In this document: piece by piece, positions 1 through 64,000 of the stretch
How the letters are laid out: each line of letters starts with the position of its first letter
Numbering within the stretch: position 1 is the stretch's first letter
DNA from: an uncultured Bacteroidales bacterium
GTDB taxonomy: Bacteria > Bacteroidota > Bacteroidia > Bacteroidales > JAADJA01
Assembly (NCBI GenBank): GCA_963840975.1
Contig: CAWJBC010000007.1
Location: forward strand, 20,136 to 84,135
Length of the DNA stretch: 64,000 nt
Direction of reading: 5' to 3'
Notes under the pieces: generated by a model
The model's input: the letters and a program-made list of their open reading frames with translations, nothing else
The model's database searches: none
What the model was told of the DNA's origin: nothing
Made by a program: the position numbers and the translations under genes

Positions 1-56
1 CCGCGTACTTTTGAAATGATCGCTTTTTCTCCCTGATCAAGATCGTATAATGTCAT
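1..56 (-). CDS. FeoA-like protein, N-terminal fragment (gene runs off window start)
   Basis: Reverse-strand ATG at 56..54 followed by MTLYDLDQGEKAIISKVR, a typical FeoA N-terminal pattern. Only 18 codons are visible. Confidence 0.4.
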   Translation of the reverse strand, partial: MTLYDLDQGEKAIISKVR

Positions 57-138
57 GAATGCAATTTAGAACAAATATAAATTGCAGCAAAGATATTTTA
101 AAAAATCATTAATTAATAATCATGTTTTTATTAATCTT

Positions 139-291
139 TGAGTCCACTCCGAAAAGTAATTTTTTGCCACTAAAGCACAAAAGCACTAAATTTCACTAAA
201 ATTAGTTTATTGATTTTCCGTCTTTTGTGGGTTTCCGTGATTTAGAGTTTTCGTGGCATTCTCCCTTTTTTGGCTTTTCGGAGTGGACTCA
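139..291. mobile_element. Hairpin MITE-like element, copy 1 (18-nt terminal inverted repeat TGAGTCCACTCCGAAAAG)
   Basis: The left end TGAGTCCACTCCGAAAAG (139..156) is the perfect reverse complement of the right end CTTTTCGGAGTGGACTCA (274..291). The interior is itself an imperfect palindrome (GCCAC..CTAAAT..TCAC arms). A second copy lies at 46667..46810. Confidence 0.6.
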
Positions 292-350
292 TCTTTTGAA
301 AGAGATTGTAAAACCAAATAGTCAAGATATGGATTTTAATACATAAAAAA

Positions 351-377
351 GAGGCTGCCTCAACGGGAGACAGCCTC
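351..377 (-). terminator. Rho-independent terminator downstream of the adhesin gene
   Basis: GAGGCTGCCTC / GAGACAGCCTC stem with 10 of 11 pairs. On the minus strand it is followed by a U-run (A-run 345..350 on plus). It lies about 20 nt past the stop at 399..401. Confidence 0.6.
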
Positions 378-398
378 TGGTTAATTGATTGAAAGTTT

Positions 399-3300
399 TT
401 ATTGTTTTATAAATTTCTCCTGAAAGAGAATCCCACCATTGTTAATTTTAATGATGTACATTCCCGTACTCAAACTACCAATGTCTAACCTTTTAATCAG
501 TGTTCCGTTTTCACTATCTGATTTTTCTCTCCACAAGGTTTCACCATTGATGTTCATAAGTGTAATCCAAACTTCATCAAAGATATTTACAATTTTAAGA
601 TCAATATAGCTTATAGCCGGATTTGGATACAGTTGACAGGTTGTAACAACAGGCGCAATTTCGTTTGCTATTGTTAGGTTATTTAAATTCACTGTAATTG
701 TAGCTAAATCAGAAAGACTACCATTGCCATCGTCATTTACTTCGACGATCAGATCGAATACCGGGTTTACATCAAAGTCAAGAACAGTGAAATCCAAAAC
801 CGTCAATACTCCGGTCTCCGAATTTAACAGGAAGGCATTGTCAGTATTTCCCGACAGAATGTTATAGGTCAGTGTCTGTCCGTTATCAGGATCAGTTGCA
901 AAAATGTTACCTACTTCTGTTCCATTTGCGCTGAATTCATCAATCGCAAAAACCTGGTCATCTATTTGAGGTGTTTCGTTAATATCTGATAAGTTAACTG
1001 TAATTGTTGCCTGGGCTGACATGTTCCCGACTCCATCATCCTCAACTTTTATGATCAGGCTGAATGACGGCATAATTTCGAAATTCAGTCCATTGCTGTT
1101 ATTCACAGTTAAAGCGCCTGTCGAAGAGTTGATTTGAAATGCTAATCCCAGATTTCCATCAATAATAGAATAAGTAATCGTTTGACCGGCATCCGGATCA
1201 GTTGCGATAACATTTCCGACTAACAAACCATTCGAAGAATTTTCATCAATTTCAAATGTTTGGTCAGCAATAATGGGTTGCTGATTTATATCGGTCAAAG
1301 TCATAGTAATTAAACCCTGATTTGTGAGATTCCCAAGGCCATCATCCTCCACCAAGACAGTAAGATAAAAGAACGGGTTATTAGTAATATTCAGGGCATC
1401 ACTGTTATTAACGATTATTGCTCCTGTTGACGGATTTATAAGAAAAGCGTTGTCGGCATTACCGGCAGTTATAGTAAAAGTCAAGGATTGTCCATTATCA
1501 GGATCGGTGGCGAGCACTGTTGCAACAATTTGTCCGTTAGGCGTAAATTCAGCTATATAAAAAGACTGGTTTTCAATCAGAGGTTGTTCATTCACGTCAG
1601 TTAAATTTATAGCAATCGTTGCCTGCGATTCAAGACTGCCTGGCCCGTTATCCTGAACCTTTACAGTCAGTTCAAAGGTGGTCATTACTTCATAATTAAT
1701 CGCTGAACTATTATTTACTGTTAAAACGCCAGATACTGGATTAATAATAAATGCATCGTCGGTATTACCGTCAATGATATAAAAGGTTAACGTCTGACCT
1801 GCATCCGGATCTGAAGCCTCTACAATTCCAACTGGTTCTCCTTCCGGGCTTTCTTCAATTAATACAAAGGCCTGACTGAGTATATCAGGTTTTTCGTTTA
1901 CATCCGTAAGGTTAACCGATACAGTTGCCTCAGTGAATAAATTTCCCTGACCATTATCCTGGACCTTTACTGTCAGGCTAAAGATGGGAATGGCTTCATA
2001 GTTTAATGCTAAACTATTATTTACGGTTATAGCCCCTGAAAAGGCATTGATTTCAAAAGCATTGTTGCTATTTCCACTTGTGATGGAATATGCAAGTGTT
2101 TGACCAGCATCCGGGTCAGAAGCAAGAACAACGCCAATCTGCTGTCCATCCGGAGTATTTTCAGGAATCGAAAAAGTTTGATTACTTACCATAGGATTTT
2201 CATTAACATCCGTGAGATTAACCGTTACAGTTGATTGTGTGAATAAACTGACCTGACCGTCATCCTGGACTTTTACCACGATGATAAGAATTGCATTTGC
2301 TTCGAAGTTAAATACTGAACTATTATAAACACTCAAAGCACCTGTTGAAGAATTGATTTCAAAAGCATTATTGTAGTTTCCACTCACAATGGAATATGTT
2401 AATGTTTGTCCTGCATCCGGGTCGGAAGCAACAACTACTCCAAATTGTTGACCATTTGGACTATTTTCAGGAATCGAAAAAATTTGATTACTCATTACAG
2501 GGCTTTCATTCACATTGGTCAGGTTTATAGAGATAATAGCCTGGCTTGAAAGTGTTCCTGGTCCATTATCCTGAACCTTTACAACAAGGTTAAACCCTGG
2601 GTTCGTTTCAAAATCCAAAACCGTACTGTTATTTACTATCAACGATCCTGAATTGGAATTGATTTGAAAAGCATTGCCTGTATTTCCTGAAATAATTGAA
2701 TAAGTCAATGTCTGCCCGGCATCCGGATCCGTAGCCACGACTACTCCGACCGATGCTCCATTTGCACTGTTTTCAGGAATAGAAAAGGTCTGATTGCTGA
2801 TCAGCGGTGGCTGATTTGTATCGGTAACTTGCACAGTTATGTTTGCCTGTGAACTTAAATTTCCTGACCCGTTATCCGTTACTTCAACAATCAGGTTAAA
2901 TGAAGGATTTATCGTAGAATTTATCGCGCTGCTGTTTGAAACAGCCAAAACTCCGGTCGCTGCATTTAAGGTAAAGGCGTTATCTGTATTACCGCTCAAA
3001 ATCGAATAAGTCAATGTTTGACCATTATCAGGATCACTGGCAATAAGATTACCTACAAGAAATCCATTCGGGCTGTTTTCGGGAACTGCAAAAGTCTGAT
3101 TCGTGATTACCGGGCTTTCATTCACATCCGTAATATTGACTGTAATGGTTGCCTGTGAAAACAGATTACCCTGACCATTGTCCTGAGCTTTAACAGTAAG
3201 GCTAAAGGAAGTAATTGCTTCATAATTTAATGCTGAGCTATTGCTCACGGTTAAAACCCCAGATGAAGCGTTGATCTGGAATGCATTATTGGTGTTTCCG

Positions 3301-6300
3301 ATGAGGATTGAATATACCAAGGTCTGACCGGCATCGGGGTCTGAAGCAACCACAATTCCTGCCTGGTTCCCGTTCGGGCTGTTTTCAGCAATTGAAAATG
3401 TCTGGTTACTTATGATTGGATTTTCGTTTACATCCGTCAAATTAACTGTGATTGTAGCCTGGGAGAAGAGATTTCCCTCTCCATTATCTGTGACTTTTAC
3501 TGTTAAGCTATATGATGCCAATACTTCAAAGTTTAATGCCGAAGTGTTATTCACCGTCAATGCCCCTGTTGAAGAATTGATTTGAAATGCGTTGTTGGTA
3601 TTTCCGCTTATGATTGAATAAACCAGCGTTTGACCGGCATCAGGATCCGATGCAACTACAACTCCTGCCTGATTTCCGTTCGGACTGTTTTCAGCTATCG
3701 AAAATGTTTGATTATTGATATTAGGATTTTCGTTAACATCCGTTAAATTAACTGTGATAATGGCTTGAGAAAAGAGATTTCCCTGACCATTGTCCTGGGC
3801 TTTTACCGTAAGGCTGAAAGAAGTTACCACTTCAAAATTTAACACCGAACTGTTGTTCACTGTCAATAACCCTGTTGAAGCATTGATCTGGAAAGCATTG
3901 TTTGTATTTCCGCTGATAATGGAATAAGGCAAGAGTCTGACCTGCATCCGGGTCAGTTGCAACTACGACTCCTACCTGTGTAGCATTCGGACTGTTTTCT
4001 GCAATCGAAAAATGTCTGGTTGCTGATATTAGGGTTTTCATTTACATTCGTTATGTTCACAGTAATTGTCGCCTGTGAATAAAGATTTCCCTGCCCGTTG
4101 TCCTGAGCCCTCACAGTAAGACCAAATGAGGTTATGACTTCATAATTTAATGCTGCACTGTTGTTGACACTTAACGAACCCGTCGTAGCATTGATCTGGA
4201 AAGCGTTGTTTGTATTTCCGCTGATGATAGAATACGAAAGAGACTGTCCTGCATCCGGGTCAGTAGCAACGACAACTCCAACTTGTGAAGCATTCGGACT
4301 GTTTTCTGCAATCGAAAATGTCTGGTTGCTGATGACAGGGTTTTCATTTACGTTGGTTACGTTTACGGTTATTGTAGCCTGTGAATAAAGGTTTCCCTGA
4401 CCGTTATCCTGCGCTCTTACCGTAAGTCCAAAGGAAGTAACAACTTCAAAATTTAAGGCAGAACTATTGCTCACACTCAAAGCACCTGTTGTAGTATTGA
4501 TTTGAAAAGCGTTGTTGGTATTTCCATTGATGATCGAGTATGTCAGGGTTTGACCGGCATCAGGATCTGTTGCAACCACAACTCCAACCTGTGTGGCATT
4601 CGGACTGTTTTCTGCAATCGAAAATGTCTGGTTGCTGATATTAGGGTTTTCGTTTACATTGTTAAGGTTTACTGTTATTGTCGCCTGTGACGAAAGGTTT
4701 CCCTGTCCGTTATCCTGAGCATTTACCGTAAGGGCGAAGGAAGTGGTTACTTCAAAATTTAGCGCAGAACTGTTGTTCACACTTAAAGCACCGTTTGCTA
4801 CATTGATCTGGAAAGCATTATTGGTATTTCCACTCACGATAGAATATGTCAGGGTTTGCCCGGCATCAGGATCTGTTGCGACAACTGTTCCAACCGGTGT
4901 CCCATTAGCCGAATTTTCGTTAACACTGAATGATTGATTCGCTATAACAGGCGGATTGTTCGTGTTTGGAGCTCCATCAAGATATTCGCAGGCTCCAACA
5001 TCCCTAATAACTTCCTGGGGTACAATTACTCCATCTATATCAAGGTTATAACCAGTATATTGATATCCTGTATTTTTTGCTACAGACGTTGGGGTTAAAT
5101 GATAATCCAGATTTACCCAGTTTACAAACCCAAAATAATTGTTCCAGTTATTCGGATTGCTTGTTTGTGTCAGATTGTTCTTAATATTCCAATTTCCATA
5201 TGCTAAATGAAAAGCGTCAAGAGGAAGGTTGTTCGAGGCAACTATATTATTCCAGAATCTGCAAACGCCGTCACCACCTACACTAAATAGAAATGAGTAA
5301 CCTGTTTTATTACTAACAACTGTATTGTTTGAAATGTCTATAAGACCATCACCCTGAATAACTCCATCACCAGGCATATTGTGAAACAAATTGTACTTGA
5401 CGGTAATGGTATCGTTATATATAGCATGTATAGGTGTTTGTCCCCCTCCAAGGAATTTGTTGTATTCAATTTTGCATTTCCGGTTCGCTCCAATATAAAT
5501 GGCAGCACCACCCCAGTTCGGATCATCATCGGGAGAATAAAAAGTATTTCCCGTAATTGTACCCCATGCAGTACTACAACCGGCAGCACAGCCCGAAATG
5601 AAACAAAACTTATCAACCGATCCCCTGCGGTCAATGATGTTATCTTTGATTAAATAGTTTTCACATTGTTCAACAATATGAACACCATCGCCTCCATTTC
5701 CTACATTTTGGGCAACATCATAAATATGACAACCTTCTATTCTGATATTTCTAACCTCAACCCAAAAGACCCCATCGTCCTGAAGATCGTAGATGTTGCA
5801 ATTTACGAGCTGAAAATCAATTGCCATGTTTGATGTTGGCGTTTCGTAAGGGATGTACCACGTACCGGTTCCAACTGAATGAATATCGCAATTATAAATA
5901 TGGATGTTTTTGCAGGGTCGCTGGCTTGGATTAGTGGAGCCTTGCATTTGGATTCCTACGCCGGTTCCGTTTACGCCGGGCGCACCAATCAAATCAAAAC
6001 CATCAATAGTGAATCCCTGGGTTAAACGAATATCAACCAGTCTGTCAACCTGTCCATTTGGATCCTGGATGATAGGTTTACTCCCTGTGCCATAGGTTCC
6101 AATGACAACATTATCAAGATTATTGGCAGTGATAACTGCGCCTGAATAAGTCGGAACTGTATAAGTTGTCCCTTTCTTTTGCAAATAAGTAGTGTTGCTC
6201 TGAATTGCAAAATCATTCCATTTATCGTAAGGATGATCAACAGAGCCGTTCTGTCCGGGATCACCGGAGTTGGTAGGATCAATGTAAACAACATTCTGTG

Positions 6301-6406
6301 CAAAAATGAATGCTGAATAGAGCAAAGCTAAAATCAGGGTCATTACCCAAAATTTCACGCTTGATACAAGGCTGGTTTGTTTTCTAGTTTGTGTGTAGGA
6401 GTTCAT
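399..6406 (-). pseudogene. Giant T9SS-secreted adhesin (signal peptide, parallel beta-helix domain, about 14 cadherin-like repeats, type-A CTD), broken by two +1 frameshifts
   Basis: ORFs 3953..6406, 3832..4041 and 399..3962 read as one continuous repeat unit across their junctions: ...NISNQTF | FSIAENSPNATQVGVVVATDPDAGQTL | YSIISGNTNNAFQ. N-terminal signal peptide (LILALLYSAFIFAQN). Beta-helix motifs (NIHIYNCDIH, LVNCNIYD, IRIEGCHIYD). C-terminus QLYPNPA...IIKINNGG..FIKQ is a Por secretion tail. Confidence 0.8.
680..4966 (-). repeat. Tandem coding repeats, period 306 bp (102 aa cadherin-like module), about 14 copies
   Basis: Recurring module NENPxISNQTFSIxENSPNGxxxGVVxASDPDAGQTLTYSIxSGNTNNAFxINxxTGxLxVNNSxALNFExxxSFxLTVKxQDNGxGNLxSQATITVNLTDV. 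The DNA string gcaatcgaaaatgtctggttgctgat recurs at 4309 and 4615, and with one extra A at 4001. Confidence 0.85.
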
Positions 6407-7081
6407 AAAGTTTGTTTTAAGAGTTTTACATTTTAAATTTACTTCTCGACATTATTTAATTGCCTTTTAAACAATTATGCCAGAAGCTGTAAATTGTTGT
6501 AGTTGCCAGTAAATTAGCGTGTTATCATTTTAAAAAAGGCGGGCAAATATCCGGTTCCGTAATTTTTATATTTGATTGCGTAGAGAAAAAAATCAAATAA
6601 AAAATCAGATGTTCCAATCAGTCAAAAAAAGTAAAAAAACCTTACGTTGTGAAATCATAATATATAGAATTGTCATGTAATAATCAACCAAAGAATGAAT
6701 AAAAATACGAAACCCGATTGCCTCTTAATACCTGTTGTAGGTTATCTTAACATCTTATTAAACAACCGCTTTCAAAGAAACTGTTATTATTATATCACCG
6801 CCAATGCCCTTTCATAACCTGCTTTTAAACAGACGTTCCAAAAACGGATTTCGATGGCAAATAATATTGCTATTTTTACACACTTTTTTAAAGAACCTTT
6901 TGGCGATTGTTTCGTAAAGTTGTTTGTTATTGTTGGTACAAAGCGACGGATTCAATTTTAAAAAAGTCATCCGGCTTAAATTGTTCATAAGTTCTTTTGG
7001 ATTAAAATAATCTGAGATGCAACCGTGACAATTATTATTTATGTCGCAACCTGATAGTTCAAATTGAATTTGATTTTTATT

Positions 7082-8077
7082 ATGAAGATTTTTTTAGCTA
7101 AATCACTCTTATACATTGTCTTGCTTGGACTTGTGACCTCAATTTATGTGGGTTTAATATACTTCAAACCCGACCTGGTTGATGCCTTTTATTACAGGTT
7201 CACCACTCCAAAAGCGCATTCACTTATACTTGGAGGTTCACGCGCCGGTCAGGGAATACATCCCGATGTGATCAATAACATGATTTTGACGGAGGAAAAT
7301 AAAATCATTAACCATGCTTTTGCTATCGGTGCCAGTAGCTACGGGCCTAATTATTTAAAGGAAGTAACCAAAAAACTTGACAGGGGATCAGCTAATGGGC
7401 TTTTTATAATTTCAGTAACCCCCGGCACCCTTTCGGTTGATCGTGAAAATACTCAGGACGATTCCACCTTGTTTTTTGAAGTTCAGCGGAAGTTGTTTGT
7501 CGGAAACCTAAAATCCAGTAGTACTAATCCCAATCTCGATTATTTGGTTAACCATTGGGTAAACCGGTTTGAGCCTTTTGCCCGAATTTTCAAAAAAGTC
7601 ATCAATTATTCAGGAACCTCAGTATTACATGCCGATGGTTGGCTGGAAGTTACAACAAATATGGATTCCGCTTCCAACAATGAACGAATAAGAAGAAGTA
7701 CCGAAGAGAACAGGAATAATAAATATATCCTGTCGAATACAAGACTTACCTATTTGGATAAAATCGTCCGCTATCTTGAACCCTATGGCGAAGTGATTCT
7801 TGTTCGACTTCCGGTATCAATTCAAATGGTTGAAATTGAAAACCAGTATTTTCCCGGATTCGACAGCATTATTCAGGATATAGCGATAAAAAACAACATA
7901 ACCTACATGAACTTTATTGGCTTGTCAGGTCAGTTTTTGACGATTGATACCCATCATCTCTATAAAAATGATGGTGAACGGTTCACACGGATAATGTGTG
8001 ATTCGATAATCAACCATAGAACGAGTTACCAGGCCAATGAAAAATTAGCGTTCAGAGGTGAACAATTTAAAAATTGA
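7082..8077 (+). CDS. Membrane-anchored SGNH/DltD-like protein (putative acyl-transfer partner of the MBOAT)
   Basis: ATG at 7082 then an N-terminal TM helix (FLAKSLLYIVLLGLVTSIYVGLIY). A Gly-Ser block (LILGGSRAG) lies near the N-terminus and D-x-x-H (DTHH) near the C-terminus, as in DltD/SGNH folds. It is first in the cluster with the DltA/C/B-like genes. Confidence 0.4.
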   Translation: MKIFLAKSLLYIVLLGLVTSIYVGLIYFKPDLVDAFYYRFTTPKAHSLILGGSRAGQGIHPDVINNMILTEENKIINHAFAIGASSYGPNYLKEVTKKLDRGSANGLFIISVTPGTLSVDRENTQDDSTLFFEVQRKLFVGNLKSSSTNPNLDYLVNHWVNRFEPFARIFKKVINYSGTSVLHADGWLEVTTNMDSASNNERIRRSTEENRNNKYILSNTRLTYLDKIVRYLEPYGEVILVRLPVSIQMVEIENQYFPGFDSIIQDIAIKNNITYMNFIGLSGQFLTIDTHHLYKNDGERFTRIMCDSIINHRTSYQANEKLAFRGEQFKN

Positions 8078-8174
8078 TGTGGATGATAAAGCAAAACTAA
8101 TTTTCAATTGTTATGTGGCAAGAGGATAACACAAAAAGTTCTAATCATTCATTTTAAAAAAGGAACATTATAAT

Positions 8175-9662
8175 ATGCAACTATTTTTAAATTTAGCTGA
8201 GTCTATTATTGCCAATTATAAAAAAAATGCGTTCTATATCAGCGATGAATCCTATACCTATCAGGATTTGGCTGGCTCCATTTCCAGGATCAGAAAAGCA
8301 ATTCAAAACGAAACTGATAAGAACGAAAAAAACATAGGGCTTATCATCAATGATGATCTCGAAACCTATTCTGCAATCATAGCGCTGTGGTTTGAAGGCA
8401 AGGCTTACGTTCCGCTCAATCCTGAAACCCCGAAAGACAGGAACTACAGGGTTATTAGTCAGGCAGGGATACAAACCATGATAGATTCTTCCGAAAATGC
8501 AGTTTACCCTGAATTCAATACAATTGCTTCTAAAAAATTAGCTGAAACTGAAATTGATTTAAAGCCGGTCGAAACTCCTAATGATGACCTGGCATATATC
8601 TTTTTTACTTCGGGTACCACCGGCGAACCCAAAGGTGTTCCCATTACCCGCTCCAATGTATCAGAATTCATCAATGCTTTCTGGAAACTTGGGTTCAAAA
8701 TAGATGAAAACGACAGGGTATTGCAGATGTTTGAACTGACTTTTGATTTGTCTGTTATGTCGTATTTGGTTCCTTTGCTAAAAGGATCATGCGTTTATAC
8801 AATTCCAAAAGGAAAAATCAAATACAATTATATTTTTGAGTTAATGGATGAGCATCATCTCACCGTTGCACTCATGGTTCCTTCAATATTGCATTATTTG
8901 CGTCAGTATTTCGACGAAATTGACGCTCCTGATATGAGATACAGTATGTTTTGCGGTGAAGCTCTGCCATTGGATGTTACAAATGAATGGAGCCAATGTT
9001 TGCCCAATGCAGAAATAAGTAATGTTTACGGGCCTACTGAAAATACTATTTTTTGCACGAGCTATGTCTATAAAAGAGAAGGTAAAAACAAGGAATACAA
9101 TGGTGTTCTTTGTATCGGCAAACCGATGGTTGGTGTTGAAACTGTAATTGTTAATGAGAACAATCAAATCCTCCCTTCCGGTGAAAAGGGTGAATTGTGC
9201 CTGGCAGGTGAATTATTGACACCCGGTTACTGGAAAAATGAGGAAAAAAACAAGGAGGCCTTCTTTTTTACTGAATATAAAGGGAAGTCAACCCGGTTTT
9301 ACCGGACCGGCGATTTGTGTGTTGAGGACGGTGAAGGCGATATCATGTATTTAGGCCGGATTGATTTTCAAACTAAAATTCAGGGATTCAGGGTTGAACT
9401 TTCTGAGATTGAATTTCATGCAAGAACTCACCTTGAAAAAATAAACGCCGTAGCCATCGCTTTCACAAATAAAATTGGAAATACGGAAATCGGGCTTGCA
9501 ATTGAATATGATGAATTTGATACTGATAAATTACTGGATTATTTAAAATCGAAAATGCCTGGTTATATGATCCCAACCCAGATCATTTTTGAAAAAACAT
9601 TTCCGTTGAATACAAATGGTAAAACGGACAGAAAAACATTAATACACAAATTTAAAGTTTAA
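8175..9662 (+). CDS. DltA-like adenylation enzyme (amino acid--carrier protein ligase, ANL superfamily)
   Basis: AMP-binding core FTSGTTGEPKGV, plus YGPTE, YRTGD and GRIDFQTKIQGFRVELSEIE. At 495 aa it is a stand-alone A-domain of DltA size, located 2 genes upstream of a carrier protein. Confidence 0.8.
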   Translation: MQLFLNLAESIIANYKKNAFYISDESYTYQDLAGSISRIRKAIQNETDKNEKNIGLIINDDLETYSAIIALWFEGKAYVPLNPETPKDRNYRVISQAGIQTMIDSSENAVYPEFNTIASKKLAETEIDLKPVETPNDDLAYIFFTSGTTGEPKGVPITRSNVSEFINAFWKLGFKIDENDRVLQMFELTFDLSVMSYLVPLLKGSCVYTIPKGKIKYNYIFELMDEHHLTVALMVPSILHYLRQYFDEIDAPDMRYSMFCGEALPLDVTNEWSQCLPNAEISNVYGPTENTIFCTSYVYKREGKNKEYNGVLCIGKPMVGVETVIVNENNQILPSGEKGELCLAGELLTPGYWKNEEKNKEAFFFTEYKGKSTRFYRTGDLCVEDGEGDIMYLGRIDFQTKIQGFRVELSEIEFHARTHLEKINAVAIAFTNKIGNTEIGLAIEYDEFDTDKLLDYLKSKMPGYMIPTQIIFEKTFPLNTNGKTDRKTLIHKFKV

Positions 9663-9666
9663 TGTG

Positions 9667-10329
9667 ATGAGTGAATATGTTATCAGAAAAGCAACTTTAA
9701 AAGATGTGCCATTTCTTGCTGAAGTAATTGTTGCAGCAGAGAAAGGAAACACAGGCAATATGAGTTATTCCACACTGTTCAGCCTTTCTGAAGCAAAAGT
9801 CTTTGAAATGATAGTTGCAATGCTTGAGGAAGAGATTGACGGATGCGAATTTTCGCTCTCAAGTTATCTGGTAACTGAATTCGGGGGACAACCGGTTGCA
9901 GCGCTGGGAGGATGGATTGAAGGTTTTAATGACAACCCCTCCTCCAAGATTTTGAAATCGAACCTGATTAGTTTTACATTCCCAAAAGAAAGCATCCAGA
10001 GGTTGATTTCAAATTCCAATATGATCAGCGATATTCTGATTGACAGAGAGAGTTTGACCCTGCAATTGGAATATGGATATATATTGAAGGAACACCGTGG
10101 TAAAAAGTTATTGGAACCATTAATCCAGCAACACGTTGAAAATGCTTTAGCGGTTTATCCAGCTTTGAAAAAAGTTCAGTTTCAGTGCTTCAAAAATACA
10201 ACCCAGGTGATTCACTTGTTTGGGAAATTGGGTTATTATATTGCGAAAGAAGTTCAGGCACGAAATGAAGAAGTAGCTAACTTCCTTCCCGACAGGGTTA
10301 AATTATTAATGGAAAAAATAATTAAATAA
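9667..10329 (+). CDS. GNAT-family N-acetyltransferase
   Basis: ATG at 9667, just after the stop of the adenylation gene. Acetyl-CoA pocket pattern YILKEHRGKKLLEPLI and a typical GNAT length (220 aa). Confidence 0.65.
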   Translation: MSEYVIRKATLKDVPFLAEVIVAAEKGNTGNMSYSTLFSLSEAKVFEMIVAMLEEEIDGCEFSLSSYLVTEFGGQPVAALGGWIEGFNDNPSSKILKSNLISFTFPKESIQRLISNSNMISDILIDRESLTLQLEYGYILKEHRGKKLLEPLIQQHVENALAVYPALKKVQFQCFKNTTQVIHLFGKLGYYIAKEVQARNEEVANFLPDRVKLLMEKIIK

Positions 10330-10337
10330 AGATTACA

Positions 10338-10577
10338 ATGGAAAGAAATGAAATTGCAGAAAAAACAAGAAAAATCCTTGCTTCTGTGTTGAAACATGAA
10401 AAATTTGAAATGAAGGATGAATTGACAGCAACAGAGGTTGAGGGATGGGATTCGCTTTCGCACATCACCATTATTTCGGAAATTGAAGAAGAGTTTAAAA
10501 TCAAGTTCAAACTGAAAGAATTGAACAAATTGAAGAACATTGGTTCATTGATTGAAATAGTTCAGTCCAAACTCTAA
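10338..10577 (+). CDS. Acyl/peptidyl carrier protein (DltC-like)
   Basis: 79 aa and acidic, with the phosphopantetheine attachment motif GWDSLSH. Confidence 0.8.
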   Translation: MERNEIAEKTRKILASVLKHEKFEMKDELTATEVEGWDSLSHITIISEIEEEFKIKFKLKELNKLKNIGSLIEIVQSKL

Positions 10578-10599
10578 ACGAAATAATTGCGAAAATCCA

Positions 10600-12039
10600 A
10601 TGGTATTTAATTCTCCCGAATTTGCCCTGTTTCTGCCGGTCGTGTTTATTCTGTATTGGTTTGTTTTCCGAAAATCAGCACTGGGTCAAAATATAATTCT
10701 ATTGTCGGCAAGCATATTTTTTTATGTATGGGCTGACTGGCGGTTCCTGTTCCTGGTGCTTGCAAATGCGTTGTTCAATTTCTATCTTGGATTAAAAATC
10801 AGGGATACGCAAGAGGAAAAATCCAAACAGGGATTGCTATGGTTGGGAGTAGTGATAAATCTGGGTGTTTTAGGCTATTTCAAATATTTCAATTTCTTTT
10901 ACGATAGTTTTGCCGACCTGATTAACCTTTTTGGGGCGGACATTAATCACAGTTCGCTGAAAATAATACTTCCGCTTGGGATAAGTTTCTTTACCTTTCA
11001 AACTTTGGGTTATATCATTGATATATACAATGAAGATACTGAGCCTTGCCGGGATGTGCTGGCATTTTCGACCTATGTTTTATATTTTCCAAAGATATTG
11101 GCAGGACCCATTGAGCGCGCCCAGCGGTTCATTCCTCAGATTGAAGTTAAAAGATCGTTCGATTCGAATCTGGCATTGGATGGGTTGCGCCAAATACTCT
11201 GGGGATTATTTGCAAAAATTGTAATTGCCGACAATACAGCAGCCATCGTAAACGATATATTTAATGGTTATCAAACCCAACCTGCCAGCATGCTATTCAT
11301 CGGTGCCATTTGTTATCTGATACAGATTTATTCTGACTTTTCCGGTTATTCAAATATTGCCATTGGCGTTTCAAAACTTTTGGGAATTAAGTTGATGACA
11401 AACTTCAAGACCCCGTTTTTTTCGACCAACATCAGCGATTTTTGGAAAAAATGGCACATTTCTCTTACGGGTTGGTTGATGGATTATGTATTTACCCCTT
11501 TATCATTTATCCTGCGCAAACGTAAAAAAATTGGATTGTTTATGGCTATCATGGTGACTTTTATTTTGGTGGGGTTTTGGCATGGAGCAAACTGGACCTT
11601 TATCATGTTCGGGATTATACAGGGATTGTATTTTCTACCAATGATCATACGGGGAACAATGAACAGCTCATCGGTTATTGCACCCGGGAAATTGTTCCCT
11701 TCGTTCAAAGAATTGCTCCAGATGTCATTTTTATTCATTTTATTGTCACTTACCGCCATTTTCTTTCGTGCTGAAAATGTGGGACAGGCTTTTGGTTATA
11801 TAGCAAGTATCTTTTCTCTTTCGATTCTTACACCTCCCGATTTGAGCCAGTTAATGTTTGTAGTCCCTTTTATGGTCATTTTTATGATTATGGAATGGGT
11901 CAGCCGAAATAAAAATCATGGTCTGGAATTCAGCGGAAGGTCAGTTTATTTCAAATGGTCGGTTTATATTATTATTGGTTTTATTGTTGTGCTCGCTTAT
12001 GACAACAACCCCAATGATTTTATCTATTTGCAGTTTTAA
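10600..12039 (+). CDS. MBOAT-family membrane-bound O-acyltransferase (DltB/AlgI-like)
   Basis: 479 aa polytopic protein with the conserved MBOAT histidine context (FWKKWHISL ... GFWHGANW) and an N-terminus typical of AlgI/DltB (MVFNSPEFALFLPVVF). Confidence 0.85.
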   Translation: MVFNSPEFALFLPVVFILYWFVFRKSALGQNIILLSASIFFYVWADWRFLFLVLANALFNFYLGLKIRDTQEEKSKQGLLWLGVVINLGVLGYFKYFNFFYDSFADLINLFGADINHSSLKIILPLGISFFTFQTLGYIIDIYNEDTEPCRDVLAFSTYVLYFPKILAGPIERAQRFIPQIEVKRSFDSNLALDGLRQILWGLFAKIVIADNTAAIVNDIFNGYQTQPASMLFIGAICYLIQIYSDFSGYSNIAIGVSKLLGIKLMTNFKTPFFSTNISDFWKKWHISLTGWLMDYVFTPLSFILRKRKKIGLFMAIMVTFILVGFWHGANWTFIMFGIIQGLYFLPMIIRGTMNSSSVIAPGKLFPSFKELLQMSFLFILLSLTAIFFRAENVGQAFGYIASIFSLSILTPPDLSQLMFVVPFMVIFMIMEWVSRNKNHGLEFSGRSVYFKWSVYIIIGFIVVLAYDNNPNDFIYLQF

Positions 12040-12095
12040 AATCCGCATAGTTTCCTCCCTTATAAAATGTTCTCCCGAAAACTTATAACTTCGTT

Positions 12096-13754
12096 TTATT
12101 CACAAACAGATAATTTTGCTGCATTCAGAAATTTAAAGCCCTGCTCTTCTGTATAACACGCTTTTGTGCTGTAATGTTCCTGGTAAAATTTAGTAAAAAC
12201 AGTTTCCATAACAGACGAATTGACAATCAGGAAGTTTTCGTTTCGGACAAGCTCTGTCATTAAATTATCCCCGACTTTATGATATTTCAATATATCGTAG
12301 TAAAGAGGGGAATAGGTAAACCAATCCGTAATAATTACATTTCTCTTACTGAAATTATTGGGAGAAACGTATGCCGGAAAACCGTAAACTTCATAAATGG
12401 TTCTGAAAACGAATATTGATTCCGGATTTTGATTTATCTCAGCAAAAGCGCCATCAAACGACTTTCGTAACTGACGGTTCACATCATTTTGATGTTTGGT
12501 CACTGCAAGGCTAATCAAAATTGTAACTACTGTTAAACTGATCAAAGTGTACTTTCTGGTCGTGTTGGTGAAAATCTCATCAAAATTATAATGCGAAAAA
12601 ATGTAAAGAAGATTGACCGTTAGCAGAAAGAACCAGGTCGGTCGAAGCACACGATAATTAAGATTTTTGAAAACGACAAGAAAAATACAGATGATTGCAA
12701 CATTCAGCAGGGTCAGATAAAATATATTCCTGGTTTCTTTTTTTAGCAGGGAAATAATGAAAATCATAAGGAGGAGGAAAAAATATTTGACTGACGGGGG
12801 CTTTACAACAATTTCGTTGAATAAAGAAGTGAAGGTTTCTTTCAAACCTTTGTTCCGCTGAACCTGATGCGCATATTGAGCTAACTTTTCCTGACTGAAT
12901 ACATTTTGATCAACCCAAAACCAGCCACTTATCAATGCCCGGTCGTTTTCTGACCAACCATATTTCGCCAAAATATTTGCGGCATTATCCTGAGGAATTT
13001 TATTTTCTGAATTTAATACATATTGTGCATTGAAATACCGTGAAAAATCGGGGTCGAATTTCGTTTTATAATATTGGGCATCATAAAATTGCAGCCCAAA
13101 ACCGATGACAACAACTCCGGCAAGAATAATTGCAAAAGAAAAATTCCGGCGCTTGATAAATTCGTAAATTATCACAAATATTGAAAAGGCGAAAATTCCA
13201 TAAAAGCTCTCCTTCCGCACAAGGAACGCCATTATAAATAAAAAGAAAACAGTTCCGTAGTAAAAAAAACGAATGGGTAACTTTTTGTCAGGTGTATGAA
13301 AAATTAAAAGAAAAAGTGCTGTAAACCCGCATAAAAAAGCGATGAAAGTATAATGGATACGTATGTAAAATTCAACCCCAAAAACAAGAAAAATGATCAG
13401 AAAAGCCAGAAGGGAAAAATAGGATTTTGATTTTTTCAAAAATAAATACAATATCACCGTCATACATATAAAATTCAGTGCAGTAAGAATGAAGGTGTAC
13501 CAGTTAATGAAAGGAAAAGACCCATAAAGTCCCTGAAAAATTTTACCCAAAATTACGTTACCTATTAATAAAAATTCTGATGGCTCCCCGGTGTAAAAGC
13601 CCGAAGCTGCCAACATTACATAAACATCATCCAAACCTATGGTAGGTGTTAGAGCGATGATTACCAATAAAAATAAGAACAGGTTTATTACCAGAGAAAT
13701 GATCAGACTGTTTCGTGACAATAATTCTTTCGTGAAATTATTTGTCATTTTCAT
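12096..13754 (-). CDS. Polytopic membrane protein, GT-C-like (ArnT/GtrC-type) candidate glycosyltransferase
   Basis: About 12 predicted hydrophobic helices. A DD motif follows directly after TM1 (TPTIGLDDVY), as in the first periplasmic loop of GT-C enzymes. Soluble C-terminal domain. The gene overlaps wecE by 17 nt and so is in the same operon. Confidence 0.45.
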   Translation of the reverse strand: MKMTNNFTKELLSRNSLIISLVINLFLFLLVIIALTPTIGLDDVYVMLAASGFYTGEPSEFLLIGNVILGKIFQGLYGSFPFINWYTFILTALNFICMTVILYLFLKKSKSYFSLLAFLIIFLVFGVEFYIRIHYTFIAFLCGFTALFLLIFHTPDKKLPIRFFYYGTVFFLFIMAFLVRKESFYGIFAFSIFVIIYEFIKRRNFSFAIILAGVVVIGFGLQFYDAQYYKTKFDPDFSRYFNAQYVLNSENKIPQDNAANILAKYGWSENDRALISGWFWVDQNVFSQEKLAQYAHQVQRNKGLKETFTSLFNEIVVKPPSVKYFFLLLMIFIISLLKKETRNIFYLTLLNVAIICIFLVVFKNLNYRVLRPTWFFLLTVNLLYIFSHYNFDEIFTNTTRKYTLISLTVVTILISLAVTKHQNDVNRQLRKSFDGAFAEINQNPESIFVFRTIYEVYGFPAYVSPNNFSKRNVIITDWFTYSPLYYDILKYHKVGDNLMTELVRNENFLIVNSSVMETVFTKFYQEHYSTKACYTEEQGFKFLNAAKLSVCE

Positions 13755-14877
13755 AAAAATCTAAAATTTTATGAATAACGAAATCCTGTTCATCTTTCGA
13801 AAGCTCATAGTACAAAGGCAATCGCAGCAATCTTTGCTCATACGAATCGCACCATTCCAAATCCCTACCATCGTGTTTTTCGGCGTAGAACTTCGATTTA
13901 TGAAGCGACAGATAATGAAATACACTCAGAATATTATTTGATTTGAGAAATTCAATCAATTTCGATCTCGTTTCAATATCCGAGCAAAGGATATAAAACA
14001 TGTGGGCGTTGTTGGTGGCAAATTCAGGAAGGACCGGCAATGAAATTTTACCCTTTTGTTCTAATGGTCTCAAACCGTTGTAATAACTGTTCCATTTGTC
14101 AATCCTGGTTTTCTGTATATCGTCAATGTTCTCAATCTGTGCATAAAGATAAGCCGCGATAATATCCGAAGGCAGAAATGAAGAGCCAATATCAACCCAA
14201 CCGTATTTGTTGATTTCGCCCCTGAAAAACTGCGCCCTGTCAGTCCCCTTTTCCCATATAATCTCAGACCTTGCAATAAACCGCTCATCATTTACAGCCA
14301 ACAGACCGCCTTCACCCGATGAAATATTTTTAGTTTCATGGAATGAAAACGCTCCGAAATGCCCAATACTGCCCAAATATTTTCCTTTGTATTTCGATTC
14401 AATAGCTTGAGCAGCATCTTCAACAACAAAAATATTATGTTTATTAGCGATTGCCATTATTTTATCCATGTCGCAGGCAATACCAGCATAATGAACCACA
14501 ACTATCGCTTTTGTTTTGGGCGTTATTAATTCCTCAATTCTGTTTTCGTCAATGTTCGGAAGGTCGGACCGGCTGTCGGCAAATACGATTTTGGCTCCCT
14601 GACGAATATACGCCAGTGCAGTTGAAACGAAAGTATAAGAAGGCACAATGATTTCGTCGCCGGGTTCAACATTCATCAGGAGCGCCGTCATTTCTAAAGC
14701 ATCCGTGCAGGAGGAAGCCAATAAGGCTTTTTTAAACCCGTATTTCTTTTCGAAAAACTGGTGACATTTCTTTGTATAGGTACCATTTCCTGATATTTTT
14801 CCGGAGTAAACCGCCTGGTAAATATAGTGCGCTTCTTTTCCAGTGAGATAAGGTTTGTTAAATGGAATTGGATTCAT
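13738..14877 (-). CDS. wecE: dTDP-4-amino-4,6-dideoxygalactose transaminase (DegT/WecE family)
   Basis: Near-colinear with E. coli WecE by eye: IPFNKPYLTGKE, SCTDALEMTALL, PSYTFVSTA, VHYAGIACDMD, VVEDAAQA, FSFHETKN (PLP lysine), REKGTDRAQFFRG, NAHMFYI, LRLPLYYEL. Confidence 0.85.
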   Translation of the reverse strand: MNPIPFNKPYLTGKEAHYIYQAVYSGKISGNGTYTKKCHQFFEKKYGFKKALLASSCTDALEMTALLMNVEPGDEIIVPSYTFVSTALAYIRQGAKIVFADSRSDLPNIDENRIEELITPKTKAIVVVHYAGIACDMDKIMAIANKHNIFVVEDAAQAIESKYKGKYLGSIGHFGAFSFHETKNISSGEGGLLAVNDERFIARSEIIWEKGTDRAQFFRGEINKYGWVDIGSSFLPSDIIAAYLYAQIENIDDIQKTRIDKWNSYYNGLRPLEQKGKISLPVLPEFATNNAHMFYILCSDIETRSKLIEFLKSNNILSVFHYLSLHKSKFYAEKHDGRDLEWCDSYEQRLLRLPLYYELSKDEQDFVIHKILDFYENDK

Positions 14878-14933
14878 CGTTTTCTGATTTTAATGATTGC
14901 TAAATTTAAAAATTCGTATGATTAAAGGCGTTT

Positions 14934-15648
14934 TCACGCATCTTTAAAAAAGTGATAGACATGGGTAATGATATCTACTTCGTATCCGTTTTTTTTATAA
15001 AAATTACATGCAAGGGTATTGTCTAACTGAGTCGCAACTTTTAAAGTGTTTTCCTTATGGGATAAAACAAAATCTTCGGTATGCCGAATAAGTTTGGATC
15101 CTATTTCCATTCCCCTAAATTTATTGTTTACGGCTATCAACCCTATTTCACCGAAATGATCTTTCATCGCAAGCGTAATAAATCCCGCTATTTCATTACT
15201 CGCCTTGAAAATAAAAACTTTGTCGGCAGATTTTCCATTTACTGAATTTTCTATCCAGATGGTATAAAGCCTTTCAAAAGATTGAACAGGTAACCTGCCA
15301 TCAATTTTAAATCTTGAGTATTCACCACTTTGAAATGCCAGATTTTTAAGTTCATCACTTACAATTTCGGATTTGTATTCGTCAATTTCCGGTATCGAAA
15401 CGGAATGCATTTTGCGAAGTGATTTTTTAAAAATAACTTTTTTATCAACCAAAAGCCCGTTGTACTTAGTTATAAGGTCGTTGTTTTCAATGGGTTCTGA
15501 GGTAAAAACATAAATGAGTTTTGCTCCCGACTCATAAGCATCGGAAATGACCGTACTCAATCTCTTTTTCGTTTTGCTCTGCAATCCTTGCTGCACTCAC
15601 ATTGAATCCAAAGAAATTGCTGTCCCAGGATAAAAATTCATGTTTCAT
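14934..15648 (-). pseudogene. wecD: dTDP-fucosamine acetyltransferase (WecD-like GNAT) with a 1-nt frameshift
   Basis: The ATG at 15648 overlaps the GT2 stop (ATGA). That frame gives MKHEFLSWDSNFFGFNVSAARIAEQNEK (WecD N-terminal signature) and stops at 15532..15534. ORF 14934..15596 continues in the next frame through the GNAT core (AVNNKFRGMEIGSKLI). Removing one A from the A5 run (plus-strand T5, 15565..15569) joins them. Confidence 0.7.
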
Positions 15649-16571
15649 TCAATATTGATTTTTTCTTTAATAATATAGGTAGGTCTTCCTTTCACTTTCT
15701 CAAATGTTTTTCCGATGTACATCCCGACGATTCCTAAAATAAAAATTAAAATACCCGATAAAAACCATATTGATAAAATCAAACTGGTGAAACCCATTAT
15801 GGCAATCTCTCCGCTAAGGTATTTGTAAATAAAATAGAACCCAAAGAACAGCGATACAAGTGAAATAACCAGACCAAACTTAATAGTCAACCTCAAGGGT
15901 TTGTCCGAGAAGGCAATGATATTATTAAATGCGAGGTTGAACAATTTGCCAAAGGAATAGGATGATTTTCCTGTTTCCCTTTTTGAATGCTTCACCTCCA
16001 TATAGGCTTTATTGAAACCCACCCATTGCGACATAGTTGGGAAATAGCGAATGTGGTCTTTCATACCCAAAATGGCATCTATTACTTTACGGTGATAGAT
16101 TCCAAAATTGCCAATGGTATGATCTTGTTTGGTGTCAGTTAAATAGCTGAATACAGAATAAAAGGCTTTGGATGATACCTTTTTTACAAACGTATCTTTT
16201 CTGACTATTCGCTGGGCAAGGACAATTTCATAACCCTCCTGTGCTTTACTGTAAAGCCTGATAATCTCTTCCGGCTGGTCCTGTAAATCGCCGTCCATTA
16301 CGACTACCCATTCACCCTGTGAAAAATCAAGTCCGGCAGTAATTGCATAATGCTGTCCAAAATTGCGGCTGAAATTCAATCCTTTTATTCTTTTATCCTC
16401 CCTCGAAATTTTAGAAACGACTTCCCAATCATTTTGCGGACTTGCATCATTTACATAGATAATTTCGAAATCCTCTGTTATAGTGGAAATTGATTTTTTA
16501 AGTAAATCCGTTAAGGTAACAATAGATTCACGGCATTTGTACAGAGGAATAACAATGGAGATTTGTACCAT
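15645..16571 (-). CDS. GT2 polyprenyl-phosphate glycosyltransferase (ArnC/GtrB/DPM1-like)
   Basis: GT2 N-terminus (ISIVIPLYKC, YVNDASPQND, VVMDGDLQD) plus two C-terminal TM helices, the ArnC/GtrB architecture. Confidence 0.8.
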   Translation of the reverse strand: MVQISIVIPLYKCRESIVTLTDLLKKSISTITEDFEIIYVNDASPQNDWEVVSKISREDKRIKGLNFSRNFGQHYAITAGLDFSQGEWVVVMDGDLQDQPEEIIRLYSKAQEGYEIVLAQRIVRKDTFVKKVSSKAFYSVFSYLTDTKQDHTIGNFGIYHRKVIDAILGMKDHIRYFPTMSQWVGFNKAYMEVKHSKRETGKSSYSFGKLFNLAFNNIIAFSDKPLRLTIKFGLVISLVSLFFGFYFIYKYLSGEIAIMGFTSLILSIWFLSGILIFILGIVGMYIGKTFEKVKGRPTYIIKEKINIE

Positions 16572-16972
16572 AGTTTTTGATTATTTAGATTGACTTAAAC
16601 ATAATTCCATATATCGTTGTTCAATTGACATTTTGTAATTTTCTACGCATTTCGCCGCTGCTTAGTTGCATAAATCAAAACCGGTAAATAATTTTAAGAG
16701 TCTCTTTCTTTTCATTACAAAATTAGGCTTACCCAATCAATAAATGAAGTTTTATTAAACAATTAACAACTTTTATCTCTTTAGGTTGTTCAATAAGTAT
16801 TCAATTTTTAGATGCACACATTGCAAGAAATTATTTTTTCTAAGATGTTTAACAGATGGGAATTGAAATGAAATAAATAGAAATTTTACGGGATTGTTAA
16901 GGTAAACCCTGGAAGAAAATTTTCGTATGAATCATCAGATTTACTAATATAAAGTTAATTCTATTCAGTATC

Positions 16973-19900
16973 ATGAAGAGACAATTTTGCATATTACTTA
17001 TTCTTAATCTTGTTATAATCAGCCAATTTGCTTTTGCACAGGTTACTTTACCCTGGAACGAAGGTTTTGAAAATGCAGGAACTGTAACAACATTTTATAA
17101 AGATACCAAACCTATCAATGGATTACCTCAGTGGAGTTATGATGAAGTAAATTTTTATGGCAGGTTAAGATTTAATGCAGGAAGCGGATATTATCATACA
17201 GGATCAAAAGCTGCTACAATGGACAGACTTGAATTAAATTATTATGCTGTTAATACAAACTATTTAACGGCAGAATTAGATTTAAGTAAATATTCCTTAT
17301 CCAGCGACTTACAATTATCCTTTTACCACATGCACCACGATGCCATCTGGTTTATCCATTCCAACCAGGATAAAGCATACATCAGGGGTAGCCGGGCAGA
17401 TAAATGGATTGAAATCTACGATTTTCTATCCCACGAGGGAGATGCCGGGGTGTGGAATCAGGTTACGGGAATTGATATTGACAACCTCCTGGCTCAGGCA
17501 AATCCGCCTCAGCGGGTTTCTTCAACGTTCCAGTTGAGATTCAAGCAATATGGTTCAAATTATACCACTAGTACGGAGTATTACCAGGGCAGGACCATTG
17601 ATGATATTCAAATAACAGGAACTTTATGCGGACATCCGCCTGTATTTGAGGCTAAAGTTGAATCCTCAACACAAATTGATTTAACATGGACACATAATCA
17701 GGGAAATAATAACGTGTTGATTGCTTTTAATTCATCAAATACATTTGGAACTCCGGCAAACGGAACTGTTTATAGTCCGGGAAACACGATTCCCGGTGGC
17801 GGAACAGTGTTGTATTATGGTTCATTGCTTAATTTTAGTCACGCCGGATTAAATCCTAATGCTGCATATTTTTATAAAGCATGGTCATATACAGGAAGTA
17901 CCTACACTTGTGGGATTACGAGTAATGCAACTACACCCTGCCTTCCGGTAGTTTCCTTTCCATTTGCTGAGGGTTTTGAAAATGGTGGTAATATCCCTTC
18001 TTGCTGGCGACAGGAATATATTTCAGGAATTAAGCCCAATTGGATTTTCAGAAATGGAAGTATGGGTGGGGCACATCCTGCTAATGCACACTCGGGCTCA
18101 TATAATGCCTGCCTGCAGGACACTGAGGATGATGCAGGCATTACTTTATTGATTTCCCCGCCTCTTGACCTAACAGGACTTTCCCCGGTTCTTACTTTTT
18201 GGTTTACACAGGAAGTTTGGATGTCAGACCAGGATGAACTTAGCATATATTACAAAGACAGCGCTAAGGGTGCATGGACAATTTTACAAACATGGATTAC
18301 CAGTCATCAAACCTGGACACAGGCAGGAATTACTTTACCAAATACCAGCAATACATCTTATATAGCTTTTGGCGGAAATGCTAAATATGGACGAGGAATA
18401 TGTATTGATGATGTTGAAATCAGTGGCCGGGTGTTGTCAACATGGACCGGAAATACTTCTGCAGACTGGAGTGTAGCATCAAACTGGAATAATTCATTAA
18501 TCCCTGATGCAGGAACAGATGTTATAATTCCAACTTCACCTTCGGGCGGGAATTTCCCGGAAATTAATTCTTTACCGGTTGCCAATTGTTTTGACCTTAC
18601 CATTCAAAGTGGGGCTCACCTTTATGTACCTGTCAATAAAGCTTTAACCGTTAACGGGTTTGTAACCAATAATGCCGGCGAAACGGGACTAATTATAAAA
18701 TCAAATGTGTCAGGCACAGGATCTTTGATTCATTCCACACCGGACATTGACGCTACTGTTGAACGGTTTTTAACAAAAATGAAATGGCACTTAATCGGTA
18801 TGCCCATTGAAAGCGGGTTAGCAGGAATTTTTGATCTGCCTCCCGGACAATCCGATATTTATTTAAAAACACATATCGAATCAACAAATACCTGGGGATC
18901 ATTTATCGTTCCTGTAAATTATCCGCTCACACAAGGCCGCGGATATGAGTGCTGGGTAGGCGATCCCTATGGGTATCAGAATGATGAAACCATCGTTTTC
19001 GCCGGGAAATTAAATGCAGGAGATTATACCACAGGAACGGGAAGTTTTTATGACCTTGAATTTACACCCGGACACGGTCTGAATTTGATCTGTAACCCTT
19101 ATCCGTCAGCCATAGAAGCTAATCTCAGAAGCTGGAACCGGAATAAGGTTACCGGTTCTGTTTGGACATGGGACCCGGGAATCGGGAATTACCGGGTTTG
19201 GAATAGCCGGGATGAACTCTCAAATGGCGGCTTGGGGACACTTTCAGGCGGCATCGTTCCATCCATGCAGGCATTCTTTGTCCTTGCTACGGGAACGAAC
19301 CCATCCATCACCATTCCTCAAAACAGCAGGGTTCATAATAATCAACCCTATTATAAAGATTCCGAATTGCCTGTAAATACCTTGTTACTCGAAGTTAATG
19401 GCAATGGTTATCAGGATGCTGTGATCGTCAATTTCGATGAATTAGCCACCGATGCGTTTGATTTGGATTATGATGTTGAAAAAATATTTGGCATTGAAGA
19501 AGCTCCGCAAATTTACTCCAAGATTATTGGTAAAAATCTCACAATTAATTCCCTTCCTTATATCACAGATTACAAAGTGGTAGATGTCTCTTTTGATTGC
19601 TCAATGACTTCATTATACACCTTGGAAGCTTCTGGTATGAATGGTTTTGAAGGCAGCAGTGAAGTTTATCTGGAAGATTTGAAAGAAAATGTTCTGGTGG
19701 ATTTAAATGAACAATCAAACTACTCTTTTAGCTACAATTCTGAAGAAAATCCTGACAGGTTTTTGTTACATTTTGGGAAACCATTTGGGATCAATGATGC
19801 TGAAACCAGCCAAATTTCAATTTATTCAAATAAAGATATGGTTTACATTCAAACGAAATCCAACGAGCTGACTAAAGTTTCCATTTGTGATATATTAGGA

Positions 19901-20032
19901 AAAGAGATCACTCAGTACGAATCGTCAAATGAGAATCCTATCAGAATCAGAGTAACAAGCGGAACGGGTTATTACCTGATTAAAGTTCAGACGGGTAAGC
20001 GGCTTTTTACAGAAAAAGTTTTTATTAATTAA
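16973..20032 (+). CDS. Secreted T9SS cargo protein of unknown function
   Basis: Signal peptide (ILLILNLVIISQFAFAQ). Two N-terminal modules each open with (L/F)P(W/F)xEGFEN. C-terminal type-A CTD (YYLIKVQTGKRLFTEKVFIN). Confidence 0.7.
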   Translation: MKRQFCILLILNLVIISQFAFAQVTLPWNEGFENAGTVTTFYKDTKPINGLPQWSYDEVNFYGRLRFNAGSGYYHTGSKAATMDRLELNYYAVNTNYLTAELDLSKYSLSSDLQLSFYHMHHDAIWFIHSNQDKAYIRGSRADKWIEIYDFLSHEGDAGVWNQVTGIDIDNLLAQANPPQRVSSTFQLRFKQYGSNYTTSTEYYQGRTIDDIQITGTLCGHPPVFEAKVESSTQIDLTWTHNQGNNNVLIAFNSSNTFGTPANGTVYSPGNTIPGGGTVLYYGSLLNFSHAGLNPNAAYFYKAWSYTGSTYTCGITSNATTPCLPVVSFPFAEGFENGGNIPSCWRQEYISGIKPNWIFRNGSMGGAHPANAHSGSYNACLQDTEDDAGITLLISPPLDLTGLSPVLTFWFTQEVWMSDQDELSIYYKDSAKGAWTILQTWITSHQTWTQAGITLPNTSNTSYIAFGGNAKYGRGICIDDVEISGRVLSTWTGNTSADWSVASNWNNSLIPDAGTDVIIPTSPSGGNFPEINSLPVANCFDLTIQSGAHLYVPVNKALTVNGFVTNNAGETGLIIKSNVSGTGSLIHSTPDIDATVERFLTKMKWHLIGMPIESGLAGIFDLPPGQSDIYLKTHIESTNTWGSFIVPVNYPLTQGRGYECWVGDPYGYQNDETIVFAGKLNAGDYTTGTGSFYDLEFTPGHGLNLICNPYPSAIEANLRSWNRNKVTGSVWTWDPGIGNYRVWNSRDELSNGGLGTLSGGIVPSMQAFFVLATGTNPSITIPQNSRVHNNQPYYKDSELPVNTLLLEVNGNGYQDAVIVNFDELATDAFDLDYDVEKIFGIEEAPQIYSKIIGKNLTINSLPYITDYKVVDVSFDCSMTSLYTLEASGMNGFEGSSEVYLEDLKENVLVDLNEQSNYSFSYNSEENPDRFLLHFGKPFGINDAETSQISIYSNKDMVYIQTKSNELTKVSICDILGKEITQYESSNENPIRIRVTSGTGYYLIKVQTGKRLFTEKVFIN

Positions 20033-20066
20033 AGTTTAAACTCAAAGTGATTTAATATTAATTTCT

Positions 20067-21902
20067 ATGAATAAACTCACACTAATATTATTGTTTGGTA
20101 TATTCCTCAAATTTGGATTTGCACAGGACTTAGATAATCGTCAATCACCCATATCCTTTACCTCCAATTCTGAACCTCAGGATTTACAGCCGCAAATGTC
20201 ACCAAACACTGGTTACCCTTATACCAATAAAGCTTTGTTGTTGGTGCAATCTGACAGGATTGAATACGCCAATGTTAATGATTATATAATTCCCTACCTG
20301 GATAATTTCGGAATCCCTTACGATTTGGTTGACCTGAAAACAACGAGTTTACCCGATCTGGAAAGCTATGCAGTAGTAATTTTTGGACACAAAGAAGTTT
20401 ATCTGGATAATTATCCTTTAACCCAGATCGCAACAGCCGTATCAAACGGTGTTGGATTATACAGTTTCGATTCTCATCTTTTTGATTATAGTTCAGCTTT
20501 TAATCAGGTAGTTACTACCCAGACAATTGCACGAGTTCAAAAGATAGTATTTGCCAATACAACCCATTATATTACTCAAAAGCATCTGCCTGATTCCTAT
20601 AATACCACCAGTAATGAAATTACCCTTCAATATCCGAGTGCTATGGGAAATGCTGATTGGACTTTGAGTAATTCCAGTAATCTGATCAGTGGCAGTATTT
20701 TGATCAATGCAACCGATCCAACCCTCACAAACAGCACTATTAAGCTTATGGAAGTTTGCAATTATGGTTCAGGAAGAATTGTAAAATGGAATGGTACCGG
20801 CTGGATGTCCAAAAAGGTTTTAGGTTCTTTATATGGAATGGATGATGCGATCTGGAGAGGAATTGTTTGGGCTGCAAGGAAACCCTTTGTCCTGCTTGGA
20901 TTGCCCTCTTTCGTTACAATGAGAGTTGATGATGTAAAAGGAACCGGTACAGCATTGACAAATAATTTCCAATGGGTTTCTATTTGCAACAGTTATGGAT
21001 GGAAACCCTGGCTTGGAACATTTAATACATCTTTAAACCCAGCCTACATCCCTACATTGAAAAATTTAATTGACAACGGAATGGTCACGGCTGCCCCACA
21101 CGCTTTTAGTGATAACGCTTTCATTTATTTTAACCATTATTCCCAATCAGGATTTGATCCGGTGGCTAATTGTGAAAACGTTCGGAATTTTTATATTCAA
21201 AACAATTTAAAGATATCAAAGTTTTTCGTTCCCCATTTTTATGAATTGAGTTCAGCGTGCATACCTTCACTTGTAAAGATGAACTGCGAATTTATCGCCC
21301 TGACGCTGGAGCCGGACCAGTTATATGGAAATACTCCCTGGATTAACTGTGGTCCATATAACATCACTGATTACCGTCGTGTAGATAACCAAAGTCCGAT
21401 TTTCCACTGCGATTATATTGATCTGGATGGTACAAGTTTTTTCAATTGTATGACAGAAATAAGGGATGACGGAGGTTATGAATGGTACCCGATGTATTTA
21501 CCCGGTGATAATATTACATCAACAGTTGCCCGCGGGGTGCGACATTTAAGAAGAGCTTTGGATGGAATGGTTCTGCCTGTACTATTCACACATGAGTATT
21601 TCTTTGACGAAATATCTGTAAGTGATTGGACAACCATTATGGCAGGCGTAACCAATGGGATATCACCCTACGACCCAATTTTTACTACCACAGACTTTGC
21701 CGTCCAGTATATGAGAGCCAAAAAAAACACGACCATTACCAACGTGGTTGACAATCCAACTTCCGTTGAAATTTATTACTCGGCGAATAACGATATGAAT
21801 ATTCAATGTAAAATTTTCACAGAAGCAAACGGCCAAATTACACCCGAATTGATTGAGTTGCCGCAATTGAACGGTAGCGGGATTGTGACTGATATAAAAT
21901 AA
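20067..21902 (+). CDS. Secreted hypothetical protein
   Basis: 611-aa ORF with a signal peptide (LILLFGIFLKFGFAQ), 35 nt downstream of the previous cargo gene. I recognise no family. Confidence 0.5.
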   Translation: MNKLTLILLFGIFLKFGFAQDLDNRQSPISFTSNSEPQDLQPQMSPNTGYPYTNKALLLVQSDRIEYANVNDYIIPYLDNFGIPYDLVDLKTTSLPDLESYAVVIFGHKEVYLDNYPLTQIATAVSNGVGLYSFDSHLFDYSSAFNQVVTTQTIARVQKIVFANTTHYITQKHLPDSYNTTSNEITLQYPSAMGNADWTLSNSSNLISGSILINATDPTLTNSTIKLMEVCNYGSGRIVKWNGTGWMSKKVLGSLYGMDDAIWRGIVWAARKPFVLLGLPSFVTMRVDDVKGTGTALTNNFQWVSICNSYGWKPWLGTFNTSLNPAYIPTLKNLIDNGMVTAAPHAFSDNAFIYFNHYSQSGFDPVANCENVRNFYIQNNLKISKFFVPHFYELSSACIPSLVKMNCEFIALTLEPDQLYGNTPWINCGPYNITDYRRVDNQSPIFHCDYIDLDGTSFFNCMTEIRDDGGYEWYPMYLPGDNITSTVARGVRHLRRALDGMVLPVLFTHEYFFDEISVSDWTTIMAGVTNGISPYDPIFTTTDFAVQYMRAKKNTTITNVVDNPTSVEIYYSANNDMNIQCKIFTEANGQITPELIELPQLNGSGIVTDIK

Positions 21903-21988
21903 AGTTTCAAAAACTATGAAGAATTGATTGGCGAGATACCTAAATAGATTAAACTTATTCTGTGAATCGTTGAAAAAATTAATTCTAC

Positions 21989-23026
21989 TTAGAGATGATA
22001 ATCATCAATCCTATTCAGCCCGTCTATCGCTTTTTCGTAATTCGGGGTTAATTCCAGCGCTTTTTTATAATCTTTCCTGGAGTTCTCAGTGTCTTTTAGC
22101 ATCTCCCAGGCAAAGCCCCGGTTGTACCAGGCATCGGTATATTCAGGTTTCAATTCAATTACTTTGGTAAAATAGTCAATAGCCTTTGAATAATCCTTTA
22201 AATACACCAGGTTGATGTAGGCAATGTTGTACAAGGCATAATAAAACTGAGGGTCTTTCAATAAAAGTCCTTCGTAGATTTTTATTGCTTCATCATAATT
22301 TCCGGTTTCCTGGTAATACATTCCAAGATAATAACTCACATCCAGGTTGCCGGGTTTGATGTTCAGGGCATTGTTAAAGTAATCAACGGCTAACTTGTTT
22401 TTCTTTTCGGCATATATCATCCCCAACTGTAAATGGGCATCAAAATAGTCCTGGTCAACATCTATGGCTTTTTGAAAATTCCTTATGCTTCTGGCAGTAT
22501 CATTGTTTTCAAGGAAAACCACGCCCCTTAGAAAATACGCTTTGGACTGCAATTCATCAAGCTTTATCACATCATCAATATAAGCCATCGCTTTTTTATA
22601 GTCCCTGAAAACAATGTTGATCTCAGCCAATTTGATCAAAGCAGGCAGGTTGTTTGGATTGAGGGCTATGGCTTTGTCCAGCGATTGCAAAGTGGGTTGC
22701 ATTTTGCCCAATCCAAGATAGGCATCTGCCAAAGTCACATAAAAATCCGCATCAAAAGAATCAATTTCAATACAGGTAAGAGCATCCTTCAGGGCTGAGG
22801 TGTAATCCTCGGTTTCATTATAAAGGGCAGCCCTTTCATTGAATAATTGAGCGTTGCCTGAGTTTATTTTAATAAGTTCGTTCAACGCAGCCAATCGTTC
22901 TGTTTTTGGGTCTGCCAGTTCGTCCTTCTTTTCCTCTTCAGTGGGAGTACTTCTTTGCTGGCAGGCACTCAGAAGGGCAAATAGAATAAATATTCCAATG
23001 TATGCCGGATTAAATACTTTCATCAA
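21989..23026 (-). CDS. TPR-repeat lipoprotein
   Basis: Lipobox (FALLSAC) followed by about 8 consecutive 34-aa TPR units (A..Y..G......A...F.KAI.L.P). Confidence 0.8.
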   Translation of the reverse strand: MMKVFNPAYIGIFILFALLSACQQRSTPTEEEKKDELADPKTERLAALNELIKINSGNAQLFNERAALYNETEDYTSALKDALTCIEIDSFDADFYVTLADAYLGLGKMQPTLQSLDKAIALNPNNLPALIKLAEINIVFRDYKKAMAYIDDVIKLDELQSKAYFLRGVVFLENNDTARSIRNFQKAIDVDQDYFDAHLQLGMIYAEKKNKLAVDYFNNALNIKPGNLDVSYYLGMYYQETGNYDEAIKIYEGLLLKDPQFYYALYNIAYINLVYLKDYSKAIDYFTKVIELKPEYTDAWYNRGFAWEMLKDTENSRKDYKKALELTPNYEKAIDGLNRIDDYHL

Positions 23027-23192
23027 ATTTAGTTAAAAGAACCGGCAAAAGGCCGATTCTCAATTTTATAAAATCAAACAAATCATGCACATAATAATTG
23101 CAAAGTTCACCTAATATGCTACAGGCTATTAAAAAGAAATTTCAAATTCTTTGCAACTTTCATTGCGGTTCCTGGATGTAACTTTAATCCGG

Positions 23193-24203
23193 CTATTTTT
23201 CAGCAATTTTCTTCCTTATCAATCCTTCAAGTTCATCGGCTAATTCAGGATTATCAGCCAACAAACTTTTGACTGCATCCCTTCCCTGCCCTAACTTTGT
23301 TTCGCCATAAGCATACCACGAACCGCTCTTTTTTACTATACCAAGATCAACCCCAAGATCAACAATTTCGCCCGTCTTGGAAAATCCTTCACCGAAAATA
23401 ATATCTATCTCAGCTTGCAGAAATGGAGGTGCAACTTTATTTTTAACAACTTTCACCCGTACCCTGTTGCCAATCGGTTTTTCACCATCCTTTATCTGGC
23501 TGATTCTTCTGATATCCAATCTTACAGAAGCATAAAATTTCAGAGCATTGCCGCCGGTAGTCGTTTCAGGATTGCCGAACATCACGCCGATTTTTTCCCG
23601 CAATTGGTTAATGAAGATGCAACATGCACCTGTCTTACTGATGGTGGATGTTAGTTTCCTTAATGCCTGCGACATCAACCGAGCCTGTAAGCCCATTTTG
23701 GAATCGCCCATTTCGCCTTCAATTTCACTTTTGGGTGTAAGTGCAGCCACTGAATCAATTACGATGATGTCAATAGCCCCAGAACGTATCAGATTCTCGG
23801 TGATTTCAAGTGCTTGCTCTCCGTTATCAGGCTGTGAAATGAGAAGGTTTTCTATATCCACTCCCAGGTTTTTTGCATAAAAGCGATCAAAGGCATGTTC
23901 CGCATCAATGAATGCGGCAATCCCTCCTTTTTTCTGCGCTTCGGCTATCGCCTGAATTGCCAAAGTGGTTTTACCTGAAGCTTCTGGTCCATAAATTTCG
24001 GTTACCCTGCCTTTGGGTAATCCGCCGATTCCCAGGGCTGCATCCAAACCAATAGAGCCGGTTGAAATGCATGGGATGCTTTCAATGGCGGAATCGCCAA
24101 GTTTCATAACCGCTCCTTTACCATACGAGCGCTCAATTTTATCAAGCGTAAGCTGTAACGCTTTGAGTTTTTCCTTATTAATATCCTGTTCTTCTTTTGC
24201 CAT
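23193..24203 (-). CDS. recA: Recombinase RecA
   Basis: Canonical RecA sequence: [18 protein letters not shown] Walker [54 protein letters not shown]. Confidence 0.97.
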
Positions 24204-24213
24204 AATGTTTTCT

Positions 24214-24678
24214 TTATAGATTGTATTCGTTTAAGATTTGTTCTGCATGTTCACCTGTATTTACTTTTGTAAATATCTTCTCTATTTTTCCTTCTTCCGA
24301 AATAACGAATGTTGTGCGAATGATTCCATCATACGATCTGCCCATAAATTTTTTAGGTCCCCAAACGCCATAATCCTGAATAATTTTTTTTTCGGTATCC
24401 GGAATCAAAGGAAAAGGCAGACTTTTTTTTGAGATGAAACTCTTTTGATTCTTTACATTATCAGCGCTTACACCAATAATCCTGAATCCTTTGCTCAAAA
24501 GTTCTTTATAATGGTCTCTCAGACTGCATGCTTCTGCCGTGCAGCCCGGAGTATTCGCTTTTGGATAGAAAAACAAAATCAATTTGCTGCCTTTATAATC
24601 CTTTAATTTTATTTCATTGTCATCCTGATCCTTTGTATTTATATCAGGAGCTATTTCTCCAACGTTTAATTGCATCAT
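24214..24678 (-). CDS. bcp: Thioredoxin-dependent peroxiredoxin Bcp/PrxQ
   Basis: [16 protein letters not shown] peroxidatic-Cys motif. The start is taken at [12 protein letters not shown] (ATG 24678), because the upstream part of the ORF has no homology-like character. Confidence 0.85.
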
Positions 24679-24767
24679 ATCGCAAAGGTTTTGTCTTAGA
24701 TACAAAATTATCAAATTATTCAAGAAACCGGTATGCTAACTTTGAATAATTATTAACATAAATTGAA

Positions 24768-25430
24768 TTATTTTCTTCCCGGGCTTTTCAATGGATGAAT
24801 GTCAGAATAATACCTGCAAATGCTTGTTAGCCCGCACTCTTCGCACAATGGCTTACGGGATTTGCAAACATATCGCCCATGAAGGATAAGCCAGTGATGT
24901 GCCAGCGAAATTTTACTTTCGGGGATTTGCCTGACCAATTGCCTTTCTGCTTCCAGTGGATTTTTTGCGTTAGTTGTAAGTCCGATCCTTGCAGAAACCC
25001 TGAAAACGTGGGTATCAACTGCCATTGCAGGCTTATTGAACACAACCGATGCTATCACATTAGCCGTTTTTCTTCCCACACCCGGTAGTTTCTGCAACTC
25101 ATCAACATCACTTGGAACAACACTATTGAATTTTTCCAGTAGCGTCCTTGCCATCCCTATCAGGTTCCGTGTTTTATTGTTTGGATAGGAACAACTCCTG
25201 ATCAATTCAAAAACTTCGATTTCACTTGCTGCTGCCAATTTGTGTTCATCCGGAAACTTTTTAAAAAACGCCGGAGTAATCAGATTCACCCGAACATCAG
25301 TGCATTGCGCCGATAAAATAACGGAAACAATCAATTCATAAGGTGTGCGGAAAACCAATTCTGTCTCAGCCGCAGGATTGTGTGCTTCAAAGTAAGCGAT
25401 GGCTTTTTCGTATCGTTCCTTGATTGTCAA
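24768..25430 (-). CDS. nth: Endonuclease III
   Basis: HhH-GPD motif (LPGVGRKTANVI, AVDTHVFRV) and a C-terminal 4Fe-4S cluster CKSRKPLCEECGLTSIC. TTG start. Confidence 0.92.
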   Translation of the reverse strand: MTIKERYEKAIAYFEAHNPAAETELVFRTPYELIVSVILSAQCTDVRVNLITPAFFKKFPDEHKLAAASEIEVFELIRSCSYPNNKTRNLIGMARTLLEKFNSVVPSDVDELQKLPGVGRKTANVIASVVFNKPAMAVDTHVFRVSARIGLTTNAKNPLEAERQLVRQIPESKISLAHHWLILHGRYVCKSRKPLCEECGLTSICRYYSDIHPLKSPGRK

Positions 25431-25510
25431 AATAATTTCATTTAAGTATTATGTTGTTTAAAAATTGGGTGCTAATTTACTATTCTTATTCTGCTCAGGA
25501 AAATAAAAAA

Positions 25511-25539
25511 AGCCCCAAACACTTTTCGTTGGCGGGGCT
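25511..25539 (-). terminator. Hairpin terminator after the small ORF downstream of the sigma factor
   Basis: AGCCCC ... GGGGCT stem flanked by an A-run (25504..25510) and a T-run, 22 nt past the stop at 25562. Confidence 0.45.
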
Positions 25540-25561
25540 TTTCAATGCTGTCATTTTCTTT

Positions 25562-25819
25562 CTAATTCATGAGGATGGTAAAGACCCCTGCATATTCTGT
25601 TTTAACAACTAAAAGTGCCTGGGAGTATCCTAAAATATTGCTTAAAACATTTTTATCGGGCAGCAACATTTCATGACCTGAATTGTTAAAAGACTCCACA
25701 TGGTAATTTGGGAATTCCGGAAAGTCGTTCCCTGGATTCATCAAATCGTGATTCAACCATTCGCTGGTGTCGTCCTGATTTGTTAGAAAGTTTTCATTTA
25801 AAGTAAAGGATTTCTTCAT
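25562..25819 (-). CDS. Small hypothetical protein downstream of the ECF sigma factor
   Basis: 85-aa ORF from ATG 25819 with no recognisable motif or TM segment. The only support is its position after the sigma gene, followed by a terminator. Confidence 0.3.
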   Translation of the reverse strand: MKKSFTLNENFLTNQDDTSEWLNHDLMNPGNDFPEFPNYHVESFNNSGHEMLLPDKNVLSNILGYSQALLVVKTEYAGVFTILMN

Positions 25820-25962
25820 AGGCAATTTTAAAAAATTTACATTTTACAAATTACCTAACGAGGTCAGCTTTCCTTTTATTTTGGCAAGCTACATTTTTTT
25901 GTTAAAAAACTCATTCAAGAAAATGGTAATTTTTTGCTCCAGGCATTTAATCAGCCGCTGCG

Positions 25963-26553
25963 TTAGTGCGTCAGGACAATATCATTTTCTGCAATCAATT
26001 TCCTAAGGTTTATGAGCGCATATCGCATCCTTCCCAATGCAGTGTTTATACTTACATCTGTAACTTCAGCAATATCCTTAAAACTCATTTCGGCATAGTG
26101 GCGCATATAAAGCACTTCGCGCTGTTCAGCAGGAAGTAGTTCGATAAGTTTCCTGACATCCTGATGTATTTGTTCGGTTATGATCCTGTCCTCAATGGAT
26201 TCTTCCATCACGTTAAGGTTTTCAAAAATATCATAATCCTCATTCTTGCTGTTGTCAATAACCGGAATACGGTTTGATTTTCTGAAATGATCTATTACAA
26301 GATTATGAGCAATACGCATAACCCACTGCAGGAATTTACCCTCTTCGTTATAAGAACCTGACCTGATGGTATTGATTACCTTGATGAAGGTATCCTGAAA
26401 CAAATCGTCAGCCAATTCCTTATTTTTTGTGATCATAAGGATATAAGCATAAACACGATTCTGATGACGGCTGATTAGGATTTCAAGACTAGGGTGATGT
26501 CCTTGTATATATCTACCTATAAGCTCTCTATCACTTTGAAGCTGAGCATTCAT
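25963..26553 (-). CDS. RNA polymerase ECF-type sigma-70 factor
   Basis: Region 2 (DLFQDTFIKV ... WVMRIAHNLVIDHFRK) and region 4 HTH (MSFKDIAEVTDVSINTALGRMRYAL). Confidence 0.85.
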   Translation of the reverse strand: MNAQLQSDRELIGRYIQGHHPSLEILISRHQNRVYAYILMITKNKELADDLFQDTFIKVINTIRSGSYNEEGKFLQWVMRIAHNLVIDHFRKSNRIPVIDNSKNEDYDIFENLNVMEESIEDRIITEQIHQDVRKLIELLPAEQREVLYMRHYAEMSFKDIAEVTDVSINTALGRMRYALINLRKLIAENDIVLTH

Positions 26554-26725
26554 ATTTGACCTCCTTTTTAATGGATTAATAGGTAGAATTTACAACTATA
26601 GGCTCTCCTCCTTTTTTTTAGATTAATATTGTCTTGAAATATTTAACAAATATAGTGCAAAACTAACATACATTTAATTCATTTGCAAATTTAATTTATA
26701 ATTTTGATCGGAGATTACTTAAAAT

Positions 26726-29551
26726 ATGTTAAATAAAGACATTACAACCCTTGATCCAAGGGACTATATAATTGTAAAAGGTGCAAGGGTACACAATCTG
26801 AAAAATATAGATGTTGCCATCCATAAAAACAAGCTGATTGTCATTACCGGATTGTCGGGGTCAGGCAAATCATCTTTGGCGTTTGATACCCTTTTTGCAG
26901 ATGGGCAAAGGCGTTATGTTGAAAGCCTTAGTTCGTATGCCCGTCAATTCCTGGGAAGAATGAGTAAACCTGAAGTTGATTATATCAAAGGAATAGCACC
27001 TGCTATCGCTATTGAACAAAGGGTCAATACACGGAATCCTCGCTCAACTGTCGGCACTTCCACTGAAATTTACGAATACTTAAAACTTCTATATGCCCGC
27101 ATCGGGAAAACCTATTCCCCCGTTTCTGGAAAACTGGTCGAAAGGCATACCACAACGGCAGTAACTGAATTTATTTTTAACCTTCCTTATGACTCAAATA
27201 TTCTTATTTGCTCTCCGATTGATATAATAAAAAAGGATCGGTCAATTAAAGATCAGCTTTCCATATTGATGCAACAGGGCTTTAACCGAATATGGATTCA
27301 AAATGAAATCAAACGGATTGATGAGATAGAACCGGATAAAATAAATAGAACTGATCAATTGAATTTGGTGATTGACCGTATTCAGCTTGCGGAAAAAGAT
27401 GAGGATTTAAGATCAAGGGTGGCGGATTCAGTTCAAATTGCTTTTTTTGAGGGTCATGGTTCATGTTTGATAGAAGTGAGTGAAAGCGGGAAAACTAAAT
27501 CATATAGCTTTTCCAATAGATTTGAGGCGGATGGAATTATTTTTGAAGAACCAACGGTAAACCTGTTCAGTTTCAACAACCCTTACGGTGCCTGTAAAAC
27601 CTGTGAAGGGTTCGGAAACGTAATAGGCATTGACCCTGATCTCGTGATTCCGAACAAAAGCCTTTCGGTTTATGAGGATGCTATTGCCTGCTGGAAGGGC
27701 GAAAAAATGACAGAATGGAAAGATGTACTGATTAAAAATGCTTATAAGTTCGATTTCCCTGTTCATAAACCGGTTTATGAATTAACGAGGGAACAACAAA
27801 AACTTCTCTGGACAGGTAACAGTTATTTCAATGGCATCAGCGATTTTTTCAGGTATGTTGAGGAACAAACCTATAAAATACAATATCGGGTAATGTTGTC
27901 CAGGTACAGAGGAAAAACCCTTTGTCCGGAATGTGGCGGCGCAAGGCTGAGAAAGGACGCCGGTTATGTTAAAGCAGCCGGGAAGTCAATTAACGAACTT
28001 GTTATAATGCCGGTGAGCGATCTCCTCACCTTCTTTAATAACATTCAACTAAATGACTACGACAGGAAAGTGGCTGAAAGGTTGGTGGTAGAAATTAAAA
28101 ACAGGCTGTCGTACCTCGAAAACGTAGGATTGGGTTACCTTACCCTTAACCGCCTGTCCAATTCATTATCCGGGGGAGAATCACAGCGTATTAACCTCGC
28201 AACATCGCTTGGTAGTAGCCTTGTGGGTTCATTGTATATCCTGGATGAGCCAAGTATCGGTTTGCATCCCCGTGATACCATGAAATTAATTTCAGTCCTG
28301 AAACAATTGCGCGATACCGGTAATACTGTAATTGTAGTTGAACATGAGGAGGAGATTATTAAAGAAGCTGATGAAATCGTTGACATCGGTCCTCTGGCAG
28401 GTACACATGGAGGTGAATTGATATTTCAGGGCAAGTATGAGGAACTAATTAACTCCGGCGAAAGCCTCACAGCAAAATACCTGGCCAACCGGCTCAATAT
28501 TGAATATCCAAAAACAAGAAGAAAATGGAAAGAATTCATTGAGGTAACAGGCGCTCATGAAAACAATTTGAAAAACATTACACTCCGCTTTCCACTGAAT
28601 ATAATAACTGCTGTGACCGGTGTTAGCGGCTCGGGTAAGACCTCACTTGTAAAAAATATTTTATATCCGGCACTCAGAAAAATGTATGGGGGTTATGGCG
28701 AAAGAACCGGGAAGTTTGATAAACTTTCCGGAGATATTTCGCGCATTGCCAATGTCGAAATGGTAGATCAAAACCCTATTGGACGTTCTTCAAGGTCAAA
28801 TCCCGCAACCTATGTAAAAGCTTATGATGAAATCAGGGCGCTGTTTTCCAGCCAGCCATTGGCAAAAGTAAGAGGCTATAAACCCGGATATTTTTCTTTT
28901 AACATTGAAGGTGGGCGCTGCGAAGAGTGCGAGGGAGAAGGGGTGGTCAAAATCGAAATGCAGTTTATGGCTGATATTTTTCTCACCTGCGAACAATGCG
29001 GTGGAAAAAGGTTCAGGGAGGAAGTATTGGACATCAAAGTGAAGGAAAAGGACATCAATGATATCCTTAACATGACCATTGACGAGGCGATTGAATTTTT
29101 TGATCATCTTGAAAAAGATTCTTCTTATGGTAAAAAAATCGTTGATAAGCTAAAGCCTCTGCAGGATGTAGGTTTAGGGTATTTAGGATTGGGGCAACCT
29201 TCAAGCACACTCAGCGGCGGAGAAGCACAGCGTGTGAAACTGGCTTTCTTTCTCTCAAAAGGAGCAAATGAAGCTCCTACCCTATTTATATTTGATGAAC
29301 CAACCACCGGACTCCATTTTCATGATATATCCAAACTGCTTTTAGCCCTGAATGCACTTATCGAAAAAGGACATTCCATAATTGTGATTGAACACAACAT
29401 GGAGGTAATTAAGTGTGCCGATTGGATCATTGACCTCGGTCCGGAAGGTGGTGAACAGGGTGGGTATTTAGTCTTTGAAGGCAGACCCGAAGACCTCATC
29501 AAATTAGAAAATTCCTATACTGCCAGGTATTTGAAGGCAAAAATTGATTGA
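26726..29551 (+). CDS. uvrA: Excinuclease ABC subunit A
   Basis: 941 aa with two ABC modules (GLSGSGKSSLAFDT, GVSGSGKTSL), LSGGE signatures and zinc-finger cysteines (CKTCEGFG, CPECGG, CEECEGEG ... CEQCGG). Confidence 0.97.
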   Translation: MLNKDITTLDPRDYIIVKGARVHNLKNIDVAIHKNKLIVITGLSGSGKSSLAFDTLFADGQRRYVESLSSYARQFLGRMSKPEVDYIKGIAPAIAIEQRVNTRNPRSTVGTSTEIYEYLKLLYARIGKTYSPVSGKLVERHTTTAVTEFIFNLPYDSNILICSPIDIIKKDRSIKDQLSILMQQGFNRIWIQNEIKRIDEIEPDKINRTDQLNLVIDRIQLAEKDEDLRSRVADSVQIAFFEGHGSCLIEVSESGKTKSYSFSNRFEADGIIFEEPTVNLFSFNNPYGACKTCEGFGNVIGIDPDLVIPNKSLSVYEDAIACWKGEKMTEWKDVLIKNAYKFDFPVHKPVYELTREQQKLLWTGNSYFNGISDFFRYVEEQTYKIQYRVMLSRYRGKTLCPECGGARLRKDAGYVKAAGKSINELVIMPVSDLLTFFNNIQLNDYDRKVAERLVVEIKNRLSYLENVGLGYLTLNRLSNSLSGGESQRINLATSLGSSLVGSLYILDEPSIGLHPRDTMKLISVLKQLRDTGNTVIVVEHEEEIIKEADEIVDIGPLAGTHGGELIFQGKYEELINSGESLTAKYLANRLNIEYPKTRRKWKEFIEVTGAHENNLKNITLRFPLNIITAVTGVSGSGKTSLVKNILYPALRKMYGGYGERTGKFDKLSGDISRIANVEMVDQNPIGRSSRSNPATYVKAYDEIRALFSSQPLAKVRGYKPGYFSFNIEGGRCEECEGEGVVKIEMQFMADIFLTCEQCGGKRFREEVLDIKVKEKDINDILNMTIDEAIEFFDHLEKDSSYGKKIVDKLKPLQDVGLGYLGLGQPSSTLSGGEAQRVKLAFFLSKGANEAPTLFIFDEPTTGLHFHDISKLLLALNALIEKGHSIIVIEHNMEVIKCADWIIDLGPEGGEQGGYLVFEGRPEDLIKLENSYTARYLKAKID

Positions 29552-29612
29552 ACCGGACAACCATCCCGAAAAGTCACACGATGAAAATAAATTTTCACCT
29601 TCAATTATTCAC

Positions 29613-29634
29613 TATTTTTGCAACATTGTCGCAA
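29613..29634 (+). promoter_or_regulatory. Candidate Bacteroidota -7 box (TATTTTTG) overlapping an imperfect palindrome TTGCAACATTGTCGCAA (possible Zur operator)
   Basis: TAnnTTTG at 29613..29620. The 17-nt palindrome at 29618..29634 matches its own reverse complement at 14 of 17 positions. It sits directly upstream of the ATG at 29640 of the Fur-family gene heading the znu operon. Confidence 0.3.
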
Positions 29635-29639
29635 TTATT

Positions 29640-30032
29640 ATGACTGCTTTAAATTTGTTATCGCAAAAGAAATTAAGTAAAACTGACTGCAGGTTAAAAA
29701 TCCTGAACATAATTCTCGATAGCCCCACAGCTCTGTCAGAAAGAGATATTGAGAATAAAACTTCAGGAACCTGCGACCGGGCGACAATTTACAGAACGTT
29801 GAAACTATTTGTCGGTTCCGGGATCATACATCCCATCGCCACAGAAGGAATGGTTACAAGGTATATTCTGAAAAAGGAACCCACGGAGCATTTGCATTTT
29901 AAATGCGGAGAGTGCGGAGGCATTATTTGTCTTCCGGATATTCCTGTCAGTGATTATTCGTTACCCAGGGGATTTACAAAAAATGAAGCCAGTGTTTTAA
30001 TTACAGGAATTTGCAATGTATGTAATGAATAA
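29640..30032 (+). CDS. zur: Fur-family metalloregulator, probably Zur
   Basis: Winged-helix N-terminus (RLKILNIILDSP...RATIYRTLKLF). Paired CxxC motifs (CGECGG ... CNVCN). Located immediately upstream of znuABC-like genes. The start is taken at ATG 29640. Confidence 0.7.
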   Translation: MTALNLLSQKKLSKTDCRLKILNIILDSPTALSERDIENKTSGTCDRATIYRTLKLFVGSGIIHPIATEGMVTRYILKKEPTEHLHFKCGECGGIICLPDIPVSDYSLPRGFTKNEASVLITGICNVCNE

Positions 30033-30921
30033 AAAAATTAAAATAACAGACGTAATTTCGATGCTCAGATTCAGTATAGCAGGTCTGATGCTAATCGCTT
30101 TATTGGGTTGCAGACAAACAAGCAATCGTTCAGAAAAACCAGTGATCACTGTAAGCATACTTCCGCAAAAATATTTTGTAGAAAAAATTACAGGTGACAG
30201 GTACAAGGTAAATGTAATGGTACCGCCTGGAGCCAGCCACGAAAACTACGACCCCACTCCTGAACAAATTATCAGGCTTGCAGAAGCTATAGTTTATTTC
30301 AGAATAGGAAACATAGATTTTGAAAACTCCTGGATTCCAAAGTTTGCTGAAAATTATCCCGAACTCAAATTTGTCAGCCTGTCAAAACATCTAAACCTGA
30401 TTGAAGGCTCGGATGATGATCATCATCATGGGCAAAGTGATCCGCATATATGGATGTCGCCATCCAATGTAAAGATTATGGCTAAAACCATTTACGAAAC
30501 AGTGGTGGAAAAGGACATGAATAATGAGCCATATTATACTCTTAATTACAAGCTGTTTATACAGGAACTTGATTCGTTGAACGGATTTGTGAGAGGTAAA
30601 TTCAAAAATGCCAAATCGAACAGTTTTATTATTTATCACCCGGCGCTAACCTATTATGCACGCGACTTCGGACTAATACAACAAGCGATAGAACTGGAAG
30701 GGAAAAGTCCATCGGTTCAGCATCTCACCGAATTAATTGATTTAGCAAGAAGGGAAAGGATCAAAATCGTTCTGGTACAAAAGCAATTCGACATATCGAA
30801 AGCTGAAACCATCGCAAATGAAATTGATGGAAATGTAGTTGAAATTGACCCAATGAATGAGAACTGGCAAGAGGAAATGGTAAATATTACCAACAAATTA
30901 TCGGAGGCTTTTTCTAAATAG
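30016..30921 (+). CDS. znuA: Metal (zinc) ABC transporter substrate-binding lipoprotein, ZnuA-like
   Basis: Lipobox (IALLGC), His-rich loop (GSDDDHHHGQSDPHIW) and the cluster-9 SBP pattern. The exact start is ambiguous (30016, 30025 or 30061). Confidence 0.8.
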   Translation: MYVMNKKIKITDVISMLRFSIAGLMLIALLGCRQTSNRSEKPVITVSILPQKYFVEKITGDRYKVNVMVPPGASHENYDPTPEQIIRLAEAIVYFRIGNIDFENSWIPKFAENYPELKFVSLSKHLNLIEGSDDDHHHGQSDPHIWMSPSNVKIMAKTIYETVVEKDMNNEPYYTLNYKLFIQELDSLNGFVRGKFKNAKSNSFIIYHPALTYYARDFGLIQQAIELEGKSPSVQHLTELIDLARRERIKIVLVQKQFDISKAETIANEIDGNVVEIDPMNENWQEEMVNITNKLSEAFSK

Positions 30922-30929
30922 TGTGATTC

Positions 30930-31697
30930 ATGGAAACAAAACCGTTATTGATTGAATTGAAAAATATCCATGCAGGCTATAACGGAGAAGTTATAGTTAA
31001 AAATGCCAACTTTGGAGTTCGCCAAAATGATTTCATTGGCATAATAGGTCCAAATGGCGGAGGTAAAACTACCCTGATAAAAGTTATTTTGGGTTTAATA
31101 AAACCCCGCAGCGGTGAAGTTATATACCATACTCTGACCGATGAATCAGATTATTTAATTGGTTATTTGCCTCAGGTTCATATTATTGATAGAAAATTTC
31201 CTATTTCCGTAAGAGAAGTGGTACTTTCGGGCTACATGAATAAAAAACGCATGTTCCGGCGGTTTTCGAAAGAAGAAAAGGAAAATGCCAACCTGCAGAT
31301 GGAAAAAATGGGAATTGATAGCCTACAAAAAAAGCCAATAGGTGAACTTTCAGGTGGTCAGATGCAACGGGTGTTTTTGTGCCGTTCCATTGTATCTTCA
31401 CCTAAACTGCTGATTCTGGATGAGCCAAATAATAATGTTGACAACAAATTTGAAAGTGATCTTTACACGGCACTTCGTAAGCTTAACGAATCAATGGCTA
31501 TCATGATCGTATCGCACGACATCGGCATCATTTCGACCTATATTAAAACAATTATCTGCGTTAACAGAGATGTGCATTACCACAACTCCAACATTATTGA
31601 CGAATCGCAACTTATGGCTTATAACTGCCCGATACAACTCATTACGCATGGTGAAGTTCCGCATACCGTATTAAAAACTCATGTTCACGAACATTAA
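30930..31697 (+). CDS. znuC: Metal ABC transporter ATP-binding protein, ZnuC-like
   Basis: Walker A GPNGGGKTT, signature LSGGQMQR, Walker B LLILDEP. Confidence 0.85.
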   Translation: METKPLLIELKNIHAGYNGEVIVKNANFGVRQNDFIGIIGPNGGGKTTLIKVILGLIKPRSGEVIYHTLTDESDYLIGYLPQVHIIDRKFPISVREVVLSGYMNKKRMFRRFSKEEKENANLQMEKMGIDSLQKKPIGELSGGQMQRVFLCRSIVSSPKLLILDEPNNNVDNKFESDLYTALRKLNESMAIMIVSHDIGIISTYIKTIICVNRDVHYHNSNIIDESQLMAYNCPIQLITHGEVPHTVLKTHVHEH

Positions 31698-31714
31698 GAA
31701 TAACAGGAAAAACA

Positions 31715-32524
31715 ATGGTTGAACTTTTTAGCTATAATTTTTTTCAGAATGCAATGATCGCTTCCCTACTCACCAGCATTTCCTGTGGTATCATTGGAAC
31801 GTACATCGTTACGAAAAGAATTGTATTTATCAGCGGAGGAATAACACATGCATCTTTTGGCGGTATTGGTCTTGGTTATTTTATAGGAGTCAACCCAGTT
31901 ATCAGCGCCATTATTTTCAGTGTTTTATCTGCTGTCGGGATTGAATTTCTATCAAAGAAAACGGAGGTTCGCGAAGATTCGGCGATTGCCATCATGTGGT
32001 CGTTTGGAATGGCAATTGGAATTATTTTTATTTTTCTTTCACCCGGATATGCACCCAATCTTATGAACTATTTGTTTGGAAGTATCCTTACGGTTTCAGC
32101 CTTAGATATCTACCTCTCGCTTTCTCTTTCCCTCATAATATCAGCGTTTTTTCTCCTCTTCTTTAAAACCATACTGTTTATCTCATTTGATGAAGAGTTT
32201 GCACGAACGCGAAAAATGGGAGTTCAGTTGATGAACTACATACTGATCAGCTTCGTTGCTCTCACGATAGTTCTCAGCATAAAAGTTGCGGGAATTATAC
32301 TTGTAATTTCATTGCTGACCATTCCACAGGTTACTGCCAATCTTTTCTTTAAAGAATTCAGGAAGATTGTATTTGCTTCAGTGATATTGGGATTTATTGG
32401 TTCTATCGGCGGTCTTCTTGTATCTTACTACCTTAATATACCTTCAGGTGCATCTATTATTTTTTTGCTGGTAATCCTGTTTATAACCTTGAGAATTGTA
32501 AAGTTTTTCATCATCAAAAAATAA
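31715..32524 (+). CDS. znuB: Metal ABC transporter permease, ZnuB-like
   Basis: 269-aa polytopic protein of the ABC-3 family type, immediately after the ATPase gene. Confidence 0.85.
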   Translation: MVELFSYNFFQNAMIASLLTSISCGIIGTYIVTKRIVFISGGITHASFGGIGLGYFIGVNPVISAIIFSVLSAVGIEFLSKKTEVREDSAIAIMWSFGMAIGIIFIFLSPGYAPNLMNYLFGSILTVSALDIYLSLSLSLIISAFFLLFFKTILFISFDEEFARTRKMGVQLMNYILISFVALTIVLSIKVAGIILVISLLTIPQVTANLFFKEFRKIVFASVILGFIGSIGGLLVSYYLNIPSGASIIFLLVILFITLRIVKFFIIKK

Positions 32525-32705
32525 CTTTTTTACCATCAACTACTCCTTTCCATAAATATCCCGCTTACCCGTTAATCTTTATCCTAAAAACTTCAAAATA
32601 AACCAGCGGGACTGAAACTTTAGTTCTACAAAAATGTATAAACCATATATTTATACATGAATATAGTTTTTGTCAACTAAACTCGGTTTTTAAAAGTTTT
32701 AGATA

Positions 32706-33755
32706 ATGAAAAGGCTCCTTTACTACATATCTGTCATCACCTTTATACTCCTGATGTTACCCTGTATCGGGCACTCGCAGGAAGCATACTACAGCCAGTA
32801 TTATAATGCGCCTACTTACTATAATCCTGCTATGACCGGGTTGAATCAGGGTCTTAATATAAGGATTGATTACAGGGATCAATGGCCTCAGTACAGCGAT
32901 GACCTGAAGACATACGGTTTTTCGATGGATATTGCCGAGAGGTTTATGCCGGGAGCAGGTGGACTTGGAATTATTTTTAACACCAACAAAGAAGGCACAG
33001 GCTTCATCCGTCGGAATATGATCGGTGCATTGGCATCAGCAAGAATAAAGATTAACAGATATTGGGTAAGCCAGGTAGGTTTTATGGCAGCCTACGTTCA
33101 AAAGAAAATAGATGACAACGACTTCATCTGGAGCGACCAGTTGGATGATAAACACGGGCTTCTTTACCCTCAATCTTCATTTACGGGATTTCCGGATAAT
33201 AATATTTCCTATCCAGATTTAAGTCTTGGTGGGGTGCTGAACTATGAAAAGAGGTACATGGTAGCAAACATCGGATTTGCTATGCACCATGTTACCCGTC
33301 CCAATGAATCGTTTTCAAACCTTGAGTTCAGGCTTGACCGGAAGTATGTAGTTCAAGCTGACATGGTTATTTCGCAAATGAGCAACCCTAAAAAGGGTTT
33401 CAAATTCAATCCCGGAATTATGTACGAATATATGTCTGGATTTCACACCTTTACATTAGGATCAAATATTGCAAAATCCGTTCTTTATGCAGGTATATGG
33501 TATCGAAACAAACAGTCGCAGATTTACAATTACCAGGCTTTGATCCTGGTTACGGGATTGAATATTCCGATGGTTAATCAGTATTCGCGAATGAAGCTAA
33601 TGTATAGCTATGATCTTGGTTTATCTTCAATGCAGGGAACTGGCGGTGCGCATGAAATCACCCTTCGTTTTGAGTTTGATCAGATTCATCTGTTCAAGAG
33701 TAGATCTTCTTTTGCCGATGATTACCCGGTTATCTTTGATCCACTGATATTTTAA
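32706..33755 (+). CDS. PorP/SprF-family type IX secretion membrane protein
   Basis: Signal peptide then the family hallmark QEAYYSQYYNAPTYYNPAMTG. Beta-barrel-like alternating pattern through to the C-terminal F. Confidence 0.8.
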   Translation: MKRLLYYISVITFILLMLPCIGHSQEAYYSQYYNAPTYYNPAMTGLNQGLNIRIDYRDQWPQYSDDLKTYGFSMDIAERFMPGAGGLGIIFNTNKEGTGFIRRNMIGALASARIKINRYWVSQVGFMAAYVQKKIDDNDFIWSDQLDDKHGLLYPQSSFTGFPDNNISYPDLSLGGVLNYEKRYMVANIGFAMHHVTRPNESFSNLEFRLDRKYVVQADMVISQMSNPKKGFKFNPGIMYEYMSGFHTFTLGSNIAKSVLYAGIWYRNKQSQIYNYQALILVTGLNIPMVNQYSRMKLMYSYDLGLSSMQGTGGAHEITLRFEFDQIHLFKSRSSFADDYPVIFDPLIF

Positions 33756-34761
33756 TTTTATTCCTCAATCTTCCGTCTATAATTTCGATTTTTTTGAGAG
33801 CCTGCTGCTCCAGGATTGGAACAGCAAGGGAAGAAAAAAGAACGCTGATCATCGTAATCAAAATATAAATTCACTTCAAAGAAAATAAATCATCCGTCAA
33901 TTTCAGTTCCAGAGCTTTAAAAAGTTTCATCCCCGGCTCATGTCCATATTCAATCCCAGCAAAGGTTCACTCTAATTCTCATCCAAAAAACGAAATACCA
34001 GCAGTGAGACAATCAATAAAACCCAATAGAGATGTGATGTCGGGGAAACCTGCAATTGATAAATGTAAAGAACTTGATACATGATAGAAATTACTTTTGA
34101 GATGATCAATTTTCCATGCCAGAGTGCCAGCAGGTACAATTTTGACAAAGAGATTATATACTCGACAATTGCCCTCTCTTATGTATCTAAACTGAAAAAT
34201 GGGTTAAGGCATAGGTAAAGAAGTCTGCCCGACGCTGGCGTGCGGGCCGGGGTATTATAAGTAAAAGGTAAAGGATAAGTAAAAACCTACCCATAACCTT
34301 TTCCGAAACTGGCCGCCTGATCACCTGCAGGCGAGGCTGGCATCCTAACCCTGCCCTCTCACTTTTATCCGATTATATCTTAAATTATTAATCCCGGTGT
34401 TATTTAATTAAACTGAGGGACCTAATACTATCTTCACGAATTGCTTTAATCATTTTGTCAAAGCTTCTTTGTATTCAAGAGGTTCCGGGCTACCAATTTT
34501 CTGCGCCTCCTCTAAAAAGATATGATCTAAGAGGAGCACCAGTACTTAAAGTCTTCCTCTTTGTTAAATTACCGGCAAGAAGCGTTGCTTTCTCAAATTT
34601 AATTTCCGGCGATTTAACGATTACAGAATTTTATCTATTGGGGAATTCTAAAATCAAACAATTGCAATTAGGATGAATTGGATAGGAAGTAAATATTCCG
34701 GAAAATAGTATTACAATAAAGATTGCGTAAGCCAATACCTGTCCGGTTAATGTGCCCTGAA

Positions 34762-37700
34762 TTATTTGATAAGTGTAACAGTTCCGTTGGTCTGCGGGTT
34801 ATCATACTGAAAATCTGACCCTTTCCACTCGGTTCCATCTCTGAACATACCATAGGCTCTCCAAACATACATCCCTTCGGGCATAAGCAACCCGTTGTAA
34901 TAACCGTCCCAGCTTTCGACAGGGCTGCCATTTTCGTCTAACAATTCAGACTCCCAAACCAGGTTGCCTTTGAGGTCGAATACCTCAACACTGTATTGTT
35001 CTAAATTAACCCCTTTTGGAACAAACCGGCTGATTTCTTCATTTGAATTATTGGGTGAGAAGGCAGTGGGGAAATACAATCCTCTGAAAAATACTGACAA
35101 ATCGTGTCTGCTGGTATCAGAACATCCATATTCATTAAAGGAAATAAGAGTAATGGTGTAAGTGCTGTCGAATTCATAAACCTCTATGGGATCCTCAACA
35201 CTGGAAGTGTGACCATTCCCAAAATCCCATAAATAACTCGTAGCATAAATTGAGGAATTGGAGAACAAAGTCCGTCCCTGAACTCCGGTGTAATTAGAGG
35301 TTAAGGCAAATTCGCTGTAAGGTATAGGGTAAACAATGAAAGTTTTATCAACCTTTCTGGTACAACCATAAGAAGAAGCCTCCATTGTTACATGATAGAC
35401 ATCAATATGTGTATAAACGTATGAGGGAGTCTCTGACGATGAAGTGTCAATACCCGGATGATACTGGTCGTTAAAATTCCAAAGCCAATCGGTAATTTCT
35501 ATATCAGACTCGGTGTGAATGAAATAAGCCGGAGAGTTGACACAAGCATTTTCAATGGCAAAATCAACATTAGGCGCTATGGTAACTTTAGCCATAATGG
35601 TATCAGCATTCTGACAGAAATGAGCTGTACTGATGGTTAGGATTACCTGATAGTCTCTGATACTGTCATATACATAACTTGGATTCTGCAGGAATGAACT
35701 TCCGCCATCTCCAAAATCCCAATACCACTCATTTATAACATCTCCATCAATGGAATAGGACGAATCAACAAAATTGATCGGTTGTCCCAAACATGCCACC
35801 AAATGAACAGTATCAATTTCGGCGACTGGAGGATTGAAAACGGTTACCTGCTTTATAATTGAATCGGTTGAGACCAATCCATTTAATGTACCGGTTGTTA
35901 TAAAGGTCACATCATATATTCCCGGAATATCATAATGATGGTAAATTGAATCAACCTTTTGGTAGTATAGTGTATCTGTACCATCGCCAAAATCCCAGTA
36001 CCATGAAATAAAATCAGCCGAAACCATTGTATAAGAACTGTCATGCAAGTATACATCTTCACCCGAACAAACATCAAGGTTCCAAAAGTTTGCATTTATA
36101 GCAGTCCCTACATATATTGATTTCAATGTATCGTGCTCTCCGCCAAAATGATCAGTAATTTTTAAGAAAACGTCATAAAATCCTTCGCTTGGATAAGTGT
36201 ATATAGGATTTTGAATTCCGCTTATGGTATCGTCTGTCACAATCGGATCTCCGAAATCCCAGTACCAATTGATAATCTGCGACTCGGTATAGGAAACATC
36301 CGTAAACTGTATAGATAGCCCTGAACCAACAGAATAGTCGAAATCTGCATGTGGAAGAGCCGTTACCACGATAGTATGGCACAAAGTATCGGCACAACCT
36401 TGCACATTGGTTACAATAAGGCAAATTTCATAATTGCCAGAATTAATATAGGTGTGTGTTACCGGGTTAGGATTGATTAAAGTAACGCCATCTCCGAAGC
36501 TCCAGGACGTTGTCAATATCGGGGTTCCGTGTGCAACAGAATTATCAACAATGTTAAGCAGGGTTCCTGCCGCTATGGTATCGGGGATGGTAAATGCCGC
36601 CTCTGGAATTGAATCAACAATCACAGATTTTAATTTTAAGCTGGTGCAACCATTTATGTTTTCAACCGACAGTGTTACCTGGTAATTTCCTTCAGCAGTA
36701 AACAAATGGCTAGGTTCAAATAAGGACGAAGTGTTGTTGATACCGGAGGCAAGATCATCAAAATACCATGACCAACTTAAAATCTCTATATTATTTGTAT
36801 CAGAAGTGTTTTCAAATAGAGTAATTTCATTGAAACATGTTTGGCTCGAAACAAAATTGGCTACTGGCGGATAATCAACGATTAAAGTATCTGTTTCTGA
36901 AACGGCAATACAACCAATTGAATTTTCAACTGTGAGGGTAACATAATATTCTCCTGGATTTGAATAAGTGTAGCACGGATTTTTTAGGCTGGAAGAGTTG
37001 CCGTCGCCAAAATCCCAATCCCAGCTAATGATAATACCTGACCCAGGCAAAGACCCGTCGTAAAAGCATGTCTGAACCCCAACACAAGCAGGATCATGGG
37101 TAAATTGGGCGACAGGATCATAAAAGCTTACAACATCTTCAGAAAAGTCCTCACATCCTGATTCGTGTGTTACGGTAAGTGTAACTTCATGGTCGCCTGC
37201 ATCTGCAAACAAATGAATGGGATTTTGTTCAGTTGAAGTCGTGTTGTCATCAAACCACCACAAATAACTTAATGTACCGTATGTAACCTGCGATTCATTG
37301 TTAAACTGGAACTCCCCGCAATTTCCGGTCAATTCATAAGTAAAACCTGCTACAGGAATGAAATAATTGACTTCATTGGTAACTGATTCAGCGCATCCGT
37401 TTTCGTGGGTGATTGTAAGTGTAACGATGTATATATCAGGATTTGAATAAGTATGTAATGGGTTTTGAACATCTGATGTAGGAGATCCATCGCCAAAATC
37501 CCAAAGCCATTCATCAATACTTCCTGAATTTGATGTTGATTCATCAGTAAACTGAAAAGTTTCACAATCGGAAGAAAAAATGAAATCAGCAATTGGTTGA
37601 ACGATGCTTACTGTAACTGTATAAATATCCTGTTGGTTTGTTTCTGAATCCAAAACCGTAAGCGAAACATCATAGACATTATAGTCCGAAAAAGTATGGG

Positions 37701-37953
37701 TTGGATTGGTTTGTGAGGATGTGTTATTGGGTCCTGAAGCCGGATCGCCAAAGTCCCACAAATACTCGGTAATGGAAGCTCCGCCTGAAGCAGAGGAGGC
37801 ATCAGTAAATTCAAAATCCAGACAACTCTGGATATAAGTAAAGTCAGCCGTGACCGTTTGACTGTTTGCCCGACTGACAAATAGAATAATCAATAAACCA
37901 ATAATTGTTGTTTTCAAAATACCTGAAAGTTTACGCATCGCTTCCTTCATCAT
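34762..37953 (-). CDS. PKD-repeat surface protein with T9SS type-B (gliding-motility CHU_C) C-terminal domain
   Basis: About 11 PKD-like units (W.FGDG..S....P.H.Y...G.Y.V.L.V). C-terminus LYFPTAFSPNN...VEVFDLKGNLVWES...WDGYYNG..MPEGMYVW matches the type-B sorting domain. Confidence 0.8.
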   Translation of the reverse strand: MMKEAMRKLSGILKTTIIGLLIILFVSRANSQTVTADFTYIQSCLDFEFTDASSASGGASITEYLWDFGDPASGPNNTSSQTNPTHTFSDYNVYDVSLTVLDSETNQQDIYTVTVSIVQPIADFIFSSDCETFQFTDESTSNSGSIDEWLWDFGDGSPTSDVQNPLHTYSNPDIYIVTLTITHENGCAESVTNEVNYFIPVAGFTYELTGNCGEFQFNNESQVTYGTLSYLWWFDDNTTSTEQNPIHLFADAGDHEVTLTVTHESGCEDFSEDVVSFYDPVAQFTHDPACVGVQTCFYDGSLPGSGIIISWDWDFGDGNSSSLKNPCYTYSNPGEYYVTLTVENSIGCIAVSETDTLIVDYPPVANFVSSQTCFNEITLFENTSDTNNIEILSWSWYFDDLASGINNTSSLFEPSHLFTAEGNYQVTLSVENINGCTSLKLKSVIVDSIPEAAFTIPDTIAAGTLLNIVDNSVAHGTPILTTSWSFGDGVTLINPNPVTHTYINSGNYEICLIVTNVQGCADTLCHTIVVTALPHADFDYSVGSGLSIQFTDVSYTESQIINWYWDFGDPIVTDDTISGIQNPIYTYPSEGFYDVFLKITDHFGGEHDTLKSIYVGTAINANFWNLDVCSGEDVYLHDSSYTMVSADFISWYWDFGDGTDTLYYQKVDSIYHHYDIPGIYDVTFITTGTLNGLVSTDSIIKQVTVFNPPVAEIDTVHLVACLGQPINFVDSSYSIDGDVINEWYWDFGDGGSSFLQNPSYVYDSIRDYQVILTISTAHFCQNADTIMAKVTIAPNVDFAIENACVNSPAYFIHTESDIEITDWLWNFNDQYHPGIDTSSSETPSYVYTHIDVYHVTMEASSYGCTRKVDKTFIVYPIPYSEFALTSNYTGVQGRTLFSNSSIYATSYLWDFGNGHTSSVEDPIEVYEFDSTYTITLISFNEYGCSDTSRHDLSVFFRGLYFPTAFSPNNSNEEISRFVPKGVNLEQYSVEVFDLKGNLVWESELLDENGSPVESWDGYYNGLLMPEGMYVWRAYGMFRDGTEWKGSDFQYDNPQTNGTVTLIK

Positions 37954-38041
37954 CTCTATAATAAACTGAATAATAAGATTTTTCAGGTATACGATTCCCG
38001 GCAGATTTTGTTTGGAAGATTACCTATTATTTTCAAAAAAA

Positions 38042-39499
38042 TCAATCGCGCATGTTTAGCGATTTGTCGTAATTTTCGAGAAAGGGTATCAATTGTTCGG
38101 CTTTTAGGCGTTTAGCAATAATTTTCTTTTGTTCGTCTAATAGGAACAACATGGGAGTCATATTGATGTCGTAAAGGGTGTGATAATCGCGGGTAATGCT
38201 TCGGGTTCCATTTACATTAATCCAATCAAGCTTGTTTTGATTTATAAACTTTTTCCACTTTACAAGAGAGGTATCAGTACAGATGGCAAACACTTGTGCG
38301 CCAGTTTTTTGAGTTTCCATCCATTCATTTAATTCTTTGATCTCTTTTTTACAATGTCCGCAATCCGATTCATAAAACAAAACAATCAGGTATTTGGTAA
38401 TTATGTGATGCAGCGAAACAAACATTTCGGAAGTGTCAATTAATATCAGTTCGGGGGCTTTTTCGCCAATCAGGATTGGGCGTAGCGCATTTGCACGCTT
38501 AATCATGGTTTTTACAATAGATGAATCAGCCCAAAAAGCTTCGCCTCGAGCATAATAGGTGTCGGCAAGATGAACGAATATCTCATCGAATCCCATGATT
38601 TTTGACGTTTCAAATTTATAGGTGAGATACCATACCGAGTACTTAAAAATTTCTTTGCTGCCGCGGGTTTTATCAATGAAAGCATCAGCCGCAACAATGA
38701 TCGAATCGGGATTTTGATAGACTATTTCCTTGAAATAACGCTCCAATCTTTTGTGAAATAATGGGGTTCGCAAAAGGCGTTCATCCGAAAGGTTGAAATT
38801 ATCCCAGTAATGTGATTTGTAATACTGGTATTTGTAAACCGAATCTTCACGCCCGTTTGGAAGAATCGGGACATTCTTTACCTCCGGTTCCTGCATCGCC
38901 TTGAGCAACACCGAAACAAAACTCTCAGGATGCTGTTCGATGATCTTGTTTTGGAAATCATCGAGCGCATTGTTCAATTGCTCAATTTGTTTGCCGATGA
39001 TTCCAACGGAGTCAGGAGTAATTTGATTGTTCTTTTGTTCCTTTTGCAGTGACTCCATTTCTTTCCTCACCTTCATATTGTATTGAATAAAATCGAAGAA
39101 CAATACATTTTCCTCCGATCTGTCAAAATGCACATCTGACAATATATTGGAGATGTCGGTTGTTATAGAGAACGCCTGGGAACGGTCAATGAGGAACTCG
39201 ATATATTTGTTGTTTGATTCCCCGGCGATAATATAAACACCACCCGGTAAGGCACTATCACCTTCAAAAACAAATCTTCCCTTCTTATCAACCTTTGCAG
39301 TGTCGGTCAGGTAAGTTTTATCACCATAATAGTTTGCGAGGTAACATACGGTGTCTTTAATTCCGGTTATCTGAACTTTGATGTGATAACCACCATCCGT
39401 TAACAAAGGATTGGACTTTCCGCTGACCAAAAAACCAATCAAAGTCAACAGCAGTAAAAAGTAATTCAGATATATTTTTTGAAGTTTTTTATAATTCAT
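38042..39499 (-). CDS. TlpA/ResA-like thiol-disulfide oxidoreductase with N-terminal extension
   Basis: Signal/anchor segment. C-terminal thioredoxin fold with CGHC (LFYESDCGHCKKEI). Confidence 0.7.
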   Translation of the reverse strand: MNYKKLQKIYLNYFLLLLTLIGFLVSGKSNPLLTDGGYHIKVQITGIKDTVCYLANYYGDKTYLTDTAKVDKKGRFVFEGDSALPGGVYIIAGESNNKYIEFLIDRSQAFSITTDISNILSDVHFDRSEENVLFFDFIQYNMKVRKEMESLQKEQKNNQITPDSVGIIGKQIEQLNNALDDFQNKIIEQHPESFVSVLLKAMQEPEVKNVPILPNGREDSVYKYQYYKSHYWDNFNLSDERLLRTPLFHKRLERYFKEIVYQNPDSIIVAADAFIDKTRGSKEIFKYSVWYLTYKFETSKIMGFDEIFVHLADTYYARGEAFWADSSIVKTMIKRANALRPILIGEKAPELILIDTSEMFVSLHHIITKYLIVLFYESDCGHCKKEIKELNEWMETQKTGAQVFAICTDTSLVKWKKFINQNKLDWINVNGTRSITRDYHTLYDINMTPMLFLLDEQKKIIAKRLKAEQLIPFLENYDKSLNMRD

Positions 39500-39637
39500 A
39501 AACGGGATAAAAGTAAAGAAAAATGTAATTTTATTGCTGCCCTATTAACGAATCTATTAAATTATGATTGTTGATAACATTAACCGGACTTTTCACCTTC
39601 AGGAATTTATTTCCAACATCAGTTTATTAAACGTTTT

Positions 39638-39871
39638 GTGACTAATTAGTTTGCTAACAATCTCATATATGCTGGATTAAAAATCTTTGACGTGGTATAG
39701 GGGTATACAAGTATAATGGGAAAAAGTGTTATGGATAAAGCAATCTGGTTAAAACGTATAAATTTAGATGTAAAAAACCAAAACCCTGTATTTCCACTAT
39801 TCCATTATACCCCTTCTTATTACAATGCTATGTGAAAAAAAATTTATGGTTAATAATTCACTGATTGGTTA
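39638..39871. ncRNA. Conserved ~235-nt structured intergenic element, copy A (candidate ncRNA/leader or hairpin repeat)
   Basis: It aligns along its whole length with 46534..46921. Shared blocks are GTGACTAAT, GCTGGATTAA, GTGGTATAGGGG, TAAAGCAATCTGGTTA, AACCAAAACCC, TATTACAA and ACTGATTGGTTA. The arms GGGGTATA / TATACCCC and ATAATGGGAAA / TTTCCACTAT can pair. It ends 62 nt before the ATG of the next gene. Confidence 0.45.
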
Positions 39872-39932
39872 GAACAATTTAAGATAATGCGTGTTTCCAT
39901 CATTAAGTCAAAATCTTATAAAATATAACGGT

Positions 39933-40346
39933 ATGGCAGAATTAAAAACCAAAGTCAACGAAAAGAGTGTAAATAAATTTATTGATGCAATCGAAGATTC
40001 AAAGAAAAGAAGTGATTGCCTGGAAATAATGAAGATGATGAGTAAAGAAACCCGTTCATTGCCTAAGATGTGGGGTGATTCTATTATCGGATTCGGAAAT
40101 TATCAATACAAATATGCAAGCGGGCGGGAGGGAGATTGGTTTATTATGGGATTCTCACCCCGGAAGCAAAACCTGACCCTGTATCTCATTTCGGGATTCG
40201 ACAAATATGATGAGCTTTTGAAAAATCTTGGAAAATTTAAAACCAGCAAGTCGTGCCTTTATATAAAAGGTTTGGAAGATGTCAACTTAGAAATACTAAG
40301 AGAGTTGATCAGTCAATCGGTGAAAGCAATGACTGAAAAGGAATAG
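39933..40346 (+). CDS. DUF1801 (YdhG-like) domain protein
   Basis: 137 aa from ATG 39933. The pattern KSVNKFIDAI...WGDSIIGFGNYQYKYASGREGDWFIMGFSPRKQNLTLY is typical of the family. Confidence 0.6.
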   Translation: MAELKTKVNEKSVNKFIDAIEDSKKRSDCLEIMKMMSKETRSLPKMWGDSIIGFGNYQYKYASGREGDWFIMGFSPRKQNLTLYLISGFDKYDELLKNLGKFKTSKSCLYIKGLEDVNLEILRELISQSVKAMTEKE

Positions 40347-40576
40347 TTCCAAATTAACAAAAACGTTTTCAATTCAGTTCACTAAAGAACAAGAGAACGA
40401 CAGAGAAATGCACAAATAACAGAGATGAACGATTTAGGCTGAACTGAGCAACCATGAAAGATATTCGCTATTCTATTGCTTATCTGACAAATAACAGTAC
40501 TTTTGCCGCACACAATCTTTTCCCGACAGAATCCCGGTTAATGCTTTCTTGACGGAATCTTAAAACAAGAGGTATT

Positions 40577-42319
40577 ATGCTGACATTTGAAGAAACCGGT
40601 TTAGGTCCGGAGGTACTGAACGCAATTAATGATTTGGGATTCGTACATCCCACCCCAATACAGGAAAAAATAATCCCTGCATTGCTTACAGGTGAGACCG
40701 ATATCATCGGACTCGCACAGACAGGTACAGGTAAAACAGCCGCATTCGGACTTCCAATCATTGAACGCAGTGATCCTTCTTCGGACAAAGTGCAAACACT
40801 CGTTTTGTGCCCCACAAGAGAGTTGTGTATGCAGGTAAGCGGAGATTTGACCGATTATTCAAAATATGTGAAGAATTTCAAAGTTGTTGCTGTTTATGGC
40901 GGTGCCAGTGCTGAGCTACAAATTAAAAGCCTGAAAAGAGGATGCGACATTGTGGTTGGCACTCCCGGTCGGGCGCTTGATCTTATTCGCCGTAAGGTTC
41001 TAAACATCAGCTACATTAAATGGTTGGTGCTGGATGAAGCTGATGAAATGCTGAACATGGGTTTTAAGGAAGAGTTGGATTCGATACTCGAAACAACGCC
41101 TAAAAACAAACAAACATTATTATTCTCCGCCACCATGCCTAAAGAGATCAGGCAGATAGCCGGCAAATACATGAACCAGCCGGTTGAGATCACAGCAGGG
41201 AAAAAGAATGTCGGTGCTGATAACGTAAAACATGAGTTTTATTCTGTACAAGCAAAAGACCGCTACGAAGCGCTGAAGCGAATTGCTGATATCAATCCGA
41301 ATATTTACGGTATCGTTTTCTGCCGTACCCGCACCGAAACGAAATCAATAGCTGAAAAACTCATTGCAGATGGTTACAATGCCGATGCGCTTCACGGTGA
41401 TTTATCACAACCACAACGAGATTTTGTAATGAACCGTTTCAGGACTAAGTTTCTACAGTTGCTTATTGCTACTGACGTGGCTGCACGCGGACTTGATGTA
41501 AGCGACCTGACACATATCATTAATTATAACCTTCCGGATGAATTGGAAATTTATATACACAGAAGCGGGCGCACAGGCAGAGCTGGTAAAAAAGGTGTTT
41601 CCATATCAATTTGTCATTCAAGGGAGATGCGTAAGATCAGCGACCTTGAAAGGCTTACCGGTAAAAAGTTTGAAAAGAAACCCTTGCCCAATGGCAGGGA
41701 AATATGCGAAAAGCAATTGTTCAACCTGATTGATAAAGTTGAAAAGATTAAAGTGGATGACCAGCAAATTGATTCTTACCTTCCGGTAATCTATAAGAAA
41801 CTTGAGTGGCTGGGACGAGAAGATCTCATCAAACATTTTGTTTCGGTGGAATTTAATCGTTTCCTCGCCTACTACAAGGATGCACCAGACCTGGATGCAC
41901 CTGTACATGAAAAAAGGGAGAATGACACTTATAAACGGGGCAAGGCGAAAGAGTTTTCAAGATTTTTTATCAGCGTGGGTTCAAAGAGTAACCTGACTGT
42001 TCCCCGCCTTATCGGACTGATCAACGATTATACCCGTTCGCGCGATATTGAAATCGGGAAGATAGAGATCATGAAAAAGTTTTCCTTCTTTGAAATTGAC
42101 AAAGCGCACGAAAAAGATATTCTGAAAGCCTTTCAAGATGCGAAATATGAAGGCGGTACGGTGACAGTGCAACTTTCAAAACCTGACACCAAAGCACCTG
42201 ATACAAGAGAGTATAGCTGGAAAAAACCGGAAAGAGGTGGTTTCAGGGAAAGAAGCAGTTTCAGGGAAAGAAAAAAACAAGAGAGGGATACATCCAAAAA
42301 GAAAAGACGCAGAATGTAG
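40577..42319 (+). CDS. DEAD-box ATP-dependent RNA helicase (DeaD/CsdA-like with DbpA-type C-terminal RNA-binding domain and basic tail)
   Basis: Q motif (F..LGL...L.AI..LGF..PTPIQ), AQTGTGKT, PTRELC, DEAD (LDEADEM), SAT, HRSGRTGRAG. Confidence 0.9.
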   Translation: MLTFEETGLGPEVLNAINDLGFVHPTPIQEKIIPALLTGETDIIGLAQTGTGKTAAFGLPIIERSDPSSDKVQTLVLCPTRELCMQVSGDLTDYSKYVKNFKVVAVYGGASAELQIKSLKRGCDIVVGTPGRALDLIRRKVLNISYIKWLVLDEADEMLNMGFKEELDSILETTPKNKQTLLFSATMPKEIRQIAGKYMNQPVEITAGKKNVGADNVKHEFYSVQAKDRYEALKRIADINPNIYGIVFCRTRTETKSIAEKLIADGYNADALHGDLSQPQRDFVMNRFRTKFLQLLIATDVAARGLDVSDLTHIINYNLPDELEIYIHRSGRTGRAGKKGVSISICHSREMRKISDLERLTGKKFEKKPLPNGREICEKQLFNLIDKVEKIKVDDQQIDSYLPVIYKKLEWLGREDLIKHFVSVEFNRFLAYYKDAPDLDAPVHEKRENDTYKRGKAKEFSRFFISVGSKSNLTVPRLIGLINDYTRSRDIEIGKIEIMKKFSFFEIDKAHEKDILKAFQDAKYEGGTVTVQLSKPDTKAPDTREYSWKKPERGGFRERSSFRERKKQERDTSKKKRRRM

Positions 42320-42435
42320 TCCAAAGATTGGGTTTCAGTAATATAACCGTTAAATCCATCTGTTTTTTCTGACGTCAATGACAATTATATTAGGCTAATC
42401 CCATCTACCTCCCCAACATCGGACGCGCTGTAAAA

Positions 42436-43080
42436 TCAACCTGGTTTTAGGCTGGGTTTAAACTCGGAAACTTTTTTCCAAATATCAGCAGCAATTGTTT
42501 CGGGAGAGCGATTACCATCAGTGATAAATAGGTTCTCTTTCAATTTGAGTAGTTCGAACGCTTCATAATATTTCGCTCTCACATTTCTAAGATTTTCTAC
42601 CGTTTCATATAGTTCCATTGAACTTCTGCCGGCATTAAGACGCTCCATACTGATTTCGGGGGAAATATCAATGTAAATATTCAAATCCGGACGAAGCAAA
42701 CCGGCGCTTAACGAATTTGCTTCGATCACCCAATCCAGCGGCATGTGCACTCCATGATAAGCATAAGAGGAAAAATAATACCTGTCGGTAATTACCGTGA
42801 AGCCTTCTTCCATCTTTTTCAGAATGCCATTTGTTTTGTTCAACAAATGATCAAGCCTGTCGGCAACAAAAAGCCCGGCAATGGTTCTGTGGTCAGCCTC
42901 TATTCTGTGTTTGAAGATGTTTCTTATAACAGAGCCAATAGGGCTGTCGGTTGGTTCAAAAGTATAATAAACTTTATGTCCTGCTTTTTTCAGAAAGTCA
43001 GTCAGCAATTTTACTTGTGAACTTTTCCCGCTGCCGTCAATACCTTCGAAAGCAATAAACAGATTTTTCTTCATTTTCAA
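42436..43080 (-). CDS. tmk: Thymidylate kinase
   Basis: P-loop FIAFEGIDGSGKSSQ and the DRY motif region (ITDRYYFSSYAY). Confidence 0.85.
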   Translation of the reverse strand: MKMKKNLFIAFEGIDGSGKSSQVKLLTDFLKKAGHKVYYTFEPTDSPIGSVIRNIFKHRIEADHRTIAGLFVADRLDHLLNKTNGILKKMEEGFTVITDRYYFSSYAYHGVHMPLDWVIEANSLSAGLLRPDLNIYIDISPEISMERLNAGRSSMELYETVENLRNVRAKYYEAFELLKLKENLFITDGNRSPETIAADIWKKVSEFKPSLKPG

Positions 43081-43231
43081 ATTAATAATGTGCGCTAATC
43101 GGGTGAGTATTCACCTGCAAAGTTACAAACTTTGGTCATTTGTTCATGTATTGGGATTCAAAGATAAAGTTATTGAATTCAGAATTGACCATGACTGAAA
43201 ACGTTGGTCGGTTTCATATTTTTTATTAAAT

Positions 43232-43253
43232 CTTCAAGCCAGGAGGCTTGAAG
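43232..43253 (-). terminator. Perfect 9-bp hairpin (CTTCAAGCC AGGA GGCTTGAAG) downstream of the DUF255 gene
   Basis: It lies 28 nt past the stop at 43281. An A/T-rich tract follows on the minus strand, but there is no clean U-run. Confidence 0.35.
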
Positions 43254-43280
43254 CAGACACAGTTGAAAATACCATTGTGT

Positions 43281-45395
43281 TTATAAAGCATTGATTTCCT
43301 GCAATGCTGCTTTAACTTCAGTTACGGGTAGCCTGCACGTTTTATTCCTGCACACATAAATTGTGGTTTGACCCGCTATCAATTTATCTGCCAATAAAGG
43401 CAATGTTCCTTCATTTTTCCCCCCGGAAAAAAACACGTTGGGCAAATAATTCATGTTGAATTCTTTCTGTATTTTTTCATATTCGTTTCCAACAATGGCT
43501 ACCTCAGCCGGCGGAACGGCAAACCATGCAAGTAAAATATCCCAGTTGGCATAATACACACCTCCTGTTAAAACATCCTGATGAACATTGTTCAGCATTT
43601 TTTTTGCCATTTCGACGTAATCATCATTATAAAAGTAATGTCCTAAAATAAATAAATTTTTTGCCATTTCTGAATTGGAAGATGGAATAACATTGTCGGG
43701 AACTTCCATTTTCCGAGCGATTAATGCCGGGTCAGTATCAGAAGTGTAAAAGAACATACCACTTTCATTATCATAAAAATGAGCAATTGCATAGTCATTA
43801 AGTTGTATGGCTTCTGCCAGCCATTTCTCATCAAAAGTAACCTGATACAATTCAATAAAAGCCGCAATGGTGAACGCATAATCATCCAGAAATCCATTGA
43901 TAGTAGCCCTACCGTTTTTATAGTTTCTATTTAATCTGTTATCGGGAGTTTTGATTTTAGTATTGATAAAACGAGCATTTTGTAAAGCAATATCCAAATA
44001 TCTTTCATCATCCAAAACCTTGTAAGCGTCAACATAAGCTTTAAGCATAAGCGCATTCCAAGAAGTGATAATTTTATCATCCAGGTCTGGTCTGACCCGT
44101 TTTGTCCGCTCAATTAATAAAATGAATTTGGCTTCTGAAATTTTCTCAGCCAGTTCGCTTTCCGTGATTCTATATTTATTCGTTATCGCCTTATCGGTAG
44201 AGGTTTTAAATAAAATGTTCTGGTCATTTTCCCAATTTCCACCCTTCTCAACATTGTAATAATCCATTACCAAATCAGCATTATCGCCTAATACTTTTTG
44301 TAATTCATTTTGGGTCCACACATAAAATTTTCCCTCCTCCCCCTCGCTGTCGGCATCCAATGACGAATAAAAGCCGCCTTCAACTGATGTCAATTCTCTT
44401 TGTATGAAAGCAAGGGTTTCAATAACAATAGTTTTGTATTTTAAATCTTTGGTTTGCTGGTAGGCAGCAGAATATAAACTAACGAGCTGCGCATTATCAT
44501 AAAGCATTTTTTCAAAATGAGGCGCCTTCCAATAGGCATCGGTTGAATATCGTGAAAAGCCACCCCCGATTTGGTCGTAAATGCCACCATCCGCCATTTT
44601 ATTCAGTGTAATGGTAACCGCTTGTAAAGCATCTGCATTTTGAGTAAGGTAATGATAATGAAGTAAAAACTGACAACCGACAGGCATTGGGAATTTTGGC
44701 GCTCCTTTGTGCCCGCCCTCACTGAAATCTATATTTCCTTTCCAGTTATCGAAAGCCGTATCTAAATCCTTTACTGAAAACTCTGTTTCATTTGTATTCA
44801 GGGTAATCATTTCACTTGATTGAACTCCTTTCGTAAGTGCATCTGCCTGTTGCTCTGTTTTTTCAGGATTTTCTTTGACAAAATCAGATACTTTTTTAAG
44901 CATATCCATCCATTGCGCAGGAGGGAAATATGTCCCGCCATAAACAGGTCGTCCGTCGGGTAAAGCAATACAATTCAGTGGCCAGCCTCCCCTGCCGGCA
45001 ATCATTTGAACCGCATTCATGTATATCTGGTCAATGTCGGGTCGTTCCTCCCTGTCCACCTTAATTGATACAAAATGTTCATTCATGTATCCGGCAATTT
45101 CTTCGTTTTCAAAACTTTCATGTTCCATTACATGGCACCAGTGACATGCGGCATAACCAATACTGATAATAATCAATTTATTTTCCTTGCGTGCTTTTTC
45201 AAGGGCTTCCGTTCCCCAGGGAAACCAATTCACCGGATTGTGCGAATGTTGCAGCAAATAAGGACTACTCTCATGGATGAGCTGATTTGTGTATTTATGT
45301 TCAGTAGAATTCATTATCATTTTTTTATCTTGTGTCTGACCACAGGTTGTTAAAAAGAATAAACAAAAAAAAGCAAAAAAATATATAATCTTCAT
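43281..45395 (-). CDS. Thioredoxin-domain protein of the YyaL/DUF255 family (N-terminal Trx-like plus six-hairpin glycosidase-like domain)
   Basis: The start is taken at [18 protein letters not shown] (lipoprotein signal, ATG 45395). Motif [20 protein letters not shown]. Confidence 0.8.
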
Positions 45396-45553
45396 AAGTG
45401 TTGTAATATAGACAAATTTCAGGTGGCTGACACCAAGCACTAACAATTCCTCCCTTAAAAAATAGAAGTATCGCATTCTGATGAGATGGTTGTGTGGGTA
45501 CAAACCGACTTACTAAAAGATTAAAAAGGGAACAACGAGAGTTGAAAAAAGTT

Positions 45554-46288
45554 TTATCTGTGATGGTTTGAAGCAAACTTAAAGTTGCTGCAGGCTATTC
45601 TTGCCTTGTTTCTTAGAGGGCGTTTGGCAAAACTTGGTACATAATATGTCAAACCAAGGTTGAGATAGGTGTAGTAATCATAGTTGCCGTTATTCTTAAG
45701 TCCATCCAGTTTGTCATTCTGGCATTGGCGCAAACTTAATCCGGCTGAAATACTCAAATTGCTTCCGATGATATAATGCGCTCCGCCCCCTGCGAATAAA
45801 ACGAATTCTGGTACTCCTGAAGAATATGTTTGGGTTGATATTTTTCCTTCCACATTTTTTTGGGTAGTTGTGGTAAACAGAAATTGCCCAATTCCGGCAA
45901 ATCCCAGCAGTCCGATCTTGTGTTCACGATAGTTATTAAACAGGTTGATGAAGTTGATCCGAAACTGTAAATTGTATTCCAGCAGTTCAGTATTAAATGA
46001 AAGATTATCCTTGCTGCCTTTCAGGTTTCCGATTAATACCTGTCCCGAAACACCAAAAATGTTATTCAAATATTTGGAAATTATGGCTCCGTAAGCAGGT
46101 CCGCTTTCTCGTGTTATTTTTCCTTTGATTTCGTGATCATAAAGACTCAAATCGCCGTAGTATGAAGTATAACCATAATTAGCTGTAATTGCCCACCTGT
46201 CAAGAAATCCTGTTTTACGGATTCCTTCCCAATTTTGTGCTAAAACAGTTTCAGAGAAAATCAATAAAAAACTAATCACCGGAATCAT
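45554..46288 (-). CDS. Outer-membrane beta-barrel (porin-family) protein
   Basis: The start is taken at MIPVISFLLIFSETVLAQ (ATG 46288). It shows an alternating aromatic/hydrophobic strand pattern. Confidence 0.5.
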   Translation of the reverse strand: MIPVISFLLIFSETVLAQNWEGIRKTGFLDRWAITANYGYTSYYGDLSLYDHEIKGKITRESGPAYGAIISKYLNNIFGVSGQVLIGNLKGSKDNLSFNTELLEYNLQFRINFINLFNNYREHKIGLLGFAGIGQFLFTTTTQKNVEGKISTQTYSSGVPEFVLFAGGGAHYIIGSNLSISAGLSLRQCQNDKLDGLKNNGNYDYYTYLNLGLTYYVPSFAKRPLRNKARIACSNFKFASNHHR

Positions 46289-46533
46289 TCTATTAAAAAC
46301 ATGACAACTTTTCAAATCATGAACACTGGTTCTGAGGGGTTTATCCAATAAATGGAAAAAATTTCCCAATTTGCTTCTGCTATTCATCGCTCATCCTTGT
46401 TAAATTGCCTGACTTACGTATGTTTTCTCCAATTTGGCGTATTATCAGTTTGCCTATATGTGCAATTCATTTGCCAGTTATTGACTTCTGATTGTGGCTC
46501 ATAATAAAAATCCTGTAATCATATTATTTTATT

Positions 46534-46921
46534 GTGACTAATCATTCTGCAAACAATCCTATTTTGCTGGATTAAGAACCGCTTAAGTGGTATAGGGGAA
46601 ATAAGGTTTAAAGGGAATAAGTGTATCGGTTAAAGCAATCTGGTTAGGAAGTATTAATTTTAAACATGAGTCTTCTCCGAAAAGTGATTTATCGTCATTG
46701 CGAGCGTAGGCGAAGGCCAATCTTTTGTTGTTGGAAATCAACAGATTGCTTCGGGCTTCGCCCTCGATCAATGACGACCTGTGGTTGAATTACTTTTCGG
46801 AGTGGACTCAATATTAAACCAAAACCCGGTGTTTCCTCTATTCAATAGTACCCTTTATTCCTCCTCCTATTACAACCCTGCGTGTAGAAAATTTCCCTGT
46901 TAAAAATATACTGATTGGTTA
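46534..46921. ncRNA. Conserved structured intergenic element, copy B, interrupted by a nested MITE
   Basis: It has the same block order as 39638..39871. The arm sequences differ but can still pair (GGAAATAAGG / CCTTTATTCC versus GGGGTATA / TATACCCC in copy A). It ends 64 nt before ATG 46985. A 144-bp insertion sits in the apical region. Confidence 0.45.
46667..46810. mobile_element. Hairpin MITE-like element, copy 2 (same termini as 139..291)
   Basis: Left end TGAGTCTTCTCCGAAAAGTGATT, right end AATTACTTTTCGGAGTGGACTCA. The interior is self-complementary (TCGTCATTGCGAGCG..GGCGAAG / CTTCGCC..CTCGATCAATGACGA). Confidence 0.6.
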
Positions 46922-46931
46922 TTTTATTTCT

Positions 46932-46939
46932 TATTTTTG
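46932..46939 (+). promoter_or_regulatory. Candidate Bacteroidota -7 promoter box TATTTTTG
   Basis: It matches TAnnTTTG, 46 nt upstream of ATG 46985 and just downstream of element copy B. Confidence 0.3.
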
Positions 46940-46984
46940 CTTAAAGTAAAACAAAAGCAACATTTCAATCCAAATCAAATTGTT

Positions 46985-47908
46985 ATGAAAACACTGGTAA
47001 TTTTTAGCATCGTTATTCTGTTGGCGATGAAGGGATTTACACAGGAATGGGCTCCTGTTGGTGCAGCCTGGCACTATACTGAAAAATTCTCATTCTGGAG
47101 TTTAAATGATGAGGATTATATAAAATACGAATCAGAAAAGGATACGGTTTTCATGGGTATAAACTGTAAAAAAATAGTTAAGCGACATGATGTATATTGC
47201 TATCAAAGACCTGAAAATGAATTCATGTATTCAAATAATAACAAAGTATATTTTTATGATCCTTCCTTTAACGAATTCCAAATGATTTATGACTTTAACG
47301 CATCCCCGGATGAATCATGGGAAATCAGGATTTATGATATGCTTTATTCTGAAACTGATACGGTCAAAATTACCGTTGATTCTTCCAATTCAATCAACAT
47401 AAATAGCCAGAACCTAAAACGGCTTTATGTTACTTATGATTTTAATAATGAATCCATCATGCCATTCGTTTATCAATCAGTTATAATAGAATCCATTGGG
47501 GATATGACTTTCATGTTTAATTTCTTTCCCGAAAATGCTTTGGCTTGCGATGATAATGTCAGTGCTGGATTGCGATGTTATGAAGATGGCATACTTGGTC
47601 TTTATGAAACAGGAATAGCTGATTCCTGCACCTACATTCACGAATGGGTCGGAGTTGATCAAACCATGAAACCTAATTTAGATGTAGTTTTATTTCCCAA
47701 TCCGGCGAGCGACGTAATTACAATAAAACCAGGCACCCATGATATTGATTGGTTTAATTTGATAAACAGCAATGGGATTACCGTAAAATCAGGAAAATTG
47801 ACCAACCATCAGATACCCGTCAGAGAATTGAACAGGGGATTGTTCATCCTTGAATTATCGGATAGTAAATCGGGAGTTTTCGAGAGGCAAAAGATTTTAT
47901 TAAAATAA
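46985..47908 (+). CDS. Secreted T9SS cargo protein of unknown function
   Basis: Signal peptide (MKTLVIFSIVILLAMKGFTQ) and a type-A CTD (VVLFPNPASDVITIK ... GLFILELSD ... KILLK). Confidence 0.7.
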   Translation: MKTLVIFSIVILLAMKGFTQEWAPVGAAWHYTEKFSFWSLNDEDYIKYESEKDTVFMGINCKKIVKRHDVYCYQRPENEFMYSNNNKVYFYDPSFNEFQMIYDFNASPDESWEIRIYDMLYSETDTVKITVDSSNSININSQNLKRLYVTYDFNNESIMPFVYQSVIIESIGDMTFMFNFFPENALACDDNVSAGLRCYEDGILGLYETGIADSCTYIHEWVGVDQTMKPNLDVVLFPNPASDVITIKPGTHDIDWFNLINSNGITVKSGKLTNHQIPVRELNRGLFILELSDSKSGVFERQKILLK

Positions 47909-48050
47909 CCTTCCTTTATCGGATTGAATCCACTTTAAAAGTTATTATTTTCGCCAAAATTTCGAGGCAGAAGAGCGCCTTTGATTTGCAGATTAAAACT
48001 TCAACCCGGAATTCCTGAGGCAGAAGGTTTTTTCATTTTTTAGAAATGAT

Positions 48051-48932
48051 ATGGATTTTGAAAAACGGTGGTTCCAGTTTACCATTCTATTATTGCTTGC
48101 CTTCGTCTGGGGAAGTTCCTTTATCCTGATAAAAGTCGGGATGAAAAGCTTCAGTAGCGAACAGGCTGCTGCCGTTCGTATCTTGTTAGCATCGCTTGCA
48201 TTGCTTCCGCTATCCATATATAATTTAAAGCATTTAAAACGAAAAGACCTTCCGGCATTGCTTTTTACAGGATTTGTCGGCAGCTTTATTCCTGCTTTTT
48301 TGTTTACCAAAGCCCAAACCCATATTGACAGTGCTTTGGCAGGAATGCTCAATTCAATGACGCCCGTTTTCACTTTGGTGGTTGGGGTTATATTTTTTAA
48401 ATCGAGGTTCAAATTCGTACAGATATTGGGATTGTTCCTGGGATTTGCGGGTGCTGTAGGATTGATTATAGGCGGGCAGGAAATGGCATTTGGAGAAATT
48501 AATAGTTATGCATTATTGGTAGTCCTGGCAACTTCTTTATATGCCTTTAATATTAACATTGTCAAAACATATCTTACCCACCTGAACGGTGCACAAATTA
48601 CTTCATTATCGTTTATGTTTCTCAGCCCGGTGGCTTTGATTTATTTATTGACGACCGATTTTGAACCTGTATTTCAAAATCCGAACTGGCATATTCATTT
48701 TGCTGCACTTGCCGGACTTGGAATCATTGGGACTGCCTCAGCCATGTTATTAATGAACAGCCTCATCCGCAAGGTAACAGCGATATTTGCTTCTTCAGTC
48801 ACCTACATTATTCCAATTTTTGCCATCATGTGGGGATTTATTGACGGAGAAAACATCACCCTCCATCACTTTGGCAACATGCTTATTATTTTAATCGGGG
48901 TTTACCTGATCAACAGGAAAAGGGCAAAATAG
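48051..48932 (+). CDS. EamA/DMT-family transporter
   Basis: 293 aa with about 10 TM helices in two EamA-like halves (FVWGSSFILIKVG ...). Confidence 0.8.
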   Translation: MDFEKRWFQFTILLLLAFVWGSSFILIKVGMKSFSSEQAAAVRILLASLALLPLSIYNLKHLKRKDLPALLFTGFVGSFIPAFLFTKAQTHIDSALAGMLNSMTPVFTLVVGVIFFKSRFKFVQILGLFLGFAGAVGLIIGGQEMAFGEINSYALLVVLATSLYAFNINIVKTYLTHLNGAQITSLSFMFLSPVALIYLLTTDFEPVFQNPNWHIHFAALAGLGIIGTASAMLLMNSLIRKVTAIFASSVTYIIPIFAIMWGFIDGENITLHHFGNMLIILIGVYLINRKRAK

Positions 48933-48936
48933 CTGC

Positions 48937-48958
48937 TCTTCAAAAGGTGGTTTGAAGA
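48937..48958. terminator. Bidirectional hairpin between the convergent EamA and selD genes
   Basis: TCTTCAAA AGGTGG TTTGAAGA, an 8-bp perfect stem in the 76-bp convergent gap. Confidence 0.45.
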
Positions 48959-49008
48959 AGAAAAAGCGTCCGAAGATAATTCCGTAAATCTATTTGAACA
49001 AATTAGAG

Positions 49009-50142
49009 TCAAACAATATAAACTGATTTTTCTCCCGGGGCAATCACTTCTCCTACTACGCTGGTATATGAATATCCAGATTGTTTTAATTCTTCGATAA
49101 TACTATCCACATTTTCCGGTTTCACAGCCATTAACATTCCACCAGAGGTCTGAGCATCAGCTACGAGCATTTTATAGTTGTATTTCAAATCATGATCAAA
49201 GTTGACATCCTGTTCTGCAAATTCAAGGTTTCGGAAAGCAGCACCCGGAATACATCCCATTTCAATCAATTCAAACACTTTATCCAGAACCGGAACAGAT
49301 CGCGTGTTTATCTTTAGGGTAACCTTGCTTGCTTTTGCCATTTTGAGGGCATGACCCAATATTCCGAACCCTGTTATATCTGTCGCGCTTCTCACATTAT
49401 ATTTCTGCATCACGTCAGCAGCACTTCTGTTCAGGTGCTTCATGGTTTTAAGTGCAGACTGATATGTTTCTTCGTCGGCAAGATCATTTCTCCTTGCTGA
49501 AATAATTACACCTGTACCGATGGGTTTGGTAAGCAAAAGAACGTCGCCCGGTTGAGCGCCGGCATTGGTGATAATCTTTTCAGGATGCACCCAACCAGTG
49601 ACCGACAAACCACAGACCGGAACATCGTTGGTGATAGTGTGTCCGCCTACTATTACACCACCCGCTTCAACCACTTTATCCTGGGCGCCTCTTAATATTT
49701 CTTTTAAAACCTCCATAGGCAATGCCGCAGGGAACAAAATAATATTCAAAGCAGTAAGAACCTGTCCACCCATAGCATATACATCACTGAGGGCGTTAGC
49801 GGCAGATATTTGACCAAAATCATAAGGATCAGAACAAACCGGTGGGAAAAAATCGGTGGTCAGCACCAGTGCATAGTCATCCCGGATTTTATAGACTCCA
49901 GCATCATCATGGGTTTCGATATCAACCAATACATTTTCATTGGTTATTTTAGGAAGGTCAGCCAGCGCTTTGTTGAGTTCTGAAGCCGATAGTTTAGCGG
50001 AGCAGCCGCCCTGCTCAACGAGTTTAAGAAGGTCGAATTTTGAGTTCGAAGCTTGAGGTTCATCTCGCGTTGCGCGAGATGAAGTTGGTTCTGCGTTCCA
50101 GGTTTTGTGTCCCGGGTCGTGTGTTTCGGGTTCTGAGTTCAT
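49009..50142 (-). CDS. selD: Selenide, water dikinase (selenophosphate synthetase), Cys-type
   Basis: LVEQGGCSAKLS active-site loop with Cys (not UGA). AIR-synthase-like core (DDAGVY, TTDFF, DPYDFGQISAANALSDVYAMGG). It has a 35-aa low-complexity N-terminal extension. Confidence 0.9.
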   Translation of the reverse strand: MNSEPETHDPGHKTWNAEPTSSRATRDEPQASNSKFDLLKLVEQGGCSAKLSASELNKALADLPKITNENVLVDIETHDDAGVYKIRDDYALVLTTDFFPPVCSDPYDFGQISAANALSDVYAMGGQVLTALNIILFPAALPMEVLKEILRGAQDKVVEAGGVIVGGHTITNDVPVCGLSVTGWVHPEKIITNAGAQPGDVLLLTKPIGTGVIISARRNDLADEETYQSALKTMKHLNRSAADVMQKYNVRSATDITGFGILGHALKMAKASKVTLKINTRSVPVLDKVFELIEMGCIPGAAFRNLEFAEQDVNFDHDLKYNYKMLVADAQTSGGMLMAVKPENVDSIIEELKQSGYSYTSVVGEVIAPGEKSVYIV

Positions 50143-50185
50143 TGAATCTTTTCTATGATCTAAATCTAATTACTACCTATTAAGT

Positions 50186-50794
50186 CTACAAATTAACCAC
50201 TTTTCCAGCTTTCAGGATGCTGTCGAGTATCTCATACATGTTGGTAACCCTTCCAACTGCCAGTTGTTCAGTTTTTTCAAAGTAGTTGAGACAGGTTCCG
50301 CAGGTGATGATTTCCACTCCGCGTTTTTCAAGTTCGGTAAGGTGAACGAGCGCCGGTGCACCTTTCAAAACCAGGTTAATGCCTGCGTTCAGGAAAATGA
50401 TCTTTTGAGGCAGTACATCATATTCCTTAATTGTATTCAACATGCTGCCCGCCAGTACCAGACCCAGCTCATTATCGCCTTCGCCGATGCGGTCTTTTGC
50501 AAAAACGACAACATAACCCTTATCAACAGGAAGGGAGGTTTCGCAATAAGGTTCCACATCTGTCAGCACTGCTGCCTTCCCTGAATTATTCACAAGTATT
50601 TCAAACTCATTTCCATTTTTAGAATGTTCTGCTGCGATGCCATTGTCTTTCAGATATCGCATCACATTCTGAACTGCAGTTTCACTGTCGAGTATAACCT
50701 TTATTGAGCCATCACGTCCGAGTTCGTTTAATGCCTTTTTTGTTTCGATAAGCGGCATAGGGCATTTCTTTCCTTTTACATCAATTGTTTTCAT
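50186..50794 (-). CDS. yedF: Selenium metabolism protein YedF (TusA/SirA-like plus DsrE-like domains)
   Basis: MKTIDVKGKKCPMPLIETKKAL contains the CPxP motif. The C-terminal DsrE-like half lies between selB and selD. The start is taken at ATG 50794. Confidence 0.8.
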   Translation of the reverse strand: MKTIDVKGKKCPMPLIETKKALNELGRDGSIKVILDSETAVQNVMRYLKDNGIAAEHSKNGNEFEILVNNSGKAAVLTDVEPYCETSLPVDKGYVVVFAKDRIGEGDNELGLVLAGSMLNTIKEYDVLPQKIIFLNAGINLVLKGAPALVHLTELEKRGVEIITCGTCLNYFEKTEQLAVGRVTNMYEILDSILKAGKVVNL

Positions 50795-50802
50795 CAAATA
50801 TC

Positions 50803-52767
50803 TCAAATTTTGTTTATTAAATCTCTTCCTTTATCAGTAATATCAATAAAAAATGATCTTTTACTGATGATCCCTTCTTCCAGAAATATTCCCTGCAGGG
50901 TTTGCACAATTTTTTTTGTGCCATCTATCAGCAGCCTGAAATCCTTTTCGTTGATACCCTTTTCTTTGCTATTCAAGTCGGTGAGCAATATTTTTCTGCA
51001 TTTGTCCACTATGGAGTGATGCAAATAATCGCCATCAAAAAAGATGATTTTCTTTTGCCTACCAAGGTATTTCAACATCATTTTCAGGCGATCTTTTGGT
51101 ATTTTATTGTTTAATGCTTTTTCTTCTATTTCCGTATCAAGCGGATTCTCCATCCCACAACTTCTGATGGTTTGTTCGAGCCAACCCAATTGTTCCTGTG
51201 TTCTTTGGTCAATCTTTACAACATGATCCGCTAATGCCCATGAAAGTCCGGTCTTTTTTATTTTTCCCTGCTGTTGAAGAATTTCCAGAAGTTCTTCGAG
51301 ATATAACTTAGCAGCTTCGTTTTTGGCAAAACCCAACTTGCCATAAAATTCCTGTAATTCAAGCCCTTCCTCAAGTATGGGATTTTTGCTGTGCCATTGT
51401 GCTATTTCTTCCAATACATTCAGGGTATATTTTTCATGAGCTTCTCGCGTCAGGAGGATGGTTTTCCCTGCCATTTCAACCACGAAAATAGAATTGTCAC
51501 TGCTTTGTTTACAACCCTCTAATACTTCTGTTTCAGGCTTTGCTATTCTTTTTGAAATTATATCAGCATAAACCGGTGCATTTTCTTTTTTAAGTTCAAT
51601 TTTAATCAGGTTTGAAATCTTGTCGCTGTTCAGGGCAGCCTCCATCAAATCTTTCAGGTTGTCCAGCAATTGAATGGTTCGTTTTTTATGATGCAATGGT
51701 TGAACATCAATGATGGTTCCCCCTCCAAGGGTGATGTCGTTTGAGGAGTTCCTCACGATATATTTGTCTTTGTTTTCAAGGATAGCCGGTTTTTCAAGGT
51801 GAAGCTGAACAATGGCAGCTTCTCCGGGTTGAATAGTATCTTTGTTCAACAGGTGCATCCTTGCAGCACATTCAAATGTACCGGTATAAAAAACTACTTT
51901 CGACCATAATCCCAGCCTTGCATCCTCCCCGAACAAAGAAAATGACGCATCAATCATACTGGTTTCACTTATCATTTTGTCCGACAGCACCATTCCTCTT
52001 TCAAAATCCTCACCTTTGATTCCAGCCATATTAAGGGCAGCCCGGTCGCCGCAATAAACTTTGTTAACCGGATTGCCATGACGCTCCAAAGCGCGAATTT
52101 TCATTTTTTTGTTCTTGCCTGGTAAAAGAAAAACATCCTTTCCGATTTCAATCTCACCTTCCAGAACGGAACCGGTTACTACAAACCCTATTCCCCTCAC
52201 ATTAAAGATTCGATCAATATACATTCGGAAATGGTCTTTTTTCTCTCTTTCCTGAACGGTCGGAACGATCTCACTTATCTTTTCAATCATTTGGTCAATT
52301 CCTTTGCCCGTAAGGGAAGAAACCGGAATCACAGGAGCACCTTCGAGACAGGTACCTTCGATGAGTTCCTCAATCTCCAATTGTGCTAATTCCAGCATTT
52401 CGTCATCTACGAGGTCGGCTTTATTCAACGCTATTATTCCATGTTTTACACCTAACATTTCAATGATTTTCAGGTGCTCGGTAGTTTGGGGCATAATTCC
52501 GCTATCGGCTGCCACTACAAGCAATACGATGTCAATTCCATACGCCCCGGCTACCATCGTTTTGATAAAATCTTTATGACCCGGGACATCAACGATACCA
52601 AACGACTGTCCATCGGGAAGCGTGATGTGTGAGAATCCCAGATTAATGGTGATTCCCCTCTCCTTTTCCTCTTTGTGGGTATCACAGTCAATCCCTGTCA
52701 TCGCTTTGATCAACGCTGTTTTACCATGATCCACATGTCCTGCAGTACCGATGATAAGATGTTTCAT
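50803..52767 (-). CDS. selB: Selenocysteine-specific translation elongation factor
   Basis: GTPase motifs [18 protein letters not shown]. The long C-terminal winged-helix extension brings it to 654 aa. The start overlaps the selA stop (ATGA). Confidence 0.92.
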
Positions 52768-54181
52768 TCGCTTGTGGTTTTAACAAAGACTTCACCAGTA
52801 ATTTCAGCAAGTTCTTCCAATTGCGGATCAGTTAAGGTAAGCACATCAAAGTAAACATCGCCTTTGCGGAGGATGGCTACAACTGGATGATTATGCTGCA
52901 TTAAACCAGAATAGAGACTTTCGGCAAATTCCGATTTCTTTCGTTTCGATTCCAAATCTATTTCAATCCGTACGGCATAACTTTCAATTTCCTTGCCGGG
53001 CAAAGCGCCTCCACCGCATTGACCTTTGCTTTTCAACACTAAAGAATTGACCCCATATTTTGAAAACAAGTTCTTTAATGATTCTGCTCGGTTCATTAGT
53101 TCTTCCGGTTTCCGGCTCATCATATTAAAAAGAAGATTTCTTTTCAAAAGTGTCTCATCATCAAGATAGGAAAATAATGCAGCTTCCATAAAAGCCAAAG
53201 TTGTTTTTCCGACACGAAGCGCCCTTACAAGCGGTTCCTTTTTCAGTTTTGCGATATATTCTTTTTTACCTGCAATGATACCTGCCTGCGCCCCACCCAG
53301 CAATTTATCTCCGCTGAAACTTACCAGGTCAACCCCGGTAGCAAGAGTTTGCCTGACATCCGGCTCATCACCTAACACTTTTATTGAGGTTTTCCTTAGA
53401 AGCCCTGATCCCATATCGTACATTACCGGAACGTCTTTCTTTTTTCCCAAAGCAACCAGATCGGCAAGCTGAACCTCCTCAGTAAAACCCTGTATGGCAT
53501 AATTTGATTTATGCGCTTTCAATAGCAAACGGGTATCCTGAGTGATGGCTTTTTCGTAATCCTGTATTTTAGTCTTATTGGTGGTTCCCACCTCCACCAT
53601 ATTGCAATCGGATGCAACCATGATGTCGGGTAAGCGAAATGAACCGCCGATTTCGATCAGTTCTCCACGGGAAACGATTACTTCCTTCTCTTTCGAAAAT
53701 ACCCTCAAAACAAGCATGAGGGCAGCAGCATTATTGTTTACCACAAGCACATCTTCAGCTCCGGTAAGATATTTTAAAATTTCTGTCAGATGTGTATTAC
53801 GCGACCCACGCTCACCTTTCGATAAGTCAAATTCCAGGTTATTATAGCCTTTCAAAATTTCAGATGCTTCCGGATAATTTCATCGCTGAATGGAGCACGC
53901 CCCAGGTTGGTATGAACAACTATTCCGGTTGCATTGATTACATTTCGAAGACTTTTGGTTGTTAGTTTGTTTATTCGTAACTTAATCAGGAGTATAATTT
54001 CCTGAATTTGAGGAATTGATCCCGAAAGGCCAGCCTCTTCCCTCAATAAACTTAACGTCTTTCGAATGGAATATTTGACGAGATCTTCATTGTGTTGAAT
54101 CAATAAATCTTTAATCTCCGGTAAAAGAAGCAATTTATCCACACCGGGGAGATTTTTAAGATTATCTGAATTCGAATTCAT
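52764..54181 (-). pseudogene. selA: L-seryl-tRNA(Sec) selenium transferase with a 1-nt deletion
   Basis: The N-terminal frame (ATG 54181) gives ...VINATGIVVHTNLGRAPFSDEIIRK and stops at 53852. The next frame continues SEILKGYNNLEFDLSKGERGSRNTHL...SRGELIEIGGSFRLPD...SFSGDKLLGG (PLP Lys). Spacing to the LE(F/Y)DL block matches E. coli SelA if one base is restored near 53865..53866. Confidence 0.85.
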
Positions 54182-54197
54182 ATAATGAGGTTTGTTA

Positions 54198-54588
54198 TTA
54201 GTTGCTGGTTTTTTGTTGCTTGTTTGTTTTCCAATTGTCTTCAACATATTGTATGAATTTATTTATTTTCGTTCCCAGGATATCATATTTCTCCATAAGG
54301 TGGGTCAACGGTTGATCCTTAAAATGAATGTCACTTATCATATTTAATTGTGAAATTGTTTCATCACACGATCCTTGGGAATATGTTAAAAACCTTATAA
54401 AATCATCCTTATATCTCCTTCTTCCATACCCTTCAACAATTTGTGTCTTTAACGCTTTTACTTGATCTTCTGACCTGACTACCTTGTTCATATAGCTCAT
54501 ACTTTGGTAAGGTTAAACTCATTATATGAACTTCAATTGCCAATTTATATGCAATTTGATAGATTTCTAAATCCTTATAGCTTTTCAT
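54198..54588 (-). pseudogene. Four-helix-bundle protein (former 23S rRNA intervening-sequence / S23-like family) with a frameshift
   Basis: ATG 54588 gives MKSYKDLEIYQIAYKLAIEVHIMSLTLPKYELYEQGSQVRRSSKSVK, then a stop at 54433. The other frame continues TQIVEGYGRRRYKDDFIRFLTYSQGSCDETISQL. One extra base lies near 54445..54447. Confidence 0.7.
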
Positions 54589-54716
54589 ATCGTTTATTTC
54601 ATTTTGTTAAAAACAAGTAACGAGCAACAGCTATCAAAGATATTAAATAGAAATAAAAGGACAATTTCCAGTAAAGAAAATCAGGAATTTCAAAACGAGC
54701 AACCAGAAATAAAAAA

Positions 54717-54810
54717 GCAGAGAGGGCAGGGATCGAACCTGCCACAGCCGGTGTTATCCGTCTGCTACTGGTTTTGAAGACCAGGTGAGACACCAGTCCC
54801 GTCCCCTCTA
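54717..54810 (-). tRNA. selC: tRNA-Sec (anticodon UCA)
   Basis: Hand fold on the minus strand: 8-bp acceptor UAGAGGGG/CCUCUCUG (two G-U pairs), D-arm GGGAC-UGGU-GUCUC, and anticodon arm CUGGU-CUUCAAA-ACCAG (UCA). The variable arm is long (about 22 nt). The 5-bp T-arm is GCAGG-UUCGAUC-CCUGC, giving the bacterial 8/5 Sec geometry. CCA is not encoded and a T-run follows. The gene is adjacent to selA. Confidence 0.85.
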
Positions 54811-54903
54811 ACTTATTACCCGGAAGGTTTTTCAAATTCTGAATTCAGCGATCCGGGTCAATTTGCTTTATAGTAATATTAAAACTGAATATTTTAGGCA
54901 AAA

Positions 54904-56697
54904 TTAACGCAACAATACCATTTTTTCGGTTCTGGACTGCTCGCCCTGACTGATCCTGAAAAAATAGAATCCATCCTTAACCAAATCACCGTTTTCGTAT
55001 GTTGCATCCCAGGTCACTGAATAACTTCCGGGTATTGCTACCTCGTTGACCAATTGTTTAATCACTTTTCCACTCAGATCATAAACAACGATCGTTACTC
55101 GTCCTGCATCTGTTAATGTATATTCAATGGTCGTTTGGCTGTTGAAAGGGTTGGGGTAATTAGAACCTCCAAAAAGTCCCGATATGGTTTCGCTAAGAGA
55201 AGTGGATGGATTATAACCCAAAAAAGTATTAACCATTTCTCCGACAAGGTATGCCCTTAAATTAAGAGAATCACCTGACGCAAGGGAAGCCAATATCACC
55301 GATGAAGAAATTGCACGGTAGCCTTCATCCTCTTTGATAAAAGATCTGCCAATGCCATCTTCGCTGCTGAACAAGAGGTTACTCCCGTTCGATTCAAGGT
55401 GGTCAACACTGAAATGCGGATCGTAACCGCCGAGTGATAAATAGGTCAAATCGGAAGCCATTCCACCAGGATTGCCTTTGATTTTTACTACTTCCTGTTC
55501 AGCACCATCACCTACATACATTAATCCCAAATCATCAAAGAACGCTGTGCCTGTATGATCCAAGCCAATATTTACACTTTCAAAATATAAACTACCGCCA
55601 TTTGCAAGATAATTTATCAGTTTATTCTGGTCTGCTACACTTGCAGAACCAGGAGGCGTAAGACCTCAGTCAACACAATAGCACCCCATGGTGCTAAACA
55701 CGATTTCATAGTCGTTCAAATTATCAGGCAAATAGGTAAAATATTCATACTCCAAACCGGCTTCTTCAAGGGCGCTTGTAAGCCCCTTGGATGGTTCAAT
55801 ATTATTACCCTTTTCAGGGTCAACAACGGTTTGAATGCCATTATCATTATCCCAGACAAGTATTTGGTAATCCACATCCGGCTCAATCCTTACAAAATAG
55901 CTTTTCGAAACATTATTGGTTTCAAACTGATCGCCATCCTTTATCACCACTCCATAAAAAGCAGTATTAAAGGCTGTAGAAGAACTCCAATCAAAGTCAA
56001 ACACCAAAGTCTGCTCGGGTTGAATGCTTCCGGAATTATCCAAACTTCCGATCAGATCGCCGGATTTAAGGCTAAAAAGCTGAACAGTAAAGTTTTCCGC
56101 TATTTCGCTGCCCAGGTTTTTCACTAACACACTCCAGGTTCCCGTTTCGAGTAGTTCAATTTTTGTCGGTCCAATGATGGAAGTAACCGTCAAATCATGA
56201 TCAAAAAATGCCGACATTTTTACATCGAAAATATCCCACCAGTTCCAGTTAAAGGTATCCTGCCCATAAGTCCGGAATTCGACCTGAACATTTTGGCCGG
56301 CAAAATCTTCAATAGGAAAGGATAATTCCACCCCGTTTCCGTTTCCCCAGTTTCCATTATTCAAATTATAATTCCACAGCACAGTGGTAACTCCATCCAC
56401 GATCAGATTGATTTCGGCGAATTCAGTTCCTGTTCCTGTAAACACATCCAAATATTGGTTGACAGTTAATTCATAAATATTTTCGGGAAGCGAGATAACC
56501 GGCGAAACAGCCGACAAATCAAATCCCGGTACCTGTGGGCTCCAGTAGAATTCAAGTTTACCTCCTGCAATGCTCCAGTTTTCCTCAAGCGACCATCCCT
56601 GACCATTTCCAAAACTCTCGGACCAGGTATAGGTCTGGGCAACTGCAGGCAGTTTGAAAATAAATATTAGCAATAACAAGTAAAGTAGTTTCTTCAT
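54904..56697 (-). CDS. Candidate secreted selenoprotein: signal peptide plus unknown domains plus CxxU site (UGA 55666..55668) plus T9SS type-A CTD, 597 codons
   Basis: ORFs 55666..56808 and 54904..55563 are in the same frame, with no stop other than one TGA between them (...EIVFSTMGCYCVD-UGA-GLTPPGSASVADQNKLINYLANGGSLYFESVNIGLDHTG...). The start is taken at MKKLLYLLLLIFIFKLPAVAQ (ATG 56697). The C-terminus NYPNPFNSQTTIEY...FYFFRI...MVLLR is a T9SS CTD that only makes sense if read-through occurs. A SECIS-like hairpin lies 13 nt after the UGA, and tRNA-Sec is 94 nt downstream. Confidence 0.6.
55627..55652 (-). promoter_or_regulatory. Candidate bacterial SECIS hairpin
   Basis: Minus strand: UGA, then 13 nt, then CUGGU(U)CUGC AAGUGUA GCAGACCAG. 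This gives a 9-bp stem with one bulged U on the 5' arm and a 7-nt apical loop containing GU, features shared with the E. coli fdhF SECIS. Confidence 0.55.
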
Positions 56698-56868
56698 AAA
56701 GTTCAGATTTAAAACCCGTGTAAAAATAATACAAATATGACAATGAATACATTCATTAGGTTGCCTGAATAAAATCAGGGAAAAATACATAACCCAATAC
56801 CGAAACATTCATTATCGTATTTTTGTTTTGAAATCAGATAAATTTTTAAATACAAAAAAAGAAATATC

Positions 56869-57795
56869 ATGCAAACAATATTAGGTTCAGGCGGTGCAAT
56901 TGGAATCGAAATGGCCAAAATACTTCCCACTTACACCGACAAAATCAGGCTTGTCAGCCGCAATCCAAAAACAATAAATTCGAATGATGATCTGTTTTCC
57001 TGCGATCTGACCGATAGATCAAAACTGGCAGAAGCCCTTAGAGGTTCTGATGTAGCTTATCTTTTAGCAGGATTAAAATATGAAACCAAAGTCTGGCAGA
57101 AGACATGGCCAAAGATTATCCAGAACACCATCGAAGTTTGTGAGGCAAACAATACCAAACTGATTTTCTTCGATAACATTTACATGTATGATCCAAAATG
57201 CATTCCTTTCATGACCGAGGATTGCCCCATCAATCCGTGCAGTAAAAAGGGCGAAGTGAGGGCGAGGATTGCCGGTATGATTCTGGATGAAGTAAAGAAA
57301 GGAAACCTTAAAGCGGTGATTGCGCGTTCAGCTGACTTTTATGGACCTGGCGTGAACAACAGCATATTGATGACGAGCGTTTACCAAAATTTTTTAAAAG
57401 GAAAGAAAGCCAACTGGCTTAGCTCCCTATATTTTAAACATTCGTTTACTTACACACTTGATGCGGCCAAAGCAACAGCTATACTTGGGAATGACCCCAA
57501 AGCAGAAAACCAGGTATGGCACCTTCCAACTGCCAAGGAACCGCTAACCGGCAGGCAATGGATTGAAGCCTTTGCTAAGGAAATGAACGTTCAGCCAAAA
57601 ACACAGTTAGCTTCCAGGACAATGGTTAAAATCCTTGGATTGTTCAACCCCATCATGAAAGAGTTTGTGGAGATGCTTTACCAGTATGACCGGGATTATG
57701 TCTTTGACAGCAGCAAGTTTGAAAATACATTTAGTTTTAAGCCAACCCCTTATATGGATGGGATTAAGGTAATTGTAAAACAGGGTACGAAATAA
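56869..57795 (+). CDS. NAD(P)-dependent epimerase/dehydratase-type SDR
   Basis: N-terminal Rossmann motif ILGSGGAIG and a 308-aa extended-SDR-like layout. Confidence 0.7.
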   Translation: MQTILGSGGAIGIEMAKILPTYTDKIRLVSRNPKTINSNDDLFSCDLTDRSKLAEALRGSDVAYLLAGLKYETKVWQKTWPKIIQNTIEVCEANNTKLIFFDNIYMYDPKCIPFMTEDCPINPCSKKGEVRARIAGMILDEVKKGNLKAVIARSADFYGPGVNNSILMTSVYQNFLKGKKANWLSSLYFKHSFTYTLDAAKATAILGNDPKAENQVWHLPTAKEPLTGRQWIEAFAKEMNVQPKTQLASRTMVKILGLFNPIMKEFVEMLYQYDRDYVFDSSKFENTFSFKPTPYMDGIKVIVKQGTK

Positions 57796-57828
57796 AAAAG
57801 ATTTAACTTTGCAATAAATAATCTTAAA

Positions 57829-58047
57829 ATGAATATTCAGGCTGAAAAATTGGAAATCATGAAAATGATACTCGATACAGAGAATCCATCATTGCTTCAT
57901 AAAATTAAAAGTTTATTTGTTAAAGAAAAAGATTTCTGGAATACTCTGTCGGATTCTGAAAAGGATGATATCAAGCAAGGAGTAGCTGACCTTGAAAAAG
58001 GAGCGACATTTCCCTATGAAGATGTCATGAAAAATCACCGGCAATGA
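57829..58047 (+). CDS. Type II antitoxin (putative addiction-module component)
   Basis: 72 aa and acidic. The N-terminal helix EKLEIMKMILDTENPSLLHKI is typical of the family. Its stop overlaps the toxin start (ATGA at 58044..58047). Confidence 0.55.
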   Translation: MNIQAEKLEIMKMILDTENPSLLHKIKSLFVKEKDFWNTLSDSEKDDIKQGVADLEKGATFPYEDVMKNHRQ

Positions 58048-58342
58048 GAAAAGTAGTTTTATCAAACAGAGCCAAAACAAAGCTAGAAAACTTACTTCTA
58101 TTTCTTGAGACTGAATGGTCGCTTTCCGTTAAAAATGAATTCATTGAAAGTTGGACCACACCTTGCAAATTATTCAAAGCAATCCTGAAAGTTTTCCAAA
58201 AACCTCAGTTCTGAAAGGTGTGCATAAATGTGTGGTCACCAAACATAATACGCTCTATTACCGATACACAACCTCATCCATCGAAATAATCACCATTTTT
58301 GATTCAAGACAGTATCCGGGTAAACTTAAGAAAGAGATTTAG
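58044..58342 (+). pseudogene. RelE/ParE-family toxin with a 1-nt frameshift
   Basis: ATG 58044 gives MRKVVLSNRAKTKLENLLLFLETEWSLSVKNEFIE. The next frame (58151..58342) continues LDHTLQIIQSNPESFPKTSVLKGVHKCVVTKHNTLYYRYTTSSIEIITIFDSRQYP. Adding one A to the A3 run 58147..58149 restores EFIEKLDHT. Confidence 0.65.
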
Positions 58343-58585
58343 CAGCGCCTGCACTTTGTAATATTTTGATAACAATTAAAACCATTAGTCTTTTTCACTC
58401 ACTGACCGGAATGATAACATTCAGGGTTTTTTGCTTGTATAAAATAACTTGAATCAATTATTTAGACTTAATATAAATATCAGCAATGTCCCTAAAAAAA
58501 GTTCAATAAATTTTTATTATCAGATTAAATAGTATTTACTTTGTGAAGTATTATTTAATTAAATGCTCTTTTAAAATAATAGTTT

Positions 58586-59140
58586 ATGAATAGAATGGGT
58601 GAACGGATAAGGGCTACGAGGGAAAATCTTGGCATTCAAGTCAATGACCTGGCAGGCTTAATTGGCGTTACACCGAGCCTGGTTTCACAAATAGAACGGG
58701 CTAAAGCATTTCCATCCATTTTAACTTTGAAAAAAATTGCAGATGCGCTGCAAACTACGGTTGGTGATCTAATTGGAGAAAATGCAACTTTCGTTGCAAA
58801 ACCATTTTTAAATGTTAAAGATCGAAAGTTTGTAAAGAAAAATAAAAAAGGGGCTAGCCTCTATTTGTTATCGCACCACGATCCAGTTAAACAAATGGAT
58901 CCATTTATCCTCCACTTCAAAATAAATGCTGACTCCACAGACATTATGACTACGGCTAACCCCAGGCAGGAATTCTGTTATGTACTTAAAGGACATTTTA
59001 AAGCTATTTTAAATACAACAGAATATGAATTGAAAGAAGGGGACAGTTTTTATTTTAATTCATCCCAATATTATTTATTCACAAATATTGGAAACGAAAG
59101 TGCAGAACTTTTATGGGTTGTTAATCAAATGAAAATTTAA
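58586..59140 (+). CDS. XRE-family HTH regulator with C-terminal cupin domain (PuuR-like architecture)
   Basis: HTH (IRATRENLGIQVNDLAGLIGVTPSLVSQIERAK) plus a cupin sensor half (GDSFYFNS..Y.FTNIG). It heads the catabolic cluster. Confidence 0.8.
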   Translation: MNRMGERIRATRENLGIQVNDLAGLIGVTPSLVSQIERAKAFPSILTLKKIADALQTTVGDLIGENATFVAKPFLNVKDRKFVKKNKKGASLYLLSHHDPVKQMDPFILHFKINADSTDIMTTANPRQEFCYVLKGHFKAILNTTEYELKEGDSFYFNSSQYYLFTNIGNESAELLWVVNQMKI

Positions 59141-59152
59141 ATAAAATTAAAA

Positions 59153-60742
59153 ATGAAATCAACAAATTTTGCCACAGGTTCAGTAACTCCTATTCAGCCG
59201 CCATCTTTGGACCAAATGATTGAACACTATCAATTTCCTGATGAAGTAAAAGAAGCTATTGAAAAAGAAAACTTATTGCCCTTTGGACTGGTCAACAGGT
59301 TGCACAAATGCTATCCACAACATTCGGGTTTTTTCAGAACCGATAAAGTTCTGTTTACTGGTAAGACTTATTATTCAGGACTGGAAGGATTCCGGGAAAT
59401 TATTAAAGTGTTGAACGAAAACGGAATTGATATTGGCTATATAAACGAGCGTGAGTTTTTCATTGATGTGTATCGTTTTTTAGCTACCAAACATGCCCTC
59501 AACATGATTAATTGGAATAATTATGTCAAAGACTCCATTTTCCAGTTGGTCTTTCCTCAACCCGGCATGATTTATAAGGAAGAAGTCCAGGTTTATATTG
59601 ACGCGAAGACGGATGAAGAAAGACAAATAGTGGTTAAGGAATACCAGAAAAAAACCAATCCTCATGATGGAAAACAAAAATTGAATAAGCCGTTTTTCAT
59701 CAATGATGAGGGTCAGATGGAAATCCTGCAGGGTGTCCAACATAAATACCCACCGGTAGAATTGATATTTGATAAAAGTACCCAAAACTGCTTTGCTTTT
59801 TGCACCTATTGTTTCCGTCATGCTCAGGTAAGGGGTGATGAAGATATGTTTGTTCAGGACGACATAAATCAGGTACACGCATACCTGAAGGAACACAAAG
59901 AAGTGAGCGATATTTTAATTACCGGTGGCGATGCCGGATTTATTGCACCTGAAAGGATGGAGCAATATGTGATGCCAATTATTGAAGATCCTGACCTGAT
60001 ACACATAAAAACAATCCGTTTCGGGTCAAGGGTATTAACTTTTCATCCTGAGTACTTATTAACTCCCAAATACAAAAAAATGATGGAGTTGTTAGGCAAA
60101 GCAGTCGAAAACGGAATACAGGTGGTTTGGGTTTCTCATTTTTCAACCCCCAGAGAAATTCTTAATCCAAGCACTGTGGCGGCAATACGCAGGCTAAAAA
60201 ATTATGGCATTGCCATTAAGAGCCAAAGTCCTATCATGAATCACGTTAGTTTATTTGAAGATGAAAACGGTAAAGTTTCCATTGACCGTTCAGCCCAAAA
60301 CTGGATTGACCTGGGAAATATTTTAGCAATGGTTGGTATTGGGTTTCATTCGATGTATTGTGCAAGACCTACCGGCGAACATCATTATTTTACTGCACCA
60401 TTGGCAGATATAAATAAAATCTTCAGCAAGGTTTATAGGTCATTGGCATCCATTAACCGTCCTTCCCGTTATATCACCATGACTTCTTCCGGAGGAAAAA
60501 CATCCCTCATGGGCACTGCCGAGATTGATGGGGAAACTGTTTTTGTTTTAAAATTTAACGAAGCCAGAAATATGGAATGGATGGATAAGGTTTTCCTTGC
60601 CAAATATGATGAAAAAGAAAATACCATTGAAAAGCTAAAGCCGATAAAAGGAAACAAACACTTTTATGAAGATGAGTTGGCAGAAATAGAGCAAAAGTTA
60701 GAAGATGCATTTATCAAAGAAATCAAAAAATCAGAAGTGTAA
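59153..60742 (+). CDS. KamA-family radical-SAM/PLP amino acid 2,3-aminomutase-like protein (529 aa, long N-terminal extension)
   Basis: CFAFCTYCFRH (CxxxCxxC), ILITGGDA, IRFGSR, HFSTPRE and a candidate PLP lysine in TSSGGKTS, colinear with lysine 2,3-aminomutase CSMYCRHC / LSGGDA / RIGSR / HFNHPNE / GGGGK. Confidence 0.8.
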   Translation: MKSTNFATGSVTPIQPPSLDQMIEHYQFPDEVKEAIEKENLLPFGLVNRLHKCYPQHSGFFRTDKVLFTGKTYYSGLEGFREIIKVLNENGIDIGYINEREFFIDVYRFLATKHALNMINWNNYVKDSIFQLVFPQPGMIYKEEVQVYIDAKTDEERQIVVKEYQKKTNPHDGKQKLNKPFFINDEGQMEILQGVQHKYPPVELIFDKSTQNCFAFCTYCFRHAQVRGDEDMFVQDDINQVHAYLKEHKEVSDILITGGDAGFIAPERMEQYVMPIIEDPDLIHIKTIRFGSRVLTFHPEYLLTPKYKKMMELLGKAVENGIQVVWVSHFSTPREILNPSTVAAIRRLKNYGIAIKSQSPIMNHVSLFEDENGKVSIDRSAQNWIDLGNILAMVGIGFHSMYCARPTGEHHYFTAPLADINKIFSKVYRSLASINRPSRYITMTSSGGKTSLMGTAEIDGETVFVLKFNEARNMEWMDKVFLAKYDEKENTIEKLKPIKGNKHFYEDELAEIEQKLEDAFIKEIKKSEV

Positions 60743-61458
60743 TGATAAACAAGATTGTTAAGTCGGCCAGTGATGCGGTTGCAGATATCTTTGACGGAGC
60801 AACTGTAATGATAGGTGGTTTTGGTGAAGCCGGTAGCCCTATCGAACTCATTCATGCATTAATAGATCAGGGTGCTAAGAACCTGACGGTGGTTAGCAAT
60901 AATGCGGGAAGTGGCAATGTAGGTCTGGCAGCCCTTATCGAAAACAGGCAGGTGAAAAAGATTATATGTTCTTTTCCCAGAACAGTTATATCAGTCGTTT
61001 TTCCTGAGATGTACCGCAATGGAGAAATAGAACTGGAGTTGGTACCCCAGGGTACGCTTGCAGAAAAAATAAGAGCCGGGGGGGCAGGTATTCCTGCTTT
61101 TTACACACCGGCAACAGTGAACACACCGCTTGCCAAAGGTAAAGAGACAAAAGTTTTTGATGGTCAAACTTATGTAATGGAGCATGCCATAAAAGCAGAT
61201 TTCTCATTGGTAAAATGCCATGCCGCCGACAAATATGGTAATCTGATTTATAATAAAACAGCAAGGAATTTTGGTCCGGTCATGTGTATGGCAGCGAAAA
61301 CTTCCATAGTTCAGGCGAAAAAAATTCTTGAGGTTGGACAGATTGACCCTGAGTGTGTTGTTACACCTGGAATTTTTGTAAAAAGAATAGTTGAAATTTC
61401 AAACCCTGCTGATGAATCTGTACTGGTAGCTGAAAAAAGGAGGTACCCATGGAATTAA
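60742..61458 (+). CDS. 3-oxoacid CoA-transferase, subunit A
   Basis: Typical family I CoA-transferase A N-terminus: KIVKSASDAVADIFDGATVMIGGFGEAGSPIELIHAL...NLTVVSNNAG. Confidence 0.88.
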   Translation: MINKIVKSASDAVADIFDGATVMIGGFGEAGSPIELIHALIDQGAKNLTVVSNNAGSGNVGLAALIENRQVKKIICSFPRTVISVVFPEMYRNGEIELELVPQGTLAEKIRAGGAGIPAFYTPATVNTPLAKGKETKVFDGQTYVMEHAIKADFSLVKCHAADKYGNLIYNKTARNFGPVMCMAAKTSIVQAKKILEVGQIDPECVVTPGIFVKRIVEISNPADESVLVAEKRRYPWN

Positions 61459-62102
61459 AAGAAAATAACGGATGGAACAATAAGGAAATGGCTCAAAAAG
61501 TAGCCAAGGATATACATGACGGAGCTTATGTTAATCTGGGTATTGGAATACCAGAAATGGTAGCCGGCTATATACCCGAAGGACGTGAAGTAATTTATCA
61601 TACCGAAAATGGATTGCTTGGAATGGGTAAAGTGGCAGAAAGTGGTTCTGAAGATTTTGAACTGGTTAATGCCGGTAAAAAATATGTGACCGCTATTCCC
61701 GGTGCCGCCTATTTTCATCATGCTGATAGTTTTGCCATGATACGAGGAGGGCATATTGATATTTGTGTTCTTGGAGCTTACCAGGTTTCGGAAGAAGGTG
61801 ACCTTGCCAACTGGTCAACTGGCGATGCCGATGCTATACCAGCTGTAGGTGGTGCGATGGATTTGGTTGCAGGCGTAAAAACAATTTATGTGATAACACA
61901 GCACAACACCAAAAGTGGTGAATCCAAAATTGTTAAAAAATGTACTTATCCCCTCACAGGCAAGAACGTAGTAAGCAGAATTTACACCAACCTCGCAATT
62001 ATTGATGTTGTTGATGGAAAATTGTTTGTAAAAGAAATGGCTCCGGGAATCACGTTCGACTATTTGCAGGAAAAAACGGAGGCTAAACTATATCAGAACT
62101 AA
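61449..62102 (+). CDS. 3-oxoacid CoA-transferase, subunit B
   Basis: Catalytic-Glu motif region HTENGLLGMG. It overlaps subunit A by 10 nt. Confidence 0.88.
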   Translation: MELKENNGWNNKEMAQKVAKDIHDGAYVNLGIGIPEMVAGYIPEGREVIYHTENGLLGMGKVAESGSEDFELVNAGKKYVTAIPGAAYFHHADSFAMIRGGHIDICVLGAYQVSEEGDLANWSTGDADAIPAVGGAMDLVAGVKTIYVITQHNTKSGESKIVKKCTYPLTGKNVVSRIYTNLAIIDVVDGKLFVKEMAPGITFDYLQEKTEAKLYQN

Positions 62103-62115
62103 AAAATTAAGCAGT

Positions 62116-63450
62116 ATGTCGCAAAATAGAAATAGCGAAGAAATATATAAGAAGGCGTGCGAAGTATTACCCGGCGGTGTTAGTAGAAATACGGTATATC
62201 GTAAACCTTTTCCGAACTACGCAGAAAATGCATCGGGATGTTATATAACGGATATTGAAGGGACTAAACGTATTGACTTCGCAAACAACATGGCTTCGCT
62301 CATTCATGGTCATGCCCACCCTGCAATAGTTGATGCGGTTATTCAACAGCTTAAAAAGGGAACTGCCTACACTATGGCAACCGAGATTGAAGTCGCCTTC
62401 GCACAACTTCTAACCAACAGGGCAAAGGGTTTTGAAAAAATCAGATTCGTAAACTCCGGGACGGAAGCTGTTATGGCTATGATTAAAACTTCAAGAGCAT
62501 TTACCGGACGTCCTAAAATTGCTAAAGCAGAAGGTGCTTATCATGGAACTTATGATTTTGCCGAAGTCAGTCAAACTGCAAATCCATCCAATTGGGGCGA
62601 GATTAACCAACCAAACAGTGTCCCGCTTGCTTTTGGAACACCCAAAGGGGTATTGGATGATGTATTGATAATTCCTTACAATGATACCGAAAGAACAATT
62701 GCAATTCTGGACAAACAAGCCGACCAGATTGCATGTGTATTGCTTGACCCTGTTCCGCATAGAATTGGGCTAATGCAAGGGGAAAGTGAGTACGTTGAGG
62801 CTATTTATAATTGGACTAGGAGAAACGGGGCTTTACTCGTATTTGATGAAGTAGTTACTTTTAGGGTGAATTATGGAGGTGCACAGGAAAAATACGCTGT
62901 AACTCCTGATATTACAGCATTGGGCAAAATAATAGGCGGAGGATTTCCTGTTGGGGCTATAGCAGGCAGGACAGATGTTATGAAAGTTTTGGATCTTCGC
63001 GAACCCAACCTGAAATTACCGCATTCGGGAACTTTCTCTGCCAACCCCATTACTATGACAGCCGGTTTCACAGCAATGGAATTATTTGACAGGGAAACTG
63101 TTTTGAAATTGAATGCTTTTACAAAAAGCGCCATCAATCAGATTGAAGACGTTATCAAACTTGTTGATGTTCCGGTATCCATTACTGGTGCAGGTTCAAT
63201 GTTTCGCTTTCATTTGATGCCCACCCCGCCAACAACTTATCGTGAAGCGTATCAAACAAAAGAAGTCGTTGGGGTTATTAAGGAACTGCTCGACTTTTTA
63301 TACTTTGAAGAAAATATATTGATGATTAATACTTTCGCTTGTATGTTCTCAACTGTTTTGACCCAAAAAGAAATTGATAAACTCTCCGAAGGATTAATGC
63401 GTGCTTTTAAAGCGCTTAAACCTAAAATCGAAAATTTACAAAAAGTATAA
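62116..63450 (+). CDS. Class-III PLP aminotransferase, glutamate-1-semialdehyde aminomutase-like
   Basis: PGGVSRN, FVNSGTEAVMAMIK, FDEVVTFR, and the PLP lysine in DITALGKIIGGGFPVGA, closely resembling the HemL pattern. Confidence 0.85.
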   Translation: MSQNRNSEEIYKKACEVLPGGVSRNTVYRKPFPNYAENASGCYITDIEGTKRIDFANNMASLIHGHAHPAIVDAVIQQLKKGTAYTMATEIEVAFAQLLTNRAKGFEKIRFVNSGTEAVMAMIKTSRAFTGRPKIAKAEGAYHGTYDFAEVSQTANPSNWGEINQPNSVPLAFGTPKGVLDDVLIIPYNDTERTIAILDKQADQIACVLLDPVPHRIGLMQGESEYVEAIYNWTRRNGALLVFDEVVTFRVNYGGAQEKYAVTPDITALGKIIGGGFPVGAIAGRTDVMKVLDLREPNLKLPHSGTFSANPITMTAGFTAMELFDRETVLKLNAFTKSAINQIEDVIKLVDVPVSITGAGSMFRFHLMPTPPTTYREAYQTKEVVGVIKELLDFLYFEENILMINTFACMFSTVLTQKEIDKLSEGLMRAFKALKPKIENLQKV

Positions 63451-63454
63451 AATT

Positions 63455-64000
63455 ATGAAGGAAGTTTTCATTTGTGATGCCATACGTACGCCGGTTGGGA
63501 AATACGGTGGAGTACTATCCTCAGTAAGAACTGATGACTTAGCAGCATTTCCTTTAAGTGTATTAATTGACAGAAATCCTGGAATAGACTGGCTGGATAT
63601 AGACGATGTAATATTGGGCTGTGCCAACCAGGCTGGTGAAGACAATCGAAATGTAGCCCGCATGGCGCTGTTACTTGCCGGTTATTCCGATACTATACCG
63701 GGTTCAACCGTTAACCGTTTGTGCGGTTCAGGTATGGATGCCATTGGAACAGCTGCAAGGGCAATTAAAGCTGGTGAAGCAAACCTGATTATTGCCGGTG
63801 GTGTCGAAAGTATGTCAAGGGCTCCATTTGTGATGGGGAAAGCGACCACCGCATTTTCAAGAGAAGCAGAAATATATGACACTACCATTGGATGGCGCTT
63901 TATCAATAAAAAACTCAAAGCTCAATATGGCACTGAATCAATGATTGAAACTGCTGAAAATATTGCCTCAGATTTCAAAATTAGTCGTGAGGACCAGGAT
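63455..64000 (+). CDS. 3-oxoadipyl-CoA/acetyl-CoA C-acyltransferase (PaaJ/PcaF-type thiolase), 5' part, runs off window end
   Basis: This ORF is not in the supplied track because it has no stop in the window. ATG 63455 gives MKEVFICDAIRTPVGKYGGVLSSVRTDDLAA...ILGCANQAGEDNRNVARMA...VNRLCGSGMDAI (active-site Cys)...GGVESMSRAPFVMGKA...ISREDQD. It is almost colinear with E. coli PaaJ as I recall that sequence. Confidence 0.9.
   Translation, partial: MKEVFICDAIRTPVGKYGGVLSSVRTDDLAAFPLSVLIDRNPGIDWLDIDDVILGCANQAGEDNRNVARMALLLAGYSDTIPGSTVNRLCGSGMDAIGTAARAIKAGEANLIIAGGVESMSRAPFVMGKATTAFSREAEIYDTTIGWRFINKKLKAQYGTESMIETAENIASDFKISREDQD

Follow-up and report, generated by a model that had tools for sequence, protein, structure and literature searches.

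A putative selenocysteine-containing cargo of the type IX secretion system, usually encoded beside the selenocysteine machinery in Bacteroidales-type bacteria

Two neighboring "genes" in a 64,000-nucleotide stretch of DNA from an uncultured Bacteroidales bacterium (hereafter the window) appear to encode one 597-residue protein with selenocysteine (Sec) at an in-frame UGA, a reading that is strongly supported at the sequence level. The protein would belong to a large, apparently undescribed selenoprotein family of Bacteroidales-type bacteria, predicted to be exported by the type IX secretion system (T9SS) and usually encoded beside the Sec machinery. The case is built from a single continuous gene, a conserved UGA, cysteine-containing homologs, a conserved hairpin, sorting signals, and synteny with the sel genes. 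We consider it almost certain that this is a true Sec-encoding T9SS cargo gene, and very probable that the whole explanation holds, in which a Sec-decoded, T9SS-exported protein carries a CxxU reactive center. The features of the locus, in window coordinates, are these:

54904..56697 (-): putative complete selenoprotein gene, 597 codons and TAA, with Sec at codon 344; one frame with one internal TGA
55666..55668 (-): UGA predicted to be read as selenocysteine, residue 344; TGA in 50 of 50 Sec-type loci, TGT or TGC in two Cys homologs
55666..55677 (-): C341-V-D-U344 motif, directly after β-strand 332-337 of the AF2 model
55626..55653 (-): SECIS-like hairpin within the coding sequence, with a 9-10 bp stem, a bulged U and the 7-nt loop AAGUGUA; minimum-free-energy fold and conservation
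56638..56697 (-): predicted Sec-type signal peptide, residues 1-20; hydrophobic N-terminus by inspection, predicted cleavage between AVA and Q
56209..56634 (-): N-terminal jelly-roll β-sandwich, MAM-like, residues ~22-163; AF2 and Foldseek
55882..56193 (-): CARDB-type Ig-like domain, residues ~169-272; Pfam CARDB and Foldseek
55183..55872 (-): uncharacterized α/β domain, residues ~276-505, spanning the UGA; without Pfam, NCBIfam or PDB match
54916..55158 (-): type A T9SS C-terminal sorting domain (CTD), residues 514-594; PF18962, TIGR04183
54717..54810 (-): tRNA-Sec (selC), anticodon UCA; ARAGORN and Rfam RF01852 (55.7 bits, gathering score 47)
49009..54247 (-): selA (frameshifted in the assembly), selB, yedF and selD; NCBIfam equivalogs TIGR00474, TIGR00475, TIGR03527 and TIGR00476

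Translation of 56697..54904 on the minus strand yields 343 residues, the TGA (between FSTMGCYCVD and GLTPPG), a further 253 residues, and TAA. The ORF list splits this gene into 55666..56808 and 54904..55563, and the translation agrees with a preliminary description of the locus in which the two adjacent ORFs were said to lie in one frame and to be separated by TGA alone. The same organization of one frame with an internal TGA is found in 43 genome loci. The preliminary description also held that the downstream part has no start codon other than an internal TTG; this TTG exists, at codon 34 after the TGA, but an in-frame ATG follows at codon 48, both being internal to the conserved frame and neither being conserved themselves.

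The behavior of this codon among relatives is the most direct argument for decoding. Our Sec-type set of 50 loci consists of the window, 43 genome loci, and 6 more distant metagenome loci; the homologous codon is TGA in 43/43 and 6/6 of the latter two groups, and neither TAA nor TAG occurs at it among the 50. The terminal stops of the same genes are mixed, with 28 TAA, 8 TAG, and 7 TGA across the 43 genome loci, and since 7 of these orthologs terminate at a genuine TGA, the codon does not in general stand for an amino acid in these organisms. The frame runs on for about 253 residues past the TGA, codon variation there falls mostly at third positions, and the stretch directly after it, G-x-T-P-P-G-x-V-x-x-x-D-Q-x-K-L, is among the most conserved of the protein. 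No start codon past the TGA is conserved among these loci, the first ATG lying at 21 different codon positions and missing altogether in one locus.

Homologs that run through this position carry cysteine. Two loci have a Cys codon in place of the UGA (TGT in L044, TGC in L045). Among the proteins, P0153 has the same architecture and reads ...SYCVGCG... with the codon TGT, P0163, likewise full-length, has TGC, and P0202, P0219, and P0266 are CxxC at the site. A further entry, P0204, shows W here, though its codon is actually TGA read with genetic code 4. Read-through by TGA or by Cys codons, with conserved sequence on both flanks, had been named beforehand as the support to look for, and it is what the DNA of the relatives contains. 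The opposite outcome named was that homologs would stop at this codon and have the downstream part encoded separately; the protein databases do look this way, holding 106 N-terminal halves (~343 aa) and 32 C-terminal halves (≤252 aa) that begin at arbitrary internal residues, but analysis at the DNA level shows that the split is an annotation artifact of the UGA. Sec forms far exceed Cys forms: of the best 150 representatives, about 140 have their first residue just past the Sec position, and about 5 read through with CxxC. We argue from this strong excess that selenium gives a real advantage at the site. Some relatives have no Cys there at all (P0261, P0277, P0281, P0274, P0280), and these show that the domain has a function independent of the redox pair.

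A hairpin that could direct recoding, CUGGU(U)CUGC-AAGUGUA-GCAGACCAG at 55627..55652, has its stem 13 nt and its loop 23 nt after the UGA, distances that suit the stem-loop of SelB/SECIS recoding. Criteria of the bSECISearch type call for G/U in the apical loop and for a distance of about 16-37 nt between this loop and the UGA. Both the position and the bulged U reported in the preliminary description were recovered, and the hairpin is part of the minimum-free-energy fold of a 66-nt stretch (-18.4 kcal/mol, z = -2.3). This single-sequence fold is weakly better than chance, with 6 of 200 shuffles folding as well, and the significance of the hairpin derives from its conservation instead. Its retention in orthologs that keep the UGA is borne out by the 44 close sequences (the window and the 43 genome loci), in which 88% of cells are paired versus 18-45% in slid controls; four of the pairs show double changes affecting both sides, and the covariation score was reached by 0 of 500 shuffles. 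Even synonymous sites are constrained: the last base of the Gln codon CAG never varies, and those of GAC and GUA hardly do. RNAalifold keeps 6 pairs with a weak covariation term, and we regard the covariation as modest and confounded by coding constraints. In distant members the hairpins, which lie 14-21 nt past the UGA, are unrelated to this one, for example CGGAACC-GUG-GGUUCCG and GAUUGCUCC-GGA-GGAGCAAUU. An Rfam scan of the region returned no SECIS-type match. The fdhF-type consensus has a loop G among the first two bases; unlike it, the hairpin here has none there and carries G at loop positions 3 and 5. Of the Cys loci, which number only two, L045 folds weakly and L044 still forms a 6-bp hairpin. 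Another hairpin just upstream of the UGA (55679..55696) was considered as part of the element and set aside, being present in about half of the orthologs and mostly explained by the S-T-M-G-C codons.

The machinery for such decoding lies immediately downstream. The stop codon of the gene is 93-94 nt upstream of tRNA-Sec, and ARAGORN, Rfam, and NCBIfam agree with the earlier assignment of tRNA-Sec followed by selA-selB-yedF-selD on the same strand, so that tRNA-Sec, SelA, SelB, and SelD are all encoded adjacent to the gene. A 1-nt frameshift splits selA in the window; it sits in a run of G near 53858-53862 and is most simply an assembly error, although, if real, it would mean that Sec synthesis is broken in this organism. 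Among the 43 related loci, tRNA-Sec is found downstream in the same position in 25 and selA-selB in the same order in 27, and the order [gene]-tRNA-Sec-selA-selB is kept in both paralogous subfamilies. The other 16 loci do not adjoin sel genes, and they include second copies within the same genomes.

Export is predicted from signals at opposite ends of the fused product. The signal peptide attributed to the upstream part is found by inspection as MKKLLYLLLLIFIFKLPAVA followed by Q, it is conserved across homologs, and AF2 models its residues 2-14 as a helix. Exported Bacteroidota proteins typically have a Gln directly behind the cleavage site, and the one here (Q21) is invariant in 25 homologs. 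The CTD attributed to the downstream part is matched above cut-off by both PF18962 (32.7 bits against 27) and TIGR04183 (40.6 bits against 23), and a second CTD protein is encoded in the window at 46937..47908. The contention that the fused product alone makes a coherent T9SS cargo is thus upheld, with a signal peptide at one end and a CTD at the other. Between these signals, the N-terminal half is modeled by AF2 at pLDDT 90. Its jelly roll has the RPTPmu MAM-Ig module and meprin as top Foldseek matches (2c9a, MAM-Ig, E = 5e-9), and the following domain resembles the CARDB structure 3idu (TM 0.78, rmsd 2.1), with a Pfam CARDB score of 20.0 bits that is under the 22.7 cut-off. From these models and structural matches, the N-terminal domains are predicted to be MAM and CARDB β-sandwich modules.

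The UGA itself falls in the α/β domain, for which profile searches found no sequence match above threshold in Pfam, NCBIfam, or PDB. Many T9SS cargo proteins contain this domain, one of them a subtilisin fusion. Throughout the broad family D285, E373, and D432 do not vary, and D283 and R451 hardly do. Its order of secondary structure is β-α-β-β-(loop)-α-β, then a β-rich part and a final helix. C-x-x-TGA is found in all 44 close sequences, and the strand at 332-337 in the AF2 model bears out the proposed placement of a Cys-x-x-Sec motif right after a β-strand; models of the two halves put C-x-x-U between this strand and a helix. In the AF2 model of the C-terminal half, the CTD is the sole part modeled with confidence, the α/β part being unusable at pLDDT < 50. 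A Rossmann-type topology would place Cys341 and Sec344 beside D283/D285 and E373 at the ends of strands 1 and 4. Membership in the thioredoxin fold was rejected, with no thioredoxin-like match in Pfam or NCBIfam and a motif that follows the third strand of a different α/β domain; by analogy, the protein may nevertheless work like thioredoxin-fold oxidoreductases.

In the mechanism that we infer, the hairpin 13 nt after the UGA would recruit SelB carrying Sec-tRNA(Sec), UGA344 would then be read as selenocysteine, and the machinery (tRNA-Sec, selA, selB, selD) would be supplied from directly downstream. The precursor would cross the inner membrane via the Sec translocon by means of its N-terminal signal peptide and be handed by its type A C-terminal domain to the T9SS, leaving on the cell surface or in the medium a mature protein made of a MAM-like jelly roll, a CARDB Ig domain, and the previously undescribed α/β domain. 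Here Cys341 and Sec344, in the loop after the third β-strand of the α/β domain, would constitute a reactive center that cycles between thiol/selenolate and selenenylsulfide, or binds a soft metal or chalcogen substrate, its target being a substrate outside the cell in the anoxic surroundings where the carrier bacteria live. We therefore favor a surface or secreted redox or chalcogen/metal-binding center; CxxU would be a redox center on the strength of its motif, and we hold the oxidoreductase reading itself tentatively, at somewhat short of an even chance.

If Sec is present, the site may still serve mainly as a high-affinity binder of soft metals or chalcogens (Hg, Cu, polysulfide, selenium species), one that captures, detoxifies, or hands over these species at the cell surface and does not catalyze redox chemistry, a possibility that we take seriously while judging it somewhat unlikely. 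Two distant members (L050, L051) have a C-U dipeptide instead of CxxU, and Haft and Gwadz tie the C-U motif to heavy-metal handling in the extracytoplasmic proteins SaoB and SaoC. The acidic residues conserved near the site and an HMA-domain gene near another distant member (L047) would also suit metal binding. The CxxU/CxxC spacing after a β-strand is, on the other hand, the classic redox arrangement, the protein matches no metal-binding family, and its neighborhoods are not metal-resistance operons.

It is quite unlikely, to our minds, that the protein serves the selenium supply of the Sec pathway, for example by capturing or reducing extracellular selenium compounds, a role that would explain its retention beside selC-selA-selB-yedF-selD. 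The linkage to tRNA-Sec and selA-selB in two paralogous subfamilies fits such a role, as does a distant member (L048) that adjoins a NifS-like/SelD fusion gene. A promoter and terminator scan, the promoter models of which lie outside Bacteroidota, found no intrinsic terminator between the gene and tRNA-Sec, which is also compatible with a shared function. Selenoprotein genes are often linked to sel genes, however, without having a role in selenium uptake. The loci away from sel genes, second copies among them, and the existence of Cys-containing and Cys-free relatives also weigh against supply, and there would be a bootstrapping problem if a selenoprotein were itself required to acquire selenium.

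We think it improbable that Cys and Sec are permanently joined in a structural selenenylsulfide, a cross-link that would stabilize an extracellular protein in habitats too reducing and sulfidic for ordinary disulfides to last. The predicted extracellular location, the anaerobic life of the source organisms (judging by the origins of their MAGs), and the excess of Sec over Cys forms would accord with this, but a pair with two-residue spacing, located in a loop where an α/β-sheet has its active-site edge, is usual for reactive centers and not for structural ones, and relatives without both residues keep the fold.

The two readings that dispense with selenocysteine are scarcely credible. Two separate genes, with UGA as the true end of the upstream one and independent translation of the downstream part, would be in keeping with the split of every database entry and with the internal TTG and ATG of the window, but would leave unaccounted for the invariance of TGA beside mixed true stops, the read-through homologs with TGT or TGC, the strong protein-level conservation of at least 15 codons before any possible (and nowhere conserved) start, an N-terminal half ending in the middle of the α/β domain, and a C-terminal half with a CTD and no signal peptide whose α/β part AF2 fails to fold alone. 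Equally hard to sustain is a UGA decoded as something other than Sec (Trp or Gly by an alternative code, near-cognate read-through, or a nonsense mutation in a pseudogene), for which the W of P0204 and the frameshifted selA might be cited: that W stems from a gene caller using code 4, UGA is a real terminal stop in some orthologs, the read-through homologs align Cys, the standard counterpart of Sec, rather than Trp or Gly, the locus has a dedicated tRNA-Sec, SelB, and a hairpin conserved downstream of the UGA, and conservation across the 50 loci excludes a pseudogene.

The preliminary description went too far in counting essentially all bacterial selenoproteins as cytoplasmic or exported by Tat, and it somewhat overstated the novelty of an exported one, since exported ones had been predicted before. 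A 2026 review of prokaryotic selenoproteins (PMC13188914), the GOS tables, and Haft and Gwadz include DsbA/DsbG-like proteins, SaoB/SaoX/SaoC, an outer-membrane barrel family, and candidate secreted proteases among predicted selenoproteins, and many of those treated in PMC13188914 have CxxU or UxxC redox motifs. No T9SS cargo with selenocysteine was found in the literature searched, that review included as far as it was accessible; no fitting family appears in the available portions of its Table 1, and secretion, sorting, and Bacteroidota are absent from the accessible text. In NCBIfam release 20, the fused protein has CTD-type matches only, and no fitting model was found in NCBIfam or Pfam.

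With the bacterial CxxU/UxxC selenoproteins (SelW-like, AhpD-like, DsbA/DsbG-like, and Trx-like; PMC13188914), the protein shares the in-frame UGA with a nearby downstream hairpin, the two-residue spacing of Cys and Sec after a β-strand, Cys homologs, and Sec machinery in the genome. Unlike them, it has neither a thioredoxin-like nor another known redox fold, it is a large protein of several domains, a T9SS sorting domain among them, and its Sec forms far exceed its Cys forms, whereas in most selenoprotein families Cys forms outnumber Sec forms (GOS tables). The Sec-type signal peptide and a Sec residue outside the cytoplasm, the latter predicted here, are shared with SaoB, SaoX, SaoC, and the periplasmic DsbA/DsbG-like proteins, and the CU and Cys-rich motifs of some of those proteins recall the C-U of distant members. 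Those proteins are substrate-binding proteins, lipoproteins, or thioredoxin-fold proteins, however, and none is a T9SS cargo, whereas the protein here is predicted to reach the outer surface of diderm Bacteroidota via its type A CTD. Ordinary type A cargo of the T9SS has the same signal peptide and Gln, β-sandwich/Ig modules, and PF18962/TIGR04183 domain, and the same α/β domain occurs in other CTD proteins; selenocysteine is what sets the protein here apart.

All the databases examined carry this family as pairs of "hypothetical" genes, and reading UGA as Sec would repair these annotations. It would add a new family to the bacterial selenoproteome in a phylum barely mentioned by selenoprotein surveys, with more than 100 clusters at 90% identity in the close subfamily alone and 267 representatives of the domain at 50% identity. 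Selenocysteine would pass the Sec translocon and the T9SS to the exterior of diderm bacteria, and the conserved selC-selAB gene order ties the protein to selenium metabolism in a way that is open to testing. A more ambitious reading, which we regard as speculative and unlikely, is that this is the first selenoenzyme family to be surface-displayed or secreted via the T9SS with a function coupled to the adjoining Sec machinery, possibly as an extracellular selenol catalyst that reduces or captures chalcogen (selenium, polysulfide) or soft metals, with Sec being nearly obligatory, as the excess over Cys forms would have it, and the α/β domain being a new catalytic fold.

CxxU probably marks the active center of a widespread, unannotated α/β domain without a solved relative. 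A tentative comparison is with the class I glutamine amidotransferase-like domains (flavodoxin-like; PF22369 GLMA_2nd, the GH42 trimerization domain), which have a similar order of secondary structure; the α/β domain here has no nucleophile elbow and no sequence relative in the PDB. Its matches to PF22369 extend over 14-20 residues in 10 of 32 members, at 12-16 bits versus a cut-off of 27.7, and rest on the helix-GG-strand motif LINYLxNGGxLYIES.

Translation of positions 56697..54904 on the minus strand gives 343 residues, a TGA at 55666..55668, a further 253 residues and a TAA, and the reading of one frame with a single internal TGA is borne out, although the mechanical ORF list of the window splits the gene in two pieces. 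The peptide around the codon is ...YEIVFSTMGCYCVD-UGA-GLTPPGSASVADQ.... At the level of sequence it is a true selenoprotein gene, overlooked by annotation; in support stand its single frame, the conservation of the UGA and of the hairpin, the Cys counterparts, the adjoining Sec machinery, and a signal peptide combined with a type IX secretion system (T9SS) C-terminal domain (CTD).

The fused sequence matched 106 protein clusters, with identity down to 39%, all about 343 aa long and ending exactly at the TGA position (...MGC[YF]C[VL][DS]), and the proteins matched by the C-terminal part are all 252 aa or shorter and start at arbitrary internal residues. On their face, protein databases thus fit the objection raised in the preliminary description, that homologues may stop at this codon with the downstream part a separate gene, but in DNA the frame runs on. 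A TGA stands at this codon in all 43 loci encoding a relative, from MAGs of Bacteroidales, Lentimicrobiaceae, "Chlorobiota" and Sphingobacteriia, and the frame stays open beyond it, as in the window, through a strongly conserved peptide (U-G-x-T-P-P-G-x-V-x-x-x-D-Q-x-K-L-x-x-Y-L-x-x-G-G-x-L-Y-x-E-S) to a T9SS CTD and then a real stop. Since these real stops are mixed (28 TAA, 8 TAG, 7 TGA), an internal TGA in 44 of 44 sequences does not reflect stop-codon usage. The loci place their first in-frame ATG past the TGA at 21 different codons, and one locus has none. Homologues that run through the codon with Cys, also anticipated, carry TGT (locus L044) or TGC (L045) there. In L001 and L023 the frame after Sec ends early (171 and 174 residues), where the CTD should begin, probably owing to frameshift errors of these two MAG assemblies.

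The proposed SECIS-like hairpin, CUGGU(U)CUGC-AAGUGUA-GCAGACCAG at 55627..55652, is part of the minimum-free-energy fold, and the single-sequence fold is modestly unusual (z = -2.3). It is kept downstream of the UGA in the UGA-bearing relatives: in a gapless alignment of 60 nt from the TGA (44 sequences), the stem (columns 16-26 and 34-43, column 22 being bulged, around a loop of 7 nt; consensus CCUGGU-U-UUGU / AAAUGCA / ACAGACCAGG) has 88% of its cells paired; with the 3' partners shifted by 1-3 columns the figure is 18-45%. Four pairs (18:41, 23:37, 24:36 and 26:34) show changes on both sides, and none of 500 shuffles reached the covariation score; RNAalifold is more cautious, keeping six pairs with a small covariation term. 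The Gln codon (CAG) has an invariant third base, and third-base conservation in GAC and GUA is 90% or more. With its start 23 nt from the UGA, the apical loop falls within the 16-37 nt typical of bacterial SECIS elements. Our strongest argument that structure, not sequence, is selected comes from distant Sec members, which have unrelated hairpins starting 14-21 nt past the UGA:

L047: CGGAACC-GUG-GGUUCCG
L050: UCGCUC-AGUUG-GAGCGA
L051: 9-bp stem with loop GGA

Only two Cys loci were compared, of which L045 folds weakly (-4.2 kcal/mol) and L044 can still form a 6-bp hairpin. Another hairpin of 7 bp, UAGCACC-AUGG-GGUGCUA (55679..55696, minus strand), stops 10 nt short of the UGA; about half of the orthologues show a comparable fold, and this hairpin was set aside as largely a by-product of the S-T-M-G-C codons.

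The selenocysteine genes described beside the gene were recovered on the same strand, with one further ORF among them:

54717..54810, minus strand: tRNA-Sec, found by ARAGORN and by Rfam RF01852 (55.7 bits against a gathering score of 47)
54198..54500, minus strand: small four-helix-bundle ORF of the TIGR02436 family, between tRNA-Sec and selA

Downstream of these, NCBIfam equivalog-level matches confirm the operon selA, selB, yedF and selD. The four-helix-bundle ORF looks like an insertion, since the closest loci (L001-L003) have about 30 nt between the tRNA and the start of selA. A same-strand tRNA-Sec follows the gene in 25 of the 43 loci, and selA-selB in 27, mostly then yedF-selD. The sel-linked loci include members of a paralogous subfamily with Thr or Ser for the first Cys of GCYC (L033, L037, L039, L041 and L042), and L037 and L041 have selA-selB without a tRNA-Sec at that place. 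Several MAGs hold two paralogues (four such pairs); one copy adjoins sel genes in three pairs, and neither does in the fourth. Another tie of the family to selenium metabolism is a 732-residue NifS-like aminotransferase class V/SelD (AIRS) fusion (L048, 231..2429) directly upstream of a distant member. In the window, a 1-nt deletion within a run of G (53852..53865) breaks selA (52764..54247, minus strand) into two overlapping ORFs; the sequence there reads ...ATCCGGAAGCATCT..., giving EIIRK|HLKF*, and orthologues have EII[HDR][ED]A[SA]... in one frame. Either the assembly is wrong here or Sec synthesis has really been inactivated. The window also encodes, a few kb from the operon, another T9SS CTD protein (46937..47908, plus strand) and a 740-residue DUF255/thioredoxin-domain protein (43281..45503, minus strand).

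In the AF2 model of the N-terminal half (pLDDT 90), a signal-peptide helix is seen with a jelly roll (residues 22-163; best Foldseek matches the RPTPmu MAM-Ig module and meprin) and an Ig domain (169-272) that matches the CARDB structure 3idu (TM 0.78). After the Ig domain come strand 279-284 (ILVWDN), helix 302-312, strand 317-320 and strand 332-337 (EIVFST), and G-C-Y-C-V-D-U stands immediately past the last of these, in agreement with the predicted position of the Cys-x-x-Sec motif right after a beta-strand. The CTD assigned to the downstream part is a type A T9SS sorting domain at residues 514-594, above cut-off for both PF18962 (32.7 bits) and TIGR04183 (40.6 bits). Modelled alone, the C-terminal half is confident only in the CTD, which is expected if the UGA cuts an α/β domain in two and argues for one polypeptide. 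Profile and sequence searches gave this α/β domain no relative in Pfam, NCBIfam or the PDB; its sole recurring signal, a sub-threshold match of 14-20 residues between a helix-GG-strand motif and PF22369 (a glutamine-amidotransferase-like domain), makes such a fold a lead only. Three loci (L018, L019 and L030) are long variants with 520-545 residues after Sec, in which the α/β domain is followed by extra repeated modules (..FQF[IV]S..DDLDFIR.S.G...RKIGP.WVNGIG..) ahead of the CTD.

When the C-terminal α/β part served as the profile in an exhaustive search, 267 representatives came up at E ≤ 0.001; about 140 of the best 150 begin right past the Sec position and are truncated C-terminal halves. 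Each of five distant C-terminal halves traced to contigs is preceded in-frame by an ORF of 80-96 residues ending in TGA, and all five ORFs carry a signal peptide and the domain's first strands. Among full-length homologues, P0153, with the architecture of the gene, reads ...MGSYCVGCG... with TGT at the Sec-equivalent codon, and P0163 reads ...LWCLSCS... with TGC; P0202, P0219 and P0266 have CxxC, with the α/β domain immediately past the signal peptide. P0204 (L046, 251..1285) shows W at the Sec position, where the DNA has TGA, because the gene caller translated the contig with genetic code 4, and such entries can hide selenoproteins as seemingly complete proteins. In the two most distant Sec loci a C-U dipeptide replaces CxxU:

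L050: TGA at about 2974, ..WFRC-U-G..
L051: TGA at about 2962, ..GWWC-U-G..

Cys is absent from the site in some relatives (P0261, P0277, the subtilisin fusion P0281, P0274 and P0280), and the Sec/Cys pair therefore characterizes a portion of a larger domain family that lacks annotation. Throughout this family three residues (D285, E373, D432) never vary, and two more (D283, R451) hardly do.

The decoding system of the gene is the ordinary bacterial one. Exported selenoproteins are on record in the portions of the literature covered, a 2026 review of prokaryotic selenoproteins (PMC13188914) among them, as DsbA/DsbG-like proteins, SaoB/SaoX/SaoC, an outer-membrane barrel family, a selenobacteriocin and candidate secreted proteases, so the novelty first claimed was overstated for the class. 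The family is absent from NCBIfam release 20, the Table 1 rows of the review that were covered hold no fitting family, and the words "secret", "sorting" and "Bacteroid" are absent from it; in the literature covered, no paper makes a relevant connection between selenoprotein or selenocysteine and type IX secretion. New with respect to that literature are the family, its unannotated domain, the T9SS route, and a strong excess of Sec over Cys together with conserved selC linkage. Its interest lies in the family's size, its predicted extracellular location and the handle it offers on an unknown domain.

From established knowledge, SelB·GTP·Sec-tRNA(Sec) would bind the hairpin and decode UGA344, the precursor would pass the inner membrane via the Sec pathway, and the CTD would route it through the T9SS and then be cut off, leaving the protein surface-anchored or released. 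To judge by position, C341 and U344 would form the reactive centre, next to conserved acidic residues on the sheet's C-terminal edge. We tentatively favor a thiol/selenol redox couple for this pair. The main rival, a soft-metal or chalcogen binding site, is possible though somewhat less probable; it would accommodate the C-U variants of L050 and L051 and has a precedent in extracytoplasmic CU selenoproteins, whose CU motifs have been tied to heavy-metal handling (Haft and Gwadz). Behind both the redox couple and the metal site, a role in selenium supply seems doubtful, and a structural selenenylsulfide is unlikelier still.

Follow-up and report, generated by a model that had tools for sequence, protein, structure and literature searches.

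Gene content of the locus

The 64,000-nucleotide stretch of DNA that we analysed (the window), from an uncultured Bacteroidales bacterium, ends in a regulator gene and five enzyme genes that most likely make up a self-contained catabolic operon (Table 1). By ORF coordinates and direct reading, neighbouring genes either overlap (by 1 or 10 nt) or lie 4, 12 or 13 nt apart, which bears out the gene set, order and tight spacing described in an earlier sequence-only reading of this DNA, whose family assignments were likewise all upheld by Pfam and NCBIfam. The thiolase gene is incomplete, running past the window end at 64000 with about 220 codons remaining outside.

Table 1 Genes of the cassette and its regulator, in coordinates of the window.
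Feature	Position	Strand	Evidence
XRE-family HTH + cupin regulator (PuuR-like architecture)	58586-59140	+	ORF listing, direct reading, Pfam
Divergent KamA-like radical-SAM/PLP protein, 529 aa	59153-60742	+	ORF listing, direct reading
3-oxoacid CoA-transferase subunit A (PcaI/ScoA family)	60742-61458	+	ORF listing, TIGR02429
3-oxoacid CoA-transferase subunit B (PcaJ/ScoB family)	61449-62102	+	ORF listing, TIGR02428
Class-III aminotransferase, beta-amino-acid transaminase branch	62116-63450	+	Pfam Aminotran_3
3-oxoadipyl-CoA thiolase (PcaF/PaaJ type), N-terminal 182 codons	63455-64000	+	Thiolase_N, pcaF models

The cassette is conserved across phyla

A relative of the KamA-like protein is present in 490 GTDB species representatives; the species carrying these relatives are mostly anaerobic bacteria. 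We fetched 83 loci, 80 from a genome scan together with L001–L003, and found the order KamA-like protein, CoA-transferase A, CoA-transferase B, aminotransferase, thiolase kept in all 72 that were sufficiently long, the remaining 11 being cut by contig ends and left out of this count. The order-keeping loci come from Bacteroidota, Ignavibacteria, Acidobacteria, Cloacimonadota, Deltaproteobacteria, Edwardsbacteria, Clostridia and Balneolales. This fixed five-gene arrangement is far beyond chance, and conservation of the neighbourhood across genomes, which the sequence-only reading had put forward as a test, extends over several phyla.

The same reading had the cluster continuing past the window, which did not hold, as only the rest of the thiolase lies beyond. 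Unrelated genes follow the thiolase in L001 (the closest relative read in detail), L002, L091, L092 and L093, and those in L001 and L002 lie on the opposite strand; the cassette ends at the thiolase, and the cluster therefore does not extend further.

Of the fetched loci, 19 have a co-oriented orthologue of the regulator immediately upstream of the cassette. According to Pfam, the regulator contains HTH_3 (residues 8–61) and Cupin_2 (residues 125–179) domains, and it matches the NCBIfam PuuR model weakly (52 bits, cutoff 211). This XRE-cupin protein is probably the operon's regulator and would respond to a small-molecule ligand.

A divergent KamA-like protein with invariant catalytic motifs

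The KamA-like protein scores below the NCBIfam cutoffs of the KamA family model TIGR00238 (81 bits, cutoff 199) and of every KamA subfamily model. Lysine 2,3-aminomutase (LAM, 2A5H) is its sole sequence match in the PDB, at 18% identity, and by far its best Foldseek match (E 1.7e-14); the AF2 model of the protein is of moderate confidence (pLDDT 74.8). An EpmB identity, which had been raised as a possible objection to a catabolic role, is ruled out (56 bits, cutoff 369). Additionally, the protein carries an N-terminal region of about 190 residues and a family-specific insertion.

Across its family, the CxxxCxxC motif at C213/C217/C220, R222 (equivalent to R134 of LAM, the alpha-carboxylate Arg), the GGD motif (G258-G259-D260) and K449 (equivalent to the LAM PLP lysine K337) are invariant. 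In LAM, two Asp residues hold the epsilon-ammonium of lysine; in the KamA-like protein, T442 stands in the D330 column, and A404 (hhalign) or R405 (MAFFT) in the D293 column, a one-residue disagreement between the two alignments. An earlier by-eye alignment of the active site proved essentially right. Those residues had been taken as pointing to an acidic substrate. The loss of the Asp pair is in line with the aminoadipate reading; Arg at the D293 column is weak evidence, because many KamA-like proteins of a large uncharacterised radiation share it, and it does not single out a dicarboxylate. We propose that the protein is an L-2-aminoadipate 2,3-aminomutase.

The aminotransferase, CoA-transferase and thiolase

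The aminotransferase reaches 338.6 bits with the NCBIfam hemL model, below the cutoff of 527.3. Its best PDB match is 6K8H (StoTA; 373 bits, about 50% identity over residues 8–395), a Sphaerobacter omega-transaminase that acts on beta- and gamma-amino acids in free form, compared with at most 227 bits for true GSA aminomutases. HemL identity, a second objection anticipated in the sequence-only reading, is thus ruled out. Residue R24 corresponds in the alignment to R36 of StoTA, which is part of the active site (PMC10589169, Fig. 7). No characterised member was found in the aminotransferase's own family, whose sequences are 73–88% identical, and we propose that it acts as a 3-aminoadipate:2-oxoacid transaminase.

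Both CoA-transferase subunits pass their NCBIfam models, subunit A with 351.7 bits against TIGR02429 (cutoff 128.5) and subunit B, in which direct reading shows the catalytic-Glu motif HTENG, with 307.9 bits against TIGR02428 (cutoff 243.55). The best PDB match of subunit A is B. subtilis ScoA (3CDK, 227 bits), and its AtoD score of 205 bits falls under the cutoff of 315. In the classification that the sequence-only reading had called for, the CoA-transferase is placed in the PcaIJ/ScoAB family and not with AtoDA.

For the partial thiolase, scores of 332–342 bits against pcaF models cover only 181 of 400 model positions. A full-length orthologue (L002:14281-15483), 76% identical to the window's thiolase, passes the 3-oxoadipyl-CoA thiolase equivalog TIGR02430 (649 bits, cutoff 597), confirming a resemblance first noted from the partial gene; its best PDB matches are thiolase 8GQH (532 bits) and beta-ketoadipyl-CoA thiolase 6PCA (528 bits). 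PcaF-type thiolases and ScoAB-type transferases also take other 3-oxoacyl substrates.

Lysine-pathway genes adjoin the cassette in two lineages

In 20 Prolixibacteraceae-type loci, a gene for L-piperideine-6-carboxylate (P6C) dehydrogenase (804 bits, cutoff 730), an enzyme whose product is 2-aminoadipate, directly follows the thiolase on the same strand; these loci include cultured Draconibacterium and Maribellus. Genes of the saccharopine dehydrogenase family flank the same 20 loci, with one such gene matching saccharopine reductase 1E5L (228 bits), and Sunxiuqinia loci have an additional LKR-like gene. Cloacimonadota loci carry saccharopine dehydrogenase and LKR genes upstream of the cassette on the same strand; the LKR gives a 271-bit match to the LKR domain of human AASS, and its gene in L074 ends 13 nt ahead of the KamA-like start. 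No P6C dehydrogenase was seen beside the Cloacimonadota cassettes. Lysine-pathway neighbours are limited to these two lineages (24 of the 83 loci), and none occurs in the window itself or beside the cassette of its closest relatives. A separate observation concerns L080, where an aspartokinase gene lies divergently upstream.

Proposed pathway and alternatives

Reading substrate and reactions from sequence and gene context, we consider that the cassette, on balance, probably degrades 2-aminoadipate, a lysine breakdown product, to succinyl-CoA and acetyl-CoA. Ahead of the cassette, lysine would be converted to L-2-aminoadipate via saccharopine or piperideine-6-carboxylate. The KamA-like enzyme would then move the amino group from C2 to C3, yielding 3-aminoadipate by the mechanism of lysine 2,3-aminomutase, in which a 5'-deoxyadenosyl radical acts on the substrate-PLP aldimine, and the beta-type class-III aminotransferase would pass this amino group, now on C3, to a 2-oxoacid, leaving 3-oxoadipate. 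The PcaIJ/ScoAB-type CoA-transferase would convert 3-oxoadipate and succinyl-CoA to 3-oxoadipyl-CoA and succinate, and the PcaF-type thiolase would cleave 3-oxoadipyl-CoA to acetyl-CoA and succinyl-CoA, the latter regenerating the CoA donor. Such a route, if true, would take C6 to C4 plus C2 without decarboxylation, bypassing 2-oxoadipate dehydrogenase and glutaryl-CoA dehydrogenase. Its succession of aminomutase, transaminase, CoA-transferase and thiolase had been suggested before, and is supported by the families, motifs and fixed order; 2-aminoadipate, then the first-choice substrate, gains support from lysine-pathway neighbours in two phyla and from the PcaF-equivalog thiolase. Literature searches found no published description of the route, and current annotation reads "hypothetical protein".

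The chain from alpha- to beta-amino acid, beta-keto acid, CoA ester and thiolysis is substrate-agnostic, and entry of another alpha-amino acid (leucine, 2-aminobutyrate/norvaline, methionine, or a lysine-derived intermediate besides 2-aminoadipate) is an unlikely alternative. Poston's beta-leucine route reportedly leads from leucine to isobutyryl-CoA and acetyl-CoA, StoTA, the closest characterised transaminase, takes beta-leucine, beta-homoalanine and aromatic beta-amino acids as substrates, and the active-site Arg of the KamA-like protein is not family-specific. However, the thiolase and CoA-transferase fall in dicarboxylate/short 3-oxoacid families (PcaF, PcaIJ/ScoAB), not branched-chain ones, the flanks of the fetched loci show no recurring branched-chain acyl-CoA genes, and gene context favours 2-aminoadipate.

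A little less likely again, the KamA-like protein may perform other radical-SAM chemistry, with the cassette degrading an external beta-amino or beta-keto acid by way of its transaminase, CoA-transferase and thiolase. Its sub-cutoff family score, low identity to LAM, N-terminal extension and insertion, and place in a wide uncharacterised radiation would fit such a role, but the invariant [4Fe-4S] cysteines, GGD, alpha-carboxylate Arg and PLP Lys argue against it, as does the strict co-linearity with a beta-transaminase, which gives an aminomutase an obvious role.

Glutamate appears an improbable substrate. By the same logic it would pass through beta-glutamate to 3-oxoglutarate, ending either in cleavage of 3-oxoglutaryl-CoA to malonyl-CoA and acetyl-CoA or, after decarboxylation to acetoacetate, in conversion through acetoacetyl-CoA to two acetyl-CoA. 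A radical-SAM glutamate 2,3-aminomutase was reportedly described by Ruzicka and Frey in 2007, and an NCBIfam model (TIGR04368) exists; the lost lysine-binding Asp, the invariant Arg at or beside the D293 position, the use of acetoacetate by ScoAB-type transferases and the many loci, window included, that lack a lysine-pathway neighbour (the majority) are also in line with glutamate. Against this, the KamA-like protein reaches only 57 bits with TIGR04368 (cutoff 650), the score of the thiolase orthologue lies above the cutoff of the 3-oxoadipyl-CoA thiolase equivalog, the cassette has no malonyl-CoA or 3-oxoglutarate decarboxylase, and the sole recurrent metabolic neighbours yield 2-aminoadipate or its semialdehyde.

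Very improbable is a biosynthetic direction, from succinyl-CoA and acetyl-CoA through 3-oxoadipate and 3-aminoadipate to 2-aminoadipate for lysine or secondary metabolites: the thiolase, CoA-transferase, transaminase and aminomutase reactions are each reversible in principle, fungal lysine biosynthesis also employs saccharopine enzymes and L080 has its aspartokinase, but the linked P6C dehydrogenase belongs to the NAD(P)+ aldehyde dehydrogenases, and its formation of 2-aminoadipate is in effect irreversible, a Lys2-type aminoadipate reductase is not among the recurrent neighbours, and catabolic operons typically have a PuuR-like regulator of this XRE-cupin kind.

Comparison with known systems

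The lysine fermentation pathway of Fusobacterium, Clostridium and Cloacimonas employs KamA, KamDE, Kdd, Kce, Kal or Kat, AtoDA and a thiolase (PMC3149608). Similarly, the cassette with its proposed 2-aminoadipate route opens with an enzyme of the radical-SAM/PLP 2,3-aminomutase type, has a CoA-transferase and a thiolase as its last enzymes, and occurs in anaerobic digester-type Bacteroidota and Cloacimonadota; with one variant of the pathway it shares a HemL-like class-III aminotransferase. Unlike in lysine fermentation, no KamDE, Kdd, Kce or Kal gene recurs beside the cassette among the neighbours of the fetched loci, the aminomutase-type enzyme is devoid of the lysine-binding Asp pair, the aminotransferase, which resembles beta-transaminases of free acids, has only 28% identity to Kat, the acyl-CoA beta-transaminase, and the thiolase is of the PcaF type, not an acetoacetyl-CoA thiolase.

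The end pair, PcaIJ transferase and PcaF thiolase, is of the same families as in the lower beta-ketoadipate pathway, with the CoA-transferase subunits passing the PcaI/ScoA and PcaJ/ScoB cutoffs. In the cassette this pair would be supplied by an amino acid through aminomutase and transaminase, and the hosts are anaerobes or facultative anaerobes, whereas the classical pathway is supplied by aerobic aromatic ring cleavage.

The saccharopine pathway comprises the LKR and SDH of AASS, ALDH7A1/P6C dehydrogenase, 2-aminoadipate transaminase, 2-oxoadipate dehydrogenase and glutaryl-CoA dehydrogenase. Genes for LKR, SDH and P6C dehydrogenase adjoin the cassette in Prolixibacteraceae and Cloacimonadota, taken together; the downstream half, in contrast, would involve no 2-oxoadipate, glutaryl-CoA or decarboxylations, and would yield succinyl-CoA and acetyl-CoA instead of two acetyl-CoA and two CO2.

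Within the KamA family, the glutamate 2,3-aminomutase Eam of Clostridioides difficile is the precedent for action on an acidic amino acid; Lys and Asn take the place of its lysine-binding Asp pair, where the KamA-like protein has Ala/Arg and Thr. The KamA-like protein differs from Eam in its length of 529 aa, its long N-terminal region and family-specific insertion, and its place within a putative catabolic operon. Finally, among beta-amino-acid transaminases of the GSA-aminomutase-like branch, which include StoTA (6K8H), MesAT (2YKU) and the Variovorax enzyme 4AO9, StoTA is nearest to the cassette aminotransferase, which is set apart from the StoTA branch by its predicted natural substrate, an aliphatic dicarboxylic beta-amino acid.

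Gene order and conservation of the cassette

Six plus-strand genes form a confirmed unit near the 3′ end of the window, in which an XRE-cupin regulator precedes five enzyme genes encoding a KamA-like protein, CoA-transferase subunits A and B, a class-III aminotransferase and a thiolase. We confirmed each of the gene families named in the sequence-only reading with Pfam and NCBIfam, and reproduced from the ORF coordinates the tight packing that it had described, with gaps of 12, 13 and 4 nt and overlaps of 1 and 10 nt.

Table. The cassette and other features of the window, in order of position
Feature	Position	Strand	Basis
T9SS (Por) C-terminal sorting domain protein	46937-47908		Pfam
Selenocysteine-machinery cluster, complete	49009-54809	-	
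SelD-like AIRS protein	49009-50142	-	
SelB	50803-52767	-	
SelA, two ORFs overlapping by 4 nt	52764-53855 and 53852-54247	-	
tRNA-Sec, anticodon TCA	54717-54809	-	
Protein with apparent T9SS (Por) C-terminal sorting domain	54904-55563		By eye
Two short ORFs, 4-nt overlap (ATGA at 58043)	57829-58343	+	
XRE-cupin regulator	58586-59140	+	Pfam, NCBIfam
KamA-like protein, 529 aa	59153-60742	+	Pfam, NCBIfam
CoA-transferase subunit A	60742-61458	+	Pfam, NCBIfam
CoA-transferase subunit B	61449-62102	+	Pfam, NCBIfam
Class-III aminotransferase	62116-63450	+	Pfam, NCBIfam
Thiolase, 182 codons up to the window end	63455-64000	+	Pfam, NCBIfam

The protein collection contains more than 1,400 relatives of the KamA-like protein, of which the 120 best are 67–88% identical to it. 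Scanning a single genome of each GTDB species by pattern yielded 490 stretches that encode such a relative; 80 of these were fetched and, with the three further loci L001–L003, tested for gene order by tblastn with the six window proteins. The neighbourhood first read in a single genome proved to be conserved across genomes: the order KamA-like protein, CoA-transferase A, CoA-transferase B, aminotransferase, thiolase was kept in all 72 fetched loci that were long enough, a count that excludes 11 loci ending early at contig ends. Carriers belong to the Bacteroidota (including Marinilabiliales, Lentimicrobiaceae, Rikenellaceae and Prolixibacteraceae, with cultured Draconibacterium and Maribellus among them), Ignavibacteria, Acidobacteria, Cloacimonadota, Deltaproteobacteria, Edwardsbacteria, Clostridia and Balneolales. 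Members of the KamA-like family are 65–88% identical across these phyla, and the nearest relatives of the window's protein occur in Marinilabiliales and Bacteroidales metagenome-assembled genomes (MAGs). The regulator lies immediately 5′ of the cassette in 19 loci. Gene calls at five loci place the thiolase last, so that the earlier expectation of a cluster continuing beyond the window holds for the remaining thiolase codons and not for further genes. An exact-sequence look-up of the window's aminotransferase retrieved no record from which its contig could be extended. Taken together, the five enzyme genes very probably constitute a conserved, self-contained catabolic cassette. A sigma-70 promoter and terminator scan, which omits Bacteroidota promoters, and an inverted-repeat search upstream of the regulator gave nothing clearly above shuffled controls.

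Several loci differ in detail. In L001, L004 and L007 the KamA-like protein is nearest to that of the window (84–87% identity), yet the aminotransferase is only 62–63% identical, while L006, L008 and L016 come from more distant genomes, yet carry aminotransferases 79–83% identical to the window's; from this discordance the cassette appears to be mosaic, with two aminotransferase subtypes. L001 is an 86%-identical relative that comes from an ENA metagenome assembly; its CoA-transferase region is called as three pieces and its thiolase as two (L001:11590-15606), probably reflecting assembly frameshifts rather than pseudogenes. A PurE-like gene (AIRC domain; 141.6 bits, purE cutoff 149.6) lies directly 5′ of the KamA-like gene on the same strand in Lentimicrobium (L091:9510-9992), where it stands between the regulator and the cassette, and in an Acidobacteria MAG (L002:9425-9910), a layout common to five loci.

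Elsewhere in the window, a complete selenocysteine-machinery cluster is found just upstream, with SelA split into two ORFs, suggesting a frameshift or an assembly error. Two short ORFs between an NmrA/epimerase-like gene and the regulator have, by eye, a layout typical of a toxin-antitoxin pair, with a possible interruption in the second frame. The T9SS sorting domains agree with a Bacteroidota origin.

The KamA-like protein is a divergent relative of lysine 2,3-aminomutase

Judged by its score against the curated KamA family (TIGR00238; 81.1 bits, cutoff 199.2), the KamA-like protein is a divergent out-group of that family. Models for lysine, arginine, glutamate, AblA-like and EpmB proteins gave 56–78 bits against cutoffs of 369–650, including the lysine 2,3-aminomutase equivalog TIGR03820 (KamA/AblA; 69.6 bits, cutoff 525.4) and the glutamate 2,3-aminomutase equivalog TIGR04368 (57.4 bits, cutoff 650). 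Because every subfamily score falls below its cutoff, the protein is neither EpmB nor a member of any curated subfamily. An EpmB identity, one of the refuting outcomes named in the sequence-only reading, is contradicted both by its score (TIGR03821; 56.2 bits, cutoff 369.3) and by the fixed place of the gene in a CoA-transferase/transaminase/thiolase cassette.

The sole PDB sequence match of the protein is lysine 2,3-aminomutase (LAM, 2A5H). This entry was also the top Foldseek match of an AF2 model (pLDDT 74.8, pTM 0.77), with an E-value of 1.7e-14 and a target-normalised TM score of 0.61; the next radical-SAM match (E 2.6e-4) trailed by ten orders of magnitude, so the model predicts a LAM-like fold. 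A search of 1.84 billion representatives showed the family to be one tight cluster, for which just one full-length sequence (892 bits) stands as representative at 50% identity, surrounded by a large and uncharacterised KamA-like radiation at 120–384 bits. Ten relatives from this radiation (within P0244–P0351) were scanned against NCBIfam, and all ten scored below every KamA cutoff. The 38 aligned radiation members, of about 390–610 aa, retain the PLP lysine in all cases and the radical-SAM cysteines in nearly all, and most of them carry an ‘xRD-TG’ motif whose Arg is aligned with LAM Asp293.

For the active site, we aligned LAM, the sequence used matching the PDB entry along all 416 residues, with the family profile by hhalign (probability 97.9) and independently by MAFFT via 38 bridging relatives, judging invariance over 27 family members. 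The CxxxCxxC motif (C213/C217/C220), invariant in 27 of 27, aligned with LAM C125/C129/C132, the cysteines of the [4Fe-4S] cluster. In both alignments, the invariant R222 and K449 corresponded to LAM R134 and K337, the ligands of the alpha-carboxylate and of PLP, and the likewise invariant G258-G259-D260 aligned with LAM G170-G171-D172. The protein is predicted to be a SAM/PLP-dependent 2,3-aminomutase.

By alignment, the substrate pocket differs from that of LAM, in which Asp293 and Asp330 bind the lysine epsilon-ammonium. Asp330 is replaced by T442, and Asp293 by A404 (hhalign) or R405 (MAFFT), one residue apart and both invariant, bearing out an earlier by-eye alignment in which these positions were non-acidic. 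With both aspartates replaced, the protein lacks the epsilon-ammonium site of LAM and has a basic residue at or next to that position. Besides R405, the invariant basic residues H410, H411, R436 and R439 are candidates for binding a distal carboxylate. The same reading had taken this Arg as a pointer to an acidic substrate; the residue is indeed present, but as a pointer it is weak, since most aligned members of the radiation share it.

The aminotransferase resembles free beta-amino-acid transaminases

The aminotransferase scored 338.6 bits against the HemL equivalog TIGR00713 (cutoff 527.3). Its best PDB match was the Sphaerobacter thermophilus omega-transaminase StoTA (6K8H; 373 bits, about 50% identity over residues 8-395), followed by ForI (312 bits); no GSA aminomutase scored above 227 bits, and beta-phenylalanine transaminases reached 179–186 bits. 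A HemL identity was accordingly rejected, the score being below cutoff and both StoTA and ForI outranking all GSA aminomutases, and the gene falls nearest to the beta-transaminase branch, as the sequence-only reading had supposed. StoTA has been characterised on free beta- and gamma-amino acids, with R36 as an active-site Arg (PMC10589169), with which R24 of our aminotransferase aligns. Sequence similarity thus places the enzyme in the free beta-amino-acid transaminase (StoTA/MesAT) group, with 3-aminoadipate as its predicted substrate.

An alternative order of chemistry, in which the CoA ester is transaminated, would have the aminomutase followed by the CoA-transferase, a Kat-like transaminase and the thiolase, with gene order equal to pathway order. 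Since the description ‘HemL-like’ applies equally to Kat, the 3-aminobutyryl-CoA transaminase of a variant lysine fermentation (PMC3149608), we recovered its sequence (EC 2.6.1.111; CLOAM0809) for comparison from metagenome contigs via the published primers (L086:2741-3985; 414 aa, N- and C-termini both matching). At 28% identity to Kat, the window aminotransferase does not qualify as an orthologue of CLOAM0809. Given about 50% identity to a free-acid beta-transaminase against 28% to Kat, we prefer an order in which the free beta-amino acid is transaminated.

The CoA-transferase is of the PcaIJ/ScoAB family and the thiolase probably of the PcaF type

CoA-transferase subunit A exceeded the cutoff of TIGR02429 (PcaI/ScoA; 351.7 bits, cutoff 128.5) and subunit B that of TIGR02428 (PcaJ/ScoB; 307.9 bits, cutoff 243.55), while the AtoD model gave 205 bits against a cutoff of 315. 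The beta-ketoadipate-type label of the earlier reading therefore stands in part: the enzyme belongs to the PcaIJ/ScoAB family and not to AtoD, within a family that the models leave undivided between PcaIJ and ScoAB. The nearest CoA-transferase structure is B. subtilis ScoA, and an HTENG motif with the catalytic Glu was read in the translated ORF of subunit B.

The thiolase fragment of the window scored 331.8 bits against TIGR02430, the 3-oxoadipyl-CoA thiolase (PcaF/PaaJ) equivalog, over 181 of 400 model positions, and 332–342 bits against PcaF models over half their length. The full-length thiolase of the Acidobacteria locus L002, an orthologue 76% identical to the fragment, exceeded the TIGR02430 cutoff (649.1 bits against 597); in the PDB it matched best 8GQH, a thiolase, at 532 bits and next 6PCA, a beta-ketoadipyl-CoA thiolase, at 528 bits.

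Neighbouring genes point to 2-aminoadipate as a likely entry substrate

Clustering of all ORFs flanking the fetched loci revealed only two kinds of recurrent metabolic neighbour, a 513-aa aldehyde dehydrogenase, encoded in 20 loci directly 3′ of the cassette and on its strand, and saccharopine-dehydrogenase-family proteins in 24 loci. By its score, the first of these is L-piperideine-6-carboxylate (P6C) dehydrogenase (804 bits, cutoff 730), the product of which is L-2-aminoadipate. In D. orientale (KamA-like protein WP_217642890.1), a divergent saccharopine-dehydrogenase-family gene is followed by the five cassette genes, P6C dehydrogenase and a second saccharopine-dehydrogenase-family gene, whose protein matched saccharopine reductase 1E5L at 228 bits and the saccharopine dehydrogenase domain of human AASS at 209 bits; Sunxiuqinia loci carry an additional gene resembling lysine-ketoglutarate reductase. 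In two Cloacimonadota loci, saccharopine dehydrogenase and an AlaDH-fold protein (271 bits against the lysine-ketoglutarate reductase domain of human AASS) are encoded 5′ of the cassette on the same strand, the AlaDH-fold gene of one of them, L074, ending 13 nt before the KamA-like start. The cassette is thus physically joined, in two phyla, to enzymes leading from lysine to aminoadipate semialdehyde or 2-aminoadipate.

These neighbours are confined to 24 of 83 loci and to two lineages; they were not found beside the cassette in the closest relatives of the window, and the 64-kb window itself holds no homologue of P6C dehydrogenase, saccharopine dehydrogenase or lysine-ketoglutarate reductase. 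An aldehyde dehydrogenase 5′ of the cassette in Lentimicrobium (L091) was rejected as P6C dehydrogenase (223 bits against 730).

The simplest chemistry joining the lysine-pathway neighbours to a 3-oxoadipyl-CoA thiolase end is a route from 2-aminoadipate, the first candidate of the sequence-only reading, which both lines of evidence favour. The aminomutase would convert L-2-aminoadipate to 3-aminoadipate, which the beta-transaminase would convert to 3-oxoadipate with 2-oxoglutarate or pyruvate as acceptor; a succinyl-CoA-dependent transferase would then form 3-oxoadipyl-CoA, and the thiolase would release acetyl-CoA and succinyl-CoA, regenerating the CoA donor. Such a route would involve neither a redox step nor a decarboxylation, and would stand in for the 2-oxoadipate dehydrogenase/glutaryl-CoA dehydrogenase branch. 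Glutamate or another amino acid as substrate, a role other than aminomutase for the KamA-like protein, and operation of the cassette in the biosynthetic direction are four rivals that account less well for the type of thiolase and for the neighbouring genes. On balance, we lean slightly towards this specific 2-aminoadipate route.

Implications and comparison with known systems

Full-text searches of a corpus that leaves out most subscription journals turned up no account of a 2-aminoadipate 2,3-aminomutase, a 3-aminoadipate pathway or this gene set; within that scope, the result agrees with the sequence-only reading, which knew of no described pathway of this composition. No NCBIfam model (June 2026) covers the KamA-like family. 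Labels now given to cassette proteins are ‘hypothetical protein’, ‘L-lysine 2,3-aminomutase (EF-P beta-lysylation pathway)’ and ‘glutamate-1-semialdehyde 2,1-aminomutase’; the Draconibacterium KamA-like protein, for example, is a ‘hypothetical protein’ in RefSeq and an EF-P-pathway lysine aminomutase in older records.

We give even chances to the broader proposal that anaerobic and facultative bacteria have a previously undescribed branch of lysine catabolism, spread over approximately 490 species representatives, in which a new L-2-aminoadipate 2,3-aminomutase family would feed 3-aminoadipate through 3-oxoadipate to PcaIJ/PcaF. If true, radical-SAM aminomutases would extend to a further class of substrate and include a new subfamily of high conservation, 3-aminoadipate would acquire a defined physiological role, and a widespread misannotation would be corrected. 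It would also supply a missing downstream half of lysine/2-aminoadipate degradation in anaerobes, joined to the beta-ketoadipate end-steps, so that lysine carbon would reach succinyl-CoA and acetyl-CoA without decarboxylation, bypassing 2-oxoadipate and glutaryl-CoA. Run in reverse, the enzymes could serve bio-based production of C6 dicarboxylates or beta-amino acids.

The classical lysine fermentation cluster has kamDE, kdd, kce and kal/kat adjacent to one another, whereas, in line with the earlier reading of the window, none of these families is among the recurrent neighbours within 10 kb of the cassette in 81 non-duplicate loci. The system would be an aminomutase-initiated amino-acid catabolism that runs into beta-ketoadipate end-steps, with a new aminomutase subfamily.
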